A DNA stretch of 63,995 bases, counting the filler, from an uncultured Methanosarcinales archaeon (lineage in GTDB: Archaea > Nanobdellota > Nanobdellia > Woesearchaeales > CAYZNE01), in the NCBI GenBank assembly GCA_964405295.1. It is 12 parts of 12 records of this genome, joined end to end, with 100 filler letters (N's around TTAATTAATTAA, not from the genome) between each part and the next. Parts side by side here need not be neighbours in the genome. Positions count along the whole stretch, not along the records: positions 5,998 to 11,812 come from CAYONI010000032.1; 11 more parts are not named here. One strand, 5' to 3'. The notes under the pieces are model-generated. The model saw only the letters and a list, made by a program, of their open reading frames with translations, had not been told where the DNA came from and ran no database searches. Made by a program: the position numbers and the translations under genes. Positions 1 through 63,995 of the stretch are shown one piece after another. Positions within the stretch are counted from its first letter, which is position 1; each line of letters opens with the position of its first letter.

Positions 1-234
1 GTGAATATTATCAGGCTCCATCGCCCCGTCTTCGTATATTATTTTTTCTAGTATGATCCACTCTTTTTTAGCTAAAGATTTTTTTAATTTAGGTACTTCT
101 GATTTACTAATATGGCAGGCTCTTCCAAGCTCTTTTGTGCTTCTTCTGCATACTCCATCGTCATCGACGTTGATTTTGATTGCTTCGTATAGCATCGCTT
201 CTTGTTCTGTTAATTCTGATATACTTGTTGTCAT
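1..234 (-). CDS. HTH-domain (replication initiator-like) phage protein, N-terminal part, truncated by window edge
   Basis: Manual translation from ATG at 234: MTTSISELTEQEAMLYEAIKINVDDDGVCRRSTKELGRACHISKSEVPKLKKSLAKKEWI, a wHTH-like pattern; GGAG upstream; absent from ORF track because it runs off the edge. Confidence 0.55.
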   Translation of the reverse strand, partial: MTTSISELTEQEAMLYEAIKINVDDDGVCRRSTKELGRACHISKSEVPKLKKSLAKKEWIILEKIIYEDGAMEPDNIH

Positions 235-533
235 GTGAGGCTCCACGTTGCGCGGATACAAAGCTATCATATGATAAGATTGCAACTCGCGATTTTAGTT
301 ACTGCGATGATGAATAATAAGGGAACGTATCATCGCTAATACTATTCAGCCGCTAAGCCTATCCCTTAATAAAATACTATAATATCACACTCTAATATTG
401 TTTTAAAGCTGATTATCGTTTTTTCGTCGTATGTAAACCGTCACTTCAACTTACTTTTTTCATACACCAAAACGGTATACACAAAACGGTACTTTCTTTA
501 ATTCTAGCTTGTAAAAAACGTCACTTGCTCAAA

Positions 534-1010
534 TTATTGTGTTTTTTCAGATAGATAAATATATGCTATATTTGGAAGTTCCTTTCTATATTCTTTATAT
601 TCAAAAAGACCTGCATAATAAAGCCAACCATTACTTTTGTTGAAAATTCGCCCTAATTCTTCGGTTTTATAAAATCCCGTGTGTTTTAAAAATATTGCTA
701 ATCTATTTCGCCTAGCCTTGACACTTAAGTTATAACTCCAGAACATCCTTGAAAACAAACTTATGATATAATCTCGTGTTAATATCTCTTCTTTTACTTC
801 TATCTCAGATACTTTCTTATATATAACTGTCTTCTTAAACATAAAAATTAAGTCATCTTGTGTTAAAGCTTCTAAAAAAGGTCTAATGTCCCTAGATAAA
901 GTATAAGAAATCGCTTTATCTTCGTGCTTCTCTGCTATACCTGACGCTAATAATTTATCGAGCGGTGTGTTTCCTTTTTCTTCTAGCATACTTGTTAATT
1001 TTTCTTCCAT
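534..1010 (-). CDS. hypothetical phage protein
   Basis: 158-aa ORF, TAATG-coupled to the YqaJ gene. Confidence 0.6.
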   Translation of the reverse strand: MEEKLTSMLEEKGNTPLDKLLASGIAEKHEDKAISYTLSRDIRPFLEALTQDDLIFMFKKTVIYKKVSEIEVKEEILTRDYIISLFSRMFWSYNLSVKARRNRLAIFLKHTGFYKTEELGRIFNKSNGWLYYAGLFEYKEYRKELPNIAYIYLSEKTQ

Positions 1011-1960
1011 TAATTGCCCTCTATTTTTAATGAATAGTAGCCTATACCCTTAGAATAATATTTTTCTTTAAACTCCGCTTCTGTAATATTTAAAGCTCGG
1101 CAAACTTTCTCTAAATCCATTTTAGACTTAGCCGTTCTTATCATTTTAATATCCTGACCAATAAAAAAGTCAAGATCATCGCCAAATTCTGAAAGCTGTT
1201 TAACTACTTCTTTCTTCTCTTTGTCTAGAGTCTTGTACTCTTTGATATAGACTGCTAATTCTTTCTGTCTTTCATCTATTTCACGAGCTTTTATTATTAA
1301 TTCATATGGTATCTCTTCTTCCTCAATAAAGATAAAATCACCTTTGCTTTTTTTCGGCTCGTTGCCTGTCGCAATATGGTTATCATAAAATTTCTTAGCC
1401 TCTTTTTCTAGCTTAGCTATATAATTATTATCCCTTGGAATTATTATATATTCTAACTCGCCTCTCCAAATTGTACAAAAATAACAGATATGTACCTCTG
1501 GACAAGTCGCTAATTGATGCTGAACTTGATTATAATGATGCGGTAAATGCTCTTTAAACTCTTCTAAGCTCCCGAACCTTTTTGATATATAATTAGGTCT
1601 TAAAGGATTTGGTGATTTAAATTCTGCAATAGCTGCGCAACTTGAGTTTAAGCCATCAAGCGATGACATAAAATAATCCATCTTTTCGTGTATAACAACA
1701 GCTGGCTCAAAATCTTCTTCTACTAAAGCATTAAGCATATCTCTTGCTAATGGCTCTAATTCAGTCCCTCTCCTTGTGTCCTCGTTGCCAATAAAAAGCT
1801 CTCCAATTCCCATAATATCGTCGAACATTTTAAGTCTTGTATATTCGTATTTGTCCACATTCATAAGCGGGAACGATCTTGAAGCCGTTATTTTAAAATT
1901 TCTAAATGAAAGCCATTCTTCGTTGCTCCCTTCTTCTTGTGATAATTCTATAATCTTCAT
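1010..1960 (-). CDS. YqaJ/lambda-exonuclease family viral recombinase nuclease
   Basis: Motifs EWLSFR..ITAS, RGTELEPLAR, SSLDG, EFKSP, QVQHQL; adjacent to ERF gene. Confidence 0.9.
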   Translation of the reverse strand: MKIIELSQEEGSNEEWLSFRNFKITASRSFPLMNVDKYEYTRLKMFDDIMGIGELFIGNEDTRRGTELEPLARDMLNALVEEDFEPAVVIHEKMDYFMSSLDGLNSSCAAIAEFKSPNPLRPNYISKRFGSLEEFKEHLPHHYNQVQHQLATCPEVHICYFCTIWRGELEYIIIPRDNNYIAKLEKEAKKFYDNHIATGNEPKKSKGDFIFIEEEEIPYELIIKAREIDERQKELAVYIKEYKTLDKEKKEVVKQLSEFGDDLDFFIGQDIKMIRTAKSKMDLEKVCRALNITEAEFKEKYYSKGIGYYSLKIEGN

Positions 1961-2025
1961 TTTTTCTCTCTCTATTTTAGTAAGGCGACAAGGGTTTATT
2001 CCTCATCGCCTATCGAATTTATTAT

Positions 2026-2814
2026 TTAAATGCTAGTGTTAATCAAAATAACCATCGCTTGAAAAAACTTCTTAGGTAGCTCTTCAAACTTGCTGATTTT
2101 ATACTCTGCTAGCTTATCTGTGATAATTTTTTGATCTTGTAAATTAAGACTTATCTTATTTAAATGATCTAGCTGTTGCTTATCTATAACTTGATCTCTG
2201 TTGGGTTGTACTTTATTTTCTTGCTGTTTCGCTTTAACTTTTGTATTAGTTTTAGGCTTACCCTCTAACTCATTAAGCAAATCTTTATATTCATCCTCTG
2301 GAATTTTATAAACCTTACCATATCTTAATTTTATCAACTTATTAGCATCTGGATTATAATCAAAAAAGTTTTTAATCTTTTTCAAATCTGGATGTATTTG
2401 CGAATTTGCGTCATCATCTTCTTGAGCGATTCCGAGCATAGCTGACATAGCATACCTTCTCAAATAAGTTATTACGCTTCCCTGTTGCTGGCAATCGGGC
2501 TTTTTTGGTACGGCTTCTATTTTACTTTCTAACCATTCCCCCGAGCTATGGCATAATTTTGTAGTGACAGATACTTTTAAATGATTCCCTTCCGCAAATT
2601 GCATTATAGCTAATTCATTTTCACATAAATATTGCCTTGTAGCAGCTATTATTGTTGCTAAATCGGCATACTTACTGTTGAAAAAAGTATTTCCAACTGT
2701 TCTATATGCCTTATCAAAGCCTCCTTGAGCTTTGCTTAATGCTAAAACCAACGCTCCAATCCCATCAGAAGATTTTATCCCTGACTTGTTTTTAACTTCG
2801 ATTTGTTCTTCCAT
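2026..2814 (-). CDS. ERF family single-strand annealing protein
   Basis: ALSKAQ, NTFFNSKYADL, HSSGEWLES, QQQGSVITYLRRYAMSAMLGIAQEDDDAN. Confidence 0.92.
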   Translation of the reverse strand: MEEQIEVKNKSGIKSSDGIGALVLALSKAQGGFDKAYRTVGNTFFNSKYADLATIIAATRQYLCENELAIMQFAEGNHLKVSVTTKLCHSSGEWLESKIEAVPKKPDCQQQGSVITYLRRYAMSAMLGIAQEDDDANSQIHPDLKKIKNFFDYNPDANKLIKLRYGKVYKIPEDEYKDLLNELEGKPKTNTKVKAKQQENKVQPNRDQVIDKQQLDHLNKISLNLQDQKIITDKLAEYKISKFEELPKKFFQAMVILINTSI

Positions 2815-2996
2815 TATTCTGCCCCTATTTTGTTTAGTTCTTCGATTAAATCTTCTTTTATAATGTCTATATTATCTATATATATTCGCCATTCTTTGCC
2901 GTACTTTCCATGGCTAGTTATTATAAGCCGATTGTTACCTAAAACATTATCTTGTCTTATATCTAAATCTTTATCTGCTTGTAAGCTTATCTCCAT
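2814..2996 (-). CDS. small hypothetical phage protein
   Basis: 60-aa ORF with AGGAG RBS and repeated promoter upstream, coupled to ERF. Confidence 0.6.
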   Translation of the reverse strand: MEISLQADKDLDIRQDNVLGNNRLIITSHGKYGKEWRIYIDNIDIIKEDLIEELNKIGAE

Positions 2997-3013
2997 TGTT
3001 TCTCCTATATCCC

Positions 3014-3065
3014 CTTAATTTTTATACCCTTATTATTACACAATATAAGTAATAAGTAAAGTAAA
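3014..3065 (-). promoter_or_regulatory. repeated phage promoter, copy 1 of 3 (others 3912-3953 and 4472-4524)
   Basis: Shared minus-strand motif TTTACTTATTACTTA..(T)ATAATAAGGGTATAAAAATTAAG directly upstream of an RBS and ATG. Confidence 0.7.
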
Positions 3066-3090
3066 TAAGCAAAAAATATAATTCAATTCG

Positions 3091-3291
3091 CTAAATAATT
3101 ATTAGTAAACATAATGCGAATAACAACCCTATACCTAACAATCTTGCAATAGCCCAATTGCTTTTTGATTCTGGAATATTACTGCTAGAAGCCCATATTA
3201 TTAGGACTATCAAGTTGACAATTGGTATGAACATTACTAGCTCCGAAAAAAACCAGTTTGAAATTGATATTGTTTTATTTTCATTATACAT
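3091..3291 (-). CDS. small membrane protein
   Basis: 66 aa, two hydrophobic segments, IPIVNLIVLIIWA..SKSNWAIA motif. Confidence 0.65.
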   Translation of the reverse strand: MYNENKTISISNWFFSELVMFIPIVNLIVLIIWASSSNIPESKSNWAIARLLGIGLLFALCLLIII

Positions 3292-3292
3292 T

Positions 3293-3493
3293 TTATTTGT
3301 CCCTCTTTAAGTTTTCTAAGTGCCATCCTTTAGAATAAGCACTATATAATTTTATGCGAATTTTAAAAATAGTATCGCTTCCTATTCTTCCAGTTGGAAG
3401 TCTTTTAATAAATTCTTTGTTTAGAGCGAGCGCACTTCCGATACCTATTTTAAAAGCATCTTTACCCCTTCTCATAGCTTCTTCTATATCCAT
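3293..3493 (-). CDS. hypothetical phage protein
   Basis: 66-aa ORF co-oriented in a small-gene cluster. Confidence 0.55.
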   Translation of the reverse strand: MDIEEAMRRGKDAFKIGIGSALALNKEFIKRLPTGRIGSDTIFKIRIKLYSAYSKGWHLENLKRDK

Positions 3494-3687
3494 TGTGTAC
3501 CCTTACTTATTTAATCTTTTAATTTTTATTCCTTCAACCGCTGTACTACCTAAAAAATCAGAATCATAAATAGTTTCGTTTAATATCTTCTTCGCTTCTA
3601 TTTCGTTACCAGCCTCTATTTCTAGCGACCATTTTTTTGACTTTATCACATTATATTTATATATCATCATTATTCACTCCTGTTTGT

Positions 3688-3921
3688 TTAGTAATTATAA
3701 ATATCTTCGTGAGCTTCACATATTCCTATATATATCTTTTCTAAGCTACCTACGTGACCCCAATTCTTATTTTTCCCTTTTTCATTCTCTAATTTTGTTA
3801 TATAATCATTTAGCTCTTTTAATTTATCTTTTGTGTTTTCCAATATAAGTTCATAATTTCTTTTAACTTTTTCATTAATATAATCCATCTTATTTTCTCC
3901 TTTCGTTTTGTTTAATACCAT
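3688..3921 (-). CDS. hypothetical coiled-coil phage protein (likely start MDYINE, ~3888)
   Basis: AGGAG RBS before the internal ATG; NWGHVGSL motif. Confidence 0.6.
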   Translation of the reverse strand: MVLNKTKGENKMDYINEKVKRNYELILENTKDKLKELNDYITKLENEKGKNKNWGHVGSLEKIYIGICEAHEDIYNY

Positions 3922-3971
3922 TATTATATAACATTGTTAAGTAATAAGTAAAGCTTTAAGTTAAACTTTTA

Positions 3972-4454
3972 TTATTTTATTTTATATAACTTCTTTCTTT
4001 CGTTAATTTTTATTGATCCGTGCATTGTTCTTATCTCTCCAAGGCTAAAAGTCTTTTTGCTTCTTCTTGAAAATTCTCCGCTGTGAAAATACCAAGCTTT
4101 TTTAGTCCTAGCCCATCTTAAACCAATGTTTTTGAGATCTTCTTTTATTTCTTTTGTATCTCCCTCAACCCATAGCCATGTCCCGCATATTTCAGCTTCT
4201 ACATCAAGCCTATTAATAATTGATATTACCTTATCTAATTTTTCTCTTAGCTCTTTGTCGTTCTTTAATATAGCTTCAATGTCCTCTAAAGTTTCAGTTT
4301 TATATAAAACATTTTTAAGTAAAAATTCATATTCTAAATTTATAACTTTCATAACTTCAACGCTACCACCTAAGTCAGGATGATGTATCTTTGCTAAATC
4401 TTTGTATTCCTTTCTTAAGCTTTCTTTGTCTGTTGCTTTGAAATAATTTCTCAT
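3972..4454 (-). CDS. J-domain (DnaJ-like) phage protein
   Basis: LRKEYKDLAKIHHPDLGG (HPD motif) plus C-terminal EICGTWLWV..GLRWARTKKAWY domain. Confidence 0.85.
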   Translation of the reverse strand: MRNYFKATDKESLRKEYKDLAKIHHPDLGGSVEVMKVINLEYEFLLKNVLYKTETLEDIEAILKNDKELREKLDKVISIINRLDVEAEICGTWLWVEGDTKEIKEDLKNIGLRWARTKKAWYFHSGEFSRRSKKTFSLGEIRTMHGSIKINERKKLYKIK

Positions 4455-4787
4455 CTTATTTGCTCCTATCTCTTAATTTTTATACCCTTATTATATACTA
4501 TATATAAGTAATAAGTAAAGTAAAAAGATAAATAAAAACAAAATATTCTGAACAGACAAGGATTTCTTGACTATTGGATTAATTATTGTTGCTCTCTAAA
4601 TCATCAAGATCAAAATCAATTAGTCCTCTCTCGATATTTACAACCTCGGCGTTTATCACGATCTTGGTATGTATTTTTAATCTACATAATATTATAATTA
4701 ACAGCAAGAGATAGGGCTGTACACCCGAAAACCCATTACCTTGATGGGCTTCTCTGTTCTTTAATAAGGTTAACTTAAGGAGTTAAA

Positions 4788-5546
4788 ATGGCTAAATCAT
4801 TAGTTATATGTGAAAATTGTGGCGTTGAGTTCTTAAAAGAAAATCATCAAATAAAAATAAAAAAGAATCATTTTTGTTGTTATGAATGTTCAAATCTTTT
4901 CAAAATAATAGATAATTTATCTAAATCAATAGGTAAAAAATATGGTCAATTAACTGTTTTATCTTTAGCATTTAGAAAAGATAGTTGTTCATATGTTAAT
5001 TGTTTATGCGATTGTGGAAATACTTGCGTGAGGAAATTATGCAGGCTAAATCGTGAAATAGTAAAAACATGCGGTAAATGTCCAGTAAAATTTAAACTCA
5101 TGAAACATATAAAAATTATAGATAGCAATACTTGGATATGGACATCATCTACTAGCAAATTTGGATATGGTCAATTTAGATATAAAGGTAATACTTGTCT
5201 GGCTCATCGTATGGTATACGAATTATTTATAGGAGAAATACCTAATGGAATGTGTGTCCTTCATAAAGATGACAACCCACCTAATGTTTGTCCAAGTAAT
5301 CTATTTTTAGGAACGCGTAAGGATAACAATCTTGACAAAGTAAAAAAAGGTAGAAGTAACAAAGGCGAAAAAAGCTATTTATCAAAATTAACAAACAAAA
5401 AAGTTATTAAAATAAGAGAGCTTTACAATACTGGAAAATATACGCAAAAAGAAATAGGAGAAATGTTCTCTATATCAGGTAATAGTGTATCAACAATAGT
5501 TAATTACAAAGTCTGGACACATGTTTCACGTGTCATTATATATTAA
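4788..5546 (+). CDS. HNH homing endonuclease with C-terminal HTH
   Basis: AHRMVYELFIGEIPNGMCVLHKDDNPPNVCPSNLFLGTRKDN; Cys-rich N-terminus; TQKEIGEMF HTH; AGGAG RBS. Confidence 0.88.
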   Translation: MAKSLVICENCGVEFLKENHQIKIKKNHFCCYECSNLFKIIDNLSKSIGKKYGQLTVLSLAFRKDSCSYVNCLCDCGNTCVRKLCRLNREIVKTCGKCPVKFKLMKHIKIIDSNTWIWTSSTSKFGYGQFRYKGNTCLAHRMVYELFIGEIPNGMCVLHKDDNPPNVCPSNLFLGTRKDNNLDKVKKGRSNKGEKSYLSKLTNKKVIKIRELYNTGKYTQKEIGEMFSISGNSVSTIVNYKVWTHVSRVIIY

Positions 5547-5570
5547 TTTTCTAAACTGTAAGGCTACATG

Positions 5571-5765
5571 TTAGTTGTTATCTATTCCATCAATTTCAGA
5601 GCTAAACAAATCATCGCCAATCACAATCTTTTCTGTAGTAATAGAAATGTTTACGTCTCTAGCTCCATCGTTATTATCGGATTCTTGTTTGCTAAGCGTG
5701 TGTATAGCAAAAAGCAGTAACGCCCCTATCAATAATATACTTCCTATCTCGTGCATTGCTTTCAT
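5571..5765 (-). CDS. small membrane-anchored hypothetical protein
   Basis: GGAGG RBS, N-terminal TM segment. Confidence 0.55.
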   Translation of the reverse strand: MKAMHEIGSILLIGALLLFAIHTLSKQESDNNDGARDVNISITTEKIVIGDDLFSSEIDGIDNN

Positions 5766-5997
5766 AATCTCCTCCTAATTTGAACATTTGTCAACATAAC
5801 GAAAAAATAATTTAGTATTACAATCAAAATAATACCAAATAGCCTTATTTGTTTTTGAATATTTTACAAAAAATACTCGATTAGTACTTGGCTCATANNN
5901 NNNNNNNNNNNNNNNNNNNNNNNNNNNNNNNNNNNNNNNNNTTAATTAATTAANNNNNNNNNNNNNNNNNNNNNNNNNNNNNNNNNNNNNNNNNNNN

Positions 5998-6067
5998 AAT
6001 TGAACCGTCGACACATGGATTTTCAATCCAAAACTGCAGCAAAAAAGAGACAAAAATGTCTCTTTTT
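5998..6067 (-). repeat. tRNA-Phe-derived att-like repeat R1 (truncated by contig start)
   Basis: AATTGAACCGTCGACACATGGATTTTCAATCC (5998-6029) followed by AAAACTGCA and hairpin AAAAAGAGAC/GTCTCTTTTT. Confidence 0.9.
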
Positions 6068-6238
6068 ACTTTACAGTTACTTGTGGTATGGCTCATTGTT
6101 ACTAATTCTAAATGAACGATATACTTGTTCTAATAGTATTAGTTTCATTAGTTGATTTGGTATATTCATCTAGAAATTATTTTGAAGACTTTAAATGCTA
6201 TGATAGAATAGAATCATACAAAATAGGAGAATTCAATT

Positions 6239-6964
6239 ATGATAAGTAATAATACAAAAAAAGCTCTACTAGAAACAGCAAGTTTTAATATGAGAACATA
6301 GATTATGGGACATTTAAATATTCTCTCCTTTTTCTGGTTACTATTGTTGTTCTTTTATTCTAGATATGTTCTAAAACAAAATGAAGTTGTTAGAAATAGA
6401 TTTCTCAAGATACAATTATTGTTAGTTCTTTTATACAATATCGGATTCTTGTTTGTTTTTCCTTGGAAAATCCCAATAGAGCTTTCAACAACATCGTATT
6501 TTGTAGTTCCTATAATAGTTCTATTCAGCATCAAGTATTTAAAAGCTTGGGGTGTCTATGCATCTATTCTTACTGGTTCTATATATTTTATTGGTATGTT
6601 AATAATGGGGAATAAACTATATAGTAATTTTCCTCCATACAGTGTATATACATCACTTTATAATCATGGAGCACTAATATCTTATGCACTTATTACTTTG
6701 AAAACCGCAGAATTCCATAAGTCTGAGAGAAATATAATCTGGGTTGGATTAGGATTATCAGCAGCATGGGCTCTATTACTCAGACCCTTAGTTACATTCA
6801 CAGGAAGAATATTTATATATATATTATTAGATGGTGATCTTATAAATATTTACTTTCCAAATAATTTGAATTTAAGATTTATAATCTATTACCCACTACT
6901 TATTGTAGTATTAATCTTTTCAGCTAATGTAGTTCATCTATTAAATCAGAAATTGAAAACATAA
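6239..6964 (+). pseudogene. multi-TM membrane protein (YwaF/TMEM164-like); probable nonsense lesion
   Basis: GGAG RBS and ATG at 6239 are in frame with ORF 6305-6964 but interrupted by TAG at 6299-6301; IPIELSTTSYF and YNHG motifs; ~7 TM segments. Confidence 0.55.
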
Positions 6965-7290
6965 AAAGTAGACTCTATTCCATAGAATCTGCTTTTTTAA
7001 TATCACTTAATGTTTTATATTAAATAAACAAATTTTCCTGTTACTCATATATATTGAAAAGGTATAGATAGAACAAAGTTCGATGCAGACAAACAAAAGA
7101 CCAAAATTAAGGTCTATTTTTTGTTAAAAACAGCTTAGCTATTTCTTATATTGCAACTATCTAAATGATTATCTACTATACCAACTGATTGCATATAAGC
7201 ATACATAATCGTTGAGTCTACAAAACTAAAAACTATTAATTTAGTGTTTGTCCGTATCTCTAGACAGCAATATGAAATTTTTAAAAAAGA

Positions 7291-7417
7291 GTAAATAAAA
7301 AAGCCGATAAACGGCTTAAATAAGATGTAGATGGTGGCTCCGAGCGGAATTGAACCATCGACACATGGATTTTCAATCCAAAACTGCACCAAAAAAGAGA
7401 CATTTCAGTCTCTTTTT
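7291..7417 (-). repeat. tRNA-Phe-derived att-like repeat R2
   Basis: 7332-7379 reverse complement GGATTGAAAATCCATGTGTCGATGGTTCAATTCCGCTCGGAGCCACCA (anticodon arm to CCA); hairpins on both sides. Confidence 0.92.
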
Positions 7418-7503
7418 GCTTATCAAAAATAAGTAATACGACTCTTTTTAACGCTTTTTAGTTCAACTAATTATTATATGCATTTGTTATTTTAATTCAC
7501 AAT

Positions 7504-9678
7504 TCAATTTTCTAAAGAGAATAAATCAACATTTGTTAAGATAACAATTTTGTCCCCTTGTAATGTCCATATTTGATTTCCCAAAAACATTACTATCTTA
7601 ATTTCTTCAACGATATTACCTTCATAATCCATTTTCAGTAAAAGTGATTGTCTATAATCTGGATAATCTTCAGTATATGGTGTAGCACTCAAATAGATAT
7701 AATCTTCATCGTGAGCAAAGTGAGCAGATGAAGAATATTGTTCTTGCAAGTCTTTAATTACATTTCCTTTACTATCAACAACAAGGATATGAAAAGGGCT
7801 CATACTTGCCCAATTCTCAACATAATCATAGGTTTGTGGATGACTAATTAAGTATAAGTCATCATCTATTGATATAATATCCCCAACAGGATTCAGATTA
7901 TCAGTATTCCATATTTCTTCATTTGTTTTTGTTACTTCAATTACAGTGATAGGACCACGAAATCCTTCTACAGCACTTACTGCTCTTGACATAATAAATG
8001 TGTTCCTATCAGTTACACCATACAATTCTCCAGGTAATGAGTATTCATCAATAATATTACCATTCAAATCAATTTCAACAATTAACTCTTCATAAGTATT
8101 AGACGCATCAAGATATATCATTTCATCTTTAATGATTAATCCATTGATTTCTTGATATATGACATTCCACAAAGATACCCCTGAATTATCTATATAATGA
8201 AGTTTTCTCGATATATTTAGGTCTAATAATGACACATCTTCATCTTCAATAATGCATTCAAAAAATAACTTGTCTCCATTTTCAAAAAGATATAATGTAT
8301 TACTCGAGCTTGTAGGACGCACATAAATCTCAGTATCTATTATTCCTTCAGAATCTGCTGTATAGATTGTATTCCTATCTTGAAAAATGACTTCACCATC
8401 ATTTTCTGAAATTACACTAACAAAATCTTCAACATATTGTGTCCATAAAACATTTCCATTAATATCTCTTCGTTCTAGTAATGAATCTTGAGTTAAAAAG
8501 TACCCATCTTCTATTACATCAACTTCAAAACTATCATCTTCAATCACGCTATATATTTCTTCACCTTTATCGTTTACATGAACAAAACGATATGTTCTAG
8601 TATCTAGAATATGGTATGAAAACAAAAAAGCTTTATCTTGTATTGCGTAAGCATCTATACCAAATATTGATTCAAACTCATACAAGACTTCAACTGAGTT
8701 AATATCAAATTTGATCAACTCATATTTGTCTACAATAGGTAAATCATATCTATATGGTTTACGCAAAGCAAAATAACTACCATCACTTGTATGTATTGGA
8801 TATATTTTTCTCTGTTTCAAACTATGAATATAAATAGATGTTAAGTCATTTACACTTAAAATTTCTGTTCCATCTTGCTCAAATATCCCTGTTGTACAAT
8901 TTCTTACACCAAAACAATATCTAACCAATAATAAATCATCATGGATATCTTTTATATCCCAAAAACTTCTATAAACTTCTAACTTCCACAATATATTATA
9001 ATCATAATCAAGTATTGCCAAAGACTTATGAGTATAGGCAGAAACTCCAATATCAGCATCATAATATTCAATAGCAATTACATTTTTTAATTCCTTATAC
9101 CCGAAAATATAGTAATTTGAAAAAATGGATAACATTTCACTACTTACTTCCAATTCTTCAATATTAATTGTGTATTGATTCATATCCCATTTTGCATATA
9201 AGGTGAAATTACTTGAAACCTGTTTGGAAAAATCGTAAGTCACAGCAAAATCATTGTCAGTATACCATCCATCAAATATATATCCTTCTCTTTGGATAGC
9301 TGGACTGTCAATATCTTTCAAATAATCTAGAGTGATGTCTTCTACTCCACTTCCACCATTTTCTTCAAAGCTAATTGTGTATTGATTTATCTCCCATTTG
9401 GCATATAGGGTGAAATTATTTGAAACTGGTTTGGAAAAATCGTAAGGCACAGTGAAGTTATTGTCAGTATACCACCCTAAAAAATCATGTCCCTCTTTTA
9501 AAGATCTTTCTGGTTCAATCACAAAATTCCCTTCAGATACTGATATTGTTTCAACCATAGATCCCTCATCAGTATCAAAACCCACATTATAAGACTGAGT
9601 GCAACCACTTAAAAACAGCATAAAAAACAGGATTGTTATAAATGCTGTAACTTTAATTTTTTCTTTCATAGATATCAC
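7504..9678 (-). CDS. lipoprotein with two InlB B-repeats and a beta-propeller-like C-terminal region
   Basis: Lipobox LSGC; repeats KEGHDFLGWYTD..TLYAKW and REGYIFDGWYTD..TLYAKW; recurring GNVLW/ILW blade motifs. Confidence 0.82.
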   Translation of the reverse strand: MISMKEKIKVTAFITILFFMLFLSGCTQSYNVGFDTDEGSMVETISVSEGNFVIEPERSLKEGHDFLGWYTDNNFTVPYDFSKPVSNNFTLYAKWEINQYTISFEENGGSGVEDITLDYLKDIDSPAIQREGYIFDGWYTDNDFAVTYDFSKQVSSNFTLYAKWDMNQYTINIEELEVSSEMLSIFSNYYIFGYKELKNVIAIEYYDADIGVSAYTHKSLAILDYDYNILWKLEVYRSFWDIKDIHDDLLLVRYCFGVRNCTTGIFEQDGTEILSVNDLTSIYIHSLKQRKIYPIHTSDGSYFALRKPYRYDLPIVDKYELIKFDINSVEVLYEFESIFGIDAYAIQDKAFLFSYHILDTRTYRFVHVNDKGEEIYSVIEDDSFEVDVIEDGYFLTQDSLLERRDINGNVLWTQYVEDFVSVISENDGEVIFQDRNTIYTADSEGIIDTEIYVRPTSSSNTLYLFENGDKLFFECIIEDEDVSLLDLNISRKLHYIDNSGVSLWNVIYQEINGLIIKDEMIYLDASNTYEELIVEIDLNGNIIDEYSLPGELYGVTDRNTFIMSRAVSAVEGFRGPITVIEVTKTNEEIWNTDNLNPVGDIISIDDDLYLISHPQTYDYVENWASMSPFHILVVDSKGNVIKDLQEQYSSSAHFAHDEDYIYLSATPYTEDYPDYRQSLLLKMDYEGNIVEEIKIVMFLGNQIWTLQGDKIVILTNVDLFSLEN

Positions 9679-9944
9679 TGTCCCTAATTATTATCTTCAA
9701 CTTAATTATACTTTATTCAATCAAAAGTTCAACAACAAAAATAATAAGGAATTATATATATTTTATATCAAAATCAATATCAAATTCTATATGATGCATT
9801 TAAAACAGTCTTGTGTTCCTGCATATCACTAGTTGCTCTTATTTATGATACTACTCACGTTATTAAATCTTAATAAAAAATGAAATTGTGCATGCTTTTC
9901 GCTTGTCCATGTGTCGACACAAGAAAATGTAACATGATATAATT

Positions 9945-10072
9945 GTAAATAAAAAAGCCCTAAAAGGGCTTAGATAAATTGTAGATGATGGCTCCGGGAA
10001 GAATTGAACCTTCGACACATGGATTTTCAATCCAAAACTGCTACAAAAAAGAGACAAAAATGTCTCTTTTTT
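9945..10072 (-). repeat. tRNA-Phe-derived att-like repeat R3
   Basis: tRNA half at 9986-10033 (CCA mutated to TCA, T-stem degenerate) with the same two hairpin arms. Confidence 0.9.
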
Positions 10073-10094
10073 GTATTTATATTGTAGTAAATTT

Positions 10095-10699
10095 TCAATT
10101 TATAGTTAAATTAAACATTGTCAAAATGTTTTGTCCGAATTGACTATTTGATATGCATGATATTCCACCAGCATTACCTTTAAGAAACACTTCGCTCATC
10201 TTTTCAGGAGATATCTTTAGCCACGAACTAATCAGATATCCGATTACTACTCCATGAGAAACAATAACAATATCTTTTGATCTATTTATAAGGAAGCATT
10301 CAATAAAAGATTCCATTCTTTGATATAGTTCTCTTGGTGTTTCCGCACCATTCCATAATGGTTTATCAACTTGAAGAGCATTTGAGTCGAATAGTTTGTT
10401 TTTACTGGCCCATTCATAGTTTTATTTGCAGCTTCCCCATTATTGATTTCTCTTAATAATTCAGTATCAGTAATCTTAATTCCGAATCTTTCACTAATAT
10501 ACTCCGCTGTCATAAATGCTCGTTTTAGATCTGAGCTATAAAGTACAAAATCACTTAGTCCCAGGTTTTCAATCTCTTCAGCAACTGCTTTAGATTGATT
10601 TATCCCTAACTCAGTTAATGGTGTATCCGTCCAACCACCTGTTAACTCATTAATGTGATGTTCTGATTGACAATGCTGAATGATATATATTTTACACAT
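10095..10699 (-). pseudogene. histidine phosphatase (PGM) family, frameshifted near 10413
   Basis: N-half IIQHCQS..GGWTDTPLTELG..SSDLKRA..LREIN and C-half IVIVSHG lie in different frames; adding one base restores M-E-W-A..GAETP. Confidence 0.8.
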
Positions 10700-10785
10700 G
10701 CTAATCAACCCCTTTAGCTTTCATAGAAATATTATAACATATCAATAATAAAAGTACTTCTTCTTTCAAAATAGCACAAAATCAA

Positions 10786-10884
10786 GTAAATAAAAAAGCC
10801 TCAAAAAGGCTTAAATAAGATGTAGATGGTGGCTCCGGGCGGAATTGAACCATCGACACATGGATTTTCAATCCAAAATTGCAA
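10786..10884 (-). repeat. tRNA-Phe-derived att-like repeat R4 (GAGAC hairpin arm deleted)
   Basis: tRNA half at 10827-10874; terminator hairpin AAGCCT/AGGCTT present. Confidence 0.9.
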
Positions 10885-10950
10885 CTTGTTACTAAATGTA
10901 TATATACCCCTTTATAATAAAAGCAATAAACTGTATAATAATATCAAGAG

Positions 10951-11517
10951 GTGATAATAATGAAAATATTGACTTTATACTATTCAAAATCAGGAAATAC
11001 AAAAAAAATTGCAGAAGCAATTCATAATATTGCATCAATTAATAATGAAGCATCTTTAAAGTCATTAAAAGAAATAAATGATACTGATTTAAACAACTAT
11101 GATTTTATATTCTTAGGAGCACCTTGTCATCACTCAACACTAGCCAAAGTAATACTTTCATATATCGAAAAAATACCTTATAAGCCGTCATTTAAACTAG
11201 CTGGGTTTTATACACACTCAACAGTACATGCTGATGGAACAGAACGCAATGATTATCTCTTTAATAAATGGGCAGGTCGTTCCAAAAAAGCGTTTGATAA
11301 TTTAGCTAAAGAAAAAGAAATTGAATTACTAGGACAGTTCCACTGTCAAGGTAGTGCCAGTTTCTTAATTGAGAAGTTCATAAGATCACAAATTATAAAA
11401 AATAAAGCTGAATGGGTTCCTTATCGAAAAGAAATGAGATTACATCCTACTAATGAAGATATAGAAAATGCCAAAGAATTCGCAAAAATGATTATTATTA
11501 AAGCAGATATCTCATAG
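10951..11517 (+). CDS. flavodoxin family protein
   Basis: YYSKSGNTKKIAEAI FMN loop; YDFIFLGAP; HPTNEDIENAKEF; hairpin terminator ~11550-11577. Confidence 0.85.
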   Translation: MIIMKILTLYYSKSGNTKKIAEAIHNIASINNEASLKSLKEINDTDLNNYDFIFLGAPCHHSTLAKVILSYIEKIPYKPSFKLAGFYTHSTVHADGTERNDYLFNKWAGRSKKAFDNLAKEKEIELLGQFHCQGSASFLIEKFIRSQIIKNKAEWVPYRKEMRLHPTNEDIENAKEFAKMIIIKADIS

Positions 11518-11659
11518 GATTTGAAATTATCGCAAATAGAATAAAGAAAAAAGTACATGATTAATTCATGTACTTTTAATTTTTTTCAGTGATTTCTTTT
11601 ACAATACATTCAACATATTACTACAAATAGCTAGTCACATATACCCCGAACAAAAAAAG

Positions 11660-11812
11660 ATAAATATAAACCCCTCAAAAAGGCTTAGATAAGATGTTGA
11701 TGGTGGCTCCGGGCTGAATTGAACCGTCGACACATTGATTTTCAATCCAAAACTGCAACAAAAAAGAGACATTTCAGTCTCTTTTTACTTTGCAATACCT
11801 TGTAATACGGCT
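11660..11812 (-). repeat. tRNA-Phe-derived att-like repeat R5 (contig ends in its arm)
   Basis: tRNA half at 11701-11748, hairpin 11760-11786, extended arm similar to R1. Confidence 0.9.
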
Positions 11813-11912
11813 NNNNNNNNNNNNNNNNNNNNNNNNNNNNNNNNNNNNNNNNNNNNTTAATTAATTAANNNNNNNNNNNNNNNNNNNNNNNNNNNNNNNN
11901 NNNNNNNNNNNN

Positions 11913-11968
11913 AACACAAAACAACTTATTCGCTTGCTATCCAGCAAGCTCATTTGGGACACACCCGA
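11913..11968. mobile_element. probable IS/MITE end (inverted-repeat partner of 17660-17675)
   Basis: TTTGGGACACACCCGA at 11953-11968 is the exact reverse complement of 17660-17675; both lie within ~55 nt of the contig ends. Confidence 0.55.
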
Positions 11969-12072
11969 TAAGATTGAAGGCTTTTATAGTTTTTTTTAAG
12001 AATTAGAAAATAAAAGAAAAAGAAATAAAAATGCTCAATAATCAAATAAATTATTGGCGCTGTTAAATGGAG

Positions 12073-13239
12073 TTAATTTAGCGCTTTTATTTGATCAAAA
12101 CCTTTAAGCCCATTATTTTGAAATAATACAAATCTTCGATTTATAATATCTCCATTTTCATTAACGTATGTTTCTTTATTTGTTGAGCCTTCAAAATATG
12201 AATCTCTCATGTTGTCTACCATGCACTGTTTTGAAAATTCATCACATTTGTCTAGTTTCGATGTGAAAGCCTCAAGTGTATCATATACTTGTTGTACAAA
12301 GACACTATCCTTTAATTCAGGGTGTTCTAGCACTAGGTCTTTTCTCCATTTTTCTGCGTTTGCTGAATCTGTTAGTTCGTCAATTGCAAAATCTGCTGTA
12401 TAAATGTTGATATTGTATTCCTCGAAGTCTGGAATCATTTTGTCCATTGTGTTCAAATTTACACTATCCTTTCCATTCAATAAATAGATATCAAGGCCCT
12501 CATAGTTTCTTTCAATTAATTGTTTGAAAACATTAGTTGCCATGAAGTCATACGTGCTCATTGTCATACATTTTATATTTTCATTTTTCATTTTTGCTAT
12601 TAACGTATTGTAATCTTTTTCTCCAACATTTACTATGTCTTTTCCTATTTCTGCATCTAAGTTGTCATTTAGTGTTTTAAAACTAGGTTCTGCTAATGGA
12701 ACATTTACTGAATGAAATGTAATTTTTTCACATTTTTCATTTTCCTTTATTTCTTGGCTTATTAGTTTTATAGCATATTGAAGTTCTGAGTTTGCTCCAT
12801 TGAAGATATATTCTTGTTTTGATGCATATTCGGAATCATAATTATTTGCTAATAGGATTATTTCTTTGTTTTTTGCAAATTCTTCAAGAGCCATTGATGG
12901 TCCGCTAAATGGAACAAAAAATACTTCAACTCCCTCTGCTTTCATTTTTTGAACTATAGATACTGTTTCTTTAGGATCCATTTTATTATCTTCGATAATC
13001 AGTTTAATTTTGGTCCCTTCTTTGTTAATGTTTGTTTCATATTCTAAAGCTGCTTTTCTGTATATGTCTCCATAGGCAGCTCCTGCTCCAGTTAAGGGTA
13101 GTAATACTCCGATTTCTACAACTTCTTGTGTTTCATCTTGTGTTCCATCTGTTGTGTTACCACATCCAGTTAAGATTGTGCTCATTATGATTATGCTCAT
13201 TATTAATAGTGTTAGAATTGCGTTTTTTGTTTTATTCAT
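12073..13239 (-). CDS. livK: branched-chain amino acid ABC transporter substrate-binding lipoprotein
   Basis: Lipobox LTGC; IGVLLPLTGAGAAYG; LIIEDNKMDP; operon context. Confidence 0.85.
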   Translation of the reverse strand: MNKTKNAILTLLIMSIIIMSTILTGCGNTTDGTQDETQEVVEIGVLLPLTGAGAAYGDIYRKAALEYETNINKEGTKIKLIIEDNKMDPKETVSIVQKMKAEGVEVFFVPFSGPSMALEEFAKNKEIILLANNYDSEYASKQEYIFNGANSELQYAIKLISQEIKENEKCEKITFHSVNVPLAEPSFKTLNDNLDAEIGKDIVNVGEKDYNTLIAKMKNENIKCMTMSTYDFMATNVFKQLIERNYEGLDIYLLNGKDSVNLNTMDKMIPDFEEYNINIYTADFAIDELTDSANAEKWRKDLVLEHPELKDSVFVQQVYDTLEAFTSKLDKCDEFSKQCMVDNMRDSYFEGSTNKETYVNENGDIINRRFVLFQNNGLKGFDQIKALN

Positions 13240-13299
13240 TTTTATAAACCTCTTTTCTTTACTAATATTGATAACTTATTTTATAAATTTTTCTAATAT

Positions 13300-14004
13300 T
13301 TATCTTCCACCAAAATATATTTCTTTAATTTTTTTATTTTCTAGAATATCTTTGCCACCTTCTAGTTTAATTTTTCCATCTTCTAATATATAGGTTCTAT
13401 GAGAAATAGAAACTGCTTGTTTTGCATTCTGTTCTACTATCATTATAGTCATTCCTTCTTTATTTAATTCTTGTATTATTTTAAATATGTGTTTCATAGT
13501 TTTAGGGTCTAATCCTAAAGATGGCTCGTCCAATAATAATAGTTTAGGTTCATGCATTAAGCTTCTTGCAATAGCTAAGATTTGTTGTTGTCCACCAGAT
13601 AGGGTGTAAGCTAATTTATTTTGTCTTTCTTTTAGTATTGGAAATCTGTCAAACACTTCTTTTATTTTAATTTTTACATGGTCTTTATTGTGAAAGGTGT
13701 ATAATCCCATTTCTAAATTTTCTTTCACTGTCAGATCTGAGAACACAAGCCTCCCTTGAGGGACAAAGCTTATGCCTTCTATTATTAAATTGTGAGTTGG
13801 TAATTTTGTAATATTGTTTTTGTTGAATATAATTTTTCCAGAATAAATATCACAAAGATTAAATATACTTTTTAGAAGTGTTGACTTTCCTGCTCCATTA
13901 GGTCCAATAAATGAAACTATTTCACCTGGTTTAATGTGAACATTCACATTTTCTAATATGTGCATTCCACCATATCCTGCGTTTAAGTTTTTTATTGTTA
14001 ACAT
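13300..14004 (-). CDS. livF: branched-chain amino acid ABC transporter ATPase
   Basis: GPNGAGKST, VPQGRLVF, LSGGQQQ, LLLDEPSLGL, IVEQN. Confidence 0.93.
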   Translation of the reverse strand: MLTIKNLNAGYGGMHILENVNVHIKPGEIVSFIGPNGAGKSTLLKSIFNLCDIYSGKIIFNKNNITKLPTHNLIIEGISFVPQGRLVFSDLTVKENLEMGLYTFHNKDHVKIKIKEVFDRFPILKERQNKLAYTLSGGQQQILAIARSLMHEPKLLLLDEPSLGLDPKTMKHIFKIIQELNKEGMTIMIVEQNAKQAVSISHRTYILEDGKIKLEGGKDILENKKIKEIYFGGR

Positions 14005-14742
14005 CTAATCACCCAAATAAGCTTCTAAAACCTTTTTGTTCTTCTTAATCTGTGCAGGTGTTCCTTCTGCAATAACTTTACCTTCATCCATTACGATTAT
14101 GTGGTCTGAGATATTTAATGTAAAATACATGTCGTGTTCTATTAGCAAAATTGTTTCTCCTTGTTTTTTTAGAATACTTAAAATTTTCATTATGTCTTTT
14201 CTAATTTTTGGATTAACTCCTGCAACTGGTTCGTCTAAAATTAATATTTTATGCGGGAGAATTATAGCTCTTGCTAATTCTACTAATCTTTTCTGACCAA
14301 AACTTAAGTCTCCTGCAATATGATTCTTCATCTTAGTTATATTCAATAATTTTAATACATCAGTAATCTTTTCCTCAAATAATTTTTTATTCTTATTCGG
14401 ATAAAGTAAATTGTTCCAGAATTGAGTATTATCTTTATTAATCGATATAAGTAGATTTTCTTTTACTGTTAAGTTATTAAACAATCTTGATTTTTGAAAT
14501 ACTCTGCTCAATCCCAGTTTGGATATTTGATATGGTTTTAACTCAGTTATATCTTGGCTTGATAGAAATATTTTCCCTTTGTCTTTTTTTTCAAATCCTG
14601 AAATAAGATTGAAAACTGTTGATTTCCCTGCTCCATTTGGTCCAATGAGCGCAGTTATTTTGTTATCAGAGAGTTTAAAACTACATCCATCTACTGCTTT
14701 TATTCCTCCAAAATATTTTTTTAAGTTTTTTATTTCTAACAT
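14005..14742 (-). CDS. livG: branched-chain amino acid ABC transporter ATPase
   Basis: FGGIKAV, GPNGAGKST, LSFGQKRLVELARA, LDEPVAG, IEHDM, VLEAYLG. Confidence 0.93.
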   Translation of the reverse strand: MLEIKNLKKYFGGIKAVDGCSFKLSDNKITALIGPNGAGKSTVFNLISGFEKKDKGKIFLSSQDITELKPYQISKLGLSRVFQKSRLFNNLTVKENLLISINKDNTQFWNNLLYPNKNKKLFEEKITDVLKLLNITKMKNHIAGDLSFGQKRLVELARAIILPHKILILDEPVAGVNPKIRKDIMKILSILKKQGETILLIEHDMYFTLNISDHIIVMDEGKVIAEGTPAQIKKNKKVLEAYLGD

Positions 14743-14743
14743 T

Positions 14744-15616
14744 TTAGTTTAACACGACTTTTCCAAAGAATCCTTTTGGTTGATATATTAGGATAATAAT
14801 TAAGATTAGTGCATAAATAATTTGTCTTGCGGGTCCTAGAATTGATGAAGGCATGCCTACAAATCTTAATATTTCTGGTATTATAACAAGGATGATGGTT
14901 GCAAAAAATGTCCCTTTAAGTGAGGCCAAACCTCCAATAATTATCATGCATACGATAGGGATAATCATCATCATTGCAAATGAAGAAGGATCAATAAAAG
15001 TTATGTAGTGAGCATAAAGACTTCCTGCAATTCCCGCAAAGAATGCAGATATCATTAATCCTATCGTTTTTATTTTGAAAGTATTTTTTCCAAGAGCCTT
15101 AGCTGCATCCTCATCGTCTCTTGTTGCTTGCAGCAGGTTTCCAAACGGGCTTTTAACAATTTTATGTAATATAGAATAAGTTAATCCTGTAATAACTAAC
15201 GCAAGAATAAGAAAAGATAAATTATTACTTATTTTTAGACCAAAAATTATTGGTTTGGTTATTCCGGGTATTCCTAGTGGCCCTTTTGTTAATGAATTCC
15301 AGTTAAGCATAAGGGCATATATAACAAAAGAAAATCCCATTGTTGCAAGTGCCAAATAATCTCCTTTTAGTCTATTCGTAGGTATTGATAATAAGTATGC
15401 AAAAAACATTGGGATAATCCCTGCACATAGTAATGCTATTATCCAAGGAACACCTTGCATTGTCAATAATGCAGAAGTGTATGCTCCTATTCCAAAGAAT
15501 GCAATATGTCCAAAATTTAATAATCCTGCATAACCGATAGATATTTGTAAAGATAGGGCTAAAACTAAGTCAATACATATAATAATTGCAACGTGTATTA
15601 GGTATGCTGATATCAT
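14744..15616 (-). CDS. livM: branched-chain amino acid ABC transporter permease
   Basis: GYAGLLNFGHIAFFGIGAY, RLKGDYLALAT, ATRDDEDAA. Confidence 0.92.
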   Translation of the reverse strand: MISAYLIHVAIIICIDLVLALSLQISIGYAGLLNFGHIAFFGIGAYTSALLTMQGVPWIIALLCAGIIPMFFAYLLSIPTNRLKGDYLALATMGFSFVIYALMLNWNSLTKGPLGIPGITKPIIFGLKISNNLSFLILALVITGLTYSILHKIVKSPFGNLLQATRDDEDAAKALGKNTFKIKTIGLMISAFFAGIAGSLYAHYITFIDPSSFAMMMIIPIVCMIIIGGLASLKGTFFATIILVIIPEILRFVGMPSSILGPARQIIYALILIIILIYQPKGFFGKVVLN

Positions 15617-16488
15617 TTTTTAATTCCTTTTTTAATTCCTAAAAGTCCATCTGGTTTAAATAATAAAAATATGAATAATAATCCGAATGCGATTGCATCT
15701 TTATATCCTGAGGGCAAAAACCATATTCCAAAATTCTCAACAATTCCAAGTAAAAATGCGCCTAATATTGCCCCTGGCACAGATGAAACTCCGCCAATAA
15801 TTGCGCCGGTAAATCCTTTTATCATTAAGTTAGATCCCATTGAGGGTTCAAGGTTTTGTTCCAAAGCTACTAGTATTCCTGCAATCCCTGCAATTGCTGA
15901 ACCAATAATAAAGCTATAATTATAGATTTTCTTAGTATTAATTCCTAAAACTTCAGATAAGTTTTTATCATCAGAAACTGCTCGCATAGCTTTTCCTAGA
16001 GAGCTATTTTTCATTAACCACAGTAAGAAACCAAGTAATAGGATTGCAGTTATAATTATTACAATTTGTAAAGGTGTTATTATTGCACCAAAAAGAGAAA
16101 TTCCTTTTGCGACTTTCAAGAATCCTATTGTTTTTGCATCTGCACTAAAAATTAGCAAGACCAGTGATTCTATTAGAATTAATAGTCCAACGCTGGCTAT
16201 GAGCATTATGGTTGGGCTGGCTTTTCTTTCTCTTAATTTTGCATAAACAATATAATTGAGTAGTAATCCAACGAGAGCAGTGCTTATTATCGTTAGTATT
16301 ACTGATATCCAAAAATTTATCCCTATTAATGAATAAAATAAGTAAAGTAGATATCCACCTGCAACTATAACTGAGCCATGAGCAAAATGAACAAATTTAT
16401 TTGTTTTATAGATTAAAGAGAATCCTGCTGCAATAAGTGCATAGATTGCACCGGCAATCAATCCATTAGCTAATAGTTGCATAAACAT
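15613..16488 (-). CDS. livH: branched-chain amino acid ABC transporter permease
   Basis: QLLANGLIAGAIYAL, HFAHG, LGKAMRAVSDD, KPDGLLG. Confidence 0.92.
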   Translation of the reverse strand: MFMQLLANGLIAGAIYALIAAGFSLIYKTNKFVHFAHGSVIVAGGYLLYLFYSLIGINFWISVILTIISTALVGLLLNYIVYAKLRERKASPTIMLIASVGLLILIESLVLLIFSADAKTIGFLKVAKGISLFGAIITPLQIVIIITAILLLGFLLWLMKNSSLGKAMRAVSDDKNLSEVLGINTKKIYNYSFIIGSAIAGIAGILVALEQNLEPSMGSNLMIKGFTGAIIGGVSSVPGAILGAFLLGIVENFGIWFLPSGYKDAIAFGLLFIFLLFKPDGLLGIKKGIKK

Positions 16489-16586
16489 ATACTGTTATTT
16501 GGAAGTATCATTTATAAAAATTATTGAAAAGTTAGTTTTTTATTTCATTAAATAAATTTTTAAATATCATTTACCAATATTAAGAT

Positions 16587-17621
16587 ATGGCATTAACTAA
16601 CTTAAAATTCAAATATAGTATGGATGACGTGACAAGTTTTGCACTAAACTCCGGATTAGATTCTTTTTTTCTTAAGGTTGCAATTTTAAAGTATGATTTT
16701 TTTAATAAGTTTAGTTTCGAGGGTATGACTTTCGAGAATATATCAGATAACTTTGAAATAGGCAAAAGGGAGTTAAGTGCTATATTGCCTTTATTTATAA
16801 CTATGGGGTTCTTAGATTATAAAAAAGATAAATATTTTCTAACTAAATTTTCAAAAGAACATTTATTGGAATCCTCACCAAAAGATATGTCTAATTTTAT
16901 TAACCTTAGAAGTAAGTTCTACCCTGATAGCATAACATTTGATATGGTTTTAAGTGTTCTGAAAACAGGTAATCCTTTTAGTTATATGAAGGGTGAAGGG
17001 AAATGGTCTGAGAGTATTGCTAATAATAAAGAAATGGCAAGAATATTTACTAGTGGGATGAATAGTAGAGGTGTCTTCCTTGCGAGTAAGCTTGTTAATA
17101 AAATTGGGATTTCTTCGAGTAAATCTTTATTGGATATTGGAGGAAGTTCGGGGATATATTCATGTTTCTTAAAAGAAAAATTCAAAAATTTAAAAGTTGA
17201 TGTTTTGGAACTTCCAACAGTTGCAGAAAATACTCGTATTTCTCTTAAGTCAAAAGGATTTGATTCTAAAGTTGGAGTTATTGAGGGTGATATGTTTACT
17301 TTTAATTCTGAAGAAAAATATGATGTTCATATGTATTCAAATGTTCTTCATGATTGGAGTTATCATAATGTAAAAAAGCTTATTGCTCATAGTTATGAAA
17401 ATCTACCATTGAATGGTAAGATCGTAATTCATGATGGTCATCTTAATCTGGGTAAAAATGCTAAAAGTTTAATGCATAACAATTTAACTTTAATTATATT
17501 TACAGAAGGAAGGTATTACTATTATCATGAGATAAGAAGGCTCTTAACTGAAACAGGGTTTAAAAAAATTAAAATTAAAAAAACTGTTGGTGGGCGAAGT
17601 CTTATAGTAGCTATAAAATAG
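16587..17621 (+). CDS. SAM-dependent O-methyltransferase (Methyltransf_2, dimerisation domain)
   Basis: LLDIGGSSG, VLELP, GDMF, SNVLHDWS. Confidence 0.88.
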   Translation: MALTNLKFKYSMDDVTSFALNSGLDSFFLKVAILKYDFFNKFSFEGMTFENISDNFEIGKRELSAILPLFITMGFLDYKKDKYFLTKFSKEHLLESSPKDMSNFINLRSKFYPDSITFDMVLSVLKTGNPFSYMKGEGKWSESIANNKEMARIFTSGMNSRGVFLASKLVNKIGISSSKSLLDIGGSSGIYSCFLKEKFKNLKVDVLELPTVAENTRISLKSKGFDSKVGVIEGDMFTFNSEEKYDVHMYSNVLHDWSYHNVKKLIAHSYENLPLNGKIVIHDGHLNLGKNAKSLMHNNLTLIIFTEGRYYYYHEIRRLLTETGFKKIKIKKTVGGRSLIVAIK

Positions 17622-17659
17622 GAAGGTTGATTGTGCATAATAATTTACTCTTTTTTATT

Positions 17660-17712
17660 TCGGGTGTGTCCCAAAAGGTATAAAAAGGTATACTGGCTAA
17701 ATATTCTTATGA
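17660..17712. mobile_element. probable IS/MITE end (GGGTGTGTCCCAAA...)
   Basis: 16-bp perfect inverted repeat with 11953-11968; contig breaks 37 nt later. Confidence 0.55.
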
Positions 17713-17812
17713 NNNNNNNNNNNNNNNNNNNNNNNNNNNNNNNNNNNNNNNNNNNNTTAATTAATTAANNNNNNNNNNNNNNNNNNNNNNNNNNNNNNNN
17801 NNNNNNNNNNNN

Positions 17813-20392
17813 TCTAAACTAAGAGCAGAAGATAAAGCTAAGTTTATTAGATTGATTAAAAATATCCAAACTAAAAAACAATTTAAAACTAAATTACCTA
17901 GTGTATTAGATAGGATAGATAGACTTTCTTTATTACAAGAAAAAAGAACTGTTAGAAAAACTATACTTAAAGAACTTAAAACTACTAAACCTAAAAAGAA
18001 AGCAGGTAAACCAACTGGTAAATTTACTCCAGAAATACAAGAAGCATTAAATGTATTAAGAAAATTAACCAGACTATCTACTCCTAAAGCAGAATCATTA
18101 TTAGTTGATAATCTATTAAAACAATCTACTCAAATAGTATCGCCTGCTATGGCTTTTGAAAATAGAATACTTGGTATGCTTACTAATGATGTTAAATCAA
18201 TTCAAGGTCTTTTAGATATGGTTAAAGAATTGAAAGAAAAAGGTAGTTCAGAAGCGTTGTTAAAAGAATTTAATAGACAAACAGAACTCCAAAGAGAAAA
18301 AGAATATCTAGTTGATAGACTTACTAAAGGAGAAGGACTTGCTAAGGGAATAGAGACTACTGGTATTACAAAGAAAAAAGGTAAAGCTAGAATAATCCAA
18401 TTCATTAGAACTCTAGGTAAAACATCTATACTAGATTGGGGTGGTAAAATGGAAACACTCGATATAAATAGTAATGTAGAAAATAGACAACTAAAAGAAA
18501 GATTTAGTACATTAGATCAAGATAATCAATTTAAGAAAGAAACATTAGATGTAATAGATAGCATATCTGATTCTGTTAAAGAAGCTTATGGAGTAACAAA
18601 GAAAACTGACATATATAAAATAATACAAGGTTCAGTTAAAGAAGTTAATCTTGGAACTTTTACTAATGGAAAAGGTAATAAGGTAGAACTTAAAATGGAG
18701 AAAGGTGAATTGATTAAGATGTGGGTTGAAATGCAAGATGAAACTCTTATGGATTCCTTTATAGAAGGAAATGCTTTTACTCCTAAGATGTTTGATGCTG
18801 TTAATAAAGCTATGTCAGAAGCAGATAAAAAGTTCGGACTTAAAGCAATAGAACTATGGCAAGAAGATTATATTAAAACAAATCCAGTATATGCTGATAT
18901 AAATGGAGTAAACCTACCTAATAATCCTAATTATTCTCCTATTAAGAGAAGGGGTTTTCAAGAGAATACTGATTTAGGTTTTGGAGATTTCTTAGATGAA
19001 GCAGTATATAGAATGTCAGTAACAAGTAAATCATTTATCTCTCGTAAAGGAAGTATTTTATCATTAGAAAAACAAAATATATTTAGTACCCTACAAAGTA
19101 GTTTAGTAGAAAAAGCATACTATCGTTCTTGGGTTAAACAAATTCAAAGATTTGATTCTATATTTAAAGATACTAATGTTAGAACAGCTATTAAGCAAGA
19201 GTTCAGTGGATCATTCTTAAATGCTTTAGATTCTAATATAAATATGTTAGCTTCTAATGGTAATAAAATAGCTAGTAGATGGAAGGTAGTAGATTTTCTA
19301 AGAAAAGGATTTACTCTTGGTGTTCTTGGTGGAAAAATATCACTTATGGCTAAACAAATGGTATCTACTCTAGCTTATACTGAAAAGTTAAATCCAATAG
19401 AATTTACTACTGGAGTTGTTAGTTTCTTTAGAAATCCTATTAAAAACTTTAAGACATTACAAAATGAGAGTATTCTAATTAAAACTCGTGGAGCTAATAT
19501 GGAAAGAGATATAAATGATGCTCTTAAATCTGATGTATTTAAACAGTTTTCTAAGAAACAAAGTTTAAAGAATATGCTAATGTTATTTACTAAGATTGGT
19601 GATAAAGGAGCTATTGTAGTAGGTTCTTGGGCTATGAGAAAATCAATGCTTAAAAAGGGAAGAAGTTTAAATGAAACAATAAGAGCTTATGAGAGCTTTA
19701 GTTCAGAAACTCAACAGTCTTCTGATATATCAAGATTATCTAATATTCAATTAGGTGGTTCTTTTGCTAAACTATTTACAATGTTTAAGTCTTCTCAAAG
19801 ACAATATCTACAAAAAGAAGTTAATGCTGTAAAGTCTTTATTATCAGAGGGTGGATTTTCTAAGAAGAATATATTTAGAGTATCTAAAACATTGTTTATA
19901 TACCACGTAATGCTTCCTGTAGCCTTTCAATTTGTAGCTAATCTAGGTGGTTGGAGTGATGAAGATAAAAAAGATTATCTAAGAGCTGGTATTTTAGGTT
20001 CTTTTAATGGTCTATTTATTATAGGTGATTTATTAGATGGAATATTGAGAGCAGCACTTGGATTGAAAAGATGGCCACAAGAGATTCCTATTACATCAAT
20101 AGCAAATGATATAGCAGATGGAGTAGCTAAAATAGACTTTGATGATATAAGTGCTAGTGATTGGAATGAAGCTATAGAAAATTTCTTATCAGCTAGTTCA
20201 GGAGTTGGTATTCCTTATCCTGCTATGAAAAATACTTATGAAGGAATTGTTGATATAAAAGAAAAAGATGTTGCTTCTGGAATTGGAAGATTATTAGGTT
20301 GGTCAGAATATGTTGTCGGATCTGATTCTGGTGGAAAGAAAAAGAAGAAAGTTAAAAAGAAGAAAAAGAAAAAAAAGAAAGTTAGAAAATAA
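17813..20392 (+). CDS. large phage virion/DNA-ejection-type protein, C-terminal part (5' truncated)
   Basis: Frame open from contig start; >850 aa, helical; SETQQS..FTMFKS motif typical of large internal virion proteins; poly-Lys tail. Confidence 0.6.
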   Translation, partial: SKLRAEDKAKFIRLIKNIQTKKQFKTKLPSVLDRIDRLSLLQEKRTVRKTILKELKTTKPKKKAGKPTGKFTPEIQEALNVLRKLTRLSTPKAESLLVDNLLKQSTQIVSPAMAFENRILGMLTNDVKSIQGLLDMVKELKEKGSSEALLKEFNRQTELQREKEYLVDRLTKGEGLAKGIETTGITKKKGKARIIQFIRTLGKTSILDWGGKMETLDINSNVENRQLKERFSTLDQDNQFKKETLDVIDSISDSVKEAYGVTKKTDIYKIIQGSVKEVNLGTFTNGKGNKVELKMEKGELIKMWVEMQDETLMDSFIEGNAFTPKMFDAVNKAMSEADKKFGLKAIELWQEDYIKTNPVYADINGVNLPNNPNYSPIKRRGFQENTDLGFGDFLDEAVYRMSVTSKSFISRKGSILSLEKQNIFSTLQSSLVEKAYYRSWVKQIQRFDSIFKDTNVRTAIKQEFSGSFLNALDSNINMLASNGNKIASRWKVVDFLRKGFTLGVLGGKISLMAKQMVSTLAYTEKLNPIEFTTGVVSFFRNPIKNFKTLQNESILIKTRGANMERDINDALKSDVFKQFSKKQSLKNMLMLFTKIGDKGAIVVGSWAMRKSMLKKGRSLNETIRAYESFSSETQQSSDISRLSNIQLGGSFAKLFTMFKSSQRQYLQKEVNAVKSLLSEGGFSKKNIFRVSKTLFIYHVMLPVAFQFVANLGGWSDEDKKDYLRAGILGSFNGLFIIGDLLDGILRAALGLKRWPQEIPITSIANDIADGVAKIDFDDISASDWNEAIENFLSASSGVGIPYPAMKNTYEGIVDIKEKDVASGIGRLLGWSEYVVGSDSGGKKKKKVKKKKKKKKKVRK

Positions 20393-20745
20393 CTTGACAG
20401 ATTTTTCTATTAGGAGTAATATAGAATTTAATTAAATAATAAAAAAAATATATGTTATTAGTAATTATATTTATGATTCTAGTAATCGCTAAGGCTCTTT
20501 AAACAAGCTATCCTGATACTATTGCTTAAAAACACTTGACATAGAAAACTACCTATGCTAATATATTTAGTATAAGTGTATAAGTAAATTTTAAAAACAA
20601 TATGACTAAAAAACGAACACAATTTAATAGACAGTTTAAATCATTAGACAAAAGTGAACTGCCTTTTTTAGTTTTCATAGGTTGCGTGTTCGTTGCCTTG
20701 TCAAACTTTAAAGGTGGTTCTTTTTTGTTTAACTAAAATAACATT

Positions 20746-21012
20746 ATGAATTTAAAAGAACAACGACAAGAATTTTATAAGTTTCTAGCAGAACTATTAA
20801 AAGTAAAAATACCTGATGATAAAGTTGGATATATTTCAGATGCTTTAAAAGATTATGCTAAATCTAGTAATGAGAAATATAAAGAAAAAGTTGAGATACT
20901 AGAAAATAAGATTGAAAAGATGAAAACATCTCAACCACCAAAAGTAATTAAAAAACAAATAATTCAAAAAGAAAGACCAAGCACAATTCGTGTATGGACA
21001 CCTACTAAATAA
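20746..21012 (+). CDS. hypothetical coiled-coil phage protein
   Basis: 88-aa ORF upstream of the initiator gene. Confidence 0.55.
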   Translation: MNLKEQRQEFYKFLAELLKVKIPDDKVGYISDALKDYAKSSNEKYKEKVEILENKIEKMKTSQPPKVIKKQIIQKERPSTIRVWTPTK

Positions 21013-21016
21013 AAAT

Positions 21017-21754
21017 ATGGCATCACCACAAGTTGAAAATGGATTTACAAGAATAGCTAATGAATTATTAGAGGAACTTTTAAAGTATAAGTTTCCTAAG
21101 AATACGAGCATAGCTCCATTATCTATTTGTCTTTTTGTTATGAGGAAAACTTATGGCTATCGAAAGATCAAAGATAGAATATCACTTAGTCAATTTGAAT
21201 TAGGCTTAAATATCTCAAGACCTACTATTGTTCATTGGTTAGAGTATCTAGTTAAAGCCAAGCTACTAGTTAAAGCCATTAAACCACTAGGGTCAGAATA
21301 TAGCTTTAATAAAGACTATCACCAATGGATACCACTAGTTAAAGCCATTGAACTAGTTAAAGCCAGAAAGTTTGCTAGTAAAAGCCCTTTAACCGATATT
21401 GGTAAAGTGGCTTTAACACACAAAAGAAAAAAGAAATTAACAAAAGAAATACTGCAATCTAAAGATTGCGAGATATTTTCCTCTAAGGAGTATATAAAAT
21501 CCCTTATAGGTAATAAAAGAAGAGATACTCACATTATAGGGTTATTCTTTAAACACAAAGAAACAGAGTTTGATAACAAGGAACAAGCTAACTCTCAGCT
21601 TAAACGACATTTAAGACCTGCTAGAGACTTAAAGGGATATTCCGACGAACAGATACTAGCCACTTTTGAAGGAGTAGATAAAGAAAGTAAATGTGATAAA
21701 GAATATATATGGACATTAGAAACAATATTAAAAAGAATACAATATTATAAATAA
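21017..21754 (+). CDS. phage replication initiator, lambda O-like N-terminus
   Basis: MASPQVENGFTRIANELLE..VMRKTYGY..DRISLSQF..FNKDY; internal iterons. Confidence 0.88.
   Translation: MASPQVENGFTRIANELLEELLKYKFPKNTSIAPLSICLFVMRKTYGYRKIKDRISLSQFELGLNISRPTIVHWLEYLVKAKLLVKAIKPLGSEYSFNKDYHQWIPLVKAIELVKARKFASKSPLTDIGKVALTHKRKKKLTKEILQSKDCEIFSSKEYIKSLIGNKRRDTHIIGLFFKHKETEFDNKEQANSQLKRHLRPARDLKGYSDEQILATFEGVDKESKCDKEYIWTLETILKRIQYYK
21248..21417. repeat. iterons / probable replication origin within the initiator gene
   Basis: CTAGTTAAAGCCA at 21248, 21266, 21335 and 21353; variant at 21375; inverted partial copy at 21408-21417. Confidence 0.8.
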
Positions 21755-21765
21755 AACAAAAATAT

Positions 21766-22602
21766 ATGAGTCTTGTCAACGACAAATTTGAAGAAAAGTT
21801 ATTAGAAGATACTTTCTCTAGTAAAAATAGAGGTGAAGATATAATGACTAGAATCCAAGATATAGAGTTTAAAGAACTAATAGCAGGAATGCCAACTGGA
21901 CTTAAAACTTTAGATGATATGTTTATGGGAGGTTTTAGAGATGGACAGCTAGTAATCATCTCAGGAGTTTCTGGTTATGGTAAAACTGCTCTCAGCATTC
22001 AGATGACTAGCAACTATTCTAAGCAGGCAATTCCAGTAGCTTGGTTTAGTTATGAAATGTCAGTAAATGAACTACAATGGAAGTTTAAAGAAATGGGTGG
22101 CTATGATGATCTACTTTGTTATGTTCCTAAAAAACATACATCAGACAATGTTAAATGGCTAGAAGATAAGATAGTTCAATCAGTAAAATATTTTAGCACT
22201 AAGGTAATATTTATAGATAACTTAGATTTTCTAACAGTAGATGTTAGAAGTGGTGATGATAAACTTACTATGCAAAAGAGAATAATAGGAATGTTAAAGA
22301 GAATCGCCATTGATTATAATGTGGTGGTTTTTTTAAATGCTCATATTACTAAAATAGAAGAAGGTAAAGAACCTAGAATGCAAAATGTCTATGGAGCTAG
22401 TGAAACTTATAAACTAGCAGACGCTATTATATTTATTCATAGACTAAAGGAAAAAGTCGGTAGAGGAGAGCAAGAATTAAAGTTTACAAACGAGAGCAAG
22501 ATCATAGTTGATAAAAATAGACTTACAGGAAAGCTCGGACAATTCAAAGTATTATTTAAAGATAATAAGTTTAGTTTAATAGATAATACTCATAAAGAAT
22601 AA
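21766..22602 (+). CDS. DnaB-like helicase (C-terminal RecA domain only)
   Basis: TGLKTLDD, SGVSGYGKT, FSYEMS, IFIDNL, IVDKNR..G. Confidence 0.88.
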   Translation: MSLVNDKFEEKLLEDTFSSKNRGEDIMTRIQDIEFKELIAGMPTGLKTLDDMFMGGFRDGQLVIISGVSGYGKTALSIQMTSNYSKQAIPVAWFSYEMSVNELQWKFKEMGGYDDLLCYVPKKHTSDNVKWLEDKIVQSVKYFSTKVIFIDNLDFLTVDVRSGDDKLTMQKRIIGMLKRIAIDYNVVVFLNAHITKIEEGKEPRMQNVYGASETYKLADAIIFIHRLKEKVGRGEQELKFTNESKIIVDKNRLTGKLGQFKVLFKDNKFSLIDNTHKE

Positions 22603-22606
22603 ATAT

Positions 22607-22810
22607 ATGAAATTACATAAACAAAAAGCTTTTGCCATAATGTGTTTAGTAAGAGGTCGTTCTTGGGGATTTACTTGTGGAGAAGATAGTTATTATCATA
22701 TATCTTATGATGGATTCAAATTGGAGCAAAGAATGTATGAGCTTAAAGGAAAACATCCAAATAATTTATATAAAATAGTAAGTATAGAAATTAAAGAAAC
22801 ATTAAAATAA
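22607..22810 (+). CDS. hypothetical phage protein
   Basis: 67-aa ORF tightly packed in the operon. Confidence 0.5.
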   Translation: MKLHKQKAFAIMCLVRGRSWGFTCGEDSYYHISYDGFKLEQRMYELKGKHPNNLYKIVSIEIKETLK

Positions 22811-23251
22811 ATGCTTAAAACAACTAAAAACTTAGTAAATCTTTATAGGAAAGAAGCTAAAGAGCTATTAAAGAAATTAAAAGAGATAGAGGACAGATAT
22901 GAAATATATAAAGATGGAACTGTCTTAAACTATTGGACTGGTAAATTTGTAAAGTTTTCAAAAGATTCTAAAGGATATATGAAAGCAAGATTACATTCTC
23001 CAAAGCTATCTAAGAATAAAGATAAAAGAATACCTTATAGACTACATAGAGTAATAGCAATGAAGTTTTTAAAAGATTTTTCAGATGATTTACAAGTCAA
23101 TCATATAAACGGTATTAAAGATGATAATAGAATTGAAAATTTAGAGATGGTAACCAATGCACAGAATGCTAAACACGGTTGGGCTTTACCACAGAATAAG
23201 AATAGAATTAATAAATTAAAGAGAGATGAATATGGAAGATTTACAAACTAA
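22811..23251 (+). CDS. HNH endonuclease
   Basis: LHRVIAMKF..QVNHINGIKDDNRIENLEMVTNAQN. Confidence 0.88.
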   Translation: MLKTTKNLVNLYRKEAKELLKKLKEIEDRYEIYKDGTVLNYWTGKFVKFSKDSKGYMKARLHSPKLSKNKDKRIPYRLHRVIAMKFLKDFSDDLQVNHINGIKDDNRIENLEMVTNAQNAKHGWALPQNKNRINKLKRDEYGRFTN

Positions 23252-23419
23252 AACCATTCTGGGGGATTGCCTTGATGTGATGAAAACACTTGAAACAAAT
23301 AGTGTTGATTCAATCGTAANNNNNNNNNNNNNNNNNNNNNNNNNNNNNNNNNNNNNNNNNNNNTTAATTAATTAANNNNNNNNNNNNNNNNNNNNNNNNN
23401 NNNNNNNNNNNNNNNNNNN

Positions 23420-24633
23420 TCATTCTGGTGATCAAATCCAGTTATCTTATCGGGTTCTCCGTTCTTATCATACGCCTGCTGTTCGAGACATTTAACAGTG
23501 TGAGGACAAGCCGAAGCATTAATGTGCAACCACATATCTTCAAATGCTTTATTTGTCGCATTTACACGGTCCTTGACCGAAGGGTTTGTAGATTTCACCC
23601 GAATCTCAAACCCTGCATTGCGAAGTAGCGAAATATCAGTTTTGTTCGCCCCAACTGATTTTCTTGAATCCCCGGAAGCGTCCGGATAAACAATAATCCT
23701 GTGTTTTCTATTTTTCTTGCGGTATCTTTCCTCAAGTATATGGATCATTGCTGGTGTGTCTAGGACATCATAAATTTCGGATATTGCGTGAAACCCATTT
23801 GACCGTTGCACATAAATGGTCGCAGCCATATGTTGTATATTAAAATCCATACCAATGAACAGTGGCTCTTTTTCATATGTTTTTTCTTTACTATTGTGTG
23901 TTTTGCGGTTAAATGTCCTATAAACAGTCCCTGATGTCAGGTTCACGAATTGCCCGTTTAAATATGCATCAATCAATTCCGCTGGATATGCCTCAATAAG
24001 CGATGGTATATAATCATCAGGTAAATTGATTGCATTGTCTAAAGTGCTGGCCTGAATCATACCGTAATTATTATACAATTCAGGTTTCGCCTGTGGGTTT
24101 GAAACAAATAATTTATGGACAAACTTGAAACCTTCTGGTGTTGTGGTAACATCAATCCCATTTTTAATATTATCGATGTTGTATCGCATCCGAGCGATGA
24201 TTTTACGCCATGACATTTGTGCCTTGTCTGTTGGTAAAATATCAAGTTCATCAATAAGTGCATGACCGATCTTAAAACCAATTATAGTGTGTGGTCTTTC
24301 CAATGACCTACAAATGCAAACACCACGACATGTCCGGCCTTCATAAAAGAAAACCTCTTTATTTACTTCTTTAATTTCAACTGACATCCCCATCTTTTCA
24401 GCTACTTCTTCAATAGTAGGAAAAAAAATATCGCGGATATGTGGATAAGAGGGAGCAAAATAACCTTGATTAATCCCTGGGAATTGCCAAAAGTGTTGGC
24501 AAATTGCAATTGATCCAGTGTATGTTTTAGAAGACCCATAACCCCCGACAAAGGCTCTAAATTTCTTACATAATCGCAAAAAATCAGCCTGCGGTCGTAT
24601 AATTTTAACCGGTTGTGGCTTTTCGGCCATCAA
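23420..24633 (-). CDS. terL: phage terminase large subunit (3' truncated)
   Basis: GGYGSSKT Walker A, ALIDELD Walker B, TTTPEG, IGMDFN nuclease motif, YPDASG. Confidence 0.93.
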
Positions 24634-24961
24634 TAACCTCGAACTTAAATTCTATAGATTTTACATCTGAATCAGATTCACTGGTACGTGGTTTTTCAGA
24701 ATAACCCCTGACTTTTCCCCGGCACTTTAAGAAAAAACATATAGCCCAAGGTTCTCGGTCCCAAATGGCAGAAATGAGTTGTGATTCTGCTAAGTCGAGA
24801 TGTTCTTCTTGAATGTCAGCGAGTGCTACTTGAAGTTTTTTATTTCTTTTTATTCGCCCACTTAAAGCTGCCGGGGATATTTTTAATCCCCTGGCAGCCT
24901 GTGACTGAAAACCACCACTTGCCTCCAACGCTCTTATGATTTGTTTTTCTGTAGTAGCCAT
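24605..24961 (-). CDS. phage terminase small subunit-like HTH protein
   Basis: IIRALEASGG..AARGLKIS HTH; LDLAESQL..AICFFLKCRGKVRGY; directly upstream of terL. Confidence 0.75.
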   Translation of the reverse strand: MATTEKQIIRALEASGGFQSQAARGLKISPAALSGRIKRNKKLQVALADIQEEHLDLAESQLISAIWDREPWAICFFLKCRGKVRGYSEKPRTSESDSDVKSIEFKFEVIDGRKATTG

Positions 24962-25069
24962 AGTTTTTTTTCTTTTAATTTTTTTAACGTTATAAATTGG
25001 GTCTAATTCCAAAATCATTTTTATTATAGCACAAAAGATCACCCCTTGTCAATATGTGTTTTGCAACAC

Positions 25070-25460
25070 TATATTATGTAGTGATTTATATTTTTTATTC
25101 ATAACTACACACCCCCCTTGATAAATTACCCATTGAACTACCACAAAACCCTTTCATAACGGGAGCTTTCTTTTTTTAGAAGAAGACAAGATGAAGTCGT
25201 TAAAGACAGTGTGTAGTGATTACAGCAACTTAATATCACTACGTTCTGAAACCCCGTCCTTAAATGTGTAGTGGCTCTATGTAGTGATGTAGTGGTTTCT
25301 GAGAAAATGTTGTCTGTAATGAACGCTTTTCGTCTTCTTCTAAAAAAAGAGGGATTACAGATGTAGTGCCAAATATAAAGGTGTTTTAAGGACGGGGTTT
25401 TTCGGACATAAGAGTGTAGTATATAAATATCACTACAAGATACTTACAAGATCACTACAG
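25070..25460. repeat. non-coding repeat complex (two inverted-repeat pairs plus ~10 TGTAGTG motifs); candidate pac/cos or origin
   Basis: 19-bp IR 25169-25187/25332-25350; 16-bp IR 25249-25264/25385-25400. Confidence 0.65.
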
Positions 25461-25864
25461 GAATTACGGGATTTTGAAGGGGTGGAGATGCCCCTGAAAG
25501 GGTGCATCTCCTCTTGCCGGGGAGTAACAAACACAAGCAGCCAACCAAAATAATGAAAAAAGATGAAACATAATGTCTGCCAACCAAAAATAATAAAAAA
25601 GATGAACCACAATTTCAGGTTCATCTTACCACAATTTTCATTCCTTGTCAATAATTCTTTGTCATATCTTCCTTAATGTGATTCTTTGCGTCATTTTAAT
25701 AATTCCTTATTGATATGTTTCAATTGTTAATACCATTTGGTCGTTTATAAATTTTTCATGGCATTCAATTTTATCTGTAATTAAAACACGCAAAGAATCT
25801 AATAAATTGACTTCTTCATTCGTTTCAGATTCAAAAGTAAGACTATGCCAATTACTTTTTGCTT

Positions 25865-26614
25865 TCATATCTCAATACCTTTCTTTTGTGTTTCGGGCAT
25901 CCACTCTATGAACTGTGCTCGTGTTGGTGGATCCGACATCCACGATGTGTCGGGCTCCGAAATATCAAAGCACTCCCTCACTGTAAGAAGCTTCGGAATG
26001 TGCACGATCATTGGTCTTCCCTTACCGCTCAACCACTGAATACTCTTTCTCCTGATGATCTCCTGTGTAAGGTACCATGGCTGGACGACATCATCATAGA
26101 GATATGCAAGGACGGCCTTCGTTTCCCCTCTCTTCCACAGGGAAGGAGCCATCGCCCCTGACATATTATCCAGAATGGTGCCATCCGAAAGAGTGACATT
26201 CTTTCTTTTCCCTGAATCTATCATATAGTTCAAGACCTTTTCGAGTCCAAGGTACCATCCTTTTGTAAAAGTTACCAGTAGCATCAAATCCACATGGTTT
26301 AGTGCTATCTTTGCACACTCGTCGTACATGCTGGACTCCTGGGCCAGCACACGAAAGTCGAACCCGGCTCCGTTCCATGTTACGATAGTCCAGCCCTGTT
26401 GCACCTGCCGTATAAGGTCATGGACGATCACCCCCGCTTCTTCTTTGGAAAGCTTCGGCCAGCCGAACCAATAATCGACAAAGGGTTTCTCTATTTCTGG
26501 TTTGGTTAGTGCTGCAGCTGCGCAGGTTATGCCAAGCGGTGCGAGCGAAAAAAAGTCGTCCGTCCCGTCCGGTATCTCTTTTTCGATCTCTAAATCAAAC
26601 GATAAAATTTTCAT
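25865..26614 (-). CDS. DEDD 3'-5' exonuclease (RNase H-like)
   Basis: SFDLEI, VTWNGAGFDF, HVDLM, YLYDDV. Confidence 0.8.
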   Translation of the reverse strand: MKILSFDLEIEKEIPDGTDDFFSLAPLGITCAAAALTKPEIEKPFVDYWFGWPKLSKEEAGVIVHDLIRQVQQGWTIVTWNGAGFDFRVLAQESSMYDECAKIALNHVDLMLLVTFTKGWYLGLEKVLNYMIDSGKRKNVTLSDGTILDNMSGAMAPSLWKRGETKAVLAYLYDDVVQPWYLTQEIIRRKSIQWLSGKGRPMIVHIPKLLTVRECFDISEPDTSWMSDPPTRAQFIEWMPETQKKGIEI

Positions 26615-26805
26615 TTATAAAAACTCCTTTCCTCTTCTGACAGGTATTTGCTGAAAATGAAATGTTGAATTGTTGATTCGTGGTATGTTTTTATACCATT
26701 GTTGACCCTGATGTAAACTTCATGTGTTTGGTCTGACCATGATTTTACGATTACACCAATGCTGTCACCATCAACAACTACAATATTGCCAAAGTTAAAT
26801 TTCAT
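26611..26805 (-). CDS. small SH3/KOW-like phage protein
   Basis: FNFGNIVVV..IGVIVKSW; GGAGG RBS; overlaps the next gene. Confidence 0.6.
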   Translation of the reverse strand: MKFNFGNIVVVDGDSIGVIVKSWSDQTHEVYIRVNNGIKTYHESTIQHFIFSKYLSEEERSFYK

Positions 26806-26976
26806 TGTTTGCCCTCCATTAAAATCATTCTCTTTCTCCTTTGTAATAACCCCAATACAGATTTGAGCCCCGAGCTATTGTGCTCGGGGCTCTTTGTTGA
26901 AGCGAGAAGCAGGGTTTGATATCTACAATCGGTCTGGTCAGAACCGGCAGATTTGAGCCCCGAGTATAAGTTCACC

Positions 26977-27777
26977 CTAAGCGGCCATCTTCATGTTCGC
27001 CATCTCTTCGGTCAACTCCCAAAGGTTCTGGTTGAACTTCAAATCCTGTTTGACGGAGTTGATACCCCGTGTTTTGATAGGATTGCCAGGTTGACGGTTG
27101 TTAGACAGGTACTTGGCACCTTGTGTGATTTTCTCCTGTACGGTATTGTATGTGCTCCATAGTGATGAATTGCTGTCAGCTTCCCGGATGGGAATCAACA
27201 AAGGTTCTGCGAGAACTCTACCTTCCATCACGGCGTCCTGACCATGGCGCATTGCCAGCGCCTCTTCTGCAAAACCTATGCGGTCCTTGTCGGAGAGCTG
27301 AATTTGCTGGAACTGCTCCACTCGCTTGATGATCCTCGGAAATGTGTCACCAATGTGCTCTATGGCTTCGTGGATATCCCGGCTATTGTACTCCAAATGT
27401 TTTATCCGGATTGATGCGAAGAGACTTTCGGCTACAACCAGCCCATTCGAGCAGACTAACCGGTTGAATGCTGCCGTCAGCCAGAAGCTCGACGACCCAT
27501 CATGTGCGTTCAGAAGAACAATCTCCGGAATTATCCCACCCACTTTAATGGCAACCGCATTCTGGCTCGTATGCCTGAAGCGGACCGAATGCTTTTGGAA
27601 GCCCCGGCGATGGTCAACCTTGGTCTTCGACTCTCTCACCGAACTAACCATCCAATTTTTCTCTGCGAATGTCTTAATAGCGGTGGTGGTTGGAATGAAT
27701 CGGTATTTGTCACTTACTCGATTTGCCGGTGCGTTTGCGGTGACGCTCTCATAGTTTGTAAGATCGATAGTTCTCAT
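26977..27777 (-). CDS. DUF932 family protein
   Basis: VSDKYRFIPT, FQKHSVRFR, PEIVLLNAHDGSSSF, RLVCSNGLV, LWSTYNTVQE. Confidence 0.88.
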   Translation of the reverse strand: MRTIDLTNYESVTANAPANRVSDKYRFIPTTTAIKTFAEKNWMVSSVRESKTKVDHRRGFQKHSVRFRHTSQNAVAIKVGGIIPEIVLLNAHDGSSSFWLTAAFNRLVCSNGLVVAESLFASIRIKHLEYNSRDIHEAIEHIGDTFPRIIKRVEQFQQIQLSDKDRIGFAEEALAMRHGQDAVMEGRVLAEPLLIPIREADSNSSLWSTYNTVQEKITQGAKYLSNNRQPGNPIKTRGINSVKQDLKFNQNLWELTEEMANMKMAA

Positions 27778-27812
27778 GGTTTGTTCTCCTTTCTTGAGGT
27801 TAGTTTAAGCTA

Positions 27813-27867
27813 TCTCATCAGTGCTGGGAGCTTATCTCCAACAAACCCCGGCGAACCGGGGTTTCGA
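27813..27867 (-). ncRNA. hammerhead ribozyme (type II topology)
   Basis: Minus strand UC-GAAA-CCCCGG(UUCG)CCGGGG-UU-UGUUGGAG(AUAAG)CUCCCAGCA-CUGAUGA-GA: complete core, stems I and III, GUU cleavage triplet. Confidence 0.75.
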
Positions 27868-27869
27868 AT

Positions 27870-28706
27870 TTATACTTCACTCAAACTCTTGATTCCGTTC
27901 CTTTTAAGAGCCGCTCGGAGCCGATTACCCAGATTCATGCGTTGCATGCCCTTGTTCAAGTGGCAGTACCTGGCCCGAAGATCCGCTTCGTTTATGGCGT
28001 CCGCTTCGATGGCGGCCAGTTTGTCAGCAACGATTATGTAGCACTGTTCAACGTGATTGCCCTGCAGTAGGGTGGCGACTTCGTCCGCAATGTTTATGGT
28101 CTTGCGTCCGCTCTCGGTCTTGATGTCATGGGTTGTGTACCGGTCCCATTTCGGTCGGATCTTTACGCTGTCGTCATCACCACTCACCTCGTCAACTTCC
28201 GTATTGGGGTTCAGGATCTCTTCTTTATCAACATACCATTCAGTAACGTCGCTAACTTTGATGATTACCTTCTTGCGGGGGTTGTTGACTGACTTCTTGT
28301 ACTGAATTTCGAGCTTCCCGGCCTTCTTGCCTCGTTTGATCAGTCGTGGTTCAAAGAATATTTTGTTCTGTTCGTTGATCCATGCCATACCGAACGGTTC
28401 ACCTTTCACCCGGTGTTCGTCGGCAATTACAGCGTTTGAATAATTCTTACCACTGACTGCAGTCGGGACTTGTGCAGATACTTCAGGTTCTTCTGCCGGT
28501 TCTTCGTACGTGAAGGCTTCGAATTCGTCCTTGGTGGCTTTGTAGGTTTCACCAACGATCAGTGTATGCTCCCCGCCGTCTTTGTCTCCCACCTTCACAC
28601 TTCCGTTCTTTTTGTCGGCTTCGATCACCTGGGCAATCACCCAATTCTCTCCCAGATTTTCACCTTGAACATAATCGCCACTTCTTAGTCTTTTTGCTTT
28701 GGTCAT
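27870..28706 (-). CDS. hypothetical phage protein
   Basis: 278 aa, AGGAG RBS; C-terminal RYCHLNKGMQRMNLGNRLR motif. Confidence 0.65.
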   Translation of the reverse strand: MTKAKRLRSGDYVQGENLGENWVIAQVIEADKKNGSVKVGDKDGGEHTLIVGETYKATKDEFEAFTYEEPAEEPEVSAQVPTAVSGKNYSNAVIADEHRVKGEPFGMAWINEQNKIFFEPRLIKRGKKAGKLEIQYKKSVNNPRKKVIIKVSDVTEWYVDKEEILNPNTEVDEVSGDDDSVKIRPKWDRYTTHDIKTESGRKTINIADEVATLLQGNHVEQCYIIVADKLAAIEADAINEADLRARYCHLNKGMQRMNLGNRLRAALKRNGIKSLSEV

Positions 28707-28929
28707 TGTCTTTCTCCTTTATTATAGTTGGTCGTTCGTTATCGGCTATCTCGTCAGTCACTGTTGTCTAAGCGGTGATTGGTTTGTATATTATCATTCT
28801 CCTTTCTAAGTTAAAGGTTTATTATAGCANNNNNNNNNNNNNNNNNNNNNNNNNNNNNNNNNNNNNNNNNNNNTTAATTAATTAANNNNNNNNNNNNNNN
28901 NNNNNNNNNNNNNNNNNNNNNNNNNNNNN

Positions 28930-29006
28930 TGTTTAAAAAAATCACAACCACATAAAGCAAACAAAAAAAACACACTAAATAAAACAAGAAGATTTTTCAT
29001 CTTCAT
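28930..29006 (-). CDS. lipoprotein, signal peptide only (truncated by contig end)
   Basis: GAGGTGA RBS, then MKMKNLLVLFSVFFLFALCGC. Confidence 0.55.
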
Positions 29007-29493
29007 TTGAATCACCTCTTTAAATAATATATTAATTTGGGTATATCACATTCCCAAAATAATCACTTACCTATTCAGTATTCAAGATGCATTATTGTGT
29101 GTTTAAAAACATATGTTTGTAACATTTTGATTATACTATATATATCAAATAAATCAATAGATTTTACAAAAAAAATAGATATTTAACCAAGTAAAACACT
29201 TTTAAAAAAAGAAATAATAATCTCTTATTCCTCTTTGTTATGAGGTTTATAACAACAGTCGCAACTATTTTTGATACAGTTCAGTTTATCGCATGTAGGG
29301 GAAAATAAAGAGTGATATAGATAATTTATATCACTTCTCATTTTTAAATTTTTTTGAATGTTACACCTTCCGTTATTGATTCGAATAAATAATCGTTAAT
29401 AATTTGTTAGGTACTCCATAGAAGATAAATAATTGCGTAACGGATAAATAAAAAAGCCTAGAAATTAATCTAGACCATTCTTCAAAAACACGT

Positions 29494-30573
29494 TTATTCT
29501 TCTATAAATATTAAAACATCATATGTAAAATAATTATTATCTAATAAAATTTCTGTTCCATCAGTAAATTGAATTAGAAAATATAATTGTTGAGTTCCAA
29601 CATTCACATCATAATTACTGTCTTCAAAATTAGCAATGTATGTTAAATTAGCATTTTTAGATAATCGAGTATTCTCTAATTCGAAAGAAATAACAGTGCA
29701 ATCATCTGAGTTGTAGTCACCATAATCGATTTCAAAATTCGAACTTTCTTCTCCAATACTTAATAAATAAATTTCTAAATTACTATGTTGGTCGCCTAAA
29801 ATGTATATCACCTGATTAACTTCTTTAGAATGTTCGTTGAACAATATGATAGTGAAATCAAATTGAACAATACCAGCTGTTCCCCAATTACCTGAAACAT
29901 CATTTAACACAACTACTGTTGAATCATTTACAACATCAGACAAGATATTTACAGCAAATGGAAGACTAATAATATTGATTTGTGTTTGTTGCAAACTACC
30001 TTTAGGAAACTGCACATAATCAACTGCTCCATCATTTAGATAAGTAATTGATTCTATTTCATATTTTATTATAGAATCCGATTCAAACTCATGTGGAATC
30101 TTGATACCAAGGTAGATTCTGTTAATCCCCTGATTCACATAAAAGAGTACTTCATTTGAGCCATTACCATCTAAATCATCCATTTGTCCTGGTTGATAAG
30201 TTGTTGTGTCTCCATTGTTTGTGTTTTTTATTTTGATTTCATGTATTGATCTTTCATTAGGATTATTTACATCAATAATCATGGTGAAAAAACTACCTTT
30301 ATCTAAGTTTAAAACTTGGAACCCATTTTCATTTATAGTGACCTCAGGGTCTAGAGGGGTTTCTTCTTCAGCAGCAACAACTGAATTCATATTAAATAAC
30401 CAAACATTATTATTAGAGCTTAATTGATTATCTCTAGGAAATTGATTATATGTGTCTTCGGGTTTCAGTCCTGATATATTTAAATTTTCAAATGTTATTT
30501 CAGAATTTGATTTTGAGCATGAAACTAAAAATGTAATAAGTATAATTATAAAACCGATTGTAATTTTTTTCAT
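29494..30573 (-). CDS. hypothetical lipoprotein
   Basis: MKKITIGFIIILITFLVSC lipobox; beta-rich acidic body. Confidence 0.7.
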   Translation of the reverse strand: MKKITIGFIIILITFLVSCSKSNSEITFENLNISGLKPEDTYNQFPRDNQLSSNNNVWLFNMNSVVAAEEETPLDPEVTINENGFQVLNLDKGSFFTMIIDVNNPNERSIHEIKIKNTNNGDTTTYQPGQMDDLDGNGSNEVLFYVNQGINRIYLGIKIPHEFESDSIIKYEIESITYLNDGAVDYVQFPKGSLQQTQINIISLPFAVNILSDVVNDSTVVVLNDVSGNWGTAGIVQFDFTIILFNEHSKEVNQVIYILGDQHSNLEIYLLSIGEESSNFEIDYGDYNSDDCTVISFELENTRLSKNANLTYIANFEDSNYDVNVGTQQLYFLIQFTDGTEILLDNNYFTYDVLIFIEE

Positions 30574-30911
30574 ATTTCAACCCACCTTTACATCAATTAT
30601 AACATAAACAAAAAGTACTACCTATGTAAGTTAGTACCAAATATGCTATATTCCGTATTATTTTAGGCCATCTGTGGTACGGCTTGCTGTTATTAATTCT
30701 AAACAAACTATATTATCGATTGTTTGTTTTTTTTCGAATTTTACATCACAAGAATGTAAAAGTGAGTTTGTTTTTAAAAAAGTTTTGCTTTTTGGCTTTT
30801 TTTTTATATTATCTGAAATCTGAATCAACCTAGATCATAATTAATCAAGGAATACCTCATCTTGATTAAATTACACTTCTTCCAAATCTGTAGGGTATTT
30901 AATTAAAAAAA

Positions 30912-31751
30912 TTAATATCCCATGTTTTCTAAATCTTTTGCAATATTAATGTATAAATCAGTAATATCAGATATGTTATCTCCTCGTTTTTTAGTAAAAC
31001 GCCTTCTTCTGAAATCTACTTCATCTAAATGGGAAATACCACGTCTGTTATTACTTTTAACAATACCTTTAAAGTTACTCCATTTAGTAGACCTAGAAGA
31101 CAGCAATCCATCATTAGGTCCTTCAAACATATATACAATTAAAGATGGAAACCATAACAATATATCAGAAAATATATTCTTCATTACAAATGCATAGCTT
31201 TGATAGTATATATCTTGTGAATCTACATTTATTTGATTAAATTCTTTTGCTACTTCTGTTTTTAAACCACAAATCGCTTTATATGTTTCAGGTTTTTTAT
31301 CTCCAAGAAAAATACGAAAGAATAAATCAGCTATTTTACAACCTATTCTAATTAAGAATTGAGGAAATTTCATAAGTTTATCTACTGTTACTGAACCATT
31401 ATGGGGTGTAGATATCGTTGTTAGAGAAGCTATTGCATTTGAACAATTTAATGTTGAAATCAAATATCTAGCTTCTAGCCCGCCTTTTGAATGAGCTATA
31501 ATATTAACTTTATCAAAATTTGAAGAACTAACTAACTCATCAAGTTGTTCTTTAAGTTGTTCAGAATTTCCTTCAATAGAACCATTAGCATCTTGATTGC
31601 CATGGTATATCTTAATTCCTCTTTCTTCTAATACAGAAGGTATCCTACCCCAATATCCTATATGCTTTCTATTTTTAAAACCCATTCCATGAAGAAAAAA
31701 AATTGGATGTTTTAAGTTAATTTCTGAAATTTTCTCTTTCAAATTAGTCAT
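30912..31751 (-). CDS. alpha/beta-hydrolase triacylglycerol lipase
   Basis: FLHGMG oxyanion motif, IAHSKGGLEAR nucleophile, STPHNGS, NDGL, SHLD. Confidence 0.88.
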   Translation of the reverse strand: MTNLKEKISEINLKHPIFFLHGMGFKNRKHIGYWGRIPSVLEERGIKIYHGNQDANGSIEGNSEQLKEQLDELVSSSNFDKVNIIAHSKGGLEARYLISTLNCSNAIASLTTISTPHNGSVTVDKLMKFPQFLIRIGCKIADLFFRIFLGDKKPETYKAICGLKTEVAKEFNQINVDSQDIYYQSYAFVMKNIFSDILLWFPSLIVYMFEGPNDGLLSSRSTKWSNFKGIVKSNNRRGISHLDEVDFRRRRFTKKRGDNISDITDLYINIAKDLENMGY

Positions 31752-31912
31752 AATTCCCCTCGTAAATATATTGATTCTAAAAGTAAATAAATATAATATG
31801 TTTTCTAATAATAAGTATATAGTATTTACAAATTATCTTCAAGGGAGCTACTATAAAAATATATTAAATCGTATAATAAATAAGACGGCTCATTTTAGCC
31901 GTCTTTAATATT

Positions 31913-32233
31913 TTATCTATACAATTCAAAAGGATTACCATTGAGTAACCCATACCTAGGTGTTGTGAATAATATTACATCTTCGGTACCTTCAGGTATT
32001 AAAAATTTACAATTATATTTAGTTGGAAAGAATTTATCATATACTACAAATACATTGATAGCTTGTTTCGGTATATCAAAAGTTATACTCTTACCATTTT
32101 TAAGAAAATCTATTTTCTTGCATGGAATACCATCTAAAACAATATCTTCGTCAACTCTCGTTTCTAAATAAACATATACTTTCATTGCACAAGCAACAAT
32201 TTTTTTCTTTCTGTTTATGGTTAATTTTCTCAT
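31913..32233 (-). CDS. hypothetical protein
   Basis: 106-aa ORF downstream of queA, followed by terminator AAGACGGCT/AGCCGTCTT. Confidence 0.65.
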   Translation of the reverse strand: MRKLTINRKKKIVACAMKVYVYLETRVDEDIVLDGIPCKKIDFLKNGKSITFDIPKQAINVFVVYDKFFPTKYNCKFLIPEGTEDVILFTTPRYGLLNGNPFELYR

Positions 32234-32251
32234 ACACCCATCCTATATAAC

Positions 32252-33280
32252 TTATTTTCTGATAATCATTGAATCTCCAAATGAAAAAAATCTATATTTC
32301 TCTTTCACAGCTTCTTTATAGGCATTCATAATAATATCTTTTGAAGAAAAAGCTGAAACTAACATAAGTAATGTTGATTTTGGTAAGTGGAAGTTAGTTA
32401 TTAACGTATCTATTGCTTTAAATTCATAGCCGGGATATATAAATATCTCGGTGAAGCCTGATGCTTCTTTAAATTCTCCAAATTTATTCATAATTGTTTC
32501 CATTGTTCTTACTGAAGTCGTGCCAACAGCTACAATATCTCTCTTCTCTATTTTAGCTTTATTTAGTACATCAGCAGTAGCTTGAGTCATTTGATAGAAT
32601 TCGGAATGCATTTTATGATTTTGAACATCATCAACCTTTACCGGTCTAAACGTACCAAGCCCAACATGTAAGGTGACATATTCAATGATTACACCTTTAT
32701 CTTGAAGTGATGCTATTAATTCCTTAGTAAAATGTAGTCCAGCTGTTGGCGCTGCTGCTGATCCAGTAAATTTTGAATATACGGTTTGATATCTTGATTG
32801 ATCTTCAAGCTTTTCATGAATATATGGCGGTAAAGGCATCTCTCCTAGTTGATCTAGAATATCTTCTAATCTACCTTCATATTCTAATTTGAAATGTCTA
32901 ATTCCCTCTTCTAGTGATTCAGTACACTCAAGTTTTAGTAATCCTTCTCCAAAACTAACTTTAGTACCTGCTTTGACTCTTTTAGCGGGTTTCACTAATG
33001 CTTCCCACGAATCTAATCCGAACTGATTCAATAGTAGCACTTCTATATGAGCGCCAGTTTCTGCTTTTATTCCATGTAATCTAGCTGGAATAACCTTAGT
33101 ATCGTTTAAAACTAAAACATCACCTTTTTTAAGGTAATCAGCTAAATTATTAAAATTATCATGTTTTATTTCTTTATCTAATCTGTTTATCACTAGTAAT
33201 CTAGAGTTGCTTCTAACTTTAAGTGGGGTTTGAGCAATAAGCTCTTCTGGTAAATTATAGTTAAAATCGCTTGTTTTCAT
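32252..33280 (-). CDS. queA: S-adenosylmethionine:tRNA ribosyltransferase-isomerase
   Basis: [49 protein letters not shown]. Confidence 0.97.
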
Positions 33281-33281
33281 T

Positions 33282-34210
33282 TTAAAATAAGCTTCCTTGG
33301 TATGATTTTTTTAGGTGTTTGTACGCTTTCTCTGTTACAACTCTACCTCTTGGTGTACGGCTTACAAATCCTTTTTGAATTAGATAAGGTTCATACACGT
33401 CTTCTAACGTTCTTGGGTCTTCGCTTATTGATGTAGCTATTGTTTCTAATCCAACAGGTCCACCTTTATATCTATCTATTATTCCATTTAAATATTCTCT
33501 GTCTTTTGAATCTAATCCCAATTCATCGATTTTTAATTTATCTAAGGCAATTTTAGTAATATCTAAAGTGATTGTTCCATCACCTAAGATATCTGCAAAA
33601 TCTCTTACACGTCTAAATAATCTATTAACAATTCTTGGTGTTCCACGACTTCTCTTAGCTAATTCAACCATCGCAGCTTTTTGTGCTTCATAATTGTATA
33701 TCTTAGCTGTTCTCTTACAGATACTTTCTAAATCTTGGTCTGTGTAAAACTCTAACTTATGAACTATCCCAAATCTATCTCTTAATGGACCAGTTAAATC
33801 ACCAAATCTAGTAGTAGCACCAATAAGGGTAAATGGCGCTAAATCAACCCGTATAGACTTTGCTCCTGAATCTTTACCAACAATAATATCTATAACATAA
33901 TCTTCCATAGAAGAATACAATATCTCTTCAACTATTTTTGGTAGACGATGTATTTCATCAATAAATAATACATCTCCAGGTTCTAAAGAAGTTAGTATAG
34001 CAGCTAAATCACCTGTTCGTTCAATGGTAGGTCCTGAACAAGATTTCATTGTAACACCAAGTTCATTAGCAATAACTTGTGCTAAAGTAGTTTTACCTAA
34101 TCCTGGTGGTCCATACAACAAAACATGATCTAGCGATTCATTCCTAAGTTTAGCGGCTTGAACGGATATTTGAACCATCTCTTTTACATCATTTTGTCCT
34201 ATATATTCGA
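33282..34210 (-). CDS. ruvB: Holliday junction branch migration helicase (5' truncated)
   Basis: [43 protein letters not shown]. Confidence 0.97.
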
Positions 34211-34507
34211 NNNNNNNNNNNNNNNNNNNNNNNNNNNNNNNNNNNNNNNNNNNNTTAATTAATTAANNNNNNNNNNNNNNNNNNNNNNNNNNNNNNNNNN
34301 NNNNNNNNNNGATTTTAGGAGGGGGATTGGAAGAAACAGGATGGAGAGGTTTGCTATTGCCAGAATTCTTGGCCATGGGATAACAGGAAGTACATAGAAC
34401 CTACCATTAAAGTAAATTTATCTTCAGTTGATTACTTTAATTATAAAGATCCGGCAATAGATGAAATATTTAAGCATATAAAACAAAATCAATAAAATAC
34501 AGCCAGC

Positions 34508-34637
34508 TTATAACAAAGGCTATATTTAATGCGGGTTTTAGTGGTAAATTAAAAGTAGATGCAATTAATAAACTAATCGGCAAACGGAAAGTGAAGTGCT
34601 TTGAAATCCCGCACTCCGCATAGCCGAGACGTTATAT
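34508..34637 (+). repeat. attC-like site (Bacteroidota-type), copy A
   Basis: TTATAAC ... GTTATAT ends with internal pairing GGCTAT/ATAGCC and TGCGGG/CCCGCA; follows a stop codon. Confidence 0.7.
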
Positions 34638-34989
34638 GAAATTCCGAACCCCGCCTTTAGAGGAAAATTTTATATAGATTCAAATTTATTTTAAACAATA
34701 TTACAAATCTATCAAATACAAAAATGAATGGAATTTTCTTTTGAGTAAATAAAATAAATTGTAAGTTTATTATAGTATAAATAACTGAAGAAAAAATTGA
34801 TTTATGTAAAAAGTATAATAAAAGCAATGAATAATATATTTACCAAATATAAAATGGAAAGTATAAACAATTTCTATACACAATCGATTTTGTGGTGTAA
34901 GAACAATGAATATATAGGAAATATATGTCTACTCTTAGACATACACTAACGTTATGCAAAATTTAAAACAACGATAAAATACAAAAAAT

Positions 34990-36762
34990 ATGTTTTCTTA
35001 TATTTTTATGAAAATCCTTGAAAGTCGTCCAGAAAGATATGATGCAGGGATTAATTTCTTATCCGGTGGGCACGCCACAAAAATAAGAAAGCAAATAGTA
35101 AGAAATTTTGTAAAACCCGATAAAAAGGTATTAGACATTGGGTGTGGAACAGGTTTATTGATAGAAGATGCAGCAAAAGCAGGAGCCGATGTAAAGGGGA
35201 TTGATATTTCTGTGGGAATGTTGAAAGTTGCACAGAAAAGAATTGAGAAAAGCGGGCTACAAGATAAAATTTCGGTTTATAATGTTGGCGTAGTTGAGAT
35301 GGATACCCTTTTTACTGAAAACAGTTTTGATTTAATTGTTTCGACCATGGTTTTCAGCGAACTATATTCGGAAGAAAGGGCATTAGTTTTATATCAAATA
35401 AAAAAGTTGCTAAAGCCAAACGGAAAATTAGTGATTGCGGTAGAAGTTCAACCAAATAATTTATTCAAACGTATTGCTCATTTTATTGTCAGGTTACCTT
35501 TAGTCGTGTTAACGTATATTATTGCTCAAACAGGGACAAAACCGGCTACAAACATTTCGAAAGAAGTTACAAAATCAGGTTTTTCAATAATTAAAGAAGA
35601 ACGTTCATTTCTTGATAGTTTTATTATATTATCTGCAAATAATTCCGAAAATATCCCTCAAGACAAAATTGGTTTGCCAATTGTGAAAAAGCCCGGTGAT
35701 GATTTTTCAATTATCAAATCTATTTGGGATTATATCGGACGATGGTTTCCAAATCCTGTTGAACCCGGGCTTCGTGCAATAGGAAACCCAGACAGGAACT
35801 CACCAGTAATACTTACATCAAATTTTCATCTTACAGTTAAGCGAGTTGAAAAATCCTTAAAAAATGAAAACGTGTTTTTATTAGTTGCACCCACAAACGG
35901 CATTAATGTGTGGTGTGCAGCAGAAGGCGGCGAATTTAATACTCATTCTGTAATAACGGCAATAAAAACAAGTCGGTTAAATGAAAGAATTGACCATAAT
36001 AAAATAATCCTTCCACAATTTTCCGCTTCTGGAATTGACCTTGAACTTTTACACAAACAAACCGGACGAAAAGGGCTTTTTGGACCGGCTTATTCCAAAA
36101 ATATTCCGGCTTATTTGAAAAGTCATAAAACGGTTTTTGAGAATAATAAAGCTGATTTTTCACTTCCTTTTAGAATGGAAATGTTGCTTTCAATGAATTT
36201 CATTATTTGGTTTGCTTTTGTTGTTGTTGCCATATTTGTAGCACCGAAAATACTTTTACCAGTGAGTATATATTTTTGGCTAACAGGCTTTTTCCTCTAT
36301 GCAGTCTATCCAATTATACCAGGGAAAAGTGGCTGGCTAAAAGCAGGCGTATTTTCAATAATCGAAATTATTGCTATTGCATTATATACCTTTTTTATAT
36401 TAAAAATGCCTGTCTTTGCACATTGGAAAATAATGCTTGCTATAAGTATTATTAATTTAATGTTGGGTTTCGATTTAAGGGGAATTGTTGCGGGTTATCC
36501 GTCAGAAGCAGAATGGTTAATGAAAAAACTCGGCATGAAATCCTTCGAACATATATTCTCAGCGGTAAAACAAAGTGAAGGATTAATTCAACAGGATATA
36601 AATAAATGCAATAATTGCCGTATTTGTTTAATGGTCTGCCCCAAAGGGGTATTTGATATTGTAGAAAAAAATATAAGAATAAAGAATAGATTAGAATGTT
36701 TTGCTTGTAATGCTTGTGTAACTCAATGTGCGGAAAATGCTTTGATATTGAAAAATGAATAA
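34990..36762 (+). CDS. fusion of class I SAM methyltransferase, HgcA-like corrinoid domain, TM helices and 2x[4Fe-4S] ferredoxin (HgcAB-like paralogue)
   Basis: VLDIGCGTG; EPGLRAIGNPDRNSPVILTSNF..GINVWCAAEGG; ~4 TM segments; CNNCRICLMVCP and CFACNACVTQC. Confidence 0.85.
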   Translation: MFSYIFMKILESRPERYDAGINFLSGGHATKIRKQIVRNFVKPDKKVLDIGCGTGLLIEDAAKAGADVKGIDISVGMLKVAQKRIEKSGLQDKISVYNVGVVEMDTLFTENSFDLIVSTMVFSELYSEERALVLYQIKKLLKPNGKLVIAVEVQPNNLFKRIAHFIVRLPLVVLTYIIAQTGTKPATNISKEVTKSGFSIIKEERSFLDSFIILSANNSENIPQDKIGLPIVKKPGDDFSIIKSIWDYIGRWFPNPVEPGLRAIGNPDRNSPVILTSNFHLTVKRVEKSLKNENVFLLVAPTNGINVWCAAEGGEFNTHSVITAIKTSRLNERIDHNKIILPQFSASGIDLELLHKQTGRKGLFGPAYSKNIPAYLKSHKTVFENNKADFSLPFRMEMLLSMNFIIWFAFVVVAIFVAPKILLPVSIYFWLTGFFLYAVYPIIPGKSGWLKAGVFSIIEIIAIALYTFFILKMPVFAHWKIMLAISIINLMLGFDLRGIVAGYPSEAEWLMKKLGMKSFEHIFSAVKQSEGLIQQDINKCNNCRICLMVCPKGVFDIVEKNIRIKNRLECFACNACVTQCAENALILKNE

Positions 36763-36768
36763 AACTTT

Positions 36769-36898
36769 GCATAACAATGTATATAAAAAATAAGCGAGAT
36801 AGTAGTAATATCAAGGGTTGTAGCCCACTTCAAAATTCTTGCTGTTTGACAGGAATGAAGCCCGCAATCGGCTACTTTTCATATACTTACCGTTACCT
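36769..36898 (+). repeat. attC-like site, copy B, closing the fusion-gene cassette
   Basis: GCATAAC begins 7 nt after the stop and GTTACCT ends the site; GTATAT/ATATAC pairing; TTTGCATAAC is the reverse complement of GTTATGCAAA at 34951. Confidence 0.75.
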
Positions 36899-37148
36899 GC
36901 AAGGCTAAGAAACGAGAAACAGAAGTACATAAATTGAAAATATTGAAACGAGAAATTGAACATATAATTGAAAATTTGATTGACAGGAAAGATTTTGTTT
37001 TTGCCGACCCACTTTTGCCCTACGGGACAATTAGGGAAGCCAACCCAAATTGCACACATTTGCAAATCGCACAAGCCGACACACAGACCAAAATTTGCAA
37101 AAGAGTGCAATTTCTTCCACCGCATCTGATTAACAAAGCATTTTTGCG

Positions 37149-39590
37149 ATGAATTTTTTACAATGGAATAATGCAATTGTAAGACATTTCTTCAATCCTG
37201 AGTTTGAAGAGAAAGAAGTAACGCTATATTTTAGTGAAAAAATTATTGAAGAAATTGGACAAGAAAATTTCATAGAACCAGAAGAAGGGTTTGTTAATGA
37301 CTTTTACAAGGCGTTGCGACTAGGAGTTAATGGAGTCTCAAATGCAGATTATATCCAAAGAATTCTCGACTTAGAATCGAAATACACTAATGGAACCCGT
37401 AGGATTGCCAATATCCCATTTGATTACCCCCCATATCTAACATATCTAATTGCATTCATTCTTCCGTTTACTTCTGGTGAAGCAAATGAAGAGTTTAATA
37501 TGAATAATTTTCATGATTACGCAAAGACCTTTTTTGAAAAAAATAGCTTAACAACAAATTATGATAGAATAATAAGACATCATTTAAATCAAATTGATTT
37601 TTTGTGGGAGAACATTAATAATTGGCTTATTGAGATTAATAATTTTAGAATTGGTTATATAGAAGAACTTAACCCTCCTGGTAATAGAAAATATGTTCGC
37701 AAATTTGAATATCATATCTTGTTTAGAAAAGAACAAGAAGAAAGATTGTCAAAAATTTTTGATAACAACAACATATTACCTGATGATGCAATTGAAGAAA
37801 AAGAGATAAAAAGGATACTTATTGAGAATAAAGTTCACCTGAGATTATCTACCAATACCATAAAAAAAATAAGCCAGAATGATTACATCGGTAAAAAGAT
37901 TGTAAAAAGAGCTTACAGGTTTTACAAAAACTGGGATGGAACAACTCATACAGTTGAGGGACAAAGAGGTTATTCTAGAAATAGACTTGTTCTATGTACT
38001 GATTTTAATACTTTAAATCAACAAATTAATTTTAAGTATTTCAGAATATTTTCAAAAAATGGCATTCCTGAAAGCTGTAGTTTGTTAAAGCAAAATGGGG
38101 ATATAATTGAAAATATAAATCAATTCAGGGAATTATACTCCAATCCAATTGATAATTGCTTTGAGAATATAGAGAGTAATGTTGAATTAAAAGATGAAGC
38201 TAACAGGAATAAATACACATGGAAAGCCAAAGACTTCTTCCTTTTTAAAAGAATCCCAAATTTTGATTGGGTAGAAATAGCGAAAGTTGAGTATAATAAT
38301 AGAAGGACTTTGGTTGTTTGTAAACGGGAATTTTTCGACAGAAACTTAAATCAATGGTTTGAGAAAGTAGAGGATAATAGAAAGTTATATGATGATAACG
38401 AAAAAACACAATTACCTGAAAATTGGTTAGCATTTACGGTTGACAACATTACAAATTATCCACATTCAATACTTTATGAATTCATTCCTGATAAACAAGA
38501 AAAACCAAGAATCAATTTCGATAAGTCTTTTTATCTTGATGGCCAGCTATTTAAAGACCAACTTCCAAGTTTCTGGTTAGAAAACATTGAAGCAGAATAT
38601 GATATTTTTGCTATATATCATGATGAAACTGAAATTCAATTAGAACATGTAATAGTAACAGACCGGGATAAATGCGGTATTGAAGAAGAATTATTTATAA
38701 ATAAATACATTTTTACTTATGAGCATTTAAACAGGACTGATGATGAATTTAAATTAGTTTGTGGGAGTATTGAAACACACCGATTTTTAAAAATTGTAAA
38801 TTTTGAAAAAATAGATAATGAAAAAATAGATAATTTATTACCAAAAAGAAACTCAATTGGACAAATATCAAACCAAGAAGAAAATTATGTTAAAGGGCTG
38901 GAACATTTTTTTAGCGACCAAAAGATTGACGCATTGAGACCTTATCAAAATTTACTTGATAATCCTGGTCATATATTCTTAAATACAAAAGCAACTGATA
39001 ATTATACAGCCAGAACATTTTATGATGAAACCCACTTAGGAAATATTCTAATTCATTACATTTCGACTAAAGGCAAACTGACAAAAATCGAGTTTGACAA
39101 TATTATTTTTAAACTTTTAGAGAATATCGATAATAATGAGAATATTAAAAAACGCGCAAATTATTTAAGATATCACTTGCAAGATGCAGGATATATTGAC
39201 TACAACCCAGCAAAAAGCATCTTGTCCATAAATAAACCGCATTTGGTAATAAAACCAACAGAAAAGGGAATTATCACTTTTCTTATTGGTGCAAGGGATG
39301 CTAAATTGATAAATAGAACAATCAACTTCTCAGAAAATAAAAGTATAACAATTGAAACCCAAAATGAACAAGATGAACTCTTTCCTCAAATTGTATATAT
39401 AAAATTCAAGGGTGTTTATCATACTGTCGTTTCTCGTTTTGCAGAAGAGTTCGGATTAATATTTAAAAAAGATGGAATATATACTCAGTTTGCTTTAGCA
39501 TCTCATTTTAGTGACATTACAAATTGGCAAAATTTCATCAATCCTGTCAGAGAAGAAATTGAGGATTTTGAAGGTGGTTTTGTCTTTGAT
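37149..39590 (+). CDS. large hypothetical protein (>810 aa, 3' truncated), possibly a defence-system component
   Basis: Long open frame; N-terminal WNNAI..HFF motif; cassette-array context; no catalytic motif recognised with certainty. Confidence 0.6.
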
Positions 39591-39690
39591 NNNNNNNNNN
39601 NNNNNNNNNNNNNNNNNNNNNNNNNNNNNNNNNNTTAATTAATTAANNNNNNNNNNNNNNNNNNNNNNNNNNNNNNNNNNNNNNNNNNNN

Positions 39691-40526
39691 CTGCTATGGT
39701 GCAAGATGAAGTAACAAGAGAGCAAGTGGGCAAGACTGCTGAAGCAAAAACGAAAGAAGAGAAGAGTATTGTTGAATTGAGGGCGGCGGCAGGTTTACCA
39801 GCTAAAGAGGTGGATTTAGCGGGTAAGGTGATTGACCTTCAAGCAGCGAAAGTAAGTAGAACGCGAGAGAATTTGGGCTACACACTATCTAATAAGGATT
39901 GGGCTAGAGTGGTTCAATATGCTGAAGTGTCAGATAAGGATTATGATACAATAGTTACGGAAGCTGGCGAGCCTATAGCTAAGGCTGTGGTTCAATACAA
40001 AGAGATAGGAAGAATGTGGGAGCGAGGGCTGAAAACTCCGGTCAATATTACTCTTCCGAGTGGGCAAGTAATGACTATGCGTACTGAGGGTGATATTGCA
40101 GCAGCGAGGGCTGCGGTAGAGGCAGCGGATGCAGAATTGGCGATGGGATGGGCGAAGTTGGGAATAGAAGGCGAGAGAACAGATATACAAAGAGAAGATG
40201 TGCGAGGTCGGCTAGATATAGCGCGGCGAGAACTGAAGTTGAATACAACGATTGCGAATGAGTCTGTTGCGAATAAGATATTGGAGGGATTGACGCCAGA
40301 GACCATTGTTGGAAACCCAGATAAGGCTGTAACTATTATCGAGCAACTTATGCTCAAGGGGTACATAGACTTAAGTAGAGGTAACAGAATGATAGATGAG
40401 ATAGGTAACAGGTCGTATGGGCCGGAAATAGCAGGATATATGAAGGCTTACACGGAGGCGACTGCCCGCCCTTTAGCCGTAGAACAGGCACCGGAGGGGG
40501 TGAGCCCCTGGTTCGAGCCGGAATGA
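39691..40526 (+). CDS. phage helical protein, probably virion-associated (5' truncated)
   Basis: Ala/Glu-rich open frame, coupled to the next gene. Confidence 0.55.
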
Positions 40527-40927
40527 GTGCGCTGACGCCAGTGAGGACACGTGCAGGTACGTCAGTATTGGTTCCTGGGTCAATGACTGCGGGTGTAAGA
40601 CGATTGAAATGTGAGGGTTCGCACATGTGCCTGAAGGCAATGCGTATAGCATTTGGATTACCAAGTGCGAAACACGCAAGGCAATGGGGGCCGGTACTCG
40701 AAAGGAATGGGTTTGTAAATGTTGGTAGAGCGAAACGTACTGGCGACATACTTGTGTACAATGGTGTCAACAGTAGTTACGTTGGTGGGGGTTCTGGTCA
40801 TACAGGTATAGTGGTACGAACCAAGAACGGAGATATGTTACTCTCCTCGATTACGCTAAAGGGCAGGGGGACTGCTGTTCGCTTAACGAAGATAGGGTAC
40901 GGCTTTGTAGCGTATAGGAGACGATAA
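40523..40927 (+). CDS. CHAP/NlpC-P60-like peptidoglycan hydrolase
   Basis: Cys (HMCLKAMR), ARQWG, GDILVY, GHTGIV catalytic His. Confidence 0.65.
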   Translation: MSALTPVRTRAGTSVLVPGSMTAGVRRLKCEGSHMCLKAMRIAFGLPSAKHARQWGPVLERNGFVNVGRAKRTGDILVYNGVNSSYVGGGSGHTGIVVRTKNGDMLLSSITLKGRGTAVRLTKIGYGFVAYRRR

Positions 40928-43900
40928 TGCTAAAGACACCGGCAGAGAGAGCAGCTGCATTTCAACAAGAGTGGCGAAAAAGAGCGGGCGGTTATCAGCC
41001 TGTCACTGATACGGGCGTAAATATAGACGTAGGTAAGTATGCCGGTGTTTCTCCGAGTATAGACTTCGATATAAATGCACCGCAGCTTGGTGCTGAGGGA
41101 AGCATCATCAACCCACTAACTCAAAGACAGATAGAGATGAGCGCGACGGAAGATATTTATACACAGCTAACTAATCCACAGAGATATGCCACTGGTATGT
41201 TGCCTGGTCTATGGAGTGGCTTGTCTTATTTTGAGAAGGGAATGAGAATACCCGCTGCTGTAATGGCAACGGAGATACAAAAGGCGGGGCGTGATTGGGA
41301 TAAGTACGGCTTTTGGGGCAGTGCCAACGTTAGCTTGGGCGAGGTGGTGGATAGGCTTGTTAGAGGTAAAGAGATACCGTTTATTCAGCAAGCCCTTCTT
41401 GAAAGAGTTCAACCAACACAGGAAGGGTTGATGCGGAAAGGTCAATGGACTTGGCCCGCGCAATGGGGTGTTGGATTGGTGGCATCGGCTGCTGGTTTTG
41501 GGATTGACATGGTAACTCATCCTATAACTTGGGTTCTTGGTGGTGCTGGGAAGTTACCACTGTATGGGGGTACGGCATTGAAGGCTGCGGGAAAGCAAGC
41601 TGCTGCGAAAACAGTGAAGACCGCTATGGCTAGTGGGCTGTTGAATACCAAGACGGCGCAACGTGGTGCCACTGGTATATTGGCTGACCTCGTTACGTTT
41701 GCTGAAAACCCACAATTCTATAAAGGTCAGCTTGCCAAAGAAGCAATAGTACCATCGGAAATAGTAGCTGGTCACTTGCCGTCTGTTGCAATGACGAGAA
41801 TGAAACAGATGCTTAGTAGAACCACGAGGCTTGATTTATCTCCGAGTGAAGCTAGTAGCTTGGTTGATACTTTCTTTACTCATTTGCAGGATTTGAGTAA
41901 ATCGCAGCTTAGGCTTCGCGTGCCATTTGTGGGGCAATGGCGACCAACCGTGAAACTTCGGTCTGGTTTTCAGACACCGACAACGGCTCAGGCGGGGTAT
42001 GATAAAGCTACTGGGAAGATTTATCGTGAACTGAATGGTATTTACGAATATATGTTTCCGATTGGCTCTCCGATGCGAACAGCGCATACTCATGGTGATA
42101 GATTGGCGCATCTCGATACTATTGCAGAGTGGCTTGTAGACCCGTCAAAGGTATCTGTAGAGGCTGGTTTTTCGAGAGATATAGTGAGTAAGGTGCGCGC
42201 AGCAAAAAGCTCGATTGAAAAAACAATACGACCGTTGGGGAATGTATCTCGGGCAGTGGGAAGTGACGTTCAGCAATTAGCCGGTCAATCTGCTATTGTA
42301 GAACAGCGTCTCGTTGCATATTTACAGCACCCACTTCGCAACTTGCGTTATGGAGAGATGGATATTGCTCAACAGTATTTATCTGAGTCCCCCATAGAGC
42401 TTGTTGGGAATATGAAAACTAGGACTTTGGATGAGCCGAGCAAGATGCTGGCTACAATATTTGAGATTGCCAATGGGAAGAAGTACGGAATAGGTGACAA
42501 GATTGGTTTCGGCGCAAGAAAACGTGTAATGAATGTAATCAATAGGACGGGGGAGTGGGACAATCTGCCAACACCAGGGCCACAAAAGCTCTGGTTGCTA
42601 AACAAGGTATTTAGCACTAAGGGAGTTGCGCCAAAAAACATTTTTCGGATAGCTGGTCAAAAGTACAATGTTGCAGGGGTGGAGAGGGTGTTAGAAACGC
42701 CCACCACAATCAACATGGATGCAGTGCCGAAACAGGCTCGGAAGATACTTCGCGCTGCTGAAGAGTACATGGCAACAATGCGTAAGTATGGTTGGGATAC
42801 CGTCAACAAACATGTAACAACATTACAGGAGAGTGGTCTGCCAATAGATATGCCTGGCGACTTAGGTATGAGTTACTTTCACAAAGTCACTATGGGTAGG
42901 CAAGCTGCGATGAAGGTCGGGAGAACCGTTGTACCGTCAGAGTTTCAATCTATATTGAAAGAGTCAACTTATCGCTCTCCAGTTGCATCTACGATGTTGA
43001 GCGATATAGTACACGACCCCCGAGCTGTGTTAGACATTGTTAACACTCCTGAGATAGCAGAAGTGTTGAATAACTTAGACAGTATTCCAACATTTGCTAG
43101 AGACTTGCGCTTGTCAACGCGAGCTTACGCAAGACAAGTAGGGAATTTGAACCGCGTTGTTGGTATGAGGAGACTCGTTGCGGAGAAAGGCGTTATCGGT
43201 GAGGGTGGCGCTGCCGACAAAGTGATGAAGCTGAGGCAATACTTTGATGATATGCCACAAGTGTTTCCTGCTGCTGCCGAAGAGTTCTTGGATAGAGTAG
43301 GTGTACCGTACAGTAAGGAGCTAGGTGATTGGAGACGACTACTATCATTCCCTCGCCGTGCGGCGTTATTCACCACCATGTTCATAAAGGCTAATTTGAT
43401 TGACCAGTTGCCATCTATGTTCTTATCGGGTGTGACACGCCCCAAAGTATGGAACAAGGCATTTAGAGTTGCACTGAACGCAATGACACATGATACGGCA
43501 AAACTTGCAGAAATATCAGGGCCACAGACTTTCATGGAGCATGGTAGGGCTGCAATAGTGGCAAGGCTTAGAGACTTCTGTGCGTTAGGCCCGAACGAAC
43601 ACGCGGCACTTGGCGCACTAGACGACTTGCTGACAACTAATATCCTTGGTACTGGCATGATGCAAAACCTAGAAAGAGATGTCGGTACAGGCGTGAAGGG
43701 CATTGGAGATAAGATTTTCGACAATACTTTCGGTATTGGTGTTCGTGTTGGTGGGGCAATGGAGGATTTCACTAGGGGGGCACAGTTTATTGCAATGAGA
43801 CTTGATGGTCTGTCGAAAAAGGCAGCGATTGATAGAATAACGGCAGGCTTCGTTCCATATGCTCGTGAGTATCAGTCGGTAATAGATGAGTATATGAAAA

Positions 43901-44853
43901 CTTTCAGCTACTTTTGGACGTATAAGAGACACCGTATACCTCAGTATGCAGAGTCGATGCTGACTCGACCGTGGGTGACGTGGATGCAGACGCAATATGC
44001 GCGTTCCAAAATGTCAGGAGATAATGAGCAAGACCCGATATTGTGGAGAGCGCGTCCATTCTTTATGTGGGAGAACCCAGACTACGTTCAATCAAGCTGG
44101 AGTGATTGGCCACTCAGTTACTACATGAACGAGATGTTTGGTGGTGAAGAACAGGCTTGGGTAAAAGAAAATATCATGGGAACTATACGGCCCCGCATGA
44201 GTTTCAACGAAACTATGGGTGATATGAACCAGTTTGCTCATATTGATACATTAATCAGGGGCAAGGGTATTAGTGGGCCTTCTGTGTATGATATACTATC
44301 ACAGGCAGACCCAGCTACACAGCTATTCTTCAACCTTAGCTCTAAGAATTATGAGAGGGCGATGAATACAGCATTCCCACCGATGCGAACTTTGTTAGCC
44401 GAGTGGAAGTTAAAGCACGAACCGTTCGAGGAGGAGACTGAGAAAAAGCGGTGGAAGAAATATGGCATGTCGAAACAATACAAAGAACTGCAAGAAGACC
44501 CTGAAGCACTTGATGAGTTTGATTTTATCAATAAGATACTCGTAAAGCTGGAGGTGATTAGACAAGCACCAAGGATGCCAAGGCTAAAGGGTATGATGGC
44601 AAGCGGGACAATATTGAGTTTTCTCAATAGAGAACAATTAGCTAGTAACCTAGAGTGGTATGACTACGCTGAGTTGAACAAGCTCAGGCTTGAGCAAGGG
44701 TTGCCACCTCGGATGCCCAGTCAGAAGCAAAGAGTTGGTATTGACACATGGCGCAGGGAGCAGGAATTGCCGAAGATTGATTGGCGACGCGTCAATAAAG
44801 CTATGCGGGAAGGTACATTCCCTACAGAGTTTCCGGAAACAATAGCAGAATAA
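40927..44853 (+). CDS. large phage internal virion/ejection-type protein
   Basis: 1308 aa, helical; MEDFTRGAQF..FSYFWTY region resembles large virion proteins. Confidence 0.55.
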   Translation: MLKTPAERAAAFQQEWRKRAGGYQPVTDTGVNIDVGKYAGVSPSIDFDINAPQLGAEGSIINPLTQRQIEMSATEDIYTQLTNPQRYATGMLPGLWSGLSYFEKGMRIPAAVMATEIQKAGRDWDKYGFWGSANVSLGEVVDRLVRGKEIPFIQQALLERVQPTQEGLMRKGQWTWPAQWGVGLVASAAGFGIDMVTHPITWVLGGAGKLPLYGGTALKAAGKQAAAKTVKTAMASGLLNTKTAQRGATGILADLVTFAENPQFYKGQLAKEAIVPSEIVAGHLPSVAMTRMKQMLSRTTRLDLSPSEASSLVDTFFTHLQDLSKSQLRLRVPFVGQWRPTVKLRSGFQTPTTAQAGYDKATGKIYRELNGIYEYMFPIGSPMRTAHTHGDRLAHLDTIAEWLVDPSKVSVEAGFSRDIVSKVRAAKSSIEKTIRPLGNVSRAVGSDVQQLAGQSAIVEQRLVAYLQHPLRNLRYGEMDIAQQYLSESPIELVGNMKTRTLDEPSKMLATIFEIANGKKYGIGDKIGFGARKRVMNVINRTGEWDNLPTPGPQKLWLLNKVFSTKGVAPKNIFRIAGQKYNVAGVERVLETPTTINMDAVPKQARKILRAAEEYMATMRKYGWDTVNKHVTTLQESGLPIDMPGDLGMSYFHKVTMGRQAAMKVGRTVVPSEFQSILKESTYRSPVASTMLSDIVHDPRAVLDIVNTPEIAEVLNNLDSIPTFARDLRLSTRAYARQVGNLNRVVGMRRLVAEKGVIGEGGAADKVMKLRQYFDDMPQVFPAAAEEFLDRVGVPYSKELGDWRRLLSFPRRAALFTTMFIKANLIDQLPSMFLSGVTRPKVWNKAFRVALNAMTHDTAKLAEISGPQTFMEHGRAAIVARLRDFCALGPNEHAALGALDDLLTTNILGTGMMQNLERDVGTGVKGIGDKIFDNTFGIGVRVGGAMEDFTRGAQFIAMRLDGLSKKAAIDRITAGFVPYAREYQSVIDEYMKTFSYFWTYKRHRIPQYAESMLTRPWVTWMQTQYARSKMSGDNEQDPILWRARPFFMWENPDYVQSSWSDWPLSYYMNEMFGGEEQAWVKENIMGTIRPRMSFNETMGDMNQFAHIDTLIRGKGISGPSVYDILSQADPATQLFFNLSSKNYERAMNTAFPPMRTLLAEWKLKHEPFEEETEKKRWKKYGMSKQYKELQEDPEALDEFDFINKILVKLEVIRQAPRMPRLKGMMASGTILSFLNREQLASNLEWYDYAELNKLRLEQGLPPRMPSQKQRVGIDTWRREQELPKIDWRRVNKAMREGTFPTEFPETIAE

Positions 44854-45009
44854 GGTGATTTTCAATGGATGACAATGCAAGGCTCGACGCGATAGAACAC
44901 CGTCTTGGTNNNNNNNNNNNNNNNNNNNNNNNNNNNNNNNNNNNNNNNNNNNNTTAATTAATTAANNNNNNNNNNNNNNNNNNNNNNNNNNNNNNNNNNN
45001 NNNNNNNNN

Positions 45010-45166
45010 TGTCTGTAGGCACGCTTAATGCAATATCATCATTGTATGCGGCTATCCGGTCGCCTAAGAAGGCAAAAGCATCTGTATGCTGTATAATATC
45101 ATTTTTTGCTATTGCACCTTTTAATTCATCCAATTTGTTGCGGAGTTCTTCTCTGTTGATTTTCAT
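45010..45166 (-). CDS. sliding-clamp (beta)-like phage protein, N-terminus (truncated)
   Basis: MKINREELRNKL..AIAKNDII..AYNDDIALS resembles the beta-clamp N-terminus. Confidence 0.45.
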
Positions 45167-45528
45167 TTGGTTTCCTTTAATCCTGTTTTATTGTTATTGA
45201 AAATGATTGATGTAACCGGTTTATTCATTTTTTTAATTATTTTTAATTCTTGCTCGATCCCGTATGAAACAGACCACCCGGCAATACATAAAATATACAT
45301 TTGATCAGCCCATTCTAAAAAAGATTTGTCAAACTTTTTCCAGAAATCAAAATCCAAAGGTAAATCATGCGCAATGGCAATAGGATGTGAATGAGTTATC
45401 GGGCTGAATACAATATAATTTTGCCGCATTAACAAAGCAGCAGCCCGTGTAGCGTCTTCAAATCTTTGTATCCGTACACTTTCTAATGTGTGGCTATACG
45501 GGCACGCCAGATATATTTTATGCACCAA
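45163..45528 (-). CDS. DUF1937 / nucleoside deoxyribosyltransferase-fold protein
   Basis: IYLACPYSH, VFSPITHSHPIA, GWSVSYGIEQE. Confidence 0.82.
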   Translation of the reverse strand: MVHKIYLACPYSHTLESVRIQRFEDATRAAALLMRQNYIVFSPITHSHPIAIAHDLPLDFDFWKKFDKSFLEWADQMYILCIAGWSVSYGIEQELKIIKKMNKPVTSIIFNNNKTGLKETK

Positions 45529-46468
45529 ATAATCCTTTCTTTGCCTTTTTGATTTGTTTCAGATTTTTTACTGATTGTCTGTAATACGATTCTTTCAATT
45601 CAATACCGATACCTTTTCTGTCATTCAATAATGCCCCAAATACCTCGGACCCTACCCCCATAAATGGTGTAAGCATTGTTTCGCCTGTATTTGTCCAAAG
45701 GACCAAACAGCGTTCAATTACATCCAATTGCAAAGGATGTACGTGCTTTTCGTCATCTTCTGTCTTTGATTCTTTATAAGGCATTACCCGACCAATACGC
45801 ACATCATCCCAGAAAGCAGAAGCATATTGCCGCCAGATCCAATGCGAATATCTGTTTTCTGTTTGCTTTCCTGCATAATTTTTATAACGCAGAACATTAT
45901 TCGGTATTTTTCTTTCACCTGCGTATTCCGTTAATCCGGTCGGGTGTGCAATTGGGATTGGATTAATTCCTTTTTTCCTGAATACAAGTAAATAATCAGC
46001 AGACGCAACCGAGCATTTTGACGAATCATCCACGATTGTTTTATGCGCAAGGTTCTTCGCCATCGTCCTATTTCTGACGCCTAATGGTTCTTTCCAAACA
46101 TGATATCTGGCAATATAATCAAACCCTAATTTTTTATGTAATCTGATGATATCGCCTGGAAAATCAGACAGGGTATCGCGCCCGCTATTCCCGGAAGGAA
46201 CGTCCATACAATGAACACATGACACACGCCCAGGCATTGTTATTCTGTACAATTCTTTTACAATAAATTCATAATGCACAAAGAATTCAGCATAATCTTT
46301 ACAATTGGACAGATCCCTTTCACTGCTTGAATAATTGTATAATCCACCAAATGGTGGTGAATAAATTGTGATATGTACTTTATCCTCAGGCAGATCAGGT
46401 AATACTTCCATGCAATCTGCCAGATAAATTGCGTAGTCATCTGTTATCTTTTGTTTTATTACAGCCAT
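45518..46468 (-). CDS. DNA N4-C/N6-A methyltransferase (beta class)
   Basis: IYSPPF motif IV precedes TPFMGVGS motif I; HVHPLQLDVIER. Confidence 0.88.
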   Translation of the reverse strand: MAVIKQKITDDYAIYLADCMEVLPDLPEDKVHITIYSPPFGGLYNYSSSERDLSNCKDYAEFFVHYEFIVKELYRITMPGRVSCVHCMDVPSGNSGRDTLSDFPGDIIRLHKKLGFDYIARYHVWKEPLGVRNRTMAKNLAHKTIVDDSSKCSVASADYLLVFRKKGINPIPIAHPTGLTEYAGERKIPNNVLRYKNYAGKQTENRYSHWIWRQYASAFWDDVRIGRVMPYKESKTEDDEKHVHPLQLDVIERCLVLWTNTGETMLTPFMGVGSEVFGALLNDRKGIGIELKESYYRQSVKNLKQIKKAKKGLFGA

Positions 46469-47847
46469 CCCGGATTCTCCTGCTCGTTTATATGATTTCT
46501 ATTTATCGTTGAATTCATTGGATCATTCATTGCCTGCACTAATCTGGTAAACATTGTATCTGCCGCTTTTGACTTTTTCTGCAAATTACGCAGAGTAGAA
46601 AGCATTCCAGTAGTTGTTATAATATCCACTGTAACCGGTCTTTTTTGTCCGAATCGCCAGCACCTACGCACCCCTTGATAGTATTGTTCATATGAATGTG
46701 AAGGGAAAAAAGTCATGTGGTTGCAGTGCTGCCAGTTCATCCCAAATCCAGATATCTTTGGTTTTGTAATAAGCCCACGAATCTTGCCCTTTGTAAAATC
46801 GGATAACCGTTGTTCTTTTTCAGTGTCAGAATGCTTCCCGGCAACCTGCACTGCATCTGGTATCAATTTTTCAAGCAGATCACCTTCTTTATTTAACTGG
46901 CACCAGATGATAAACGAATCATTGTGCTGTACTATTTCAGCAACTTTTTCACACCGCTTTTCACAGGTAGCTGCAAGCTCAACACGTTGTTCCTGCATAC
47001 CACGAACTTCTTCTGCAAATAATCTGCCTGGTTTTAATTTGGTAACATTTTTAATTTCATATTGATTTTCAATTAATTCAGGAAGCGTAAAATCTGCATC
47101 ATCAAATCCAATATCAGACGGTTTTCTGATAGACATTGACCATGAAGAAACCCATTGCCAGAAAACCTTTTCAGCATGTTTCTTAAAACGCCATTGCGGC
47201 ATACCACCACCAACAGATGCCCAGTGTCTTTTCGTATCGCATGTATTTTGTGTATTTTTGAAAAACCTTCCGAGCATATCCATATAACCCATTTCTCCGA
47301 GTGCTTCACTGCTGGTGCCTAATTCAATGTAATCATTTGGCGCTGCTGTAGCTGTGCAAAGTAGTCGGTAAGGAATCTTTTTCATAAAGTTAGTTATCTG
47401 TGCTTTTCTGGTCCCGTCGAAGTTTTTCAGGATAGAAGATTCGTCACAGACAACCCCGATAAAATCATTTTTATTGAAATAATGTAACCGTTCATAATTT
47501 GTAACTACTATCTTTTTTGTGAACTTTCCGTCTTTAGAATATTCACAGTCGATATTAAACTTTTTCCCTTCTTTTACTGTCTGAGTTGCGACGGCCAACG
47601 GAGTTAATATTAGGACAGGTTTATTCATTCTCTTTATGATGTTTTTCGCCCATACAAGATAGATAGGCGTTTTGCCTAAACCACAATCCGCAAATATGGC
47701 GCTCCTTCCCTTTCGTATTGCGTAATCAACTAATGTTTTTTGAAAATCAAATAAAAAATCAGGCATAAAAACAGGCTTGAAACCAAATTGATTACTTGAG
47801 TGGCTTTTGTTTTGTAGAAAATCGTAATATTCCATATTACTTTTCAT
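46459..47847 (-). CDS. SF2 (SNF2-like) helicase
   Basis: ADCGLGKT, CDESS, TATAAPND, GFGMNWQ, RCWRFGQ. Confidence 0.88.
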   Translation of the reverse strand: MKSNMEYYDFLQNKSHSSNQFGFKPVFMPDFLFDFQKTLVDYAIRKGRSAIFADCGLGKTPIYLVWAKNIIKRMNKPVLILTPLAVATQTVKEGKKFNIDCEYSKDGKFTKKIVVTNYERLHYFNKNDFIGVVCDESSILKNFDGTRKAQITNFMKKIPYRLLCTATAAPNDYIELGTSSEALGEMGYMDMLGRFFKNTQNTCDTKRHWASVGGGMPQWRFKKHAEKVFWQWVSSWSMSIRKPSDIGFDDADFTLPELIENQYEIKNVTKLKPGRLFAEEVRGMQEQRVELAATCEKRCEKVAEIVQHNDSFIIWCQLNKEGDLLEKLIPDAVQVAGKHSDTEKEQRLSDFTKGKIRGLITKPKISGFGMNWQHCNHMTFFPSHSYEQYYQGVRRCWRFGQKRPVTVDIITTTGMLSTLRNLQKKSKAADTMFTRLVQAMNDPMNSTINRNHINEQENPGWL

Positions 47848-48743
47848 TTTTTAATCTTATATTTACCAGTTTTAGAATTATATTTAACAAGCAGCATTCC
47901 GTAATTGTCCACGCCTTGTTTGATTTTGATTCCAGGCTTTTTGATTAGCTTATTTTTTTTGAATTGGCTGTAGTCTACGTGATGGTGCCATCTATTAAAT
48001 TTCCATACGAGTTTCGATACATCAGGGTGCATTTTAACTTGCATTTTTGATTTATTGAGCGTGCCTTCTTTATCATAAAATGCTTCGGAATTGCCGCCTT
48101 TGATTGTTTGCGTTGTTAGTTTATAGCATAGGAATGCGTTAAATAAAACAGTACATAAACCGTCTTTCAAAGCACGCAATGATAAATCCGTATCTTCATT
48201 ATACCTCCCTCGCCAACGGTATGGAATATTATTTTTTATTAACAAACAAGAGTAGATGCGAGTATTTAAATAATACGGCAAAATTTTACTTTTTCTTGAT
48301 GCAAACATAAAATAATTAAAACCGGCAATGCCAACATTAATATATCGATTTATGAACTCTTCAGCACATTTGAAAATAGTCCCAGAGGCAACTTGAACTT
48401 TTAAATTATCATTTAATCGATAAAATCCAGTTATATTGTCGTCCATTACCCAGTGCCATTTAAATCCGGCTTTAATTGAATGATCCCAGCAAAAGTTACG
48501 AGCGGCACCAGGGCCAGGGCCGTTTCCTTTTCCAATCGCATCATCAAATATATCATATTCTTGTAGGTATTTTTTCGGCAGAATTAATACTTTATTAGGA
48601 TCAATCACAGCCGTGTATTGTTTGTATTCTTGTTTTTCTACGACGACATAATATGGGACATTTATTTTTTCAAGTGCCTTTACTGTTAGTCTTGATTCCC
48701 ATCTTCCTTTTGAAATAATATATATCGGATATTTAGGATTCAT
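47844..48743 (-). CDS. GT-A glycosyltransferase, TET-associated/GREB1-like (DNA hypermodification)
   Basis: PIYIISKGR, GAARNF, WVMDDNI, YSCLL, RYNEDTDL, KGGN. Confidence 0.8.
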   Translation of the reverse strand: MNPKYPIYIISKGRWESRLTVKALEKINVPYYVVVEKQEYKQYTAVIDPNKVLILPKKYLQEYDIFDDAIGKGNGPGPGAARNFCWDHSIKAGFKWHWVMDDNITGFYRLNDNLKVQVASGTIFKCAEEFINRYINVGIAGFNYFMFASRKSKILPYYLNTRIYSCLLIKNNIPYRWRGRYNEDTDLSLRALKDGLCTVLFNAFLCYKLTTQTIKGGNSEAFYDKEGTLNKSKMQVKMHPDVSKLVWKFNRWHHHVDYSQFKKNKLIKKPGIKIKQGVDNYGMLLVKYNSKTGKYKIKK

Positions 48744-49002
48744 TTTCTAATTCTTCCTTATCAATATATCTTTTATTTGTATGTCTTCTTATTTTTTCTG
48801 CTGGATACCATACACTTTGCGTTTTATTGGATAGGCTTCTATCGATCAATTTTGCGAACTTCTGCACATCTTCTTCTGATTCAAAATGCACAATTATCTG
48901 CTGAATACTTGTAATGTCTTTCTGTGTGAACTCAGGCATCCCTTGCCATTCTTTTTCATGCTCGGTAGGCACTTCAAACAAAGGCTTTCGTTCTTTTTTC
49001 AT
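48733..49002 (-). CDS. small protein upstream of the glycosyltransferase
   Basis: EWQGMPEF..IVHFESEED..SVWYP; overlaps the GT start. Confidence 0.7.
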   Translation of the reverse strand: MKKERKPLFEVPTEHEKEWQGMPEFTQKDITSIQQIIVHFESEEDVQKFAKLIDRSLSNKTQSVWYPAEKIRRHTNKRYIDKEELENES

Positions 49003-49877
49003 TATATCAGTCCTTTTTGTTTACAATTTCTTTCCCACAATGTTGGTCTTTGGTTCCAGGCCTTTGTTTTTATTTTAACATATCCATTATGGTTCATCAT
49101 TTTATTGAAATATATCGTGGCCCCTTTCTGGTCTATAATAATATTTTTAAATTTATATTTTGTAAAATGACCAACTGCTCTTGTATCAAATGAATTTGCG
49201 ATCAGCATATATTTTGGGGAAAGCGTATCTATTAATCTTTGTAAGTGATCCCCAATTTCATATATATGCTCAAAATATTCAGATGCAAATATAAAATCTA
49301 CATTATTTTTTATTTTAAATGGATCACTTTTTAATTTGAAGTTATATTGTTTAGCCATCTTTTTACAGAAAATCCATTGTTCTGTATCTTTAATATTTGT
49401 GCCTATTACTATTTTATTTTTAAATATTTCGGATAGTGCAGCAGTTGTATACCCAATCCCACAACCAAGGTCCAGTATAGTATCAGTTTGTTTGCTTATA
49501 TAATTAAATATAGAGCACTTCGGCATTGAAGTTTCTGAAACTAAAGTTCGTAAATATTTCCTGCTATAAATAATCCAGCAAGCCCATAATTCTGCAAAAT
49601 AATATTGATCGTTATATACAGTATAGTCTGGTGAACTTTTTTCTAAACTAGCATACCATTGTTTTTGTAAATCTTCCTGATTCTTATATTTATAATTATC
49701 ATTTTTTGAAAATTTAAGCATGTGTGCGATATGTGCAGATGCTTCATTTTTATTTATTTTGAAAAGAGAAGAATGCATATTAATAAAATCTATAAGAATA
49801 TCTTTTGGTTTTTTAAATAATAACATTTGTATAATACCTATAATAGTGCGTAAGAACTGTTTAAAATCCCTACGCAC
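49002..49877 (-). CDS. class I SAM-dependent methyltransferase
   Basis: ILDLGCGIGYT, FASEYFEHI. Confidence 0.78.
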   Translation of the reverse strand: MRRDFKQFLRTIIGIIQMLLFKKPKDILIDFINMHSSLFKINKNEASAHIAHMLKFSKNDNYKYKNQEDLQKQWYASLEKSSPDYTVYNDQYYFAELWACWIIYSRKYLRTLVSETSMPKCSIFNYISKQTDTILDLGCGIGYTTAALSEIFKNKIVIGTNIKDTEQWIFCKKMAKQYNFKLKSDPFKIKNNVDFIFASEYFEHIYEIGDHLQRLIDTLSPKYMLIANSFDTRAVGHFTKYKFKNIIIDQKGATIYFNKMMNHNGYVKIKTKAWNQRPTLWERNCKQKGLI

Positions 49878-50907
49878 TATTTGTTATAAACATTACAGGA
49901 TGTTTAAAGTGATCCCATCCGTTGTAGCCAACCCTACCTGTACGCAAAAGTGGACAAAGGATTCCACCATTCGGCGTGTGCTGTCAAGAGTTGTATCACG
50001 TCCGCTTACTTTTTTATGTGCTGTATTGATCATTTCAACCAGCTTTACAATCTTGATGCTTTCACCTGCATTTTCTTTGATGATATCACCGGCACAGCCA
50101 TAATGCGTTTTGGAAAAATCTTTTGGTCCGCTTTCTTTCTTCTTCCNNNNNNNNNNNNNNNNNNNNNNNNNNNNNNNNNNNNNNNNNNNNTTAATTAATT
50201 AANNNNNNNNNNNNNNNNNNNNNNNNNNNNNNNNNNNNNNNNNNNNCGCTAACAATATCGGTCAAAACGTTATGTTATCTAGATAAGATGGACTTTGGTC
50301 CGTCTTTTTTTTGCATTTTATGCATCGAATATGCATCAAAAAAGTATCAAAAGTAACAGTTCTTGCAAGTTGACCCTTAACTTACAGGGGTTTACATCAA
50401 AACTCTGGTGCCGACGTCTTAGATAATGGAAGTATTGAAATGCTAATTTTCATGTTAAATTAGTCTTACCGGCCCTAGAACTTCAAGGATACTACACAAA
50501 TACATAATGTTTTTAACAATAAAACATCAAAATGGTCAAACCCTAGAACTTAATATATTGGATGTAAAATTCTTCACTTTTTTGCTACCATCAGTTTCTA
50601 GGCTTTCTCATTCGAAAATTGAAGGTAGTTATGGGAGTTGAGGGAATGAGAATCCACGAATCACTAACTTTATTTTTATTTGGCATTATGAACTATAAGC
50701 TATATCACAAATATTTGAATAAATGTTATAAACCTCATAACAGAGGGAATATTAGCGTATTTTTCTTTTGTTTTACGTATCATTTTTAATTGCAACTTTT
50801 CTTAATTCTAGATGAAAGAATTGCTTAAAAAAGATAAATTAATGTTCATCCTTATAATTAATTGTATTATTGATCCAGTAGGATATTTTAAGGTTGAGTA
50901 TTTCTAA

Positions 50908-50956
50908 TTGACAAAATAGACATGGTCCAGTATACTATGATAGTGAGCACTAACAT
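50908..50956 (+). promoter_or_regulatory. sigma70 promoter with overlapping palindromic (TetR-type) operator
   Basis: TTGACA(50908)-17 nt-TATACT(50931); dyad ATGATAGTG-AG-CACTAACAT at 50937-50956. Confidence 0.75.
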
Positions 50957-50969
50957 ACAAGGAGGAAAT

Positions 50970-52376
50970 ATGAAGAAAATATTAAACAAAATAATATACA
51001 AATGGCCATTTAAGGTGCTATTTGTAATAGTAGTTGTTATTGCTGTTACTGCTACGGGGATATTAAATGTAGAATTAAGTACAGGCAATGAAACATTGAT
51101 TGAACCTACAAGTGATACCTATCTTGATAATAGTAAGTATCAATCAGTTTTTGGGACTGATCCTATTATCATTGTTTTAGAGGGGGATGATCAAAACGAT
51201 TTATTATCCCATGAATCATTATCAATAATAAATACATTAAATACAAACCTAAAAGATTTAGCTGGTGTGTTTTATGTTAATAGTCCAATTACAGTTGTAG
51301 AGTATGCCGGGCAGAGGAGTGTTCAAATGTATCAAACAGCGCTTGATGAAATCGCTGTTGGATTAGGTTTGATAGCTTCAAACATTGCTCAAATGAGCGA
51401 ATCTCAAGCAGGGGTTGATCCAGAAGTACTAACCACCGCTTTAAACAATATTATAACTGCACAAAATAATGTAACTTTAGGATTAGAAAATGAAGTAGCT
51501 ACAATGAGTTTAATGCAAATGAATGTGGATAATGAAATTGTTCTATTAACTTCCCAAAGAGATATTCTAGATCCTATAGCTCAAGAAACAGAGTATTTAA
51601 GTTTAACGCGGACGATTACTGTATTAAGTAGTGTTAGTAATGTATATACTCAGATGATATCTTTAAATACTACCTTTGGTGATGCTACTGGTCAATCAGC
51701 ATTAGGCATTCAAAATATTCTAACTCAGTTAACCACAATGTTTACTACAATGAGTGATTTAGAAACAAATTTATTGAGTTTGCAGTCTAACCTTTCATCA
51801 ATGGCAACTAACATTTCTATGTTAGCAGCGAACTTCAACGGATTCACATCAACTTTTCCAACCGAAGCTTCTACATTATTAAATATGATTTATCCCGATG
51901 GGGTTAGTCTTAATCCAATGCTTGAATCATATTTTGTAGATGATACGCATCTATTCATTAGTATTATATTAGAAGAAGGAACAACTGAATCTGAAGTAGA
52001 AAATATCCTAAATGAGATTACGTTATCTTTCGAAGAAACTGTTTATGAAGATAGTTTAGTTTCGGGGAAACCAGTATTAAATTATGATATTAAGTCTTCA
52101 ATGATGGATAGTATGAAAACCATGATGATGATGTCAGGAATAATAATGGTTATTATACTATTAGTATTATTTCCAGTTCCATTTAGACTATTACCTTTAT
52201 TAGTAGTATTGATAGCCGTAATTACAACAGTAGGTGTAATGGGTCTTGTTGGTATACCACTTACTATGGTTTCCATGGCGGTGTTCCCAGTTCTTATTGG
52301 ATTAGGTATCGATTATAGTATACAATTTCATAATCGATACATGGAAGAAGTTTTAGGAGGCGAAAATAATGAATAA
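50970..52376 (+). CDS. MMPL/RND (HAE3-like) transporter, N-terminal half with coiled-coil insert
   Basis: GGAGG RBS; SGKPV, IGLGIDYSIQFHNRY. Confidence 0.85.
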   Translation: MKKILNKIIYKWPFKVLFVIVVVIAVTATGILNVELSTGNETLIEPTSDTYLDNSKYQSVFGTDPIIIVLEGDDQNDLLSHESLSIINTLNTNLKDLAGVFYVNSPITVVEYAGQRSVQMYQTALDEIAVGLGLIASNIAQMSESQAGVDPEVLTTALNNIITAQNNVTLGLENEVATMSLMQMNVDNEIVLLTSQRDILDPIAQETEYLSLTRTITVLSSVSNVYTQMISLNTTFGDATGQSALGIQNILTQLTTMFTTMSDLETNLLSLQSNLSSMATNISMLAANFNGFTSTFPTEASTLLNMIYPDGVSLNPMLESYFVDDTHLFISIILEEGTTESEVENILNEITLSFEETVYEDSLVSGKPVLNYDIKSSMMDSMKTMMMMSGIIMVIILLVLFPVPFRLLPLLVVLIAVITTVGVMGLVGIPLTMVSMAVFPVLIGLGIDYSIQFHNRYMEEVLGGENNE

Positions 52377-53718
52377 ACCATTAAAAACTACAATATATAA
52401 ACTAGCTCCTGCAGTGTTAATTTCTTTAATTGCGACTGCATTAGGATTGTTAAGCTTATTTAAATCCAAAGTGCCTATGATTCAAGACTTCGGATTGATG
52501 TTAACAATTGGGATTGCCATAGCATTTCTTCTAGCTCTATTCATTTTATTGCCGGTATTAGCTATTCGCACTAAACTAAATGAAAAAGACAAAAAAATTG
52601 TAAACAAAAAGACATCTAAGTATGTTGTAGTCATGAAACGTATAACTAAGGGTGTTTTGAAGTTTAAGTATATAATTATAGTTATCGCTCTTTTACTAGC
52701 CGGATTAGGATTTTTCTTTGATCAAAAAGTAGGAGTAGAAACAGATATGGAAACATTTATGCCTCAAGATAGTGAAGCCCTATCTGATATAAATGAACTA
52801 AGAGATTTAATTGGTTCTACGGATAGAATTGTATTAATGTATGAAGCTGATGATATCGAAGCGTATTCTGTTTTAGTTGAAGTAAAAGCTGTAACCGAAA
52901 TGATTAAAAACGATTATAATGACAATGTTATGATGGTTGGGTCTGTTTCAAGTATTTTAGATATGGCATCTACCAATAGTTGGAATGAGGTTAATTATGG
53001 AGTCTATCTAGATCAATTACCAAGTGAACAATTAGCATTAGTTCAATCAGCCGAAGAAAACATTGGTATTGTTAATATCTCCTTAGCGGATATGGATGAT
53101 GAATCATTTGAATTATTTATAACGGAATTAAACGGTTCCTTGACTGACTTGGATTTAAGTTTCGATGTAACGATTACAGGTCAAAGTGTCGTTGACCAAG
53201 AAATGCTTAACTCTATGACCTCGGACAGATTGATAATAACACTTATTAGTATTATGCTGGTATTTTTTGTTTTACTAGTTATTTACAGAAATATATTCAA
53301 ATCTATAATAGCAATTCTCCCAATTATTCTAATAGTTGGATGGAGTGGGGGAATTATGTATGCTTTAGGATTTAGTTATACACCTTTAACTTCTACAATA
53401 GGCGCATTAATCGTTGGAATTGGGACAGAATTCACCATATTAATATTGATGCGTTATTATGAATTGAAGAAACAATCAAAAAATGAAGAAGAAGCTATTA
53501 TTAATGCAGTTGGATTAATGAGTAAACCAATTATTGTATCTGCAATCACAACTATTGGTGGATTTAGTGCTTTAGTATTTTCTGACTTTCAAATTTTATC
53601 CAACTTTGGTATAATGACATTGATTAATATTTCATTAGCACTATTTAGTTCTATTTTCGTTTTACCAGCGTTACTAGGTGCTTTTGGGAAAAAAACTAAG
53701 GCTATCGCAAGTTCTTAA
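52369..53718 (+). CDS. MMPL/RND transporter, C-terminal half
   Basis: VPMIQDFG, VGIGTEFTIL, TTIGGFSAL; own GGAGG RBS. Confidence 0.85.
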   Translation: MNKPLKTTIYKLAPAVLISLIATALGLLSLFKSKVPMIQDFGLMLTIGIAIAFLLALFILLPVLAIRTKLNEKDKKIVNKKTSKYVVVMKRITKGVLKFKYIIIVIALLLAGLGFFFDQKVGVETDMETFMPQDSEALSDINELRDLIGSTDRIVLMYEADDIEAYSVLVEVKAVTEMIKNDYNDNVMMVGSVSSILDMASTNSWNEVNYGVYLDQLPSEQLALVQSAEENIGIVNISLADMDDESFELFITELNGSLTDLDLSFDVTITGQSVVDQEMLNSMTSDRLIITLISIMLVFFVLLVIYRNIFKSIIAILPIILIVGWSGGIMYALGFSYTPLTSTIGALIVGIGTEFTILILMRYYELKKQSKNEEEAIINAVGLMSKPIIVSAITTIGGFSALVFSDFQILSNFGIMTLINISLALFSSIFVLPALLGAFGKKTKAIASS

Positions 53719-53732
53719 AAAGAGGTATATAA

Positions 53733-54281
53733 ATGGACACATCACAGAAGATTATAGAAGCTAGTATAAAAGTTTTTACTGAACATGGATATTTAGGATC
53801 GACGACGAAAGAAATTGCACTAACCGCTAGCGTTTCTGAAATGACACTTTTTCGTAAATTTCAATCAAAACAAAACTTATTTAATGTTATGATTAAATCT
53901 ACGCTTGGTCGTGAACTTTCGGATGTTACTGAGTTTAATCTCGGATCATCTCTAGAGGATCTAATCGAAAAACTGCTCCATAGCAGATTAATGATAATAT
54001 CTTCCAATATTAGTCTAGTTAGAATGATGATACAGGAGTCTATTCAAGGGCGCGTGCCTTTTGAATTAGATTACATATCTCAGATAGCTAGAAATTTAAA
54101 AGAAACGCTACAGAAATATCAGGAGCTTCATCAAAGAAGTTCTAGATTGTCATTAGACGCTATAATTTCAGGTATTCTATTACAATATGCAATTATGACA
54201 CCGGACATTCAGTATCATTTGAAGTCTGAAAAAGAACAAAAAACATATGTGGACAGTCTAATATCTCAGATTAAACTGTGA
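53733..54281 (+). CDS. TetR/AcrR family regulator
   Basis: GSTTKEIALTASVSEMTLFRKFQSK HTH. Confidence 0.9.
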   Translation: MDTSQKIIEASIKVFTEHGYLGSTTKEIALTASVSEMTLFRKFQSKQNLFNVMIKSTLGRELSDVTEFNLGSSLEDLIEKLLHSRLMIISSNISLVRMMIQESIQGRVPFELDYISQIARNLKETLQKYQELHQRSSRLSLDAIISGILLQYAIMTPDIQYHLKSEKEQKTYVDSLISQIKL

Positions 54282-54529
54282 TTTTAAATATTGAATATAG
54301 TAATTTTTCAAAAACTGAAAGTCATATTAGAATTTAATCTAATATGGCTTTTTTGGATTGATTTGTTATTTGAACAATGGGCAATCAAAAAATCATATGC
54401 ATACAATAACAAATTGCAACTATTGATATACATAGTAAACAGTAATTGAATAATAAAAGAAGGGTTACCTTGATTGGTAATCCTTTGAATTTTATCATGA
54501 GTAGTAAAATGAAAAGTTGATTTGAAACA

Positions 54530-54558
54530 TTGACTTTGCTTATCTATAATTGTATAAT
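54530..54558 (+). promoter_or_regulatory. sigma70 promoter
   Basis: TTGACT-17 nt-TATAAT. Confidence 0.7.
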
Positions 54559-54692
54559 TTAGTAGCGCAAAACACATTAAATGTTGCTTTTATTACAAGA
54601 GAACGTACCGAACATTACTCGCTTATTAGCGAGTTAGCTTCACGATACACTTTCGGCACCATTTTAAGAAAATATTGCATGCATTGCATATG

Positions 54693-54727
54693 AATGGCGC
54701 ACAACCAAAGTGCGCCATTATTTTTTT
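54693..54727 (+). terminator. intrinsic terminator just upstream of the MATE gene
   Basis: AATGGCGCAC/GTGCGCCATT 10-bp stem followed by A and T7. Confidence 0.75.
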
Positions 54728-54744
54728 GAAAGCTAGGTATATAA

Positions 54745-55339
54745 ATGAATACAGTCACAGAAAGAAAGTCAAAATTAATATTAAAGGACAAACCCATATG
54801 GAAGGGAATTGTCTCTTTAGCTTTACCTGTCTTTTTAGCTAATATATTTAAAACATTACATGATTTGGTAGATGCTTACTTTTTAGGGCAATTAGGAGAT
54901 TCAACCGCGGCTAGTGAAATGCAAGGTGCAATTGGATTAACGTGGCCTATATTTTTTGTTTTCTTATCATTTGGTATGGGTATTAGTATTGCGGGTAATG
55001 CATTAATAGGTCAATATATCGGTAAGAAAGACTATGTGAATGCCAAGAAATACGCAACAAATGTTGTTTACATATCAATAATCTTAGGTGTTGTATTTAC
55101 TTTGCTATCTTATTTCTTAGCACCTTCTATTCTAGGATGGATGGGAGTTGAAGGAAACAAATTAGAATATGCTACAACATATTTGAGAGTAAGATCATTT
55201 GAATTAATTATACTTTTCTTAACATTTGCTTTCCAAGCTATAAGAAGAGCTACTGGAGATACAACAACTCCTGTATTGGTAAGCTCATTTGCAATTCTAA
55301 TGAATATCATATTGACACCAATATTTGTATTGTATCTCG
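54745..55339 (+). CDS. MATE family efflux transporter (3' truncated)
   Basis: LALPVFLANIFKTLHDLVDAYFLGQL, GDTTTP, NIILTPIF. Confidence 0.88.
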
Positions 55340-55641
55340 NNNNNNNNNNNNNNNNNNNNNNNNNNNNNNNNNNNNNNNNNNNNTTAATTAATTAANNNNN
55401 NNNNNNNNNNNNNNNNNNNNNNNNNNNNNNNNNNNNNNNTAATCTTTTGCAGACCACTTTATTGGCGTAATTCAAGGGTTACATACCAGTTTTGTTAGTT
55501 TTTTCTGCGGTTAGTACTACTACCATATTATTATATGCTTACTTAATCTTTATCGACGGGTAGACCCAGAGTAGAGCCTGCTGTTGCAGAATTTGGGGGT
55601 TTAAGGGCAAAATCGAGCCTGATTTTGTGCAGGTATAAGTA

Positions 55642-58600
55642 TTACTTTTTATTCTTTTTTTGGCTCTTATTTTTTAGTTTAGCGACGAGTATTGGAATGT
55701 CCTTTCTTAATAGTACAGTTGCTGTTGGAATGTTATTTATGTATCTTTGTTTGTAGTCTGAATCGGTTAAGACTATGAATAAATTGTTACCATATTTCTT
55801 TTTTAGTTCTGCAAACTTAGTTTGAAAGTTTTTATAATTCTTTTTCCATTGTGATCCTGTTTCTACTTCTATGGCTATTGGTTTGAGATTTTTGTATTGG
55901 ATTATTATGTCTGCTTCTTTGGTTTTGCTTGATTCTACTTTTGCACCTGTTTTAAGGAATTCTTTTTTTATTTGATCTGTTAAAAATATGTGGGCTGTGC
56001 CTTCTGCTTCACTTGTTTTGATCCAGAATTCTTCTTGCTTTGTTTTCCCTATTGGAACAAATGTTTCTTGAACAAATCCATGATTACCTAAATAGTTTTT
56101 ATGATGATCTCCTATTTCATTTCCATGAATAACATCTCTGTCTATATCTATTTCTATGTTTATATCTTCTTTCTCTTCTGGTTGGCTTGTTTCTTTTTTG
56201 TTTGGCTTGTGTGCAACTTTTTCGTTAGGATTAGTAGTTATTATGTTGTGTTCTTTTGGGCTTGCTACAACGCTTAATTCTTGATGATCATTATCCATAA
56301 TAAGAATGCCTTTGCCTTGAACAGCAGTTAACAGATAATCTCTTTCCATCTTAGATAAATTAAAGGTTTTTACAACTTGATCTATAACGGAAGGCTTCTG
56401 TCTTAAAAGTAAAGAATAGGAACTATTTGCTAGGACTGCGTGACCTGCATGACTATTCAATAAATCAGCAACATCTTGAGTAATCATCAATAATCCAAGA
56501 TTAAATTTTCTACAAGTCTTAACAATCTCAAAAATGTAACTTGCCTCTTCAGTTTTCCCTAAAAGACTCCAAGATTCATCAATAATTAACAACTTTTTTT
56601 GTTTACTTTGTTTCATCCTCATATAAATAAAATCAAGAATCAGAAACATAATTGTTGGCTTAACTTGTTTAGGCATATCACCAATATTAAAACAAACAAA
56701 ATTATTATCAAAATTTATACTTGTTTGCTTATTCAAGAAACCGAACACTCCATCTGTATACATATAAAGTCTGTTTAATAATGCCCTGTAAGTTATTTTT
56801 TCCATACTACTCGCTTTGTTGCTCATAGTGTTCAAAGTCTTGTAAAGATCGCTAAGAATTGGTGGCTTTTTATCTTTATTACTTTTCGGCTTTTCCTTTT
56901 TTGAACCCTTTTTAGACTTCTTTTTCTTTTTCTTATTTTTTATGTTATTGCTAATCCCTTTTTTAGCATAAGTTTCTGTTATTGCTCTATCAAGAATACT
57001 CTTTTGAATTTCTGTTAGATCTCCAAACATTATCTTAAACAAATCCATTAATGTTAATCTTTTTTCAATATAGTCATGACCCATCAAATCCAAAGGATTG
57101 ATTATTGTTTTTGAAGTTCTACTAATAGTTACAAGTTGTCCTTTAACTTGCCTTGTTAGATCAATATACTCCCCCTGAGGATCAATAATCAAAACTTGAG
57201 TATTATTCAATAATTGCCTGCTTATTAATAATTTTGTAAAATAAGATTTTCCACTACCACTAGTAGCCAAGACTATACCATTAGCATTGCTCAAACCAAA
57301 AATATCCTTAATAAAAGGCACACCATTCTTATTCAAACCAAGCATTACTCCATGCTTTTCAACATTCAAAAAAGGGCTAGTAAAAGGAAAGAAAGCGCTC
57401 AAAGCTCCTGTCGTAACATTTCTTTGAACCTTTAACTTATCTTTACTTATAGGAATCATACTCTGATAACCCTGAGTCTGCCTAAAACTTGGAATATTAG
57501 GAATCATCATTAAACTATTAAGTTCAGTCTCAACCTTTTTAGTTAACAAATCAAGATTCTCCTTAGTTTTAGCCTTACAATTAATGTAAAGAGAAACATT
57601 AAACAATTTTTGATTACCTTTCTGCAAATTCTCAAGAACCTTCAAAGTATCTTTAAGTTTAATATCTAGCGTAGGATTAATACTATTCTTTCTTTGTTCA
57701 GTATAAAGATCAGCTCTCTGTTTTTGAATCTCTTTATTCAAGTTTATCATCATTGTTTCTATTTTGAAAGGTTCAACATGAATACTAATATCAAAATCAT
57801 CATTGCTACTAATAATCTTATCAAGAAAACCTGACTCAACCATTCTAGGATAACCAACAACACTAATTATTCTGCAGAACTTGTTGTTCACTTTGAAATA
57901 ATCAACATGATCATCAATCCTATCAGGAGCAACCAAGTAATTAACATGATTCTTAGACTTCTTCTTTTCTTTATCAGATTTCTTAATCTTTCTTTTAATA
58001 CTGTTATTAAAAAAACTCTTATAACAAGCTAATAATTTCTTATCATTCAACCTATCTGTAAATAAACCCATACTCTCCAATTTTTCTTCACAAACACTGC
58101 ATTGAATATCCAAATCACTAACTTTAGGAATAACCAAATAAAAAGACCTATTATGCATATTATTTGCAGAAATGAGATTGTTGATGAATTTTTTAAAATC
58201 CTTAAACAAATCCTTATTATTAACCCTTTTACCTAAATATCTCAAATAAGAATTCAAATTCAAATCCTCAGTAGAAATAACAAACTGCACAGGAAAACTT
58301 AAACCATTCAAGAATTTCTGAAAACCAATAATTATAGACTCCTTCTCTTTGCTTGTTTTAATACTAAAATTAATCGGTTCTACTTTGAGGATTGCAACTT
58401 GGTTTTTATCAACAGAAACCTTACTATCCTCTATCCTCTTAATCCCAAGAAACAAAGACATCTTCAAATCATCAAAAACAGCAGACCTGAATTTCAAAAA
58501 ATGAATAATGTTATTCAAAATATTACTAAAATCAAACAAAACAAACAACAAACAAAACACCACTGGAACAATCGATAAAATAAAACTAGAAAGCAAAGAC

Positions 58601-58725
58601 AAACCAAGCCTAAAAATAATCAAAACAACAAAACCAAACAACAAACACCAACCCAACTGACCAAAAGTCAAACCAAAAATAATCTTTTCTTTATGCTGTA
58701 ACTTCTGAGGAATCTCATAACCCAT
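55642..58725 (-). CDS. virB4: VirB4-like conjugation ATPase with PrgI-like N-terminus and PD-(D/E)xK-like C-terminal domain
   Basis: EKIIFGLTFGQ plus TMs; ATSGSGKS, IIDPQGEY, LLIIDESW, RKFNLGLLMITQ; ADII..IAIEVETG. Confidence 0.8.
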   Translation of the reverse strand: MGYEIPQKLQHKEKIIFGLTFGQLGWCLLFGFVVLIIFRLGLSLLSSFILSIVPVVFCLLFVLFDFSNILNNIIHFLKFRSAVFDDLKMSLFLGIKRIEDSKVSVDKNQVAILKVEPINFSIKTSKEKESIIIGFQKFLNGLSFPVQFVISTEDLNLNSYLRYLGKRVNNKDLFKDFKKFINNLISANNMHNRSFYLVIPKVSDLDIQCSVCEEKLESMGLFTDRLNDKKLLACYKSFFNNSIKRKIKKSDKEKKKSKNHVNYLVAPDRIDDHVDYFKVNNKFCRIISVVGYPRMVESGFLDKIISSNDDFDISIHVEPFKIETMMINLNKEIQKQRADLYTEQRKNSINPTLDIKLKDTLKVLENLQKGNQKLFNVSLYINCKAKTKENLDLLTKKVETELNSLMMIPNIPSFRQTQGYQSMIPISKDKLKVQRNVTTGALSAFFPFTSPFLNVEKHGVMLGLNKNGVPFIKDIFGLSNANGIVLATSGSGKSYFTKLLISRQLLNNTQVLIIDPQGEYIDLTRQVKGQLVTISRTSKTIINPLDLMGHDYIEKRLTLMDLFKIMFGDLTEIQKSILDRAITETYAKKGISNNIKNKKKKKKSKKGSKKEKPKSNKDKKPPILSDLYKTLNTMSNKASSMEKITYRALLNRLYMYTDGVFGFLNKQTSINFDNNFVCFNIGDMPKQVKPTIMFLILDFIYMRMKQSKQKKLLIIDESWSLLGKTEEASYIFEIVKTCRKFNLGLLMITQDVADLLNSHAGHAVLANSSYSLLLRQKPSVIDQVVKTFNLSKMERDYLLTAVQGKGILIMDNDHQELSVVASPKEHNIITTNPNEKVAHKPNKKETSQPEEKEDINIEIDIDRDVIHGNEIGDHHKNYLGNHGFVQETFVPIGKTKQEEFWIKTSEAEGTAHIFLTDQIKKEFLKTGAKVESSKTKEADIIIQYKNLKPIAIEVETGSQWKKNYKNFQTKFAELKKKYGNNLFIVLTDSDYKQRYINNIPTATVLLRKDIPILVAKLKNKSQKKNKK

Positions 58726-58784
58726 ACTCTAATTAGGTTATTTATGATATATTAAGAGATGTCGGAGAAAAATGAAAAATTAAT

Positions 58785-59354
58785 TTATAATGATTTAATA
58801 ATCAAAGGACTATCTTTGCTTCTTAAAAAGCTTATTTCTCTTCTTATTTCTTGATTTACTAAAATATGTTTTGTCTTACCAAGATTGATTGGAGGATTAA
58901 ACAAATCAATTAATTCTTGCTCTATGCTATCTGGATCTTCAAATATTTTATAGAAAAATGTTAAATTATTTTTCATCCAGATAGATAATTTAGATTCATC
59001 TTCTTTAGAAAACTTTTTTTTATTATTAGTCACCTCTTTATCTCGAGGAATCAATTTATAATTGAATAGAACACCCAAGCTTTTTCTTAAAGTTGATCCT
59101 CCAGCATTACCATTAAAATGATTTCTGTAATCTCTACCCCTTATACCTTTTTTTGCAGTAGTTATCCCAACATATAAAACTCGCAAATTTTTATAAATTG
59201 AGAAATGTGCATCTTTCAATATACTAGGTAAAATTGAACCTTTATTCAAACACATAATGTAAAATCCCGAAGTTTCAGGCAAAATTTTAGGATTATCCCT
59301 AAGAGGATTAAAATAATCTAAATCTTCTATCATTTTAATTACCCCTTCAACCAT
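58785..59354 (-). CDS. GIY-YIG nuclease family protein
   Basis: SGFYI..LYVGI..R..NHF..STLRKSLG..EQELI..PPIN. Confidence 0.8.
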   Translation of the reverse strand: MVEGVIKMIEDLDYFNPLRDNPKILPETSGFYIMCLNKGSILPSILKDAHFSIYKNLRVLYVGITTAKKGIRGRDYRNHFNGNAGGSTLRKSLGVLFNYKLIPRDKEVTNNKKKFSKEDESKLSIWMKNNLTFFYKIFEDPDSIEQELIDLFNPPINLGKTKHILVNQEIRREISFLRSKDSPLIIKSL

Positions 59355-59391
59355 ATCATTTAAAATAAACTAATTATTTAAAAATTTATAC

Positions 59392-60273
59392 CTATAACAT
59401 AGCTATATATTTTACTGCTCCTGCTATTTTTCCTCCTGTTTCTACTGCTCCGCTTTTGTTTATTACGTGCCATATTAGAACAATATATGATAGGTTTACT
59501 AGGCTAAAGCAGGATATCATTACCATTATTTTAAAATTCTCAAACATGGATAGATTAACCATCATTGATGATCCGAGCATTATTATTGCATCAATAAATA
59601 TTATGAAGATAAATAAGAATATTAAGTTTAGTATTAGTTTTCCATAACTTTTTAGTGGTGGAATAAAATAACAAAATATTCCAATAGGAATAAATACAAC
59701 TCCAAAACAAACAATTAAATATCTTATTAATAAAAAGAGAATAGTTAAAAGTAAAGTTACAACGTAAAATGTTAAAAAGATTAATTCTAATCCAAGACTT
59801 GCAAGATTATCAATTGTCAATAAAAAGAATTCTTCATTAACCATTGAAAGAATAGCACTAGTAGAAACACTAGCAAGATCTAATGCTAAACCATACAAGT
59901 AAAAACTTGCCTGAACAAAAATAATCATCAAAACAGTATTCTTTAACCACTCCTTAGCTACTTCCCTCTGAACAACATCATGACCAGAAACAAGAAACTG
60001 CAAACCAGCATATAAAAACAAGAACCCATAAAACATAGTAATACAATAAAGAATAATAACCCACAAAGAATAAAACAACTCAATACTAGGAGAAGTCTCC
60101 ATCAAAGAACGAATAAAATCAAGCAAAACCTGAAGAGGAGCATTCAACAAATTAATAAAATACTCATTAAACTTCTCAGGAATACAAGTAGCCAAATTAG
60201 ACAAACCACACTCAGTTGCAAAAACCAAAGGGATATTCATTAAAAACAATAAATAAGGAATTAACTTCTTCAT
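59392..60273 (-). CDS. polytopic membrane protein, VirB6-like
   Basis: Signal peptide plus ~6 TM segments, adjacent to virB4 and sharing its upstream motif. Confidence 0.6.
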   Translation of the reverse strand: MKKLIPYLLFLMNIPLVFATECGLSNLATCIPEKFNEYFINLLNAPLQVLLDFIRSLMETSPSIELFYSLWVIILYCITMFYGFLFLYAGLQFLVSGHDVVQREVAKEWLKNTVLMIIFVQASFYLYGLALDLASVSTSAILSMVNEEFFLLTIDNLASLGLELIFLTFYVVTLLLTILFLLIRYLIVCFGVVFIPIGIFCYFIPPLKSYGKLILNLIFLFIFIIFIDAIIMLGSSMMVNLSMFENFKIMVMISCFSLVNLSYIVLIWHVINKSGAVETGGKIAGAVKYIAML

Positions 60274-60355
60274 ACCAACAACATGTCAAGAATAATATAA
60301 AGAAAGATGTCGGAGAAAGAAAACATTTATCAATATGATTTAACTTAAAGATAAT

Positions 60356-60504
60356 ATGATAAAAATAGCTTTAGATACAGGTTGTTTGAATGCAAAGAAA
60401 GCTCATCTTATTCTTAATCAGCTTGAGAAATTAGAGGAAGAAAAGAAAGTAGAATTAATTACTTCAACAGTCAATGAAAAAGAACAATATGAATCTAATA
60501 ATAA
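60356..60504 (+). CDS. PIN-domain protein (truncated)
   Basis: IKIALDTGCL..ELITSTVNEKE, a PIN N-terminal pattern. Confidence 0.5.
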
Positions 60505-60615
60505 NNNNNNNNNNNNNNNNNNNNNNNNNNNNNNNNNNNNNNNNNNNNTTAATTAATTAANNNNNNNNNNNNNNNNNNNNNNNNNNNNNNNNNNNNNNNN
60601 NNNNGGACGTAACAA

Positions 60616-60924
60616 ATGATTAAAACAAAACACGTTTTCCAGTTATCAAGAATAATTGACAAGATGAAATTAACAGAAAACCTAAAAGATATTGCTATAA
60701 ATAAAAAAAGTGATGTTGAGGCTGTTGGATATAAAATAATTATGTCTTTAATTAGTAAGATATATTTGGCAGAAAAGGAAACGATTTCTTTATTGTCCGA
60801 AGTTAGTGGTAAGACTATAAAGGAAGTAGAAGATCAGTCTCCAAAAGATACTTTTGATATGATTGAAGAAATCTTAAAACAGGAAGGTGTAATGGATTTT
60901 TTGAAAAAACAGCTAAAGGATTAA
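60616..60924 (+). CDS. phage tail assembly chaperone (gpG-like)
   Basis: Upstream of tape measure; ends near slippery T TTT TTG. Confidence 0.75.
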   Translation: MIKTKHVFQLSRIIDKMKLTENLKDIAINKKSDVEAVGYKIIMSLISKIYLAEKETISLLSEVSGKTIKEVEDQSPKDTFDMIEEILKQEGVMDFLKKQLKD

Positions 60925-60944
60925 AAGGCTCTTTCGCTGTTTCT

Positions 60945-61214
60945 ATGCTTAGTAAATACGGAAGTTGGATATTTGATGAACCAATTGCATATGGTATGGA
61001 ATTACTACAACAAGCAATAGATGATAAACTAGAAGATAGGGTTTGGCTTTATTATTGTTGTACACTTCCATATCAAGATAAGAAAAATAGAAAGTCCTTT
61101 GATGACTTAATGGCTAGTATCAAAAGTCCACAAAACAATAAAACAAAATCTGTAATTACACAAAAAGAGTTAGATAGGTTTGTAGACATTGCTGACTTAG
61201 TAAGGAGCAAATAA
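60945..61214 (+). CDS. tail assembly chaperone gpT-like portion, probably expressed by -1 frameshift
   Basis: -1 frame relative to 60616 ORF and open from 60897. Confidence 0.7.
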   Translation: MLSKYGSWIFDEPIAYGMELLQQAIDDKLEDRVWLYYCCTLPYQDKKNRKSFDDLMASIKSPQNNKTKSVITQKELDRFVDIADLVRSK

Positions 61215-63995
61215 TGAACGTTTTTAAAATGGTTGGTTCTATTGCCTTACAAGGTGGTGATAAAGCCTCTGAACAACTGAAGACTTTTGACGAAAATGGA
61301 AAAAAAACAGGAAAGTCTTTTAAAGAATCTTTCAAGAAAGTAGGTACAGCAGTTCTAGGTGTAGCTACTGCAATAACAGCAGTTATTGGTACAGTAGGTG
61401 CTTTGTCTAACAAGGTTATTAAATTAACCGATAATATTGATAAACAATCTCAAAAAATTGGTATTTCAAGAAAAGCCTATCAAGAATGGGATTTTATCCT
61501 ATCTCAAAATGGAACATCTGTTAACGGACTTCAAATGACTATGAAAACTCTTTCTAAGGCTTCATCAGAAGCTAAGGAGGGAGTTGTAACTTATACTGAT
61601 GAATTTGAAAAATTAAATGTAACTGTCACAAATGCAGACGGAACCTTAAAAGACAGTGAAACTTTATTCAATGAAGTATTTTTGGCTTTGTCTCAAATGG
61701 AAGATATTACTCAAAGAAGTGCAATCGCAACAGCGTTATTAGGTAGATCTGGAACTGAATTGGCTCCTGCTTTTAATTCTGGTGCAGAAGCTATTGAAAA
61801 TCTTAGATTACAAGCACATGAATATGGATTAGTAGTAGATGATGAAGCAATAGACGCAGGTGTAAGATTAACTGATACAGTAGATAGAATCAAAAGGTCT
61901 TTTCAATCAGCTATGATCAATGCAGTTAGTCCTTTTCTACCCAAACTTGAAATTATGGCAACTGGAATTTCCGATAAGGTTATACCTAAAATTATAAGTT
62001 TGATTAGTTGGGTTAATAAAATGGCTTTAACCGTACCTGTACTTTTTAATTTTATGAAAGGTGCTTTAGAAATAATTGGAAATAATATTGTAAAAGTCTT
62101 AGAAAATCCACTCAAAAAAATAAAAGCTTTTGTAGATGAAATATTTAAGGTGTTTGGTTTTGAAGGATTTGAAGATGGATTAGAAACCACTTGGAATTTT
62201 ATTTGCCAGATAACTGGAGATATTTATGACGCATTAAAAAAAGGTTTTTCAACTGGAGATTGGGGAGATCTGTTTGGTATAACTTCTGATATAATCAAAG
62301 CTGGAATTGTAATAGCAATATCCTTGTCTACAGCAAAGATAGTAGCTGGTGCAATATTTGCAAAAATAGGAACAGCTTTAGTCGGAGCTTCTGTTGGATT
62401 TAAAGCTATTAGTATGCCTATGGTATTAGCAGGAGCTAGTATAGCATTACAAATTTTTGATGAATTACAAGCACCTTCAATCGGTTGGCAAAACTTCGCC
62501 AAGAACATGTTTACAGCTATTGCAGTAGGATTAGGAGTTGGAGCTTTTACTGGTCCAATAGGTGGACTGTATGCTTTCTCTGTTGCAATGAACATTAAAT
62601 TAGGTGATATTTTCTTCAAGAAAGATTTTAGTGATACTGTTTTAGCAGATTATCAAAAACATATGACAGGAATAGTTGGTCAAGTAACAGAAAGTTCGCA
62701 GAAAGAAATTGGTAATATAATTTCTGGAGTAAATTGGTTTGGTACTAATTCAGCTCAAGATAAATTGGCTAAAATTTATGGTACTAATGTTGGAAAACAA
62801 ATGTTAGATGGTGTTGGTATAGGTTTGGAAGATATTGAAGAACTTGGAAATCAATCAGCACAGGATTTGCTTTTTGCGATAAAAGACGCTTTAGGAATTA
62901 GGTCTCCATCCAAAGAAACAGAATATATGGGAAGACAACTTATAGCTGGTTTTGTAAATGGGTTAGGTGAAAATTATCCAGAATTGAAAGCATTGTTTGA
63001 AACATTATTGACAGACCTTGATACAATCTGGATAGATCCTGTAGAAGATAAAGTAAATGAAGTTATTGATGAAATTACTGATGAAAAACAACTTAACAAA
63101 TGGGAAGTATTTTGGGGCAAGGTTAAAGATATTAGTAATTCTGCTTTGGTAGGTATAGGAACATTTTTTAGTGATACTTTTACTGGAATAGCTAGTGGAT
63201 TATCTGGAAAATTAAGTACTGGTATTACTGGATTTCAAGAAGGATTTGAGAAACACAGAAAAACAGATGACGCTGGAGAACCTGTGGAAGGTGCTACTGG
63301 TTCAATGATTGGTGGTGGTCTTGCTGGAATGGCTGTCGGTCTTGCTATGGAAAGTACTCAATTCACAGAATTAATGGAAAAGTTGGATCCTGTCATACAA
63401 AAATTGATAGACACTTTTGGAATGTTGTTAGAACCTCTACTGCCTTTAGTTGATGTATTAGCAAATATGTTAGGACCACTTATTGAAGGTTTAAGTCCGT
63501 TTTTTGAAGCAATCGGTAATGTTATAGCTGTTTTGTTTGATATAATTATACAGTTTATACCTATTCTTACTACTGCACTTATGCCTATTCTTAAAATTAT
63601 TACTTGGACTTTGAATAAGGTAATATTGCCTATAATAAAAGCACTTTGGTTTGTTCTTTCAACTTGGTTTAATACTGTTGCAGGAGCAATAAACTATTTA
63701 GTAAGACAGCTTAATAAGATTGTGTTTGTCAATATAAAATGGCGAATGCCTACAATGAACACATCTCTCGGAGATACAGGTGCAACATCTGATAGTACTG
63801 GAGAAACTGATGATACTTCAACTTCCTCAAGTTCTGGTGGAAGTCAAATATCAGAAATCACTGGACCAACTAGGGATCTGTTTACAAACTTATTAAGTCC
63901 TTTGGCAAGGCTTGACAGTTTGACTGGTATTGGTAACAGAATTTATGATTTACTTGACAGTAGATTAAAAAGCACAGTAAGCATTGGGAATATAA
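61214..63995 (+). CDS. phage tail tape measure protein (3' truncated)
   Basis: Manual translation MNVFKMVGSIALQGG..IDKQSQKIGISRKAYQEWDFILSQNG..LLGRSGTELAP..LGIRSPSKE; open to window end, so missing from the ORF track. Confidence 0.9.
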   Translation, partial: MNVFKMVGSIALQGGDKASEQLKTFDENGKKTGKSFKESFKKVGTAVLGVATAITAVIGTVGALSNKVIKLTDNIDKQSQKIGISRKAYQEWDFILSQNGTSVNGLQMTMKTLSKASSEAKEGVVTYTDEFEKLNVTVTNADGTLKDSETLFNEVFLALSQMEDITQRSAIATALLGRSGTELAPAFNSGAEAIENLRLQAHEYGLVVDDEAIDAGVRLTDTVDRIKRSFQSAMINAVSPFLPKLEIMATGISDKVIPKIISLISWVNKMALTVPVLFNFMKGALEIIGNNIVKVLENPLKKIKAFVDEIFKVFGFEGFEDGLETTWNFICQITGDIYDALKKGFSTGDWGDLFGITSDIIKAGIVIAISLSTAKIVAGAIFAKIGTALVGASVGFKAISMPMVLAGASIALQIFDELQAPSIGWQNFAKNMFTAIAVGLGVGAFTGPIGGLYAFSVAMNIKLGDIFFKKDFSDTVLADYQKHMTGIVGQVTESSQKEIGNIISGVNWFGTNSAQDKLAKIYGTNVGKQMLDGVGIGLEDIEELGNQSAQDLLFAIKDALGIRSPSKETEYMGRQLIAGFVNGLGENYPELKALFETLLTDLDTIWIDPVEDKVNEVIDEITDEKQLNKWEVFWGKVKDISNSALVGIGTFFSDTFTGIASGLSGKLSTGITGFQEGFEKHRKTDDAGEPVEGATGSMIGGGLAGMAVGLAMESTQFTELMEKLDPVIQKLIDTFGMLLEPLLPLVDVLANMLGPLIEGLSPFFEAIGNVIAVLFDIIIQFIPILTTALMPILKIITWTLNKVILPIIKALWFVLSTWFNTVAGAINYLVRQLNKIVFVNIKWRMPTMNTSLGDTGATSDSTGETDDTSTSSSSGGSQISEITGPTRDLFTNLLSPLARLDSLTGIGNRIYDLLDSRLKSTVSIGNI

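What the first reader, a model, noticed from the sequence alone, without database searches (positions are those of the whole stretch)
5998..11812. Integron-like array of single-gene cassettes separated by tRNA-Phe-derived att repeats
Seen: five direct repeats, with tRNA-half ends at 6029, 7379, 10033, 10874 and 11748 (periods 1350, 2654, 841 and 874 bp). Each interval holds exactly one unrelated gene: a membrane protein, an InlB-repeat lipoprotein, a histidine phosphatase and a flavodoxin. Genes lie in either orientation and no module encodes an integrase. The contig begins and ends inside repeats, so the array probably continues. Known: tyrosine integrases target tRNA genes and duplicate their 3' halves, and tandem island junctions are attP-like. 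Inference: these are non-autonomous one-gene elements accreted in tandem at tRNA-Phe by an integrase acting in trans, a functional analogue of an integron that uses tRNA-derived sites instead of attC. I do not know a described system with this architecture.
Basis: partly seen in the sequence, partly recalled or inferred. Interest (0 to 1): 0.92.

Follow-up and report, generated by a model that had tools for sequence, protein, structure and literature searches.

The report
Gene cassettes stacked at tRNA-Phe sites
A stray bacterial contig inside an archaeal genome bin is a piece of a long row of single-gene cassettes separated by copies of a tRNA-Phe recombination site; this kind of gene-collecting island is known in outline, but here it is unusually integron-like and widespread in Izemoplasmatales-type bacteria.

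Summary
Window 5998-11812 is one whole contig (C32) with five direct repeats, spaced 1350, 2654, 841 and 874 bp, and one gene per interval. On the minus strand each repeat reads conserved hairpin, TGCAGTTTTG, then the tRNA-Phe(GAA) 3' half with CCA, then a terminator.

The contig does not belong to the binned genome. G000 is an archaeon, whereas C32 is 99.98% identical to part of a 21-kb metagenome contig with a Mycoplasmatota-like flank. That array has at least 14 junctions over about 26 kb.

In the same sample series, a genuine tRNA-Phe with exactly this 3' half is followed by a 282-aa Xer-like tyrosine recombinase and a rolling-circle Rep. The same trio occurs in a complete Mycoplasmatota genome. 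That genome carries 58 junction cores in about 10 arrays, and 51 of 52 intervals hold one co-oriented ORF.

Cassettes turn over: a sister contig lacks exactly the lipoprotein cassette, and one cassette sits in two arrays with different neighbours.

However, comparable systems are in print (additive flexible genomic islands, tycheposon islands, CIME accretion), and this scan has noted tRNA-Phe arrays on other DNA. Verdict: a new, strikingly integron-like variant of a known kind.

The parts
5898..5997 (.). Artificial linker (N runs around TTAATTAATTAA) between contigs C31 and C32
   Evidence: contig map
5998..6117 (-). Junction repeat 1, cut by the contig end. It holds the tRNA-Phe half from the T loop inwards (5998-6037), hairpin A (6042-6067) and the P-arm motif GAGCCATACCACAAG.
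   Evidence: The full copy is seen in the metagenome contig at M673 15597.
6305..6964 (+). Cassette gene: 219-aa hydrophobic protein with no Pfam family, oriented against the junction direction. It has its own bidirectional terminator at 7098-7115.
   Evidence: Paralogous cassettes (68% nt identity) lie in two other array contigs.
7283..7467 (-). Junction repeat 2: terminator hairpin B (7301-7317), tRNA-Phe 3' half with CCA (about 7332-7379), TGCAGTTTTG, hairpin A (7392-7417) and the P-arm.
7504..9678 (-). Cassette gene: 724-aa lipoprotein with 2 Listeria-Bacteroides repeats. The whole 2654-bp cassette is precisely absent from a 96-98% identical sister contig (L160).
9937..10121 (-). Junction repeat 3. 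Its T stem reads GAAGG/CTTCC, a change on both sides at pair 51:63 relative to the resident tRNA-Phe.
10095..10708 (-). Cassette gene: histidine phosphatase (His_Phos_1), in two open frames that meet at about 10415. A contig of run X2 carries one more T there, which puts both parts in one frame by my frame arithmetic.
10778..10938 (-). Junction repeat 4. It has terminator B, the tRNA half and TGCAATTTTG, but no hairpin A.
10951..11517 (+). Cassette gene: 188-aa flavodoxin, oriented against the junction direction. It has its own bidirectional terminator at 11549-11577.
11652..11812 (-). Junction repeat 5, cut by the contig end inside the P-arm (AGCCGTATTACAAGG).
   Evidence: The full copy is at M673 9878.
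11813..11912 (.). Artificial linker between contigs C32 and C33

Best explanation
C32 is a 5.8-kb piece of a cassette array of about 26 kb with at least 14 junctions. The array belongs to an Izemoplasmatales-like (Mycoplasmatota) bacterium and was mis-binned into an AT-rich DPANN archaeal MAG.

Each repeat is a recombination junction of attP/attR type. It consists of a conserved element-side arm (a hairpin plus TGCAGTTTTG), a core of about 19-31 nt identical to the anticodon stem-loop and variable loop of the bacterium's own tRNA-Phe, and, in 'long' junctions, the rest of the tRNA 3' half with CCA and the tRNA's terminator.

The likely catalyst (inferred) is a 282-288-aa Xer-like tyrosine recombinase. 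It is encoded, together with a rolling-circle Rep and an XRE regulator, directly behind the genuine tRNA-Phe gene. It would exchange strands in the anticodon-loop region, as tRNA-targeting integrases are known to do (recalled knowledge).

Small circles carrying one gene and one site would be inserted into, and lost from, the tRNA gene or any existing junction. This would build arrays at the tRNA-Phe locus and at secondary chromosomal loci, with the recombinase acting in trans.

Shown: the anatomy of the junctions, the tRNA-Phe/integrase/Rep locus, the arrays in many genomes, and cassette presence/absence and re-use.

Inferred: which recombinase acts, the exact crossover point, circular intermediates, and whether the system is active today.
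For: (1) Junction anatomy. There are 5 copies in C32 and 12 in the extended contig M673. Across 21 junctions of this type, the conserved block runs from about -30 (hairpin A) through the core.

(2) Resident tRNA-Phe. The tRNA-Phe 3' half plus terminator in L173, from the same metagenome series, equals the long junction sequence. It is followed by a tyrosine recombinase (PF00589, 1.9e-36) and an RCR Rep (PF23343, 1.1e-13; phrog_3419). A Logan contig of run X2 runs from repeat 1 (place 6030) into the tRNA-Phe 5' half.

(3) Same trio elsewhere. In the complete genome G041, tRNA-Phe is the last of 11 clustered tRNAs, followed by a 288-aa recombinase and a Rep (57% identical to L173's). An array of 12 junctions then follows, and its last junction is a full tRNA half plus terminator before the chromosomal genes resume. 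The trio also occurs in L167 (integrase 67.6% identical, Rep 57%).

(4) Scale. G041 has 58 cores with at most 3 mismatches (reversed control: 0) in about 10 clusters. 51 of 52 core-to-core intervals hold one ORF co-oriented with the core, and intervals measure 156-1538 bp.

(5) Turnover.
- L160 joins the two junctions that flank the lipoprotein cassette, giving a hybrid junction whose exchange maps to the shared core.
- A 637-nt cassette is 99.4% identical in two G041 arrays, with different neighbours on both sides.
- A 931-nt cassette is shared at 95% by two contigs that otherwise differ, and L173 and L168 share a cassette behind different upstream neighbours.
- 5 related genomes keep M673's left flank (64-69% nt identity) but none of its cassettes.

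(6) Association with the recombinase. The junction pattern was found in 32 of 81 genomes of G041's order (reversed control: 1 hit). Orthologues of the recombinase at 60% identity or more were found in:
- 5 of the 12 genomes with 3 or more junction hits;
- 0 of the 20 genomes with 1-2 hits;
- 1 of the 49 genomes with none, and that copy carries a stop codon.
The recombinase and junctions share a contig in G363, G347 and G318.

(7) T-arm pairing. Pairs in the half-tRNA copies are kept through changes on both sides. The covariation score is 0.370 against 0.173 in shuffles (0 of 500 reach it), and slid controls give at most 0.137.
Against: - No circular cassette or excision joint was seen. The only public data are assembled contigs, and the joints listed are explained by cross-mapping among repeat copies.
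- The exchange in L160 lies in a 31-nt identical core inside 127 nt of similar repeat. Homologous recombination would give the same product.
- The array containing C32 has no tRNA and no integrase within the 43 kb reconstructed. 7 of the 12 genomes with 3 or more junctions showed no orthologue at 60% identity or more. These are MAGs, and tRNA clusters often fail to assemble.
- Many long junctions are decayed, so much of the array may be frozen.
- In G041, arrays also lie near other tyrosine recombinases (a 38%-identical paralogue behind tRNA-Arg, and a 30%-identical one beside the 352-kb array). The acting enzyme is therefore not pinned down.
- Kin are not independent, so the association counts overstate the case.
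Confidence: 0.7

Rival explanations
1. Ordinary decayed tandem islands (CIME-type accretion). On this reading each module is the stump of a once complete integrase-bearing element that integrated at tRNA-Phe and then lost its mobility genes. The array is a fossil, and single cassettes are not and never were mobile units.
For: - Accretion followed by decay is the published route to tandem structures at tRNA genes (PMC5704250, passages read).
- Many half-tRNA copies are mutated.
- No circles were seen.
- The recombinase next to tRNA-Phe sits beside a junction whose core is deleted, in both G041 and L173.
Against: - No integrase remnant was found in C32 or in M673 and its extension (tblastn, E <= 1e-8).
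- 51 of 52 intervals hold one small co-oriented ORF. That uniformity is hard to get by random decay of larger elements.
- The element-side arm and the 22-nt core stay exact over dozens of copies and across genomes.
- The same cassette is found in two arrays with different neighbours.
- Arrays exist at loci that have no tRNA-Phe gene.
Confidence: 0.2
2. The repeat itself is the mobile or duplicating unit: a tRNA-derived, MITE/REP-like intergenic element. On this reading the genes between copies are resident chromosomal genes, and the differences between strains come from homologous recombination between copies.
For: - The L160 deletion is what recombination between direct repeats produces.
- Hairpin-plus-terminator content is typical of intergenic repeat elements.
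Against: - The copies occur only in arrays, not singly through the genome. In the 1.27-Mb bin they lie only on C32, C51 and C66. In G041 they fall into about 10 clusters.
- The cassette genes are missing from 5 relatives that keep the flanking genes.
- The duplicated cassette ends exactly at cores on both sides.
- The last junction of the tRNA-anchored array is the displaced original tRNA end, as integration predicts.
Confidence: 0.07
3. Assembly artefact: a chimeric or collapsed contig created by repeats.
For: The contig starts and ends in repeats, and the bin is fragmented into 98 contigs.
Against: - An independent metagenome assembly holds the same 5815 bases at 99.98% identity inside a 21-kb contig.
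- Logan contigs from two runs of two studies cover each cassette end to end, up to the repeats.
Confidence: 0.01

Closest known systems
Additive flexible genomic islands at tRNA genes (Alteromonas, including one at tRNA-Phe, PMC4898812; 'Ca. [quoted passage not shown]
   Same: Variable gene cassettes accumulate at a tRNA-derived site and are marked by direct repeats of part of the tRNA. Their content differs between close strains, and most genes are of unknown function.
   Different: - Here the cassettes are mostly single genes of 0.4-1.5 kb.
- The repeat carries a conserved element-side arm as well as the tRNA part.
- The exchange maps to the anticodon-arm region rather than to the last 20 bp.
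- One genome holds 58 sites in about 10 arrays, most of them away from the tRNA gene.
- A conserved recombinase-plus-Rep module sits at the tRNA.
- The hosts are Mycoplasmatota.
Tycheposons and the genomic islands they build in Prochlorococcus (10.1101/2020.12.28.424599; passages read)
   Same: tRNA-targeting tyrosine recombinase elements with an integration module and a replication module. Successive integrations push older material into the island, leaving partial tRNAs and degenerate elements.
   Different: - Tycheposons are 1-2 per genome and carry their own integrase and up to 10 kb or more of cargo.
- Here almost all units lack an integrase and carry one gene.
- The replication gene is an RCR Rep (G2P type), not a primase or helicase.
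- Whether the recombinases are related was not tested.
CIMEs and site-specific accretion at ICE/IME att sites (PMC5704250; passages read)
   Same: Elements that keep attL and attR but have no recombination genes, stacked in tandem and mobilisable in cis or trans by a related integrase.
   Different: CIMEs are decayed ICEs or IMEs, present as one or a few per site. Here dozens of uniform one-gene units share one arm and core, and no conjugation genes are associated.
Integrons and CALINs (IntI, attI, attC cassette arrays; properties recalled, plus listings)
   Same: A fixed recombinase platform. Arrays of mostly ORFan single-gene cassettes in one orientation. Arrays without a nearby integrase. 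Cassette sizes of about 0.4-1.5 kb.
   Different: - The recombinase is below every IntI model cut-off.
- The sites are tRNA-Phe-derived, not attC hairpins.
- The junctions carry terminators, so cassettes are probably expressed individually.
- In the C32-type array, 2 of 11 genes are reversed.

Membership tests
Integron | IntI-type integrase (integron-integrase subfamily with its extra domain) | tested here: not met
   TIGR02249 scores 89.5 and 75.7 bits against a cut-off of 265. NF011946 scores 56.9 and 42.3 against 435. The best model is Xer-like (NF040815, 159 against 220), also below its cut-off.
Integron | attC sites (imperfect inverted repeats R''-L''/L'-R' that fold as single-strand hairpins) | tested here: not met
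   The repeat is a tRNA-Phe 3' half plus arm. No Rfam family matched in C32 apart from a chance-level miRNA hit. The absence of the attC core motifs was judged by inspection only.
Integron | Single-ORF cassettes in one orientation, in arrays | tested here: met
   51 of 52 intervals in G041, C51 and C66. In M673, 9 of 11 genes are co-oriented. In C32 itself, 2 of 4.
Integron | Promoterless cassettes expressed from a common Pc | tested here: inconclusive
   There are 8 terminator-like hairpins in C32 against 1.1 expected, one at each long junction. This argues against read-through, but no expression data were available.
tRNA-anchored tyrosine-integrase islands / tandem accretion (additive fGI, CIME) | Direct repeats of the tRNA 3' part bounding each module | tested here: met
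tRNA-anchored tyrosine-integrase islands / tandem accretion (additive fGI, CIME) | Intact target tRNA gene at one end of the array | tested here: not met
   This holds for the array that contains C32: ARAGORN finds no tRNA in M673 or its 22-kb extension. The feature is met for other arrays of the same family, namely G041 at 1246417-1257620 and L173.
tRNA-anchored tyrosine-integrase islands / tandem accretion (additive fGI, CIME) | Tyrosine recombinase next to the target tRNA | tested here: met
   L173, L167, G041, G363 C64, G347 C11 and G318 C29. Not present on C32 or M673.
Tycheposon | Integrase of the tycheposon clade plus a replication module, within each element | not tested
   No tycheposon integrase sequence was compared. 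One integrase+Rep module per tRNA-Phe locus is seen, not one per cassette.
Xer/dif modules (pdif-type) | 28-bp dif-like site with two 11-bp inverted arms and a 6-bp spacer at module borders | tested here: not met
   The core TGCATGAAACGACTGAAAATCC / TGCAGTTTTGGATTGAAAATCC has no such dyad. This was judged by inspection, and the dif consensus is recalled.

The most novel reading that the evidence does not exclude
This could be a second, independently evolved integron-type gene-capture system. In this reading a sedentary platform sits behind tRNA-Phe, made of a Xer-like recombinase, an RCR Rep and an XRE regulator. It captures and shuffles one-gene cassettes through a 22-nt site derived from the tRNA-Phe anticodon arm. 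It also seeds integrase-less arrays around the chromosome, all co-oriented with replication. The Rep might supply single-stranded or amplified cassette circles. [quoted passage not shown]
Probability: 0.3. Interest if true: 0.85.

Novelty: new variant of a known kind. Interest (0 to 1): 0.66.

Why it matters
If the cassettes are individually mobile, Izemoplasmatales-type bacteria own a gene-capture device that works like an integron but is built from different parts: a Xer-like recombinase, a tRNA anticodon-arm site, and a rolling-circle Rep next door. That would show that integron-like cassette economies evolved more than once.

It would also give a compact, defined 22-nt site and a small recombinase to test. 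And it would explain a sizeable share of the accessory, mostly envelope-protein genes in small genomes.

There is a practical point too. Short AT-rich contigs full of such repeats are easily mis-binned, here into a DPANN archaeon, and could be misread as archaeal biology.

Tried and rejected
- **Sequencing runs.** Only Logan contigs of two runs were available. No contig joins across a cassette in a way that shows excision, and no circle junction was seen. The listed joints (6121>7357, 7417>11662 and others) are explained by other junction copies of the family. Contig depths differ between cassettes (11.3 against about 16-18 in X1), but the tool states that such depths cannot rank parts, so I draw nothing from them.
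- **Long repeat in relatives of G000.** 0 of 40 relatives matched, apart from one hairpin-only hit.
- **C51-type core in G000's order.** 3 single hits, each with 2 mismatches, in 300 other genomes. This is explained by mis-binning, not by rarity.
- **Rfam on C32.** Nothing relevant.
- **Serine recombinases in G000.** None.
- **tRNA-Phe 5' half in G000.** None. The only tRNA-Phe called in G000 (on C1) is archaeal and unlike the repeat.
- **Ribosomal_L39e as an archaeal marker.** No match. L15e was used instead.
- **Promoter reading of the core.** TGAAAC resembles an ECF -35 box (recalled), but the spacer and downstream bases do not fit and the whole 22-mer is invariant. Rejected.
- **Second tRNA-Arg half downstream of the paralogous integrase in G041.** None found.
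- **Junctions next to the homologues of M673's left flank in 5 relatives.** None within about 1.5 kb.
- **Earlier scan notes by sequence.** No look-alike window.
- **Literature.** The searches gave no description of this repeat family or of cassette arrays in Izemoplasmatales. I saw listings and abstracts only, and supplements were not examined.
Full report
**Observation**

The stretch 5998-11812 is bounded by N runs around TTAATTAATTAA. It corresponds to one whole contig, C32 (5815 nt), of a 98-contig, 1.27-Mb assembly, G000. A 41-nt pattern from the repeat occurs 5 times with at most 2 mismatches, spaced 1350, 2654, 841 and 874 bp, with none in 100 shuffles. The repeat finder extends the copies to 120-161 nt at 68-100% identity.

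On the minus strand each copy reads as follows:
- a conserved hairpin (AAAAAGAGAC, 6-nt loop, GTCTCTTTTTT);
- TGCAGTTTTG;
- a tRNA-Phe segment from the anticodon stem (GAA loop) through the variable loop, T arm and acceptor strand to CCA;
- a hairpin with a T run.

Terminator-like hairpins number 8 against 1.1 expected. ARAGORN finds no full tRNA in the window.

The four intervals hold these genes:
- a 219-aa hydrophobic protein;
- a 724-aa lipoprotein with two Listeria-Bacteroides repeats;
- a histidine phosphatase in two frames that meet near 10415;
- a flavodoxin.

None of the 14 PF00589 matches of the assembly lies on C32.

**Whose DNA is it?**

Earlier notes of this scan describe G000 as a DPANN archaeon. 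I checked this: the archaeal/eukaryal ribosomal protein L15e is present on C5, and the control rings only in the 4 archaea of 14 controls. The only tRNA-Phe called in G000 is unlike the repeat.

The evidence that C32 is not archaeal:
- The repeat has an encoded CCA and a Firmicute-type sequence (recalled comparison).
- In 300 other genomes of G000's order, the related short core gave only 3 single hits, each with 2 mismatches. The long repeat was not found in 40 relatives.
- C32 is 99.98% identical over all 5815 nt to positions 9813-15627 of a 21,117-nt metagenome contig, Ga0307992_1000673, here called M673.
- M673's left flank encodes a radical-SAM protein and a LigB-AMMECR1 fusion. The fusion is 56% identical over its full length to a protein of the complete Mycoplasmatota genome G041, but only 35% identical over one domain in G000.
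- Tetranucleotide profiles of C32, C51 and C66 correlate better with G041 DNA (0.982, 0.979, 0.963) than with G000's large contigs (0.937, 0.927, 0.906). GC is about 0.30 in all of them.

I conclude that C32, and also C51 and C66, are bacterial contigs mis-binned into an AT-rich archaeal MAG.

**The array around C32**

M673 carries 12 junctions: 4853, 6091, 7247, 7823, 9878, 10752, 11593, 14247, 15597, 17577, 20517 and 20993. A second contig, Ga0307990_1000607, overlaps its right end at 99.98% identity and adds two more before junction-free genes begin. The array therefore spans about 26 kb with at least 14 junctions.

Besides the four window genes, the cassette genes include:
- a zinc alcohol dehydrogenase;
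- a DUF2975 protein;
- a VTT/DedA protein;
- a methyltransferase;
- a beta-lactamase-fold protein;
- a CotH-like protein;
- a glutamine synthetase;
- an MFS transporter;
- an IS110 transposase.

Nine of the 11 genes in M673's array point along the junction direction. No tRNA and no tyrosine recombinase lies in these 43 kb. This particular array is therefore not anchored at tRNA-Phe.

**A shorter version of the site**

Contigs C51 and C66 of the same bin carry 6 and 3-4 copies of a 22-nt core, TGCATGAAACGACTGAAAATCC. One small gene lies in each interval, and all genes run in one direction. Only one copy continues into a full tRNA half plus terminator.

A scan of one genome per species found this core in 113 stretches. 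The largest numbers are in the complete genome CP134495.1 (G041) and in several Izemoplasmatales-labelled MAGs.

G041 holds 58 cores with at most 3 mismatches (reversed-pattern control: 0) in about 10 clusters. Eight of them are 'long' junctions that repeat the resident tRNA-Phe 3' half and terminator. The rest diverge shortly after ATGTGTC and are followed by a ribosome-binding site and start codon 40-110 nt downstream.

Of the 52 core-to-core intervals of at most 3.5 kb (46 in G041, 5 in C51, 1 in C66):
- 51 hold one ORF co-oriented with the core;
- sizes are 156-1538 bp.

Other properties of the cassette genes and arrays:
- I submitted 20 of the 46 G041 cassette ORFs to Pfam. 3 had any hit at E <= 0.001, and 2 of those were above the curated cut-off.
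- By a crude hydropathy/lipobox count, 37 of 56 cassette proteins look membrane-bound or lipid-anchored.
- In all 11 G041 loci examined, the array strand has the sign of the local GC skew. This fits co-orientation with replication, but it also fits the general gene-strand bias of such genomes.

**The platform at tRNA-Phe**

In G041 the genuine tRNA-Phe(GAA) is the last of 11 clustered tRNAs. Downstream of it, in order, come:
- its terminator;
- an IS200-type transposase;
- a junction remnant lacking the core;
- a 288-aa tyrosine recombinase on the opposite strand;
- an RCR Rep;
- an XRE regulator and a small ORF;
- 12 junctions.

The last junction is a full tRNA half plus terminator, directly before oppositely oriented chromosomal genes.

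L173 (Ga0307992_1010580), from the same sample series as M673, shows the same order. Its tRNA-Phe has a 3' half and terminator that equal the C32-type long junction. The same core-deleted remnant follows, then a 282-aa recombinase (64.7% identical to G041's), a 274-aa Rep (PF23343, phrog_3419), XRE, an ORF and junctions. L167 repeats the pattern (integrase 67.6% identical, Rep 57%).

A Logan contig of run X2 runs from repeat 1 of the window into the tRNA-Phe 5' half.

The recombinase is Xer-like and below the cut-offs of all NCBIfam models, including both integron-integrase models.

**Distribution**

The junction pattern TGCANNNNNNGAYTGAAAATCC, with at most 1 mismatch, occurs in 32 of 81 sampled genomes of G041's order (reversed control: 1 hit). 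Twelve genomes have 3 or more hits, and both arm types can occur in one genome.

Recombinase orthologues at 60% identity or more were found in:
- 5 of those 12 genomes, on the same contig as junctions in G363, G347 and G318;
- 0 of the 20 genomes with 1-2 hits;
- 1 of the 49 genomes with none, and that copy has a stop codon.

These genomes are related and many are incomplete, so the association is suggestive, not proof.

**Turnover**

1. L160 is 96-98% identical to M673. It joins the junction before the lipoprotein cassette directly to the junction after it. The hybrid junction has the left arm of one and the tRNA half of the other, with the exchange inside the shared TGCAGTTTTGGATTGAAAATCCATGTGTCGA.
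2. A 637-nt cassette is 99.4% identical in two G041 arrays 219 kb apart. Identity starts and stops at the cores, and the neighbours differ on both sides.
3. A 931-nt cassette is shared at 95% by two otherwise different array contigs. L173 and L168 share a cassette behind different upstream neighbours.
4. Homologous methyltransferase and MFS cassettes (71% and 79% nt identity) occur in arrays with the two different arm types.
5. Five relatives keep M673's left flank at 64-69% nt identity but none of its cassettes.

The T-arm pairs of 26 half-tRNA copies (19 distinct) are kept through changes on both sides. The covariation score is 0.370 against 0.173 in shuffles (0 of 500 reach it), and slid controls give at most 0.137. 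Within the C32 array itself, repeat 3 has A-U where the resident tRNA has C-G. This suggests that some halves came from, or were kept as, working tRNA ends.

**Mechanism**

The simplest account is site-specific recombination by the tRNA-Phe-linked tyrosine recombinase, with strand exchange in the anticodon-loop region. The anticodon stem supplies the inverted binding sites; this is recalled knowledge of tRNA-targeting integrases.

- Units with a long arm restore the tRNA when they enter the gene itself.
- Units with a short arm can only enter existing junctions.

This explains the mixed pattern of short and long junctions and the displaced original tRNA end at the far side of the anchored array.

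How arrays arose at loci without tRNA-Phe is unexplained. The roles of the Rep, of the conserved hairpin, and of a palindromic partial core (GTCCATGTGTCGACAC, window 9903-9924) found after some long junctions are also unknown. No excision product was observed. The single precise deletion could equally be homologous recombination between repeats.

**Comparison and novelty**

The general kind is published. I read passages of each of the following:
- Additive flexible genomic islands collect cassettes at tRNA genes, including tRNA-Phe, with partial-tRNA direct repeats (PMC4898812).
- An island marked by recurring copies of the last 20 bp of tRNA-Lys is described in Methylophilaceae (PMC10872708).
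- Tycheposons combine integration and replication modules and leave partial tRNAs in islands (10.1101/2020.12.28.424599).
- CIME accretion is reviewed in PMC5704250.

This scan has also noted tRNA-Phe-anchored arrays on other DNA, in Polynucleobacter, Bathyarchaeia and Rhodobacteraceae. It has not noted this repeat family.

My searches found no description of it in Izemoplasmatales (listings and abstracts only, supplements not seen).

What is unusual here:
- the density and uniformity of the cassettes (one gene each);
- a 22-nt core that is exact across an order;
- up to 58 sites per genome, most of them in integrase-less arrays away from the tRNA;
- a conserved recombinase-plus-RCR-Rep platform.

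I file it as a new variant of a known kind that works like an integron but is not a member of that family.

Noticed in passing
window 5898-5997 and 11813-11912: The window is a concatenation of MAG contigs joined by N runs around TTAATTAATTAA. Features that cross these linkers are not real.
   Followed up: yes
G000 contigs C32 (window 5998-11812), C51, C66, possibly C12: These are bacterial (Mycoplasmatota-like) contigs inside a DPANN archaeal bin. Their tetranucleotide profiles sit closer to the complete genome G041 than to the bin's large contigs. C12 (15 kb) shows the same shift (0.966 against 0.992) but was not examined further.
   Followed up: partly
G000 contigs C42, C65, C76, C87 (outside or at the far end of the window): These contigs have GC of 0.43-0.46, against 0.30 for the bin. 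Several carry 2-3 adjacent tyrosine recombinase genes (C65, C76, C87). C42 has a 404-aa integrase beside a tRNA 3' end at the contig end. They are probably further foreign or mobile DNA in the bin.
   Followed up: no
window about 10415 (histidine phosphatase cassette): The gene is split by a 1-nt frame change in a T run. A contig of run X2 has one more T at this place, which by frame arithmetic would give one continuous ORF of about 204 aa. This is either strain variation or a homopolymer error.
   Followed up: partly
window 9903-9924; degenerate copy at about 7230-7255: A palindromic partial copy of the core's right half (GTCCATGTGTCGACAC) lies about 30 nt beyond terminator B of some long junctions, in inverted orientation. 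Similar copies occur in L168. Its function is unknown; it could be a protein-binding site or part of a larger foldable site.
   Followed up: no
L142 6677-7147 (G041 1246677-1247147): An IS200-type Y1 transposase (PF01797, 7.6e-38) is inserted directly behind the tRNA-Phe terminator, between the tRNA and the recombinase module.
   Followed up: no
L142 about 7270-7290 and L173 160-185: Next to the 3' end of the recombinase gene, both lineages keep the same junction remnant, in which the core is deleted (…TTTTTTGGTG-GAAG-TCCATGTGTCGC…). The recombinase module therefore looks fixed in place since before these lineages split.
   Followed up: partly
G041 loci L133-L144: In 11 of 11 loci the array direction matches the sign of the local GC skew, which means the arrays are co-oriented with replication.
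   Followed up: partly
L133 2497-3504 (G041) and L155 3250-4600: A paralogous recombinase (38-45% identical) sits in the same arrangement behind tRNA-Arg (CCT or TCT). In G041 a small array with Phe-type cores lies 7 kb further on. No second tRNA-Arg half was found.
   Followed up: partly
L171 11433-12632 (extension of the C32 array): An IS110-family transposase gene lies inside the array, in reverse orientation.
   Followed up: no
L143 18270-18698 and L144 2056-2505 (G041 cassettes): Two cassette ORFs match DUF4085 and, weakly, DUF5071. I recall these families as immunity-protein-like. Some cassettes may therefore be orphan immunity genes.
   Followed up: no
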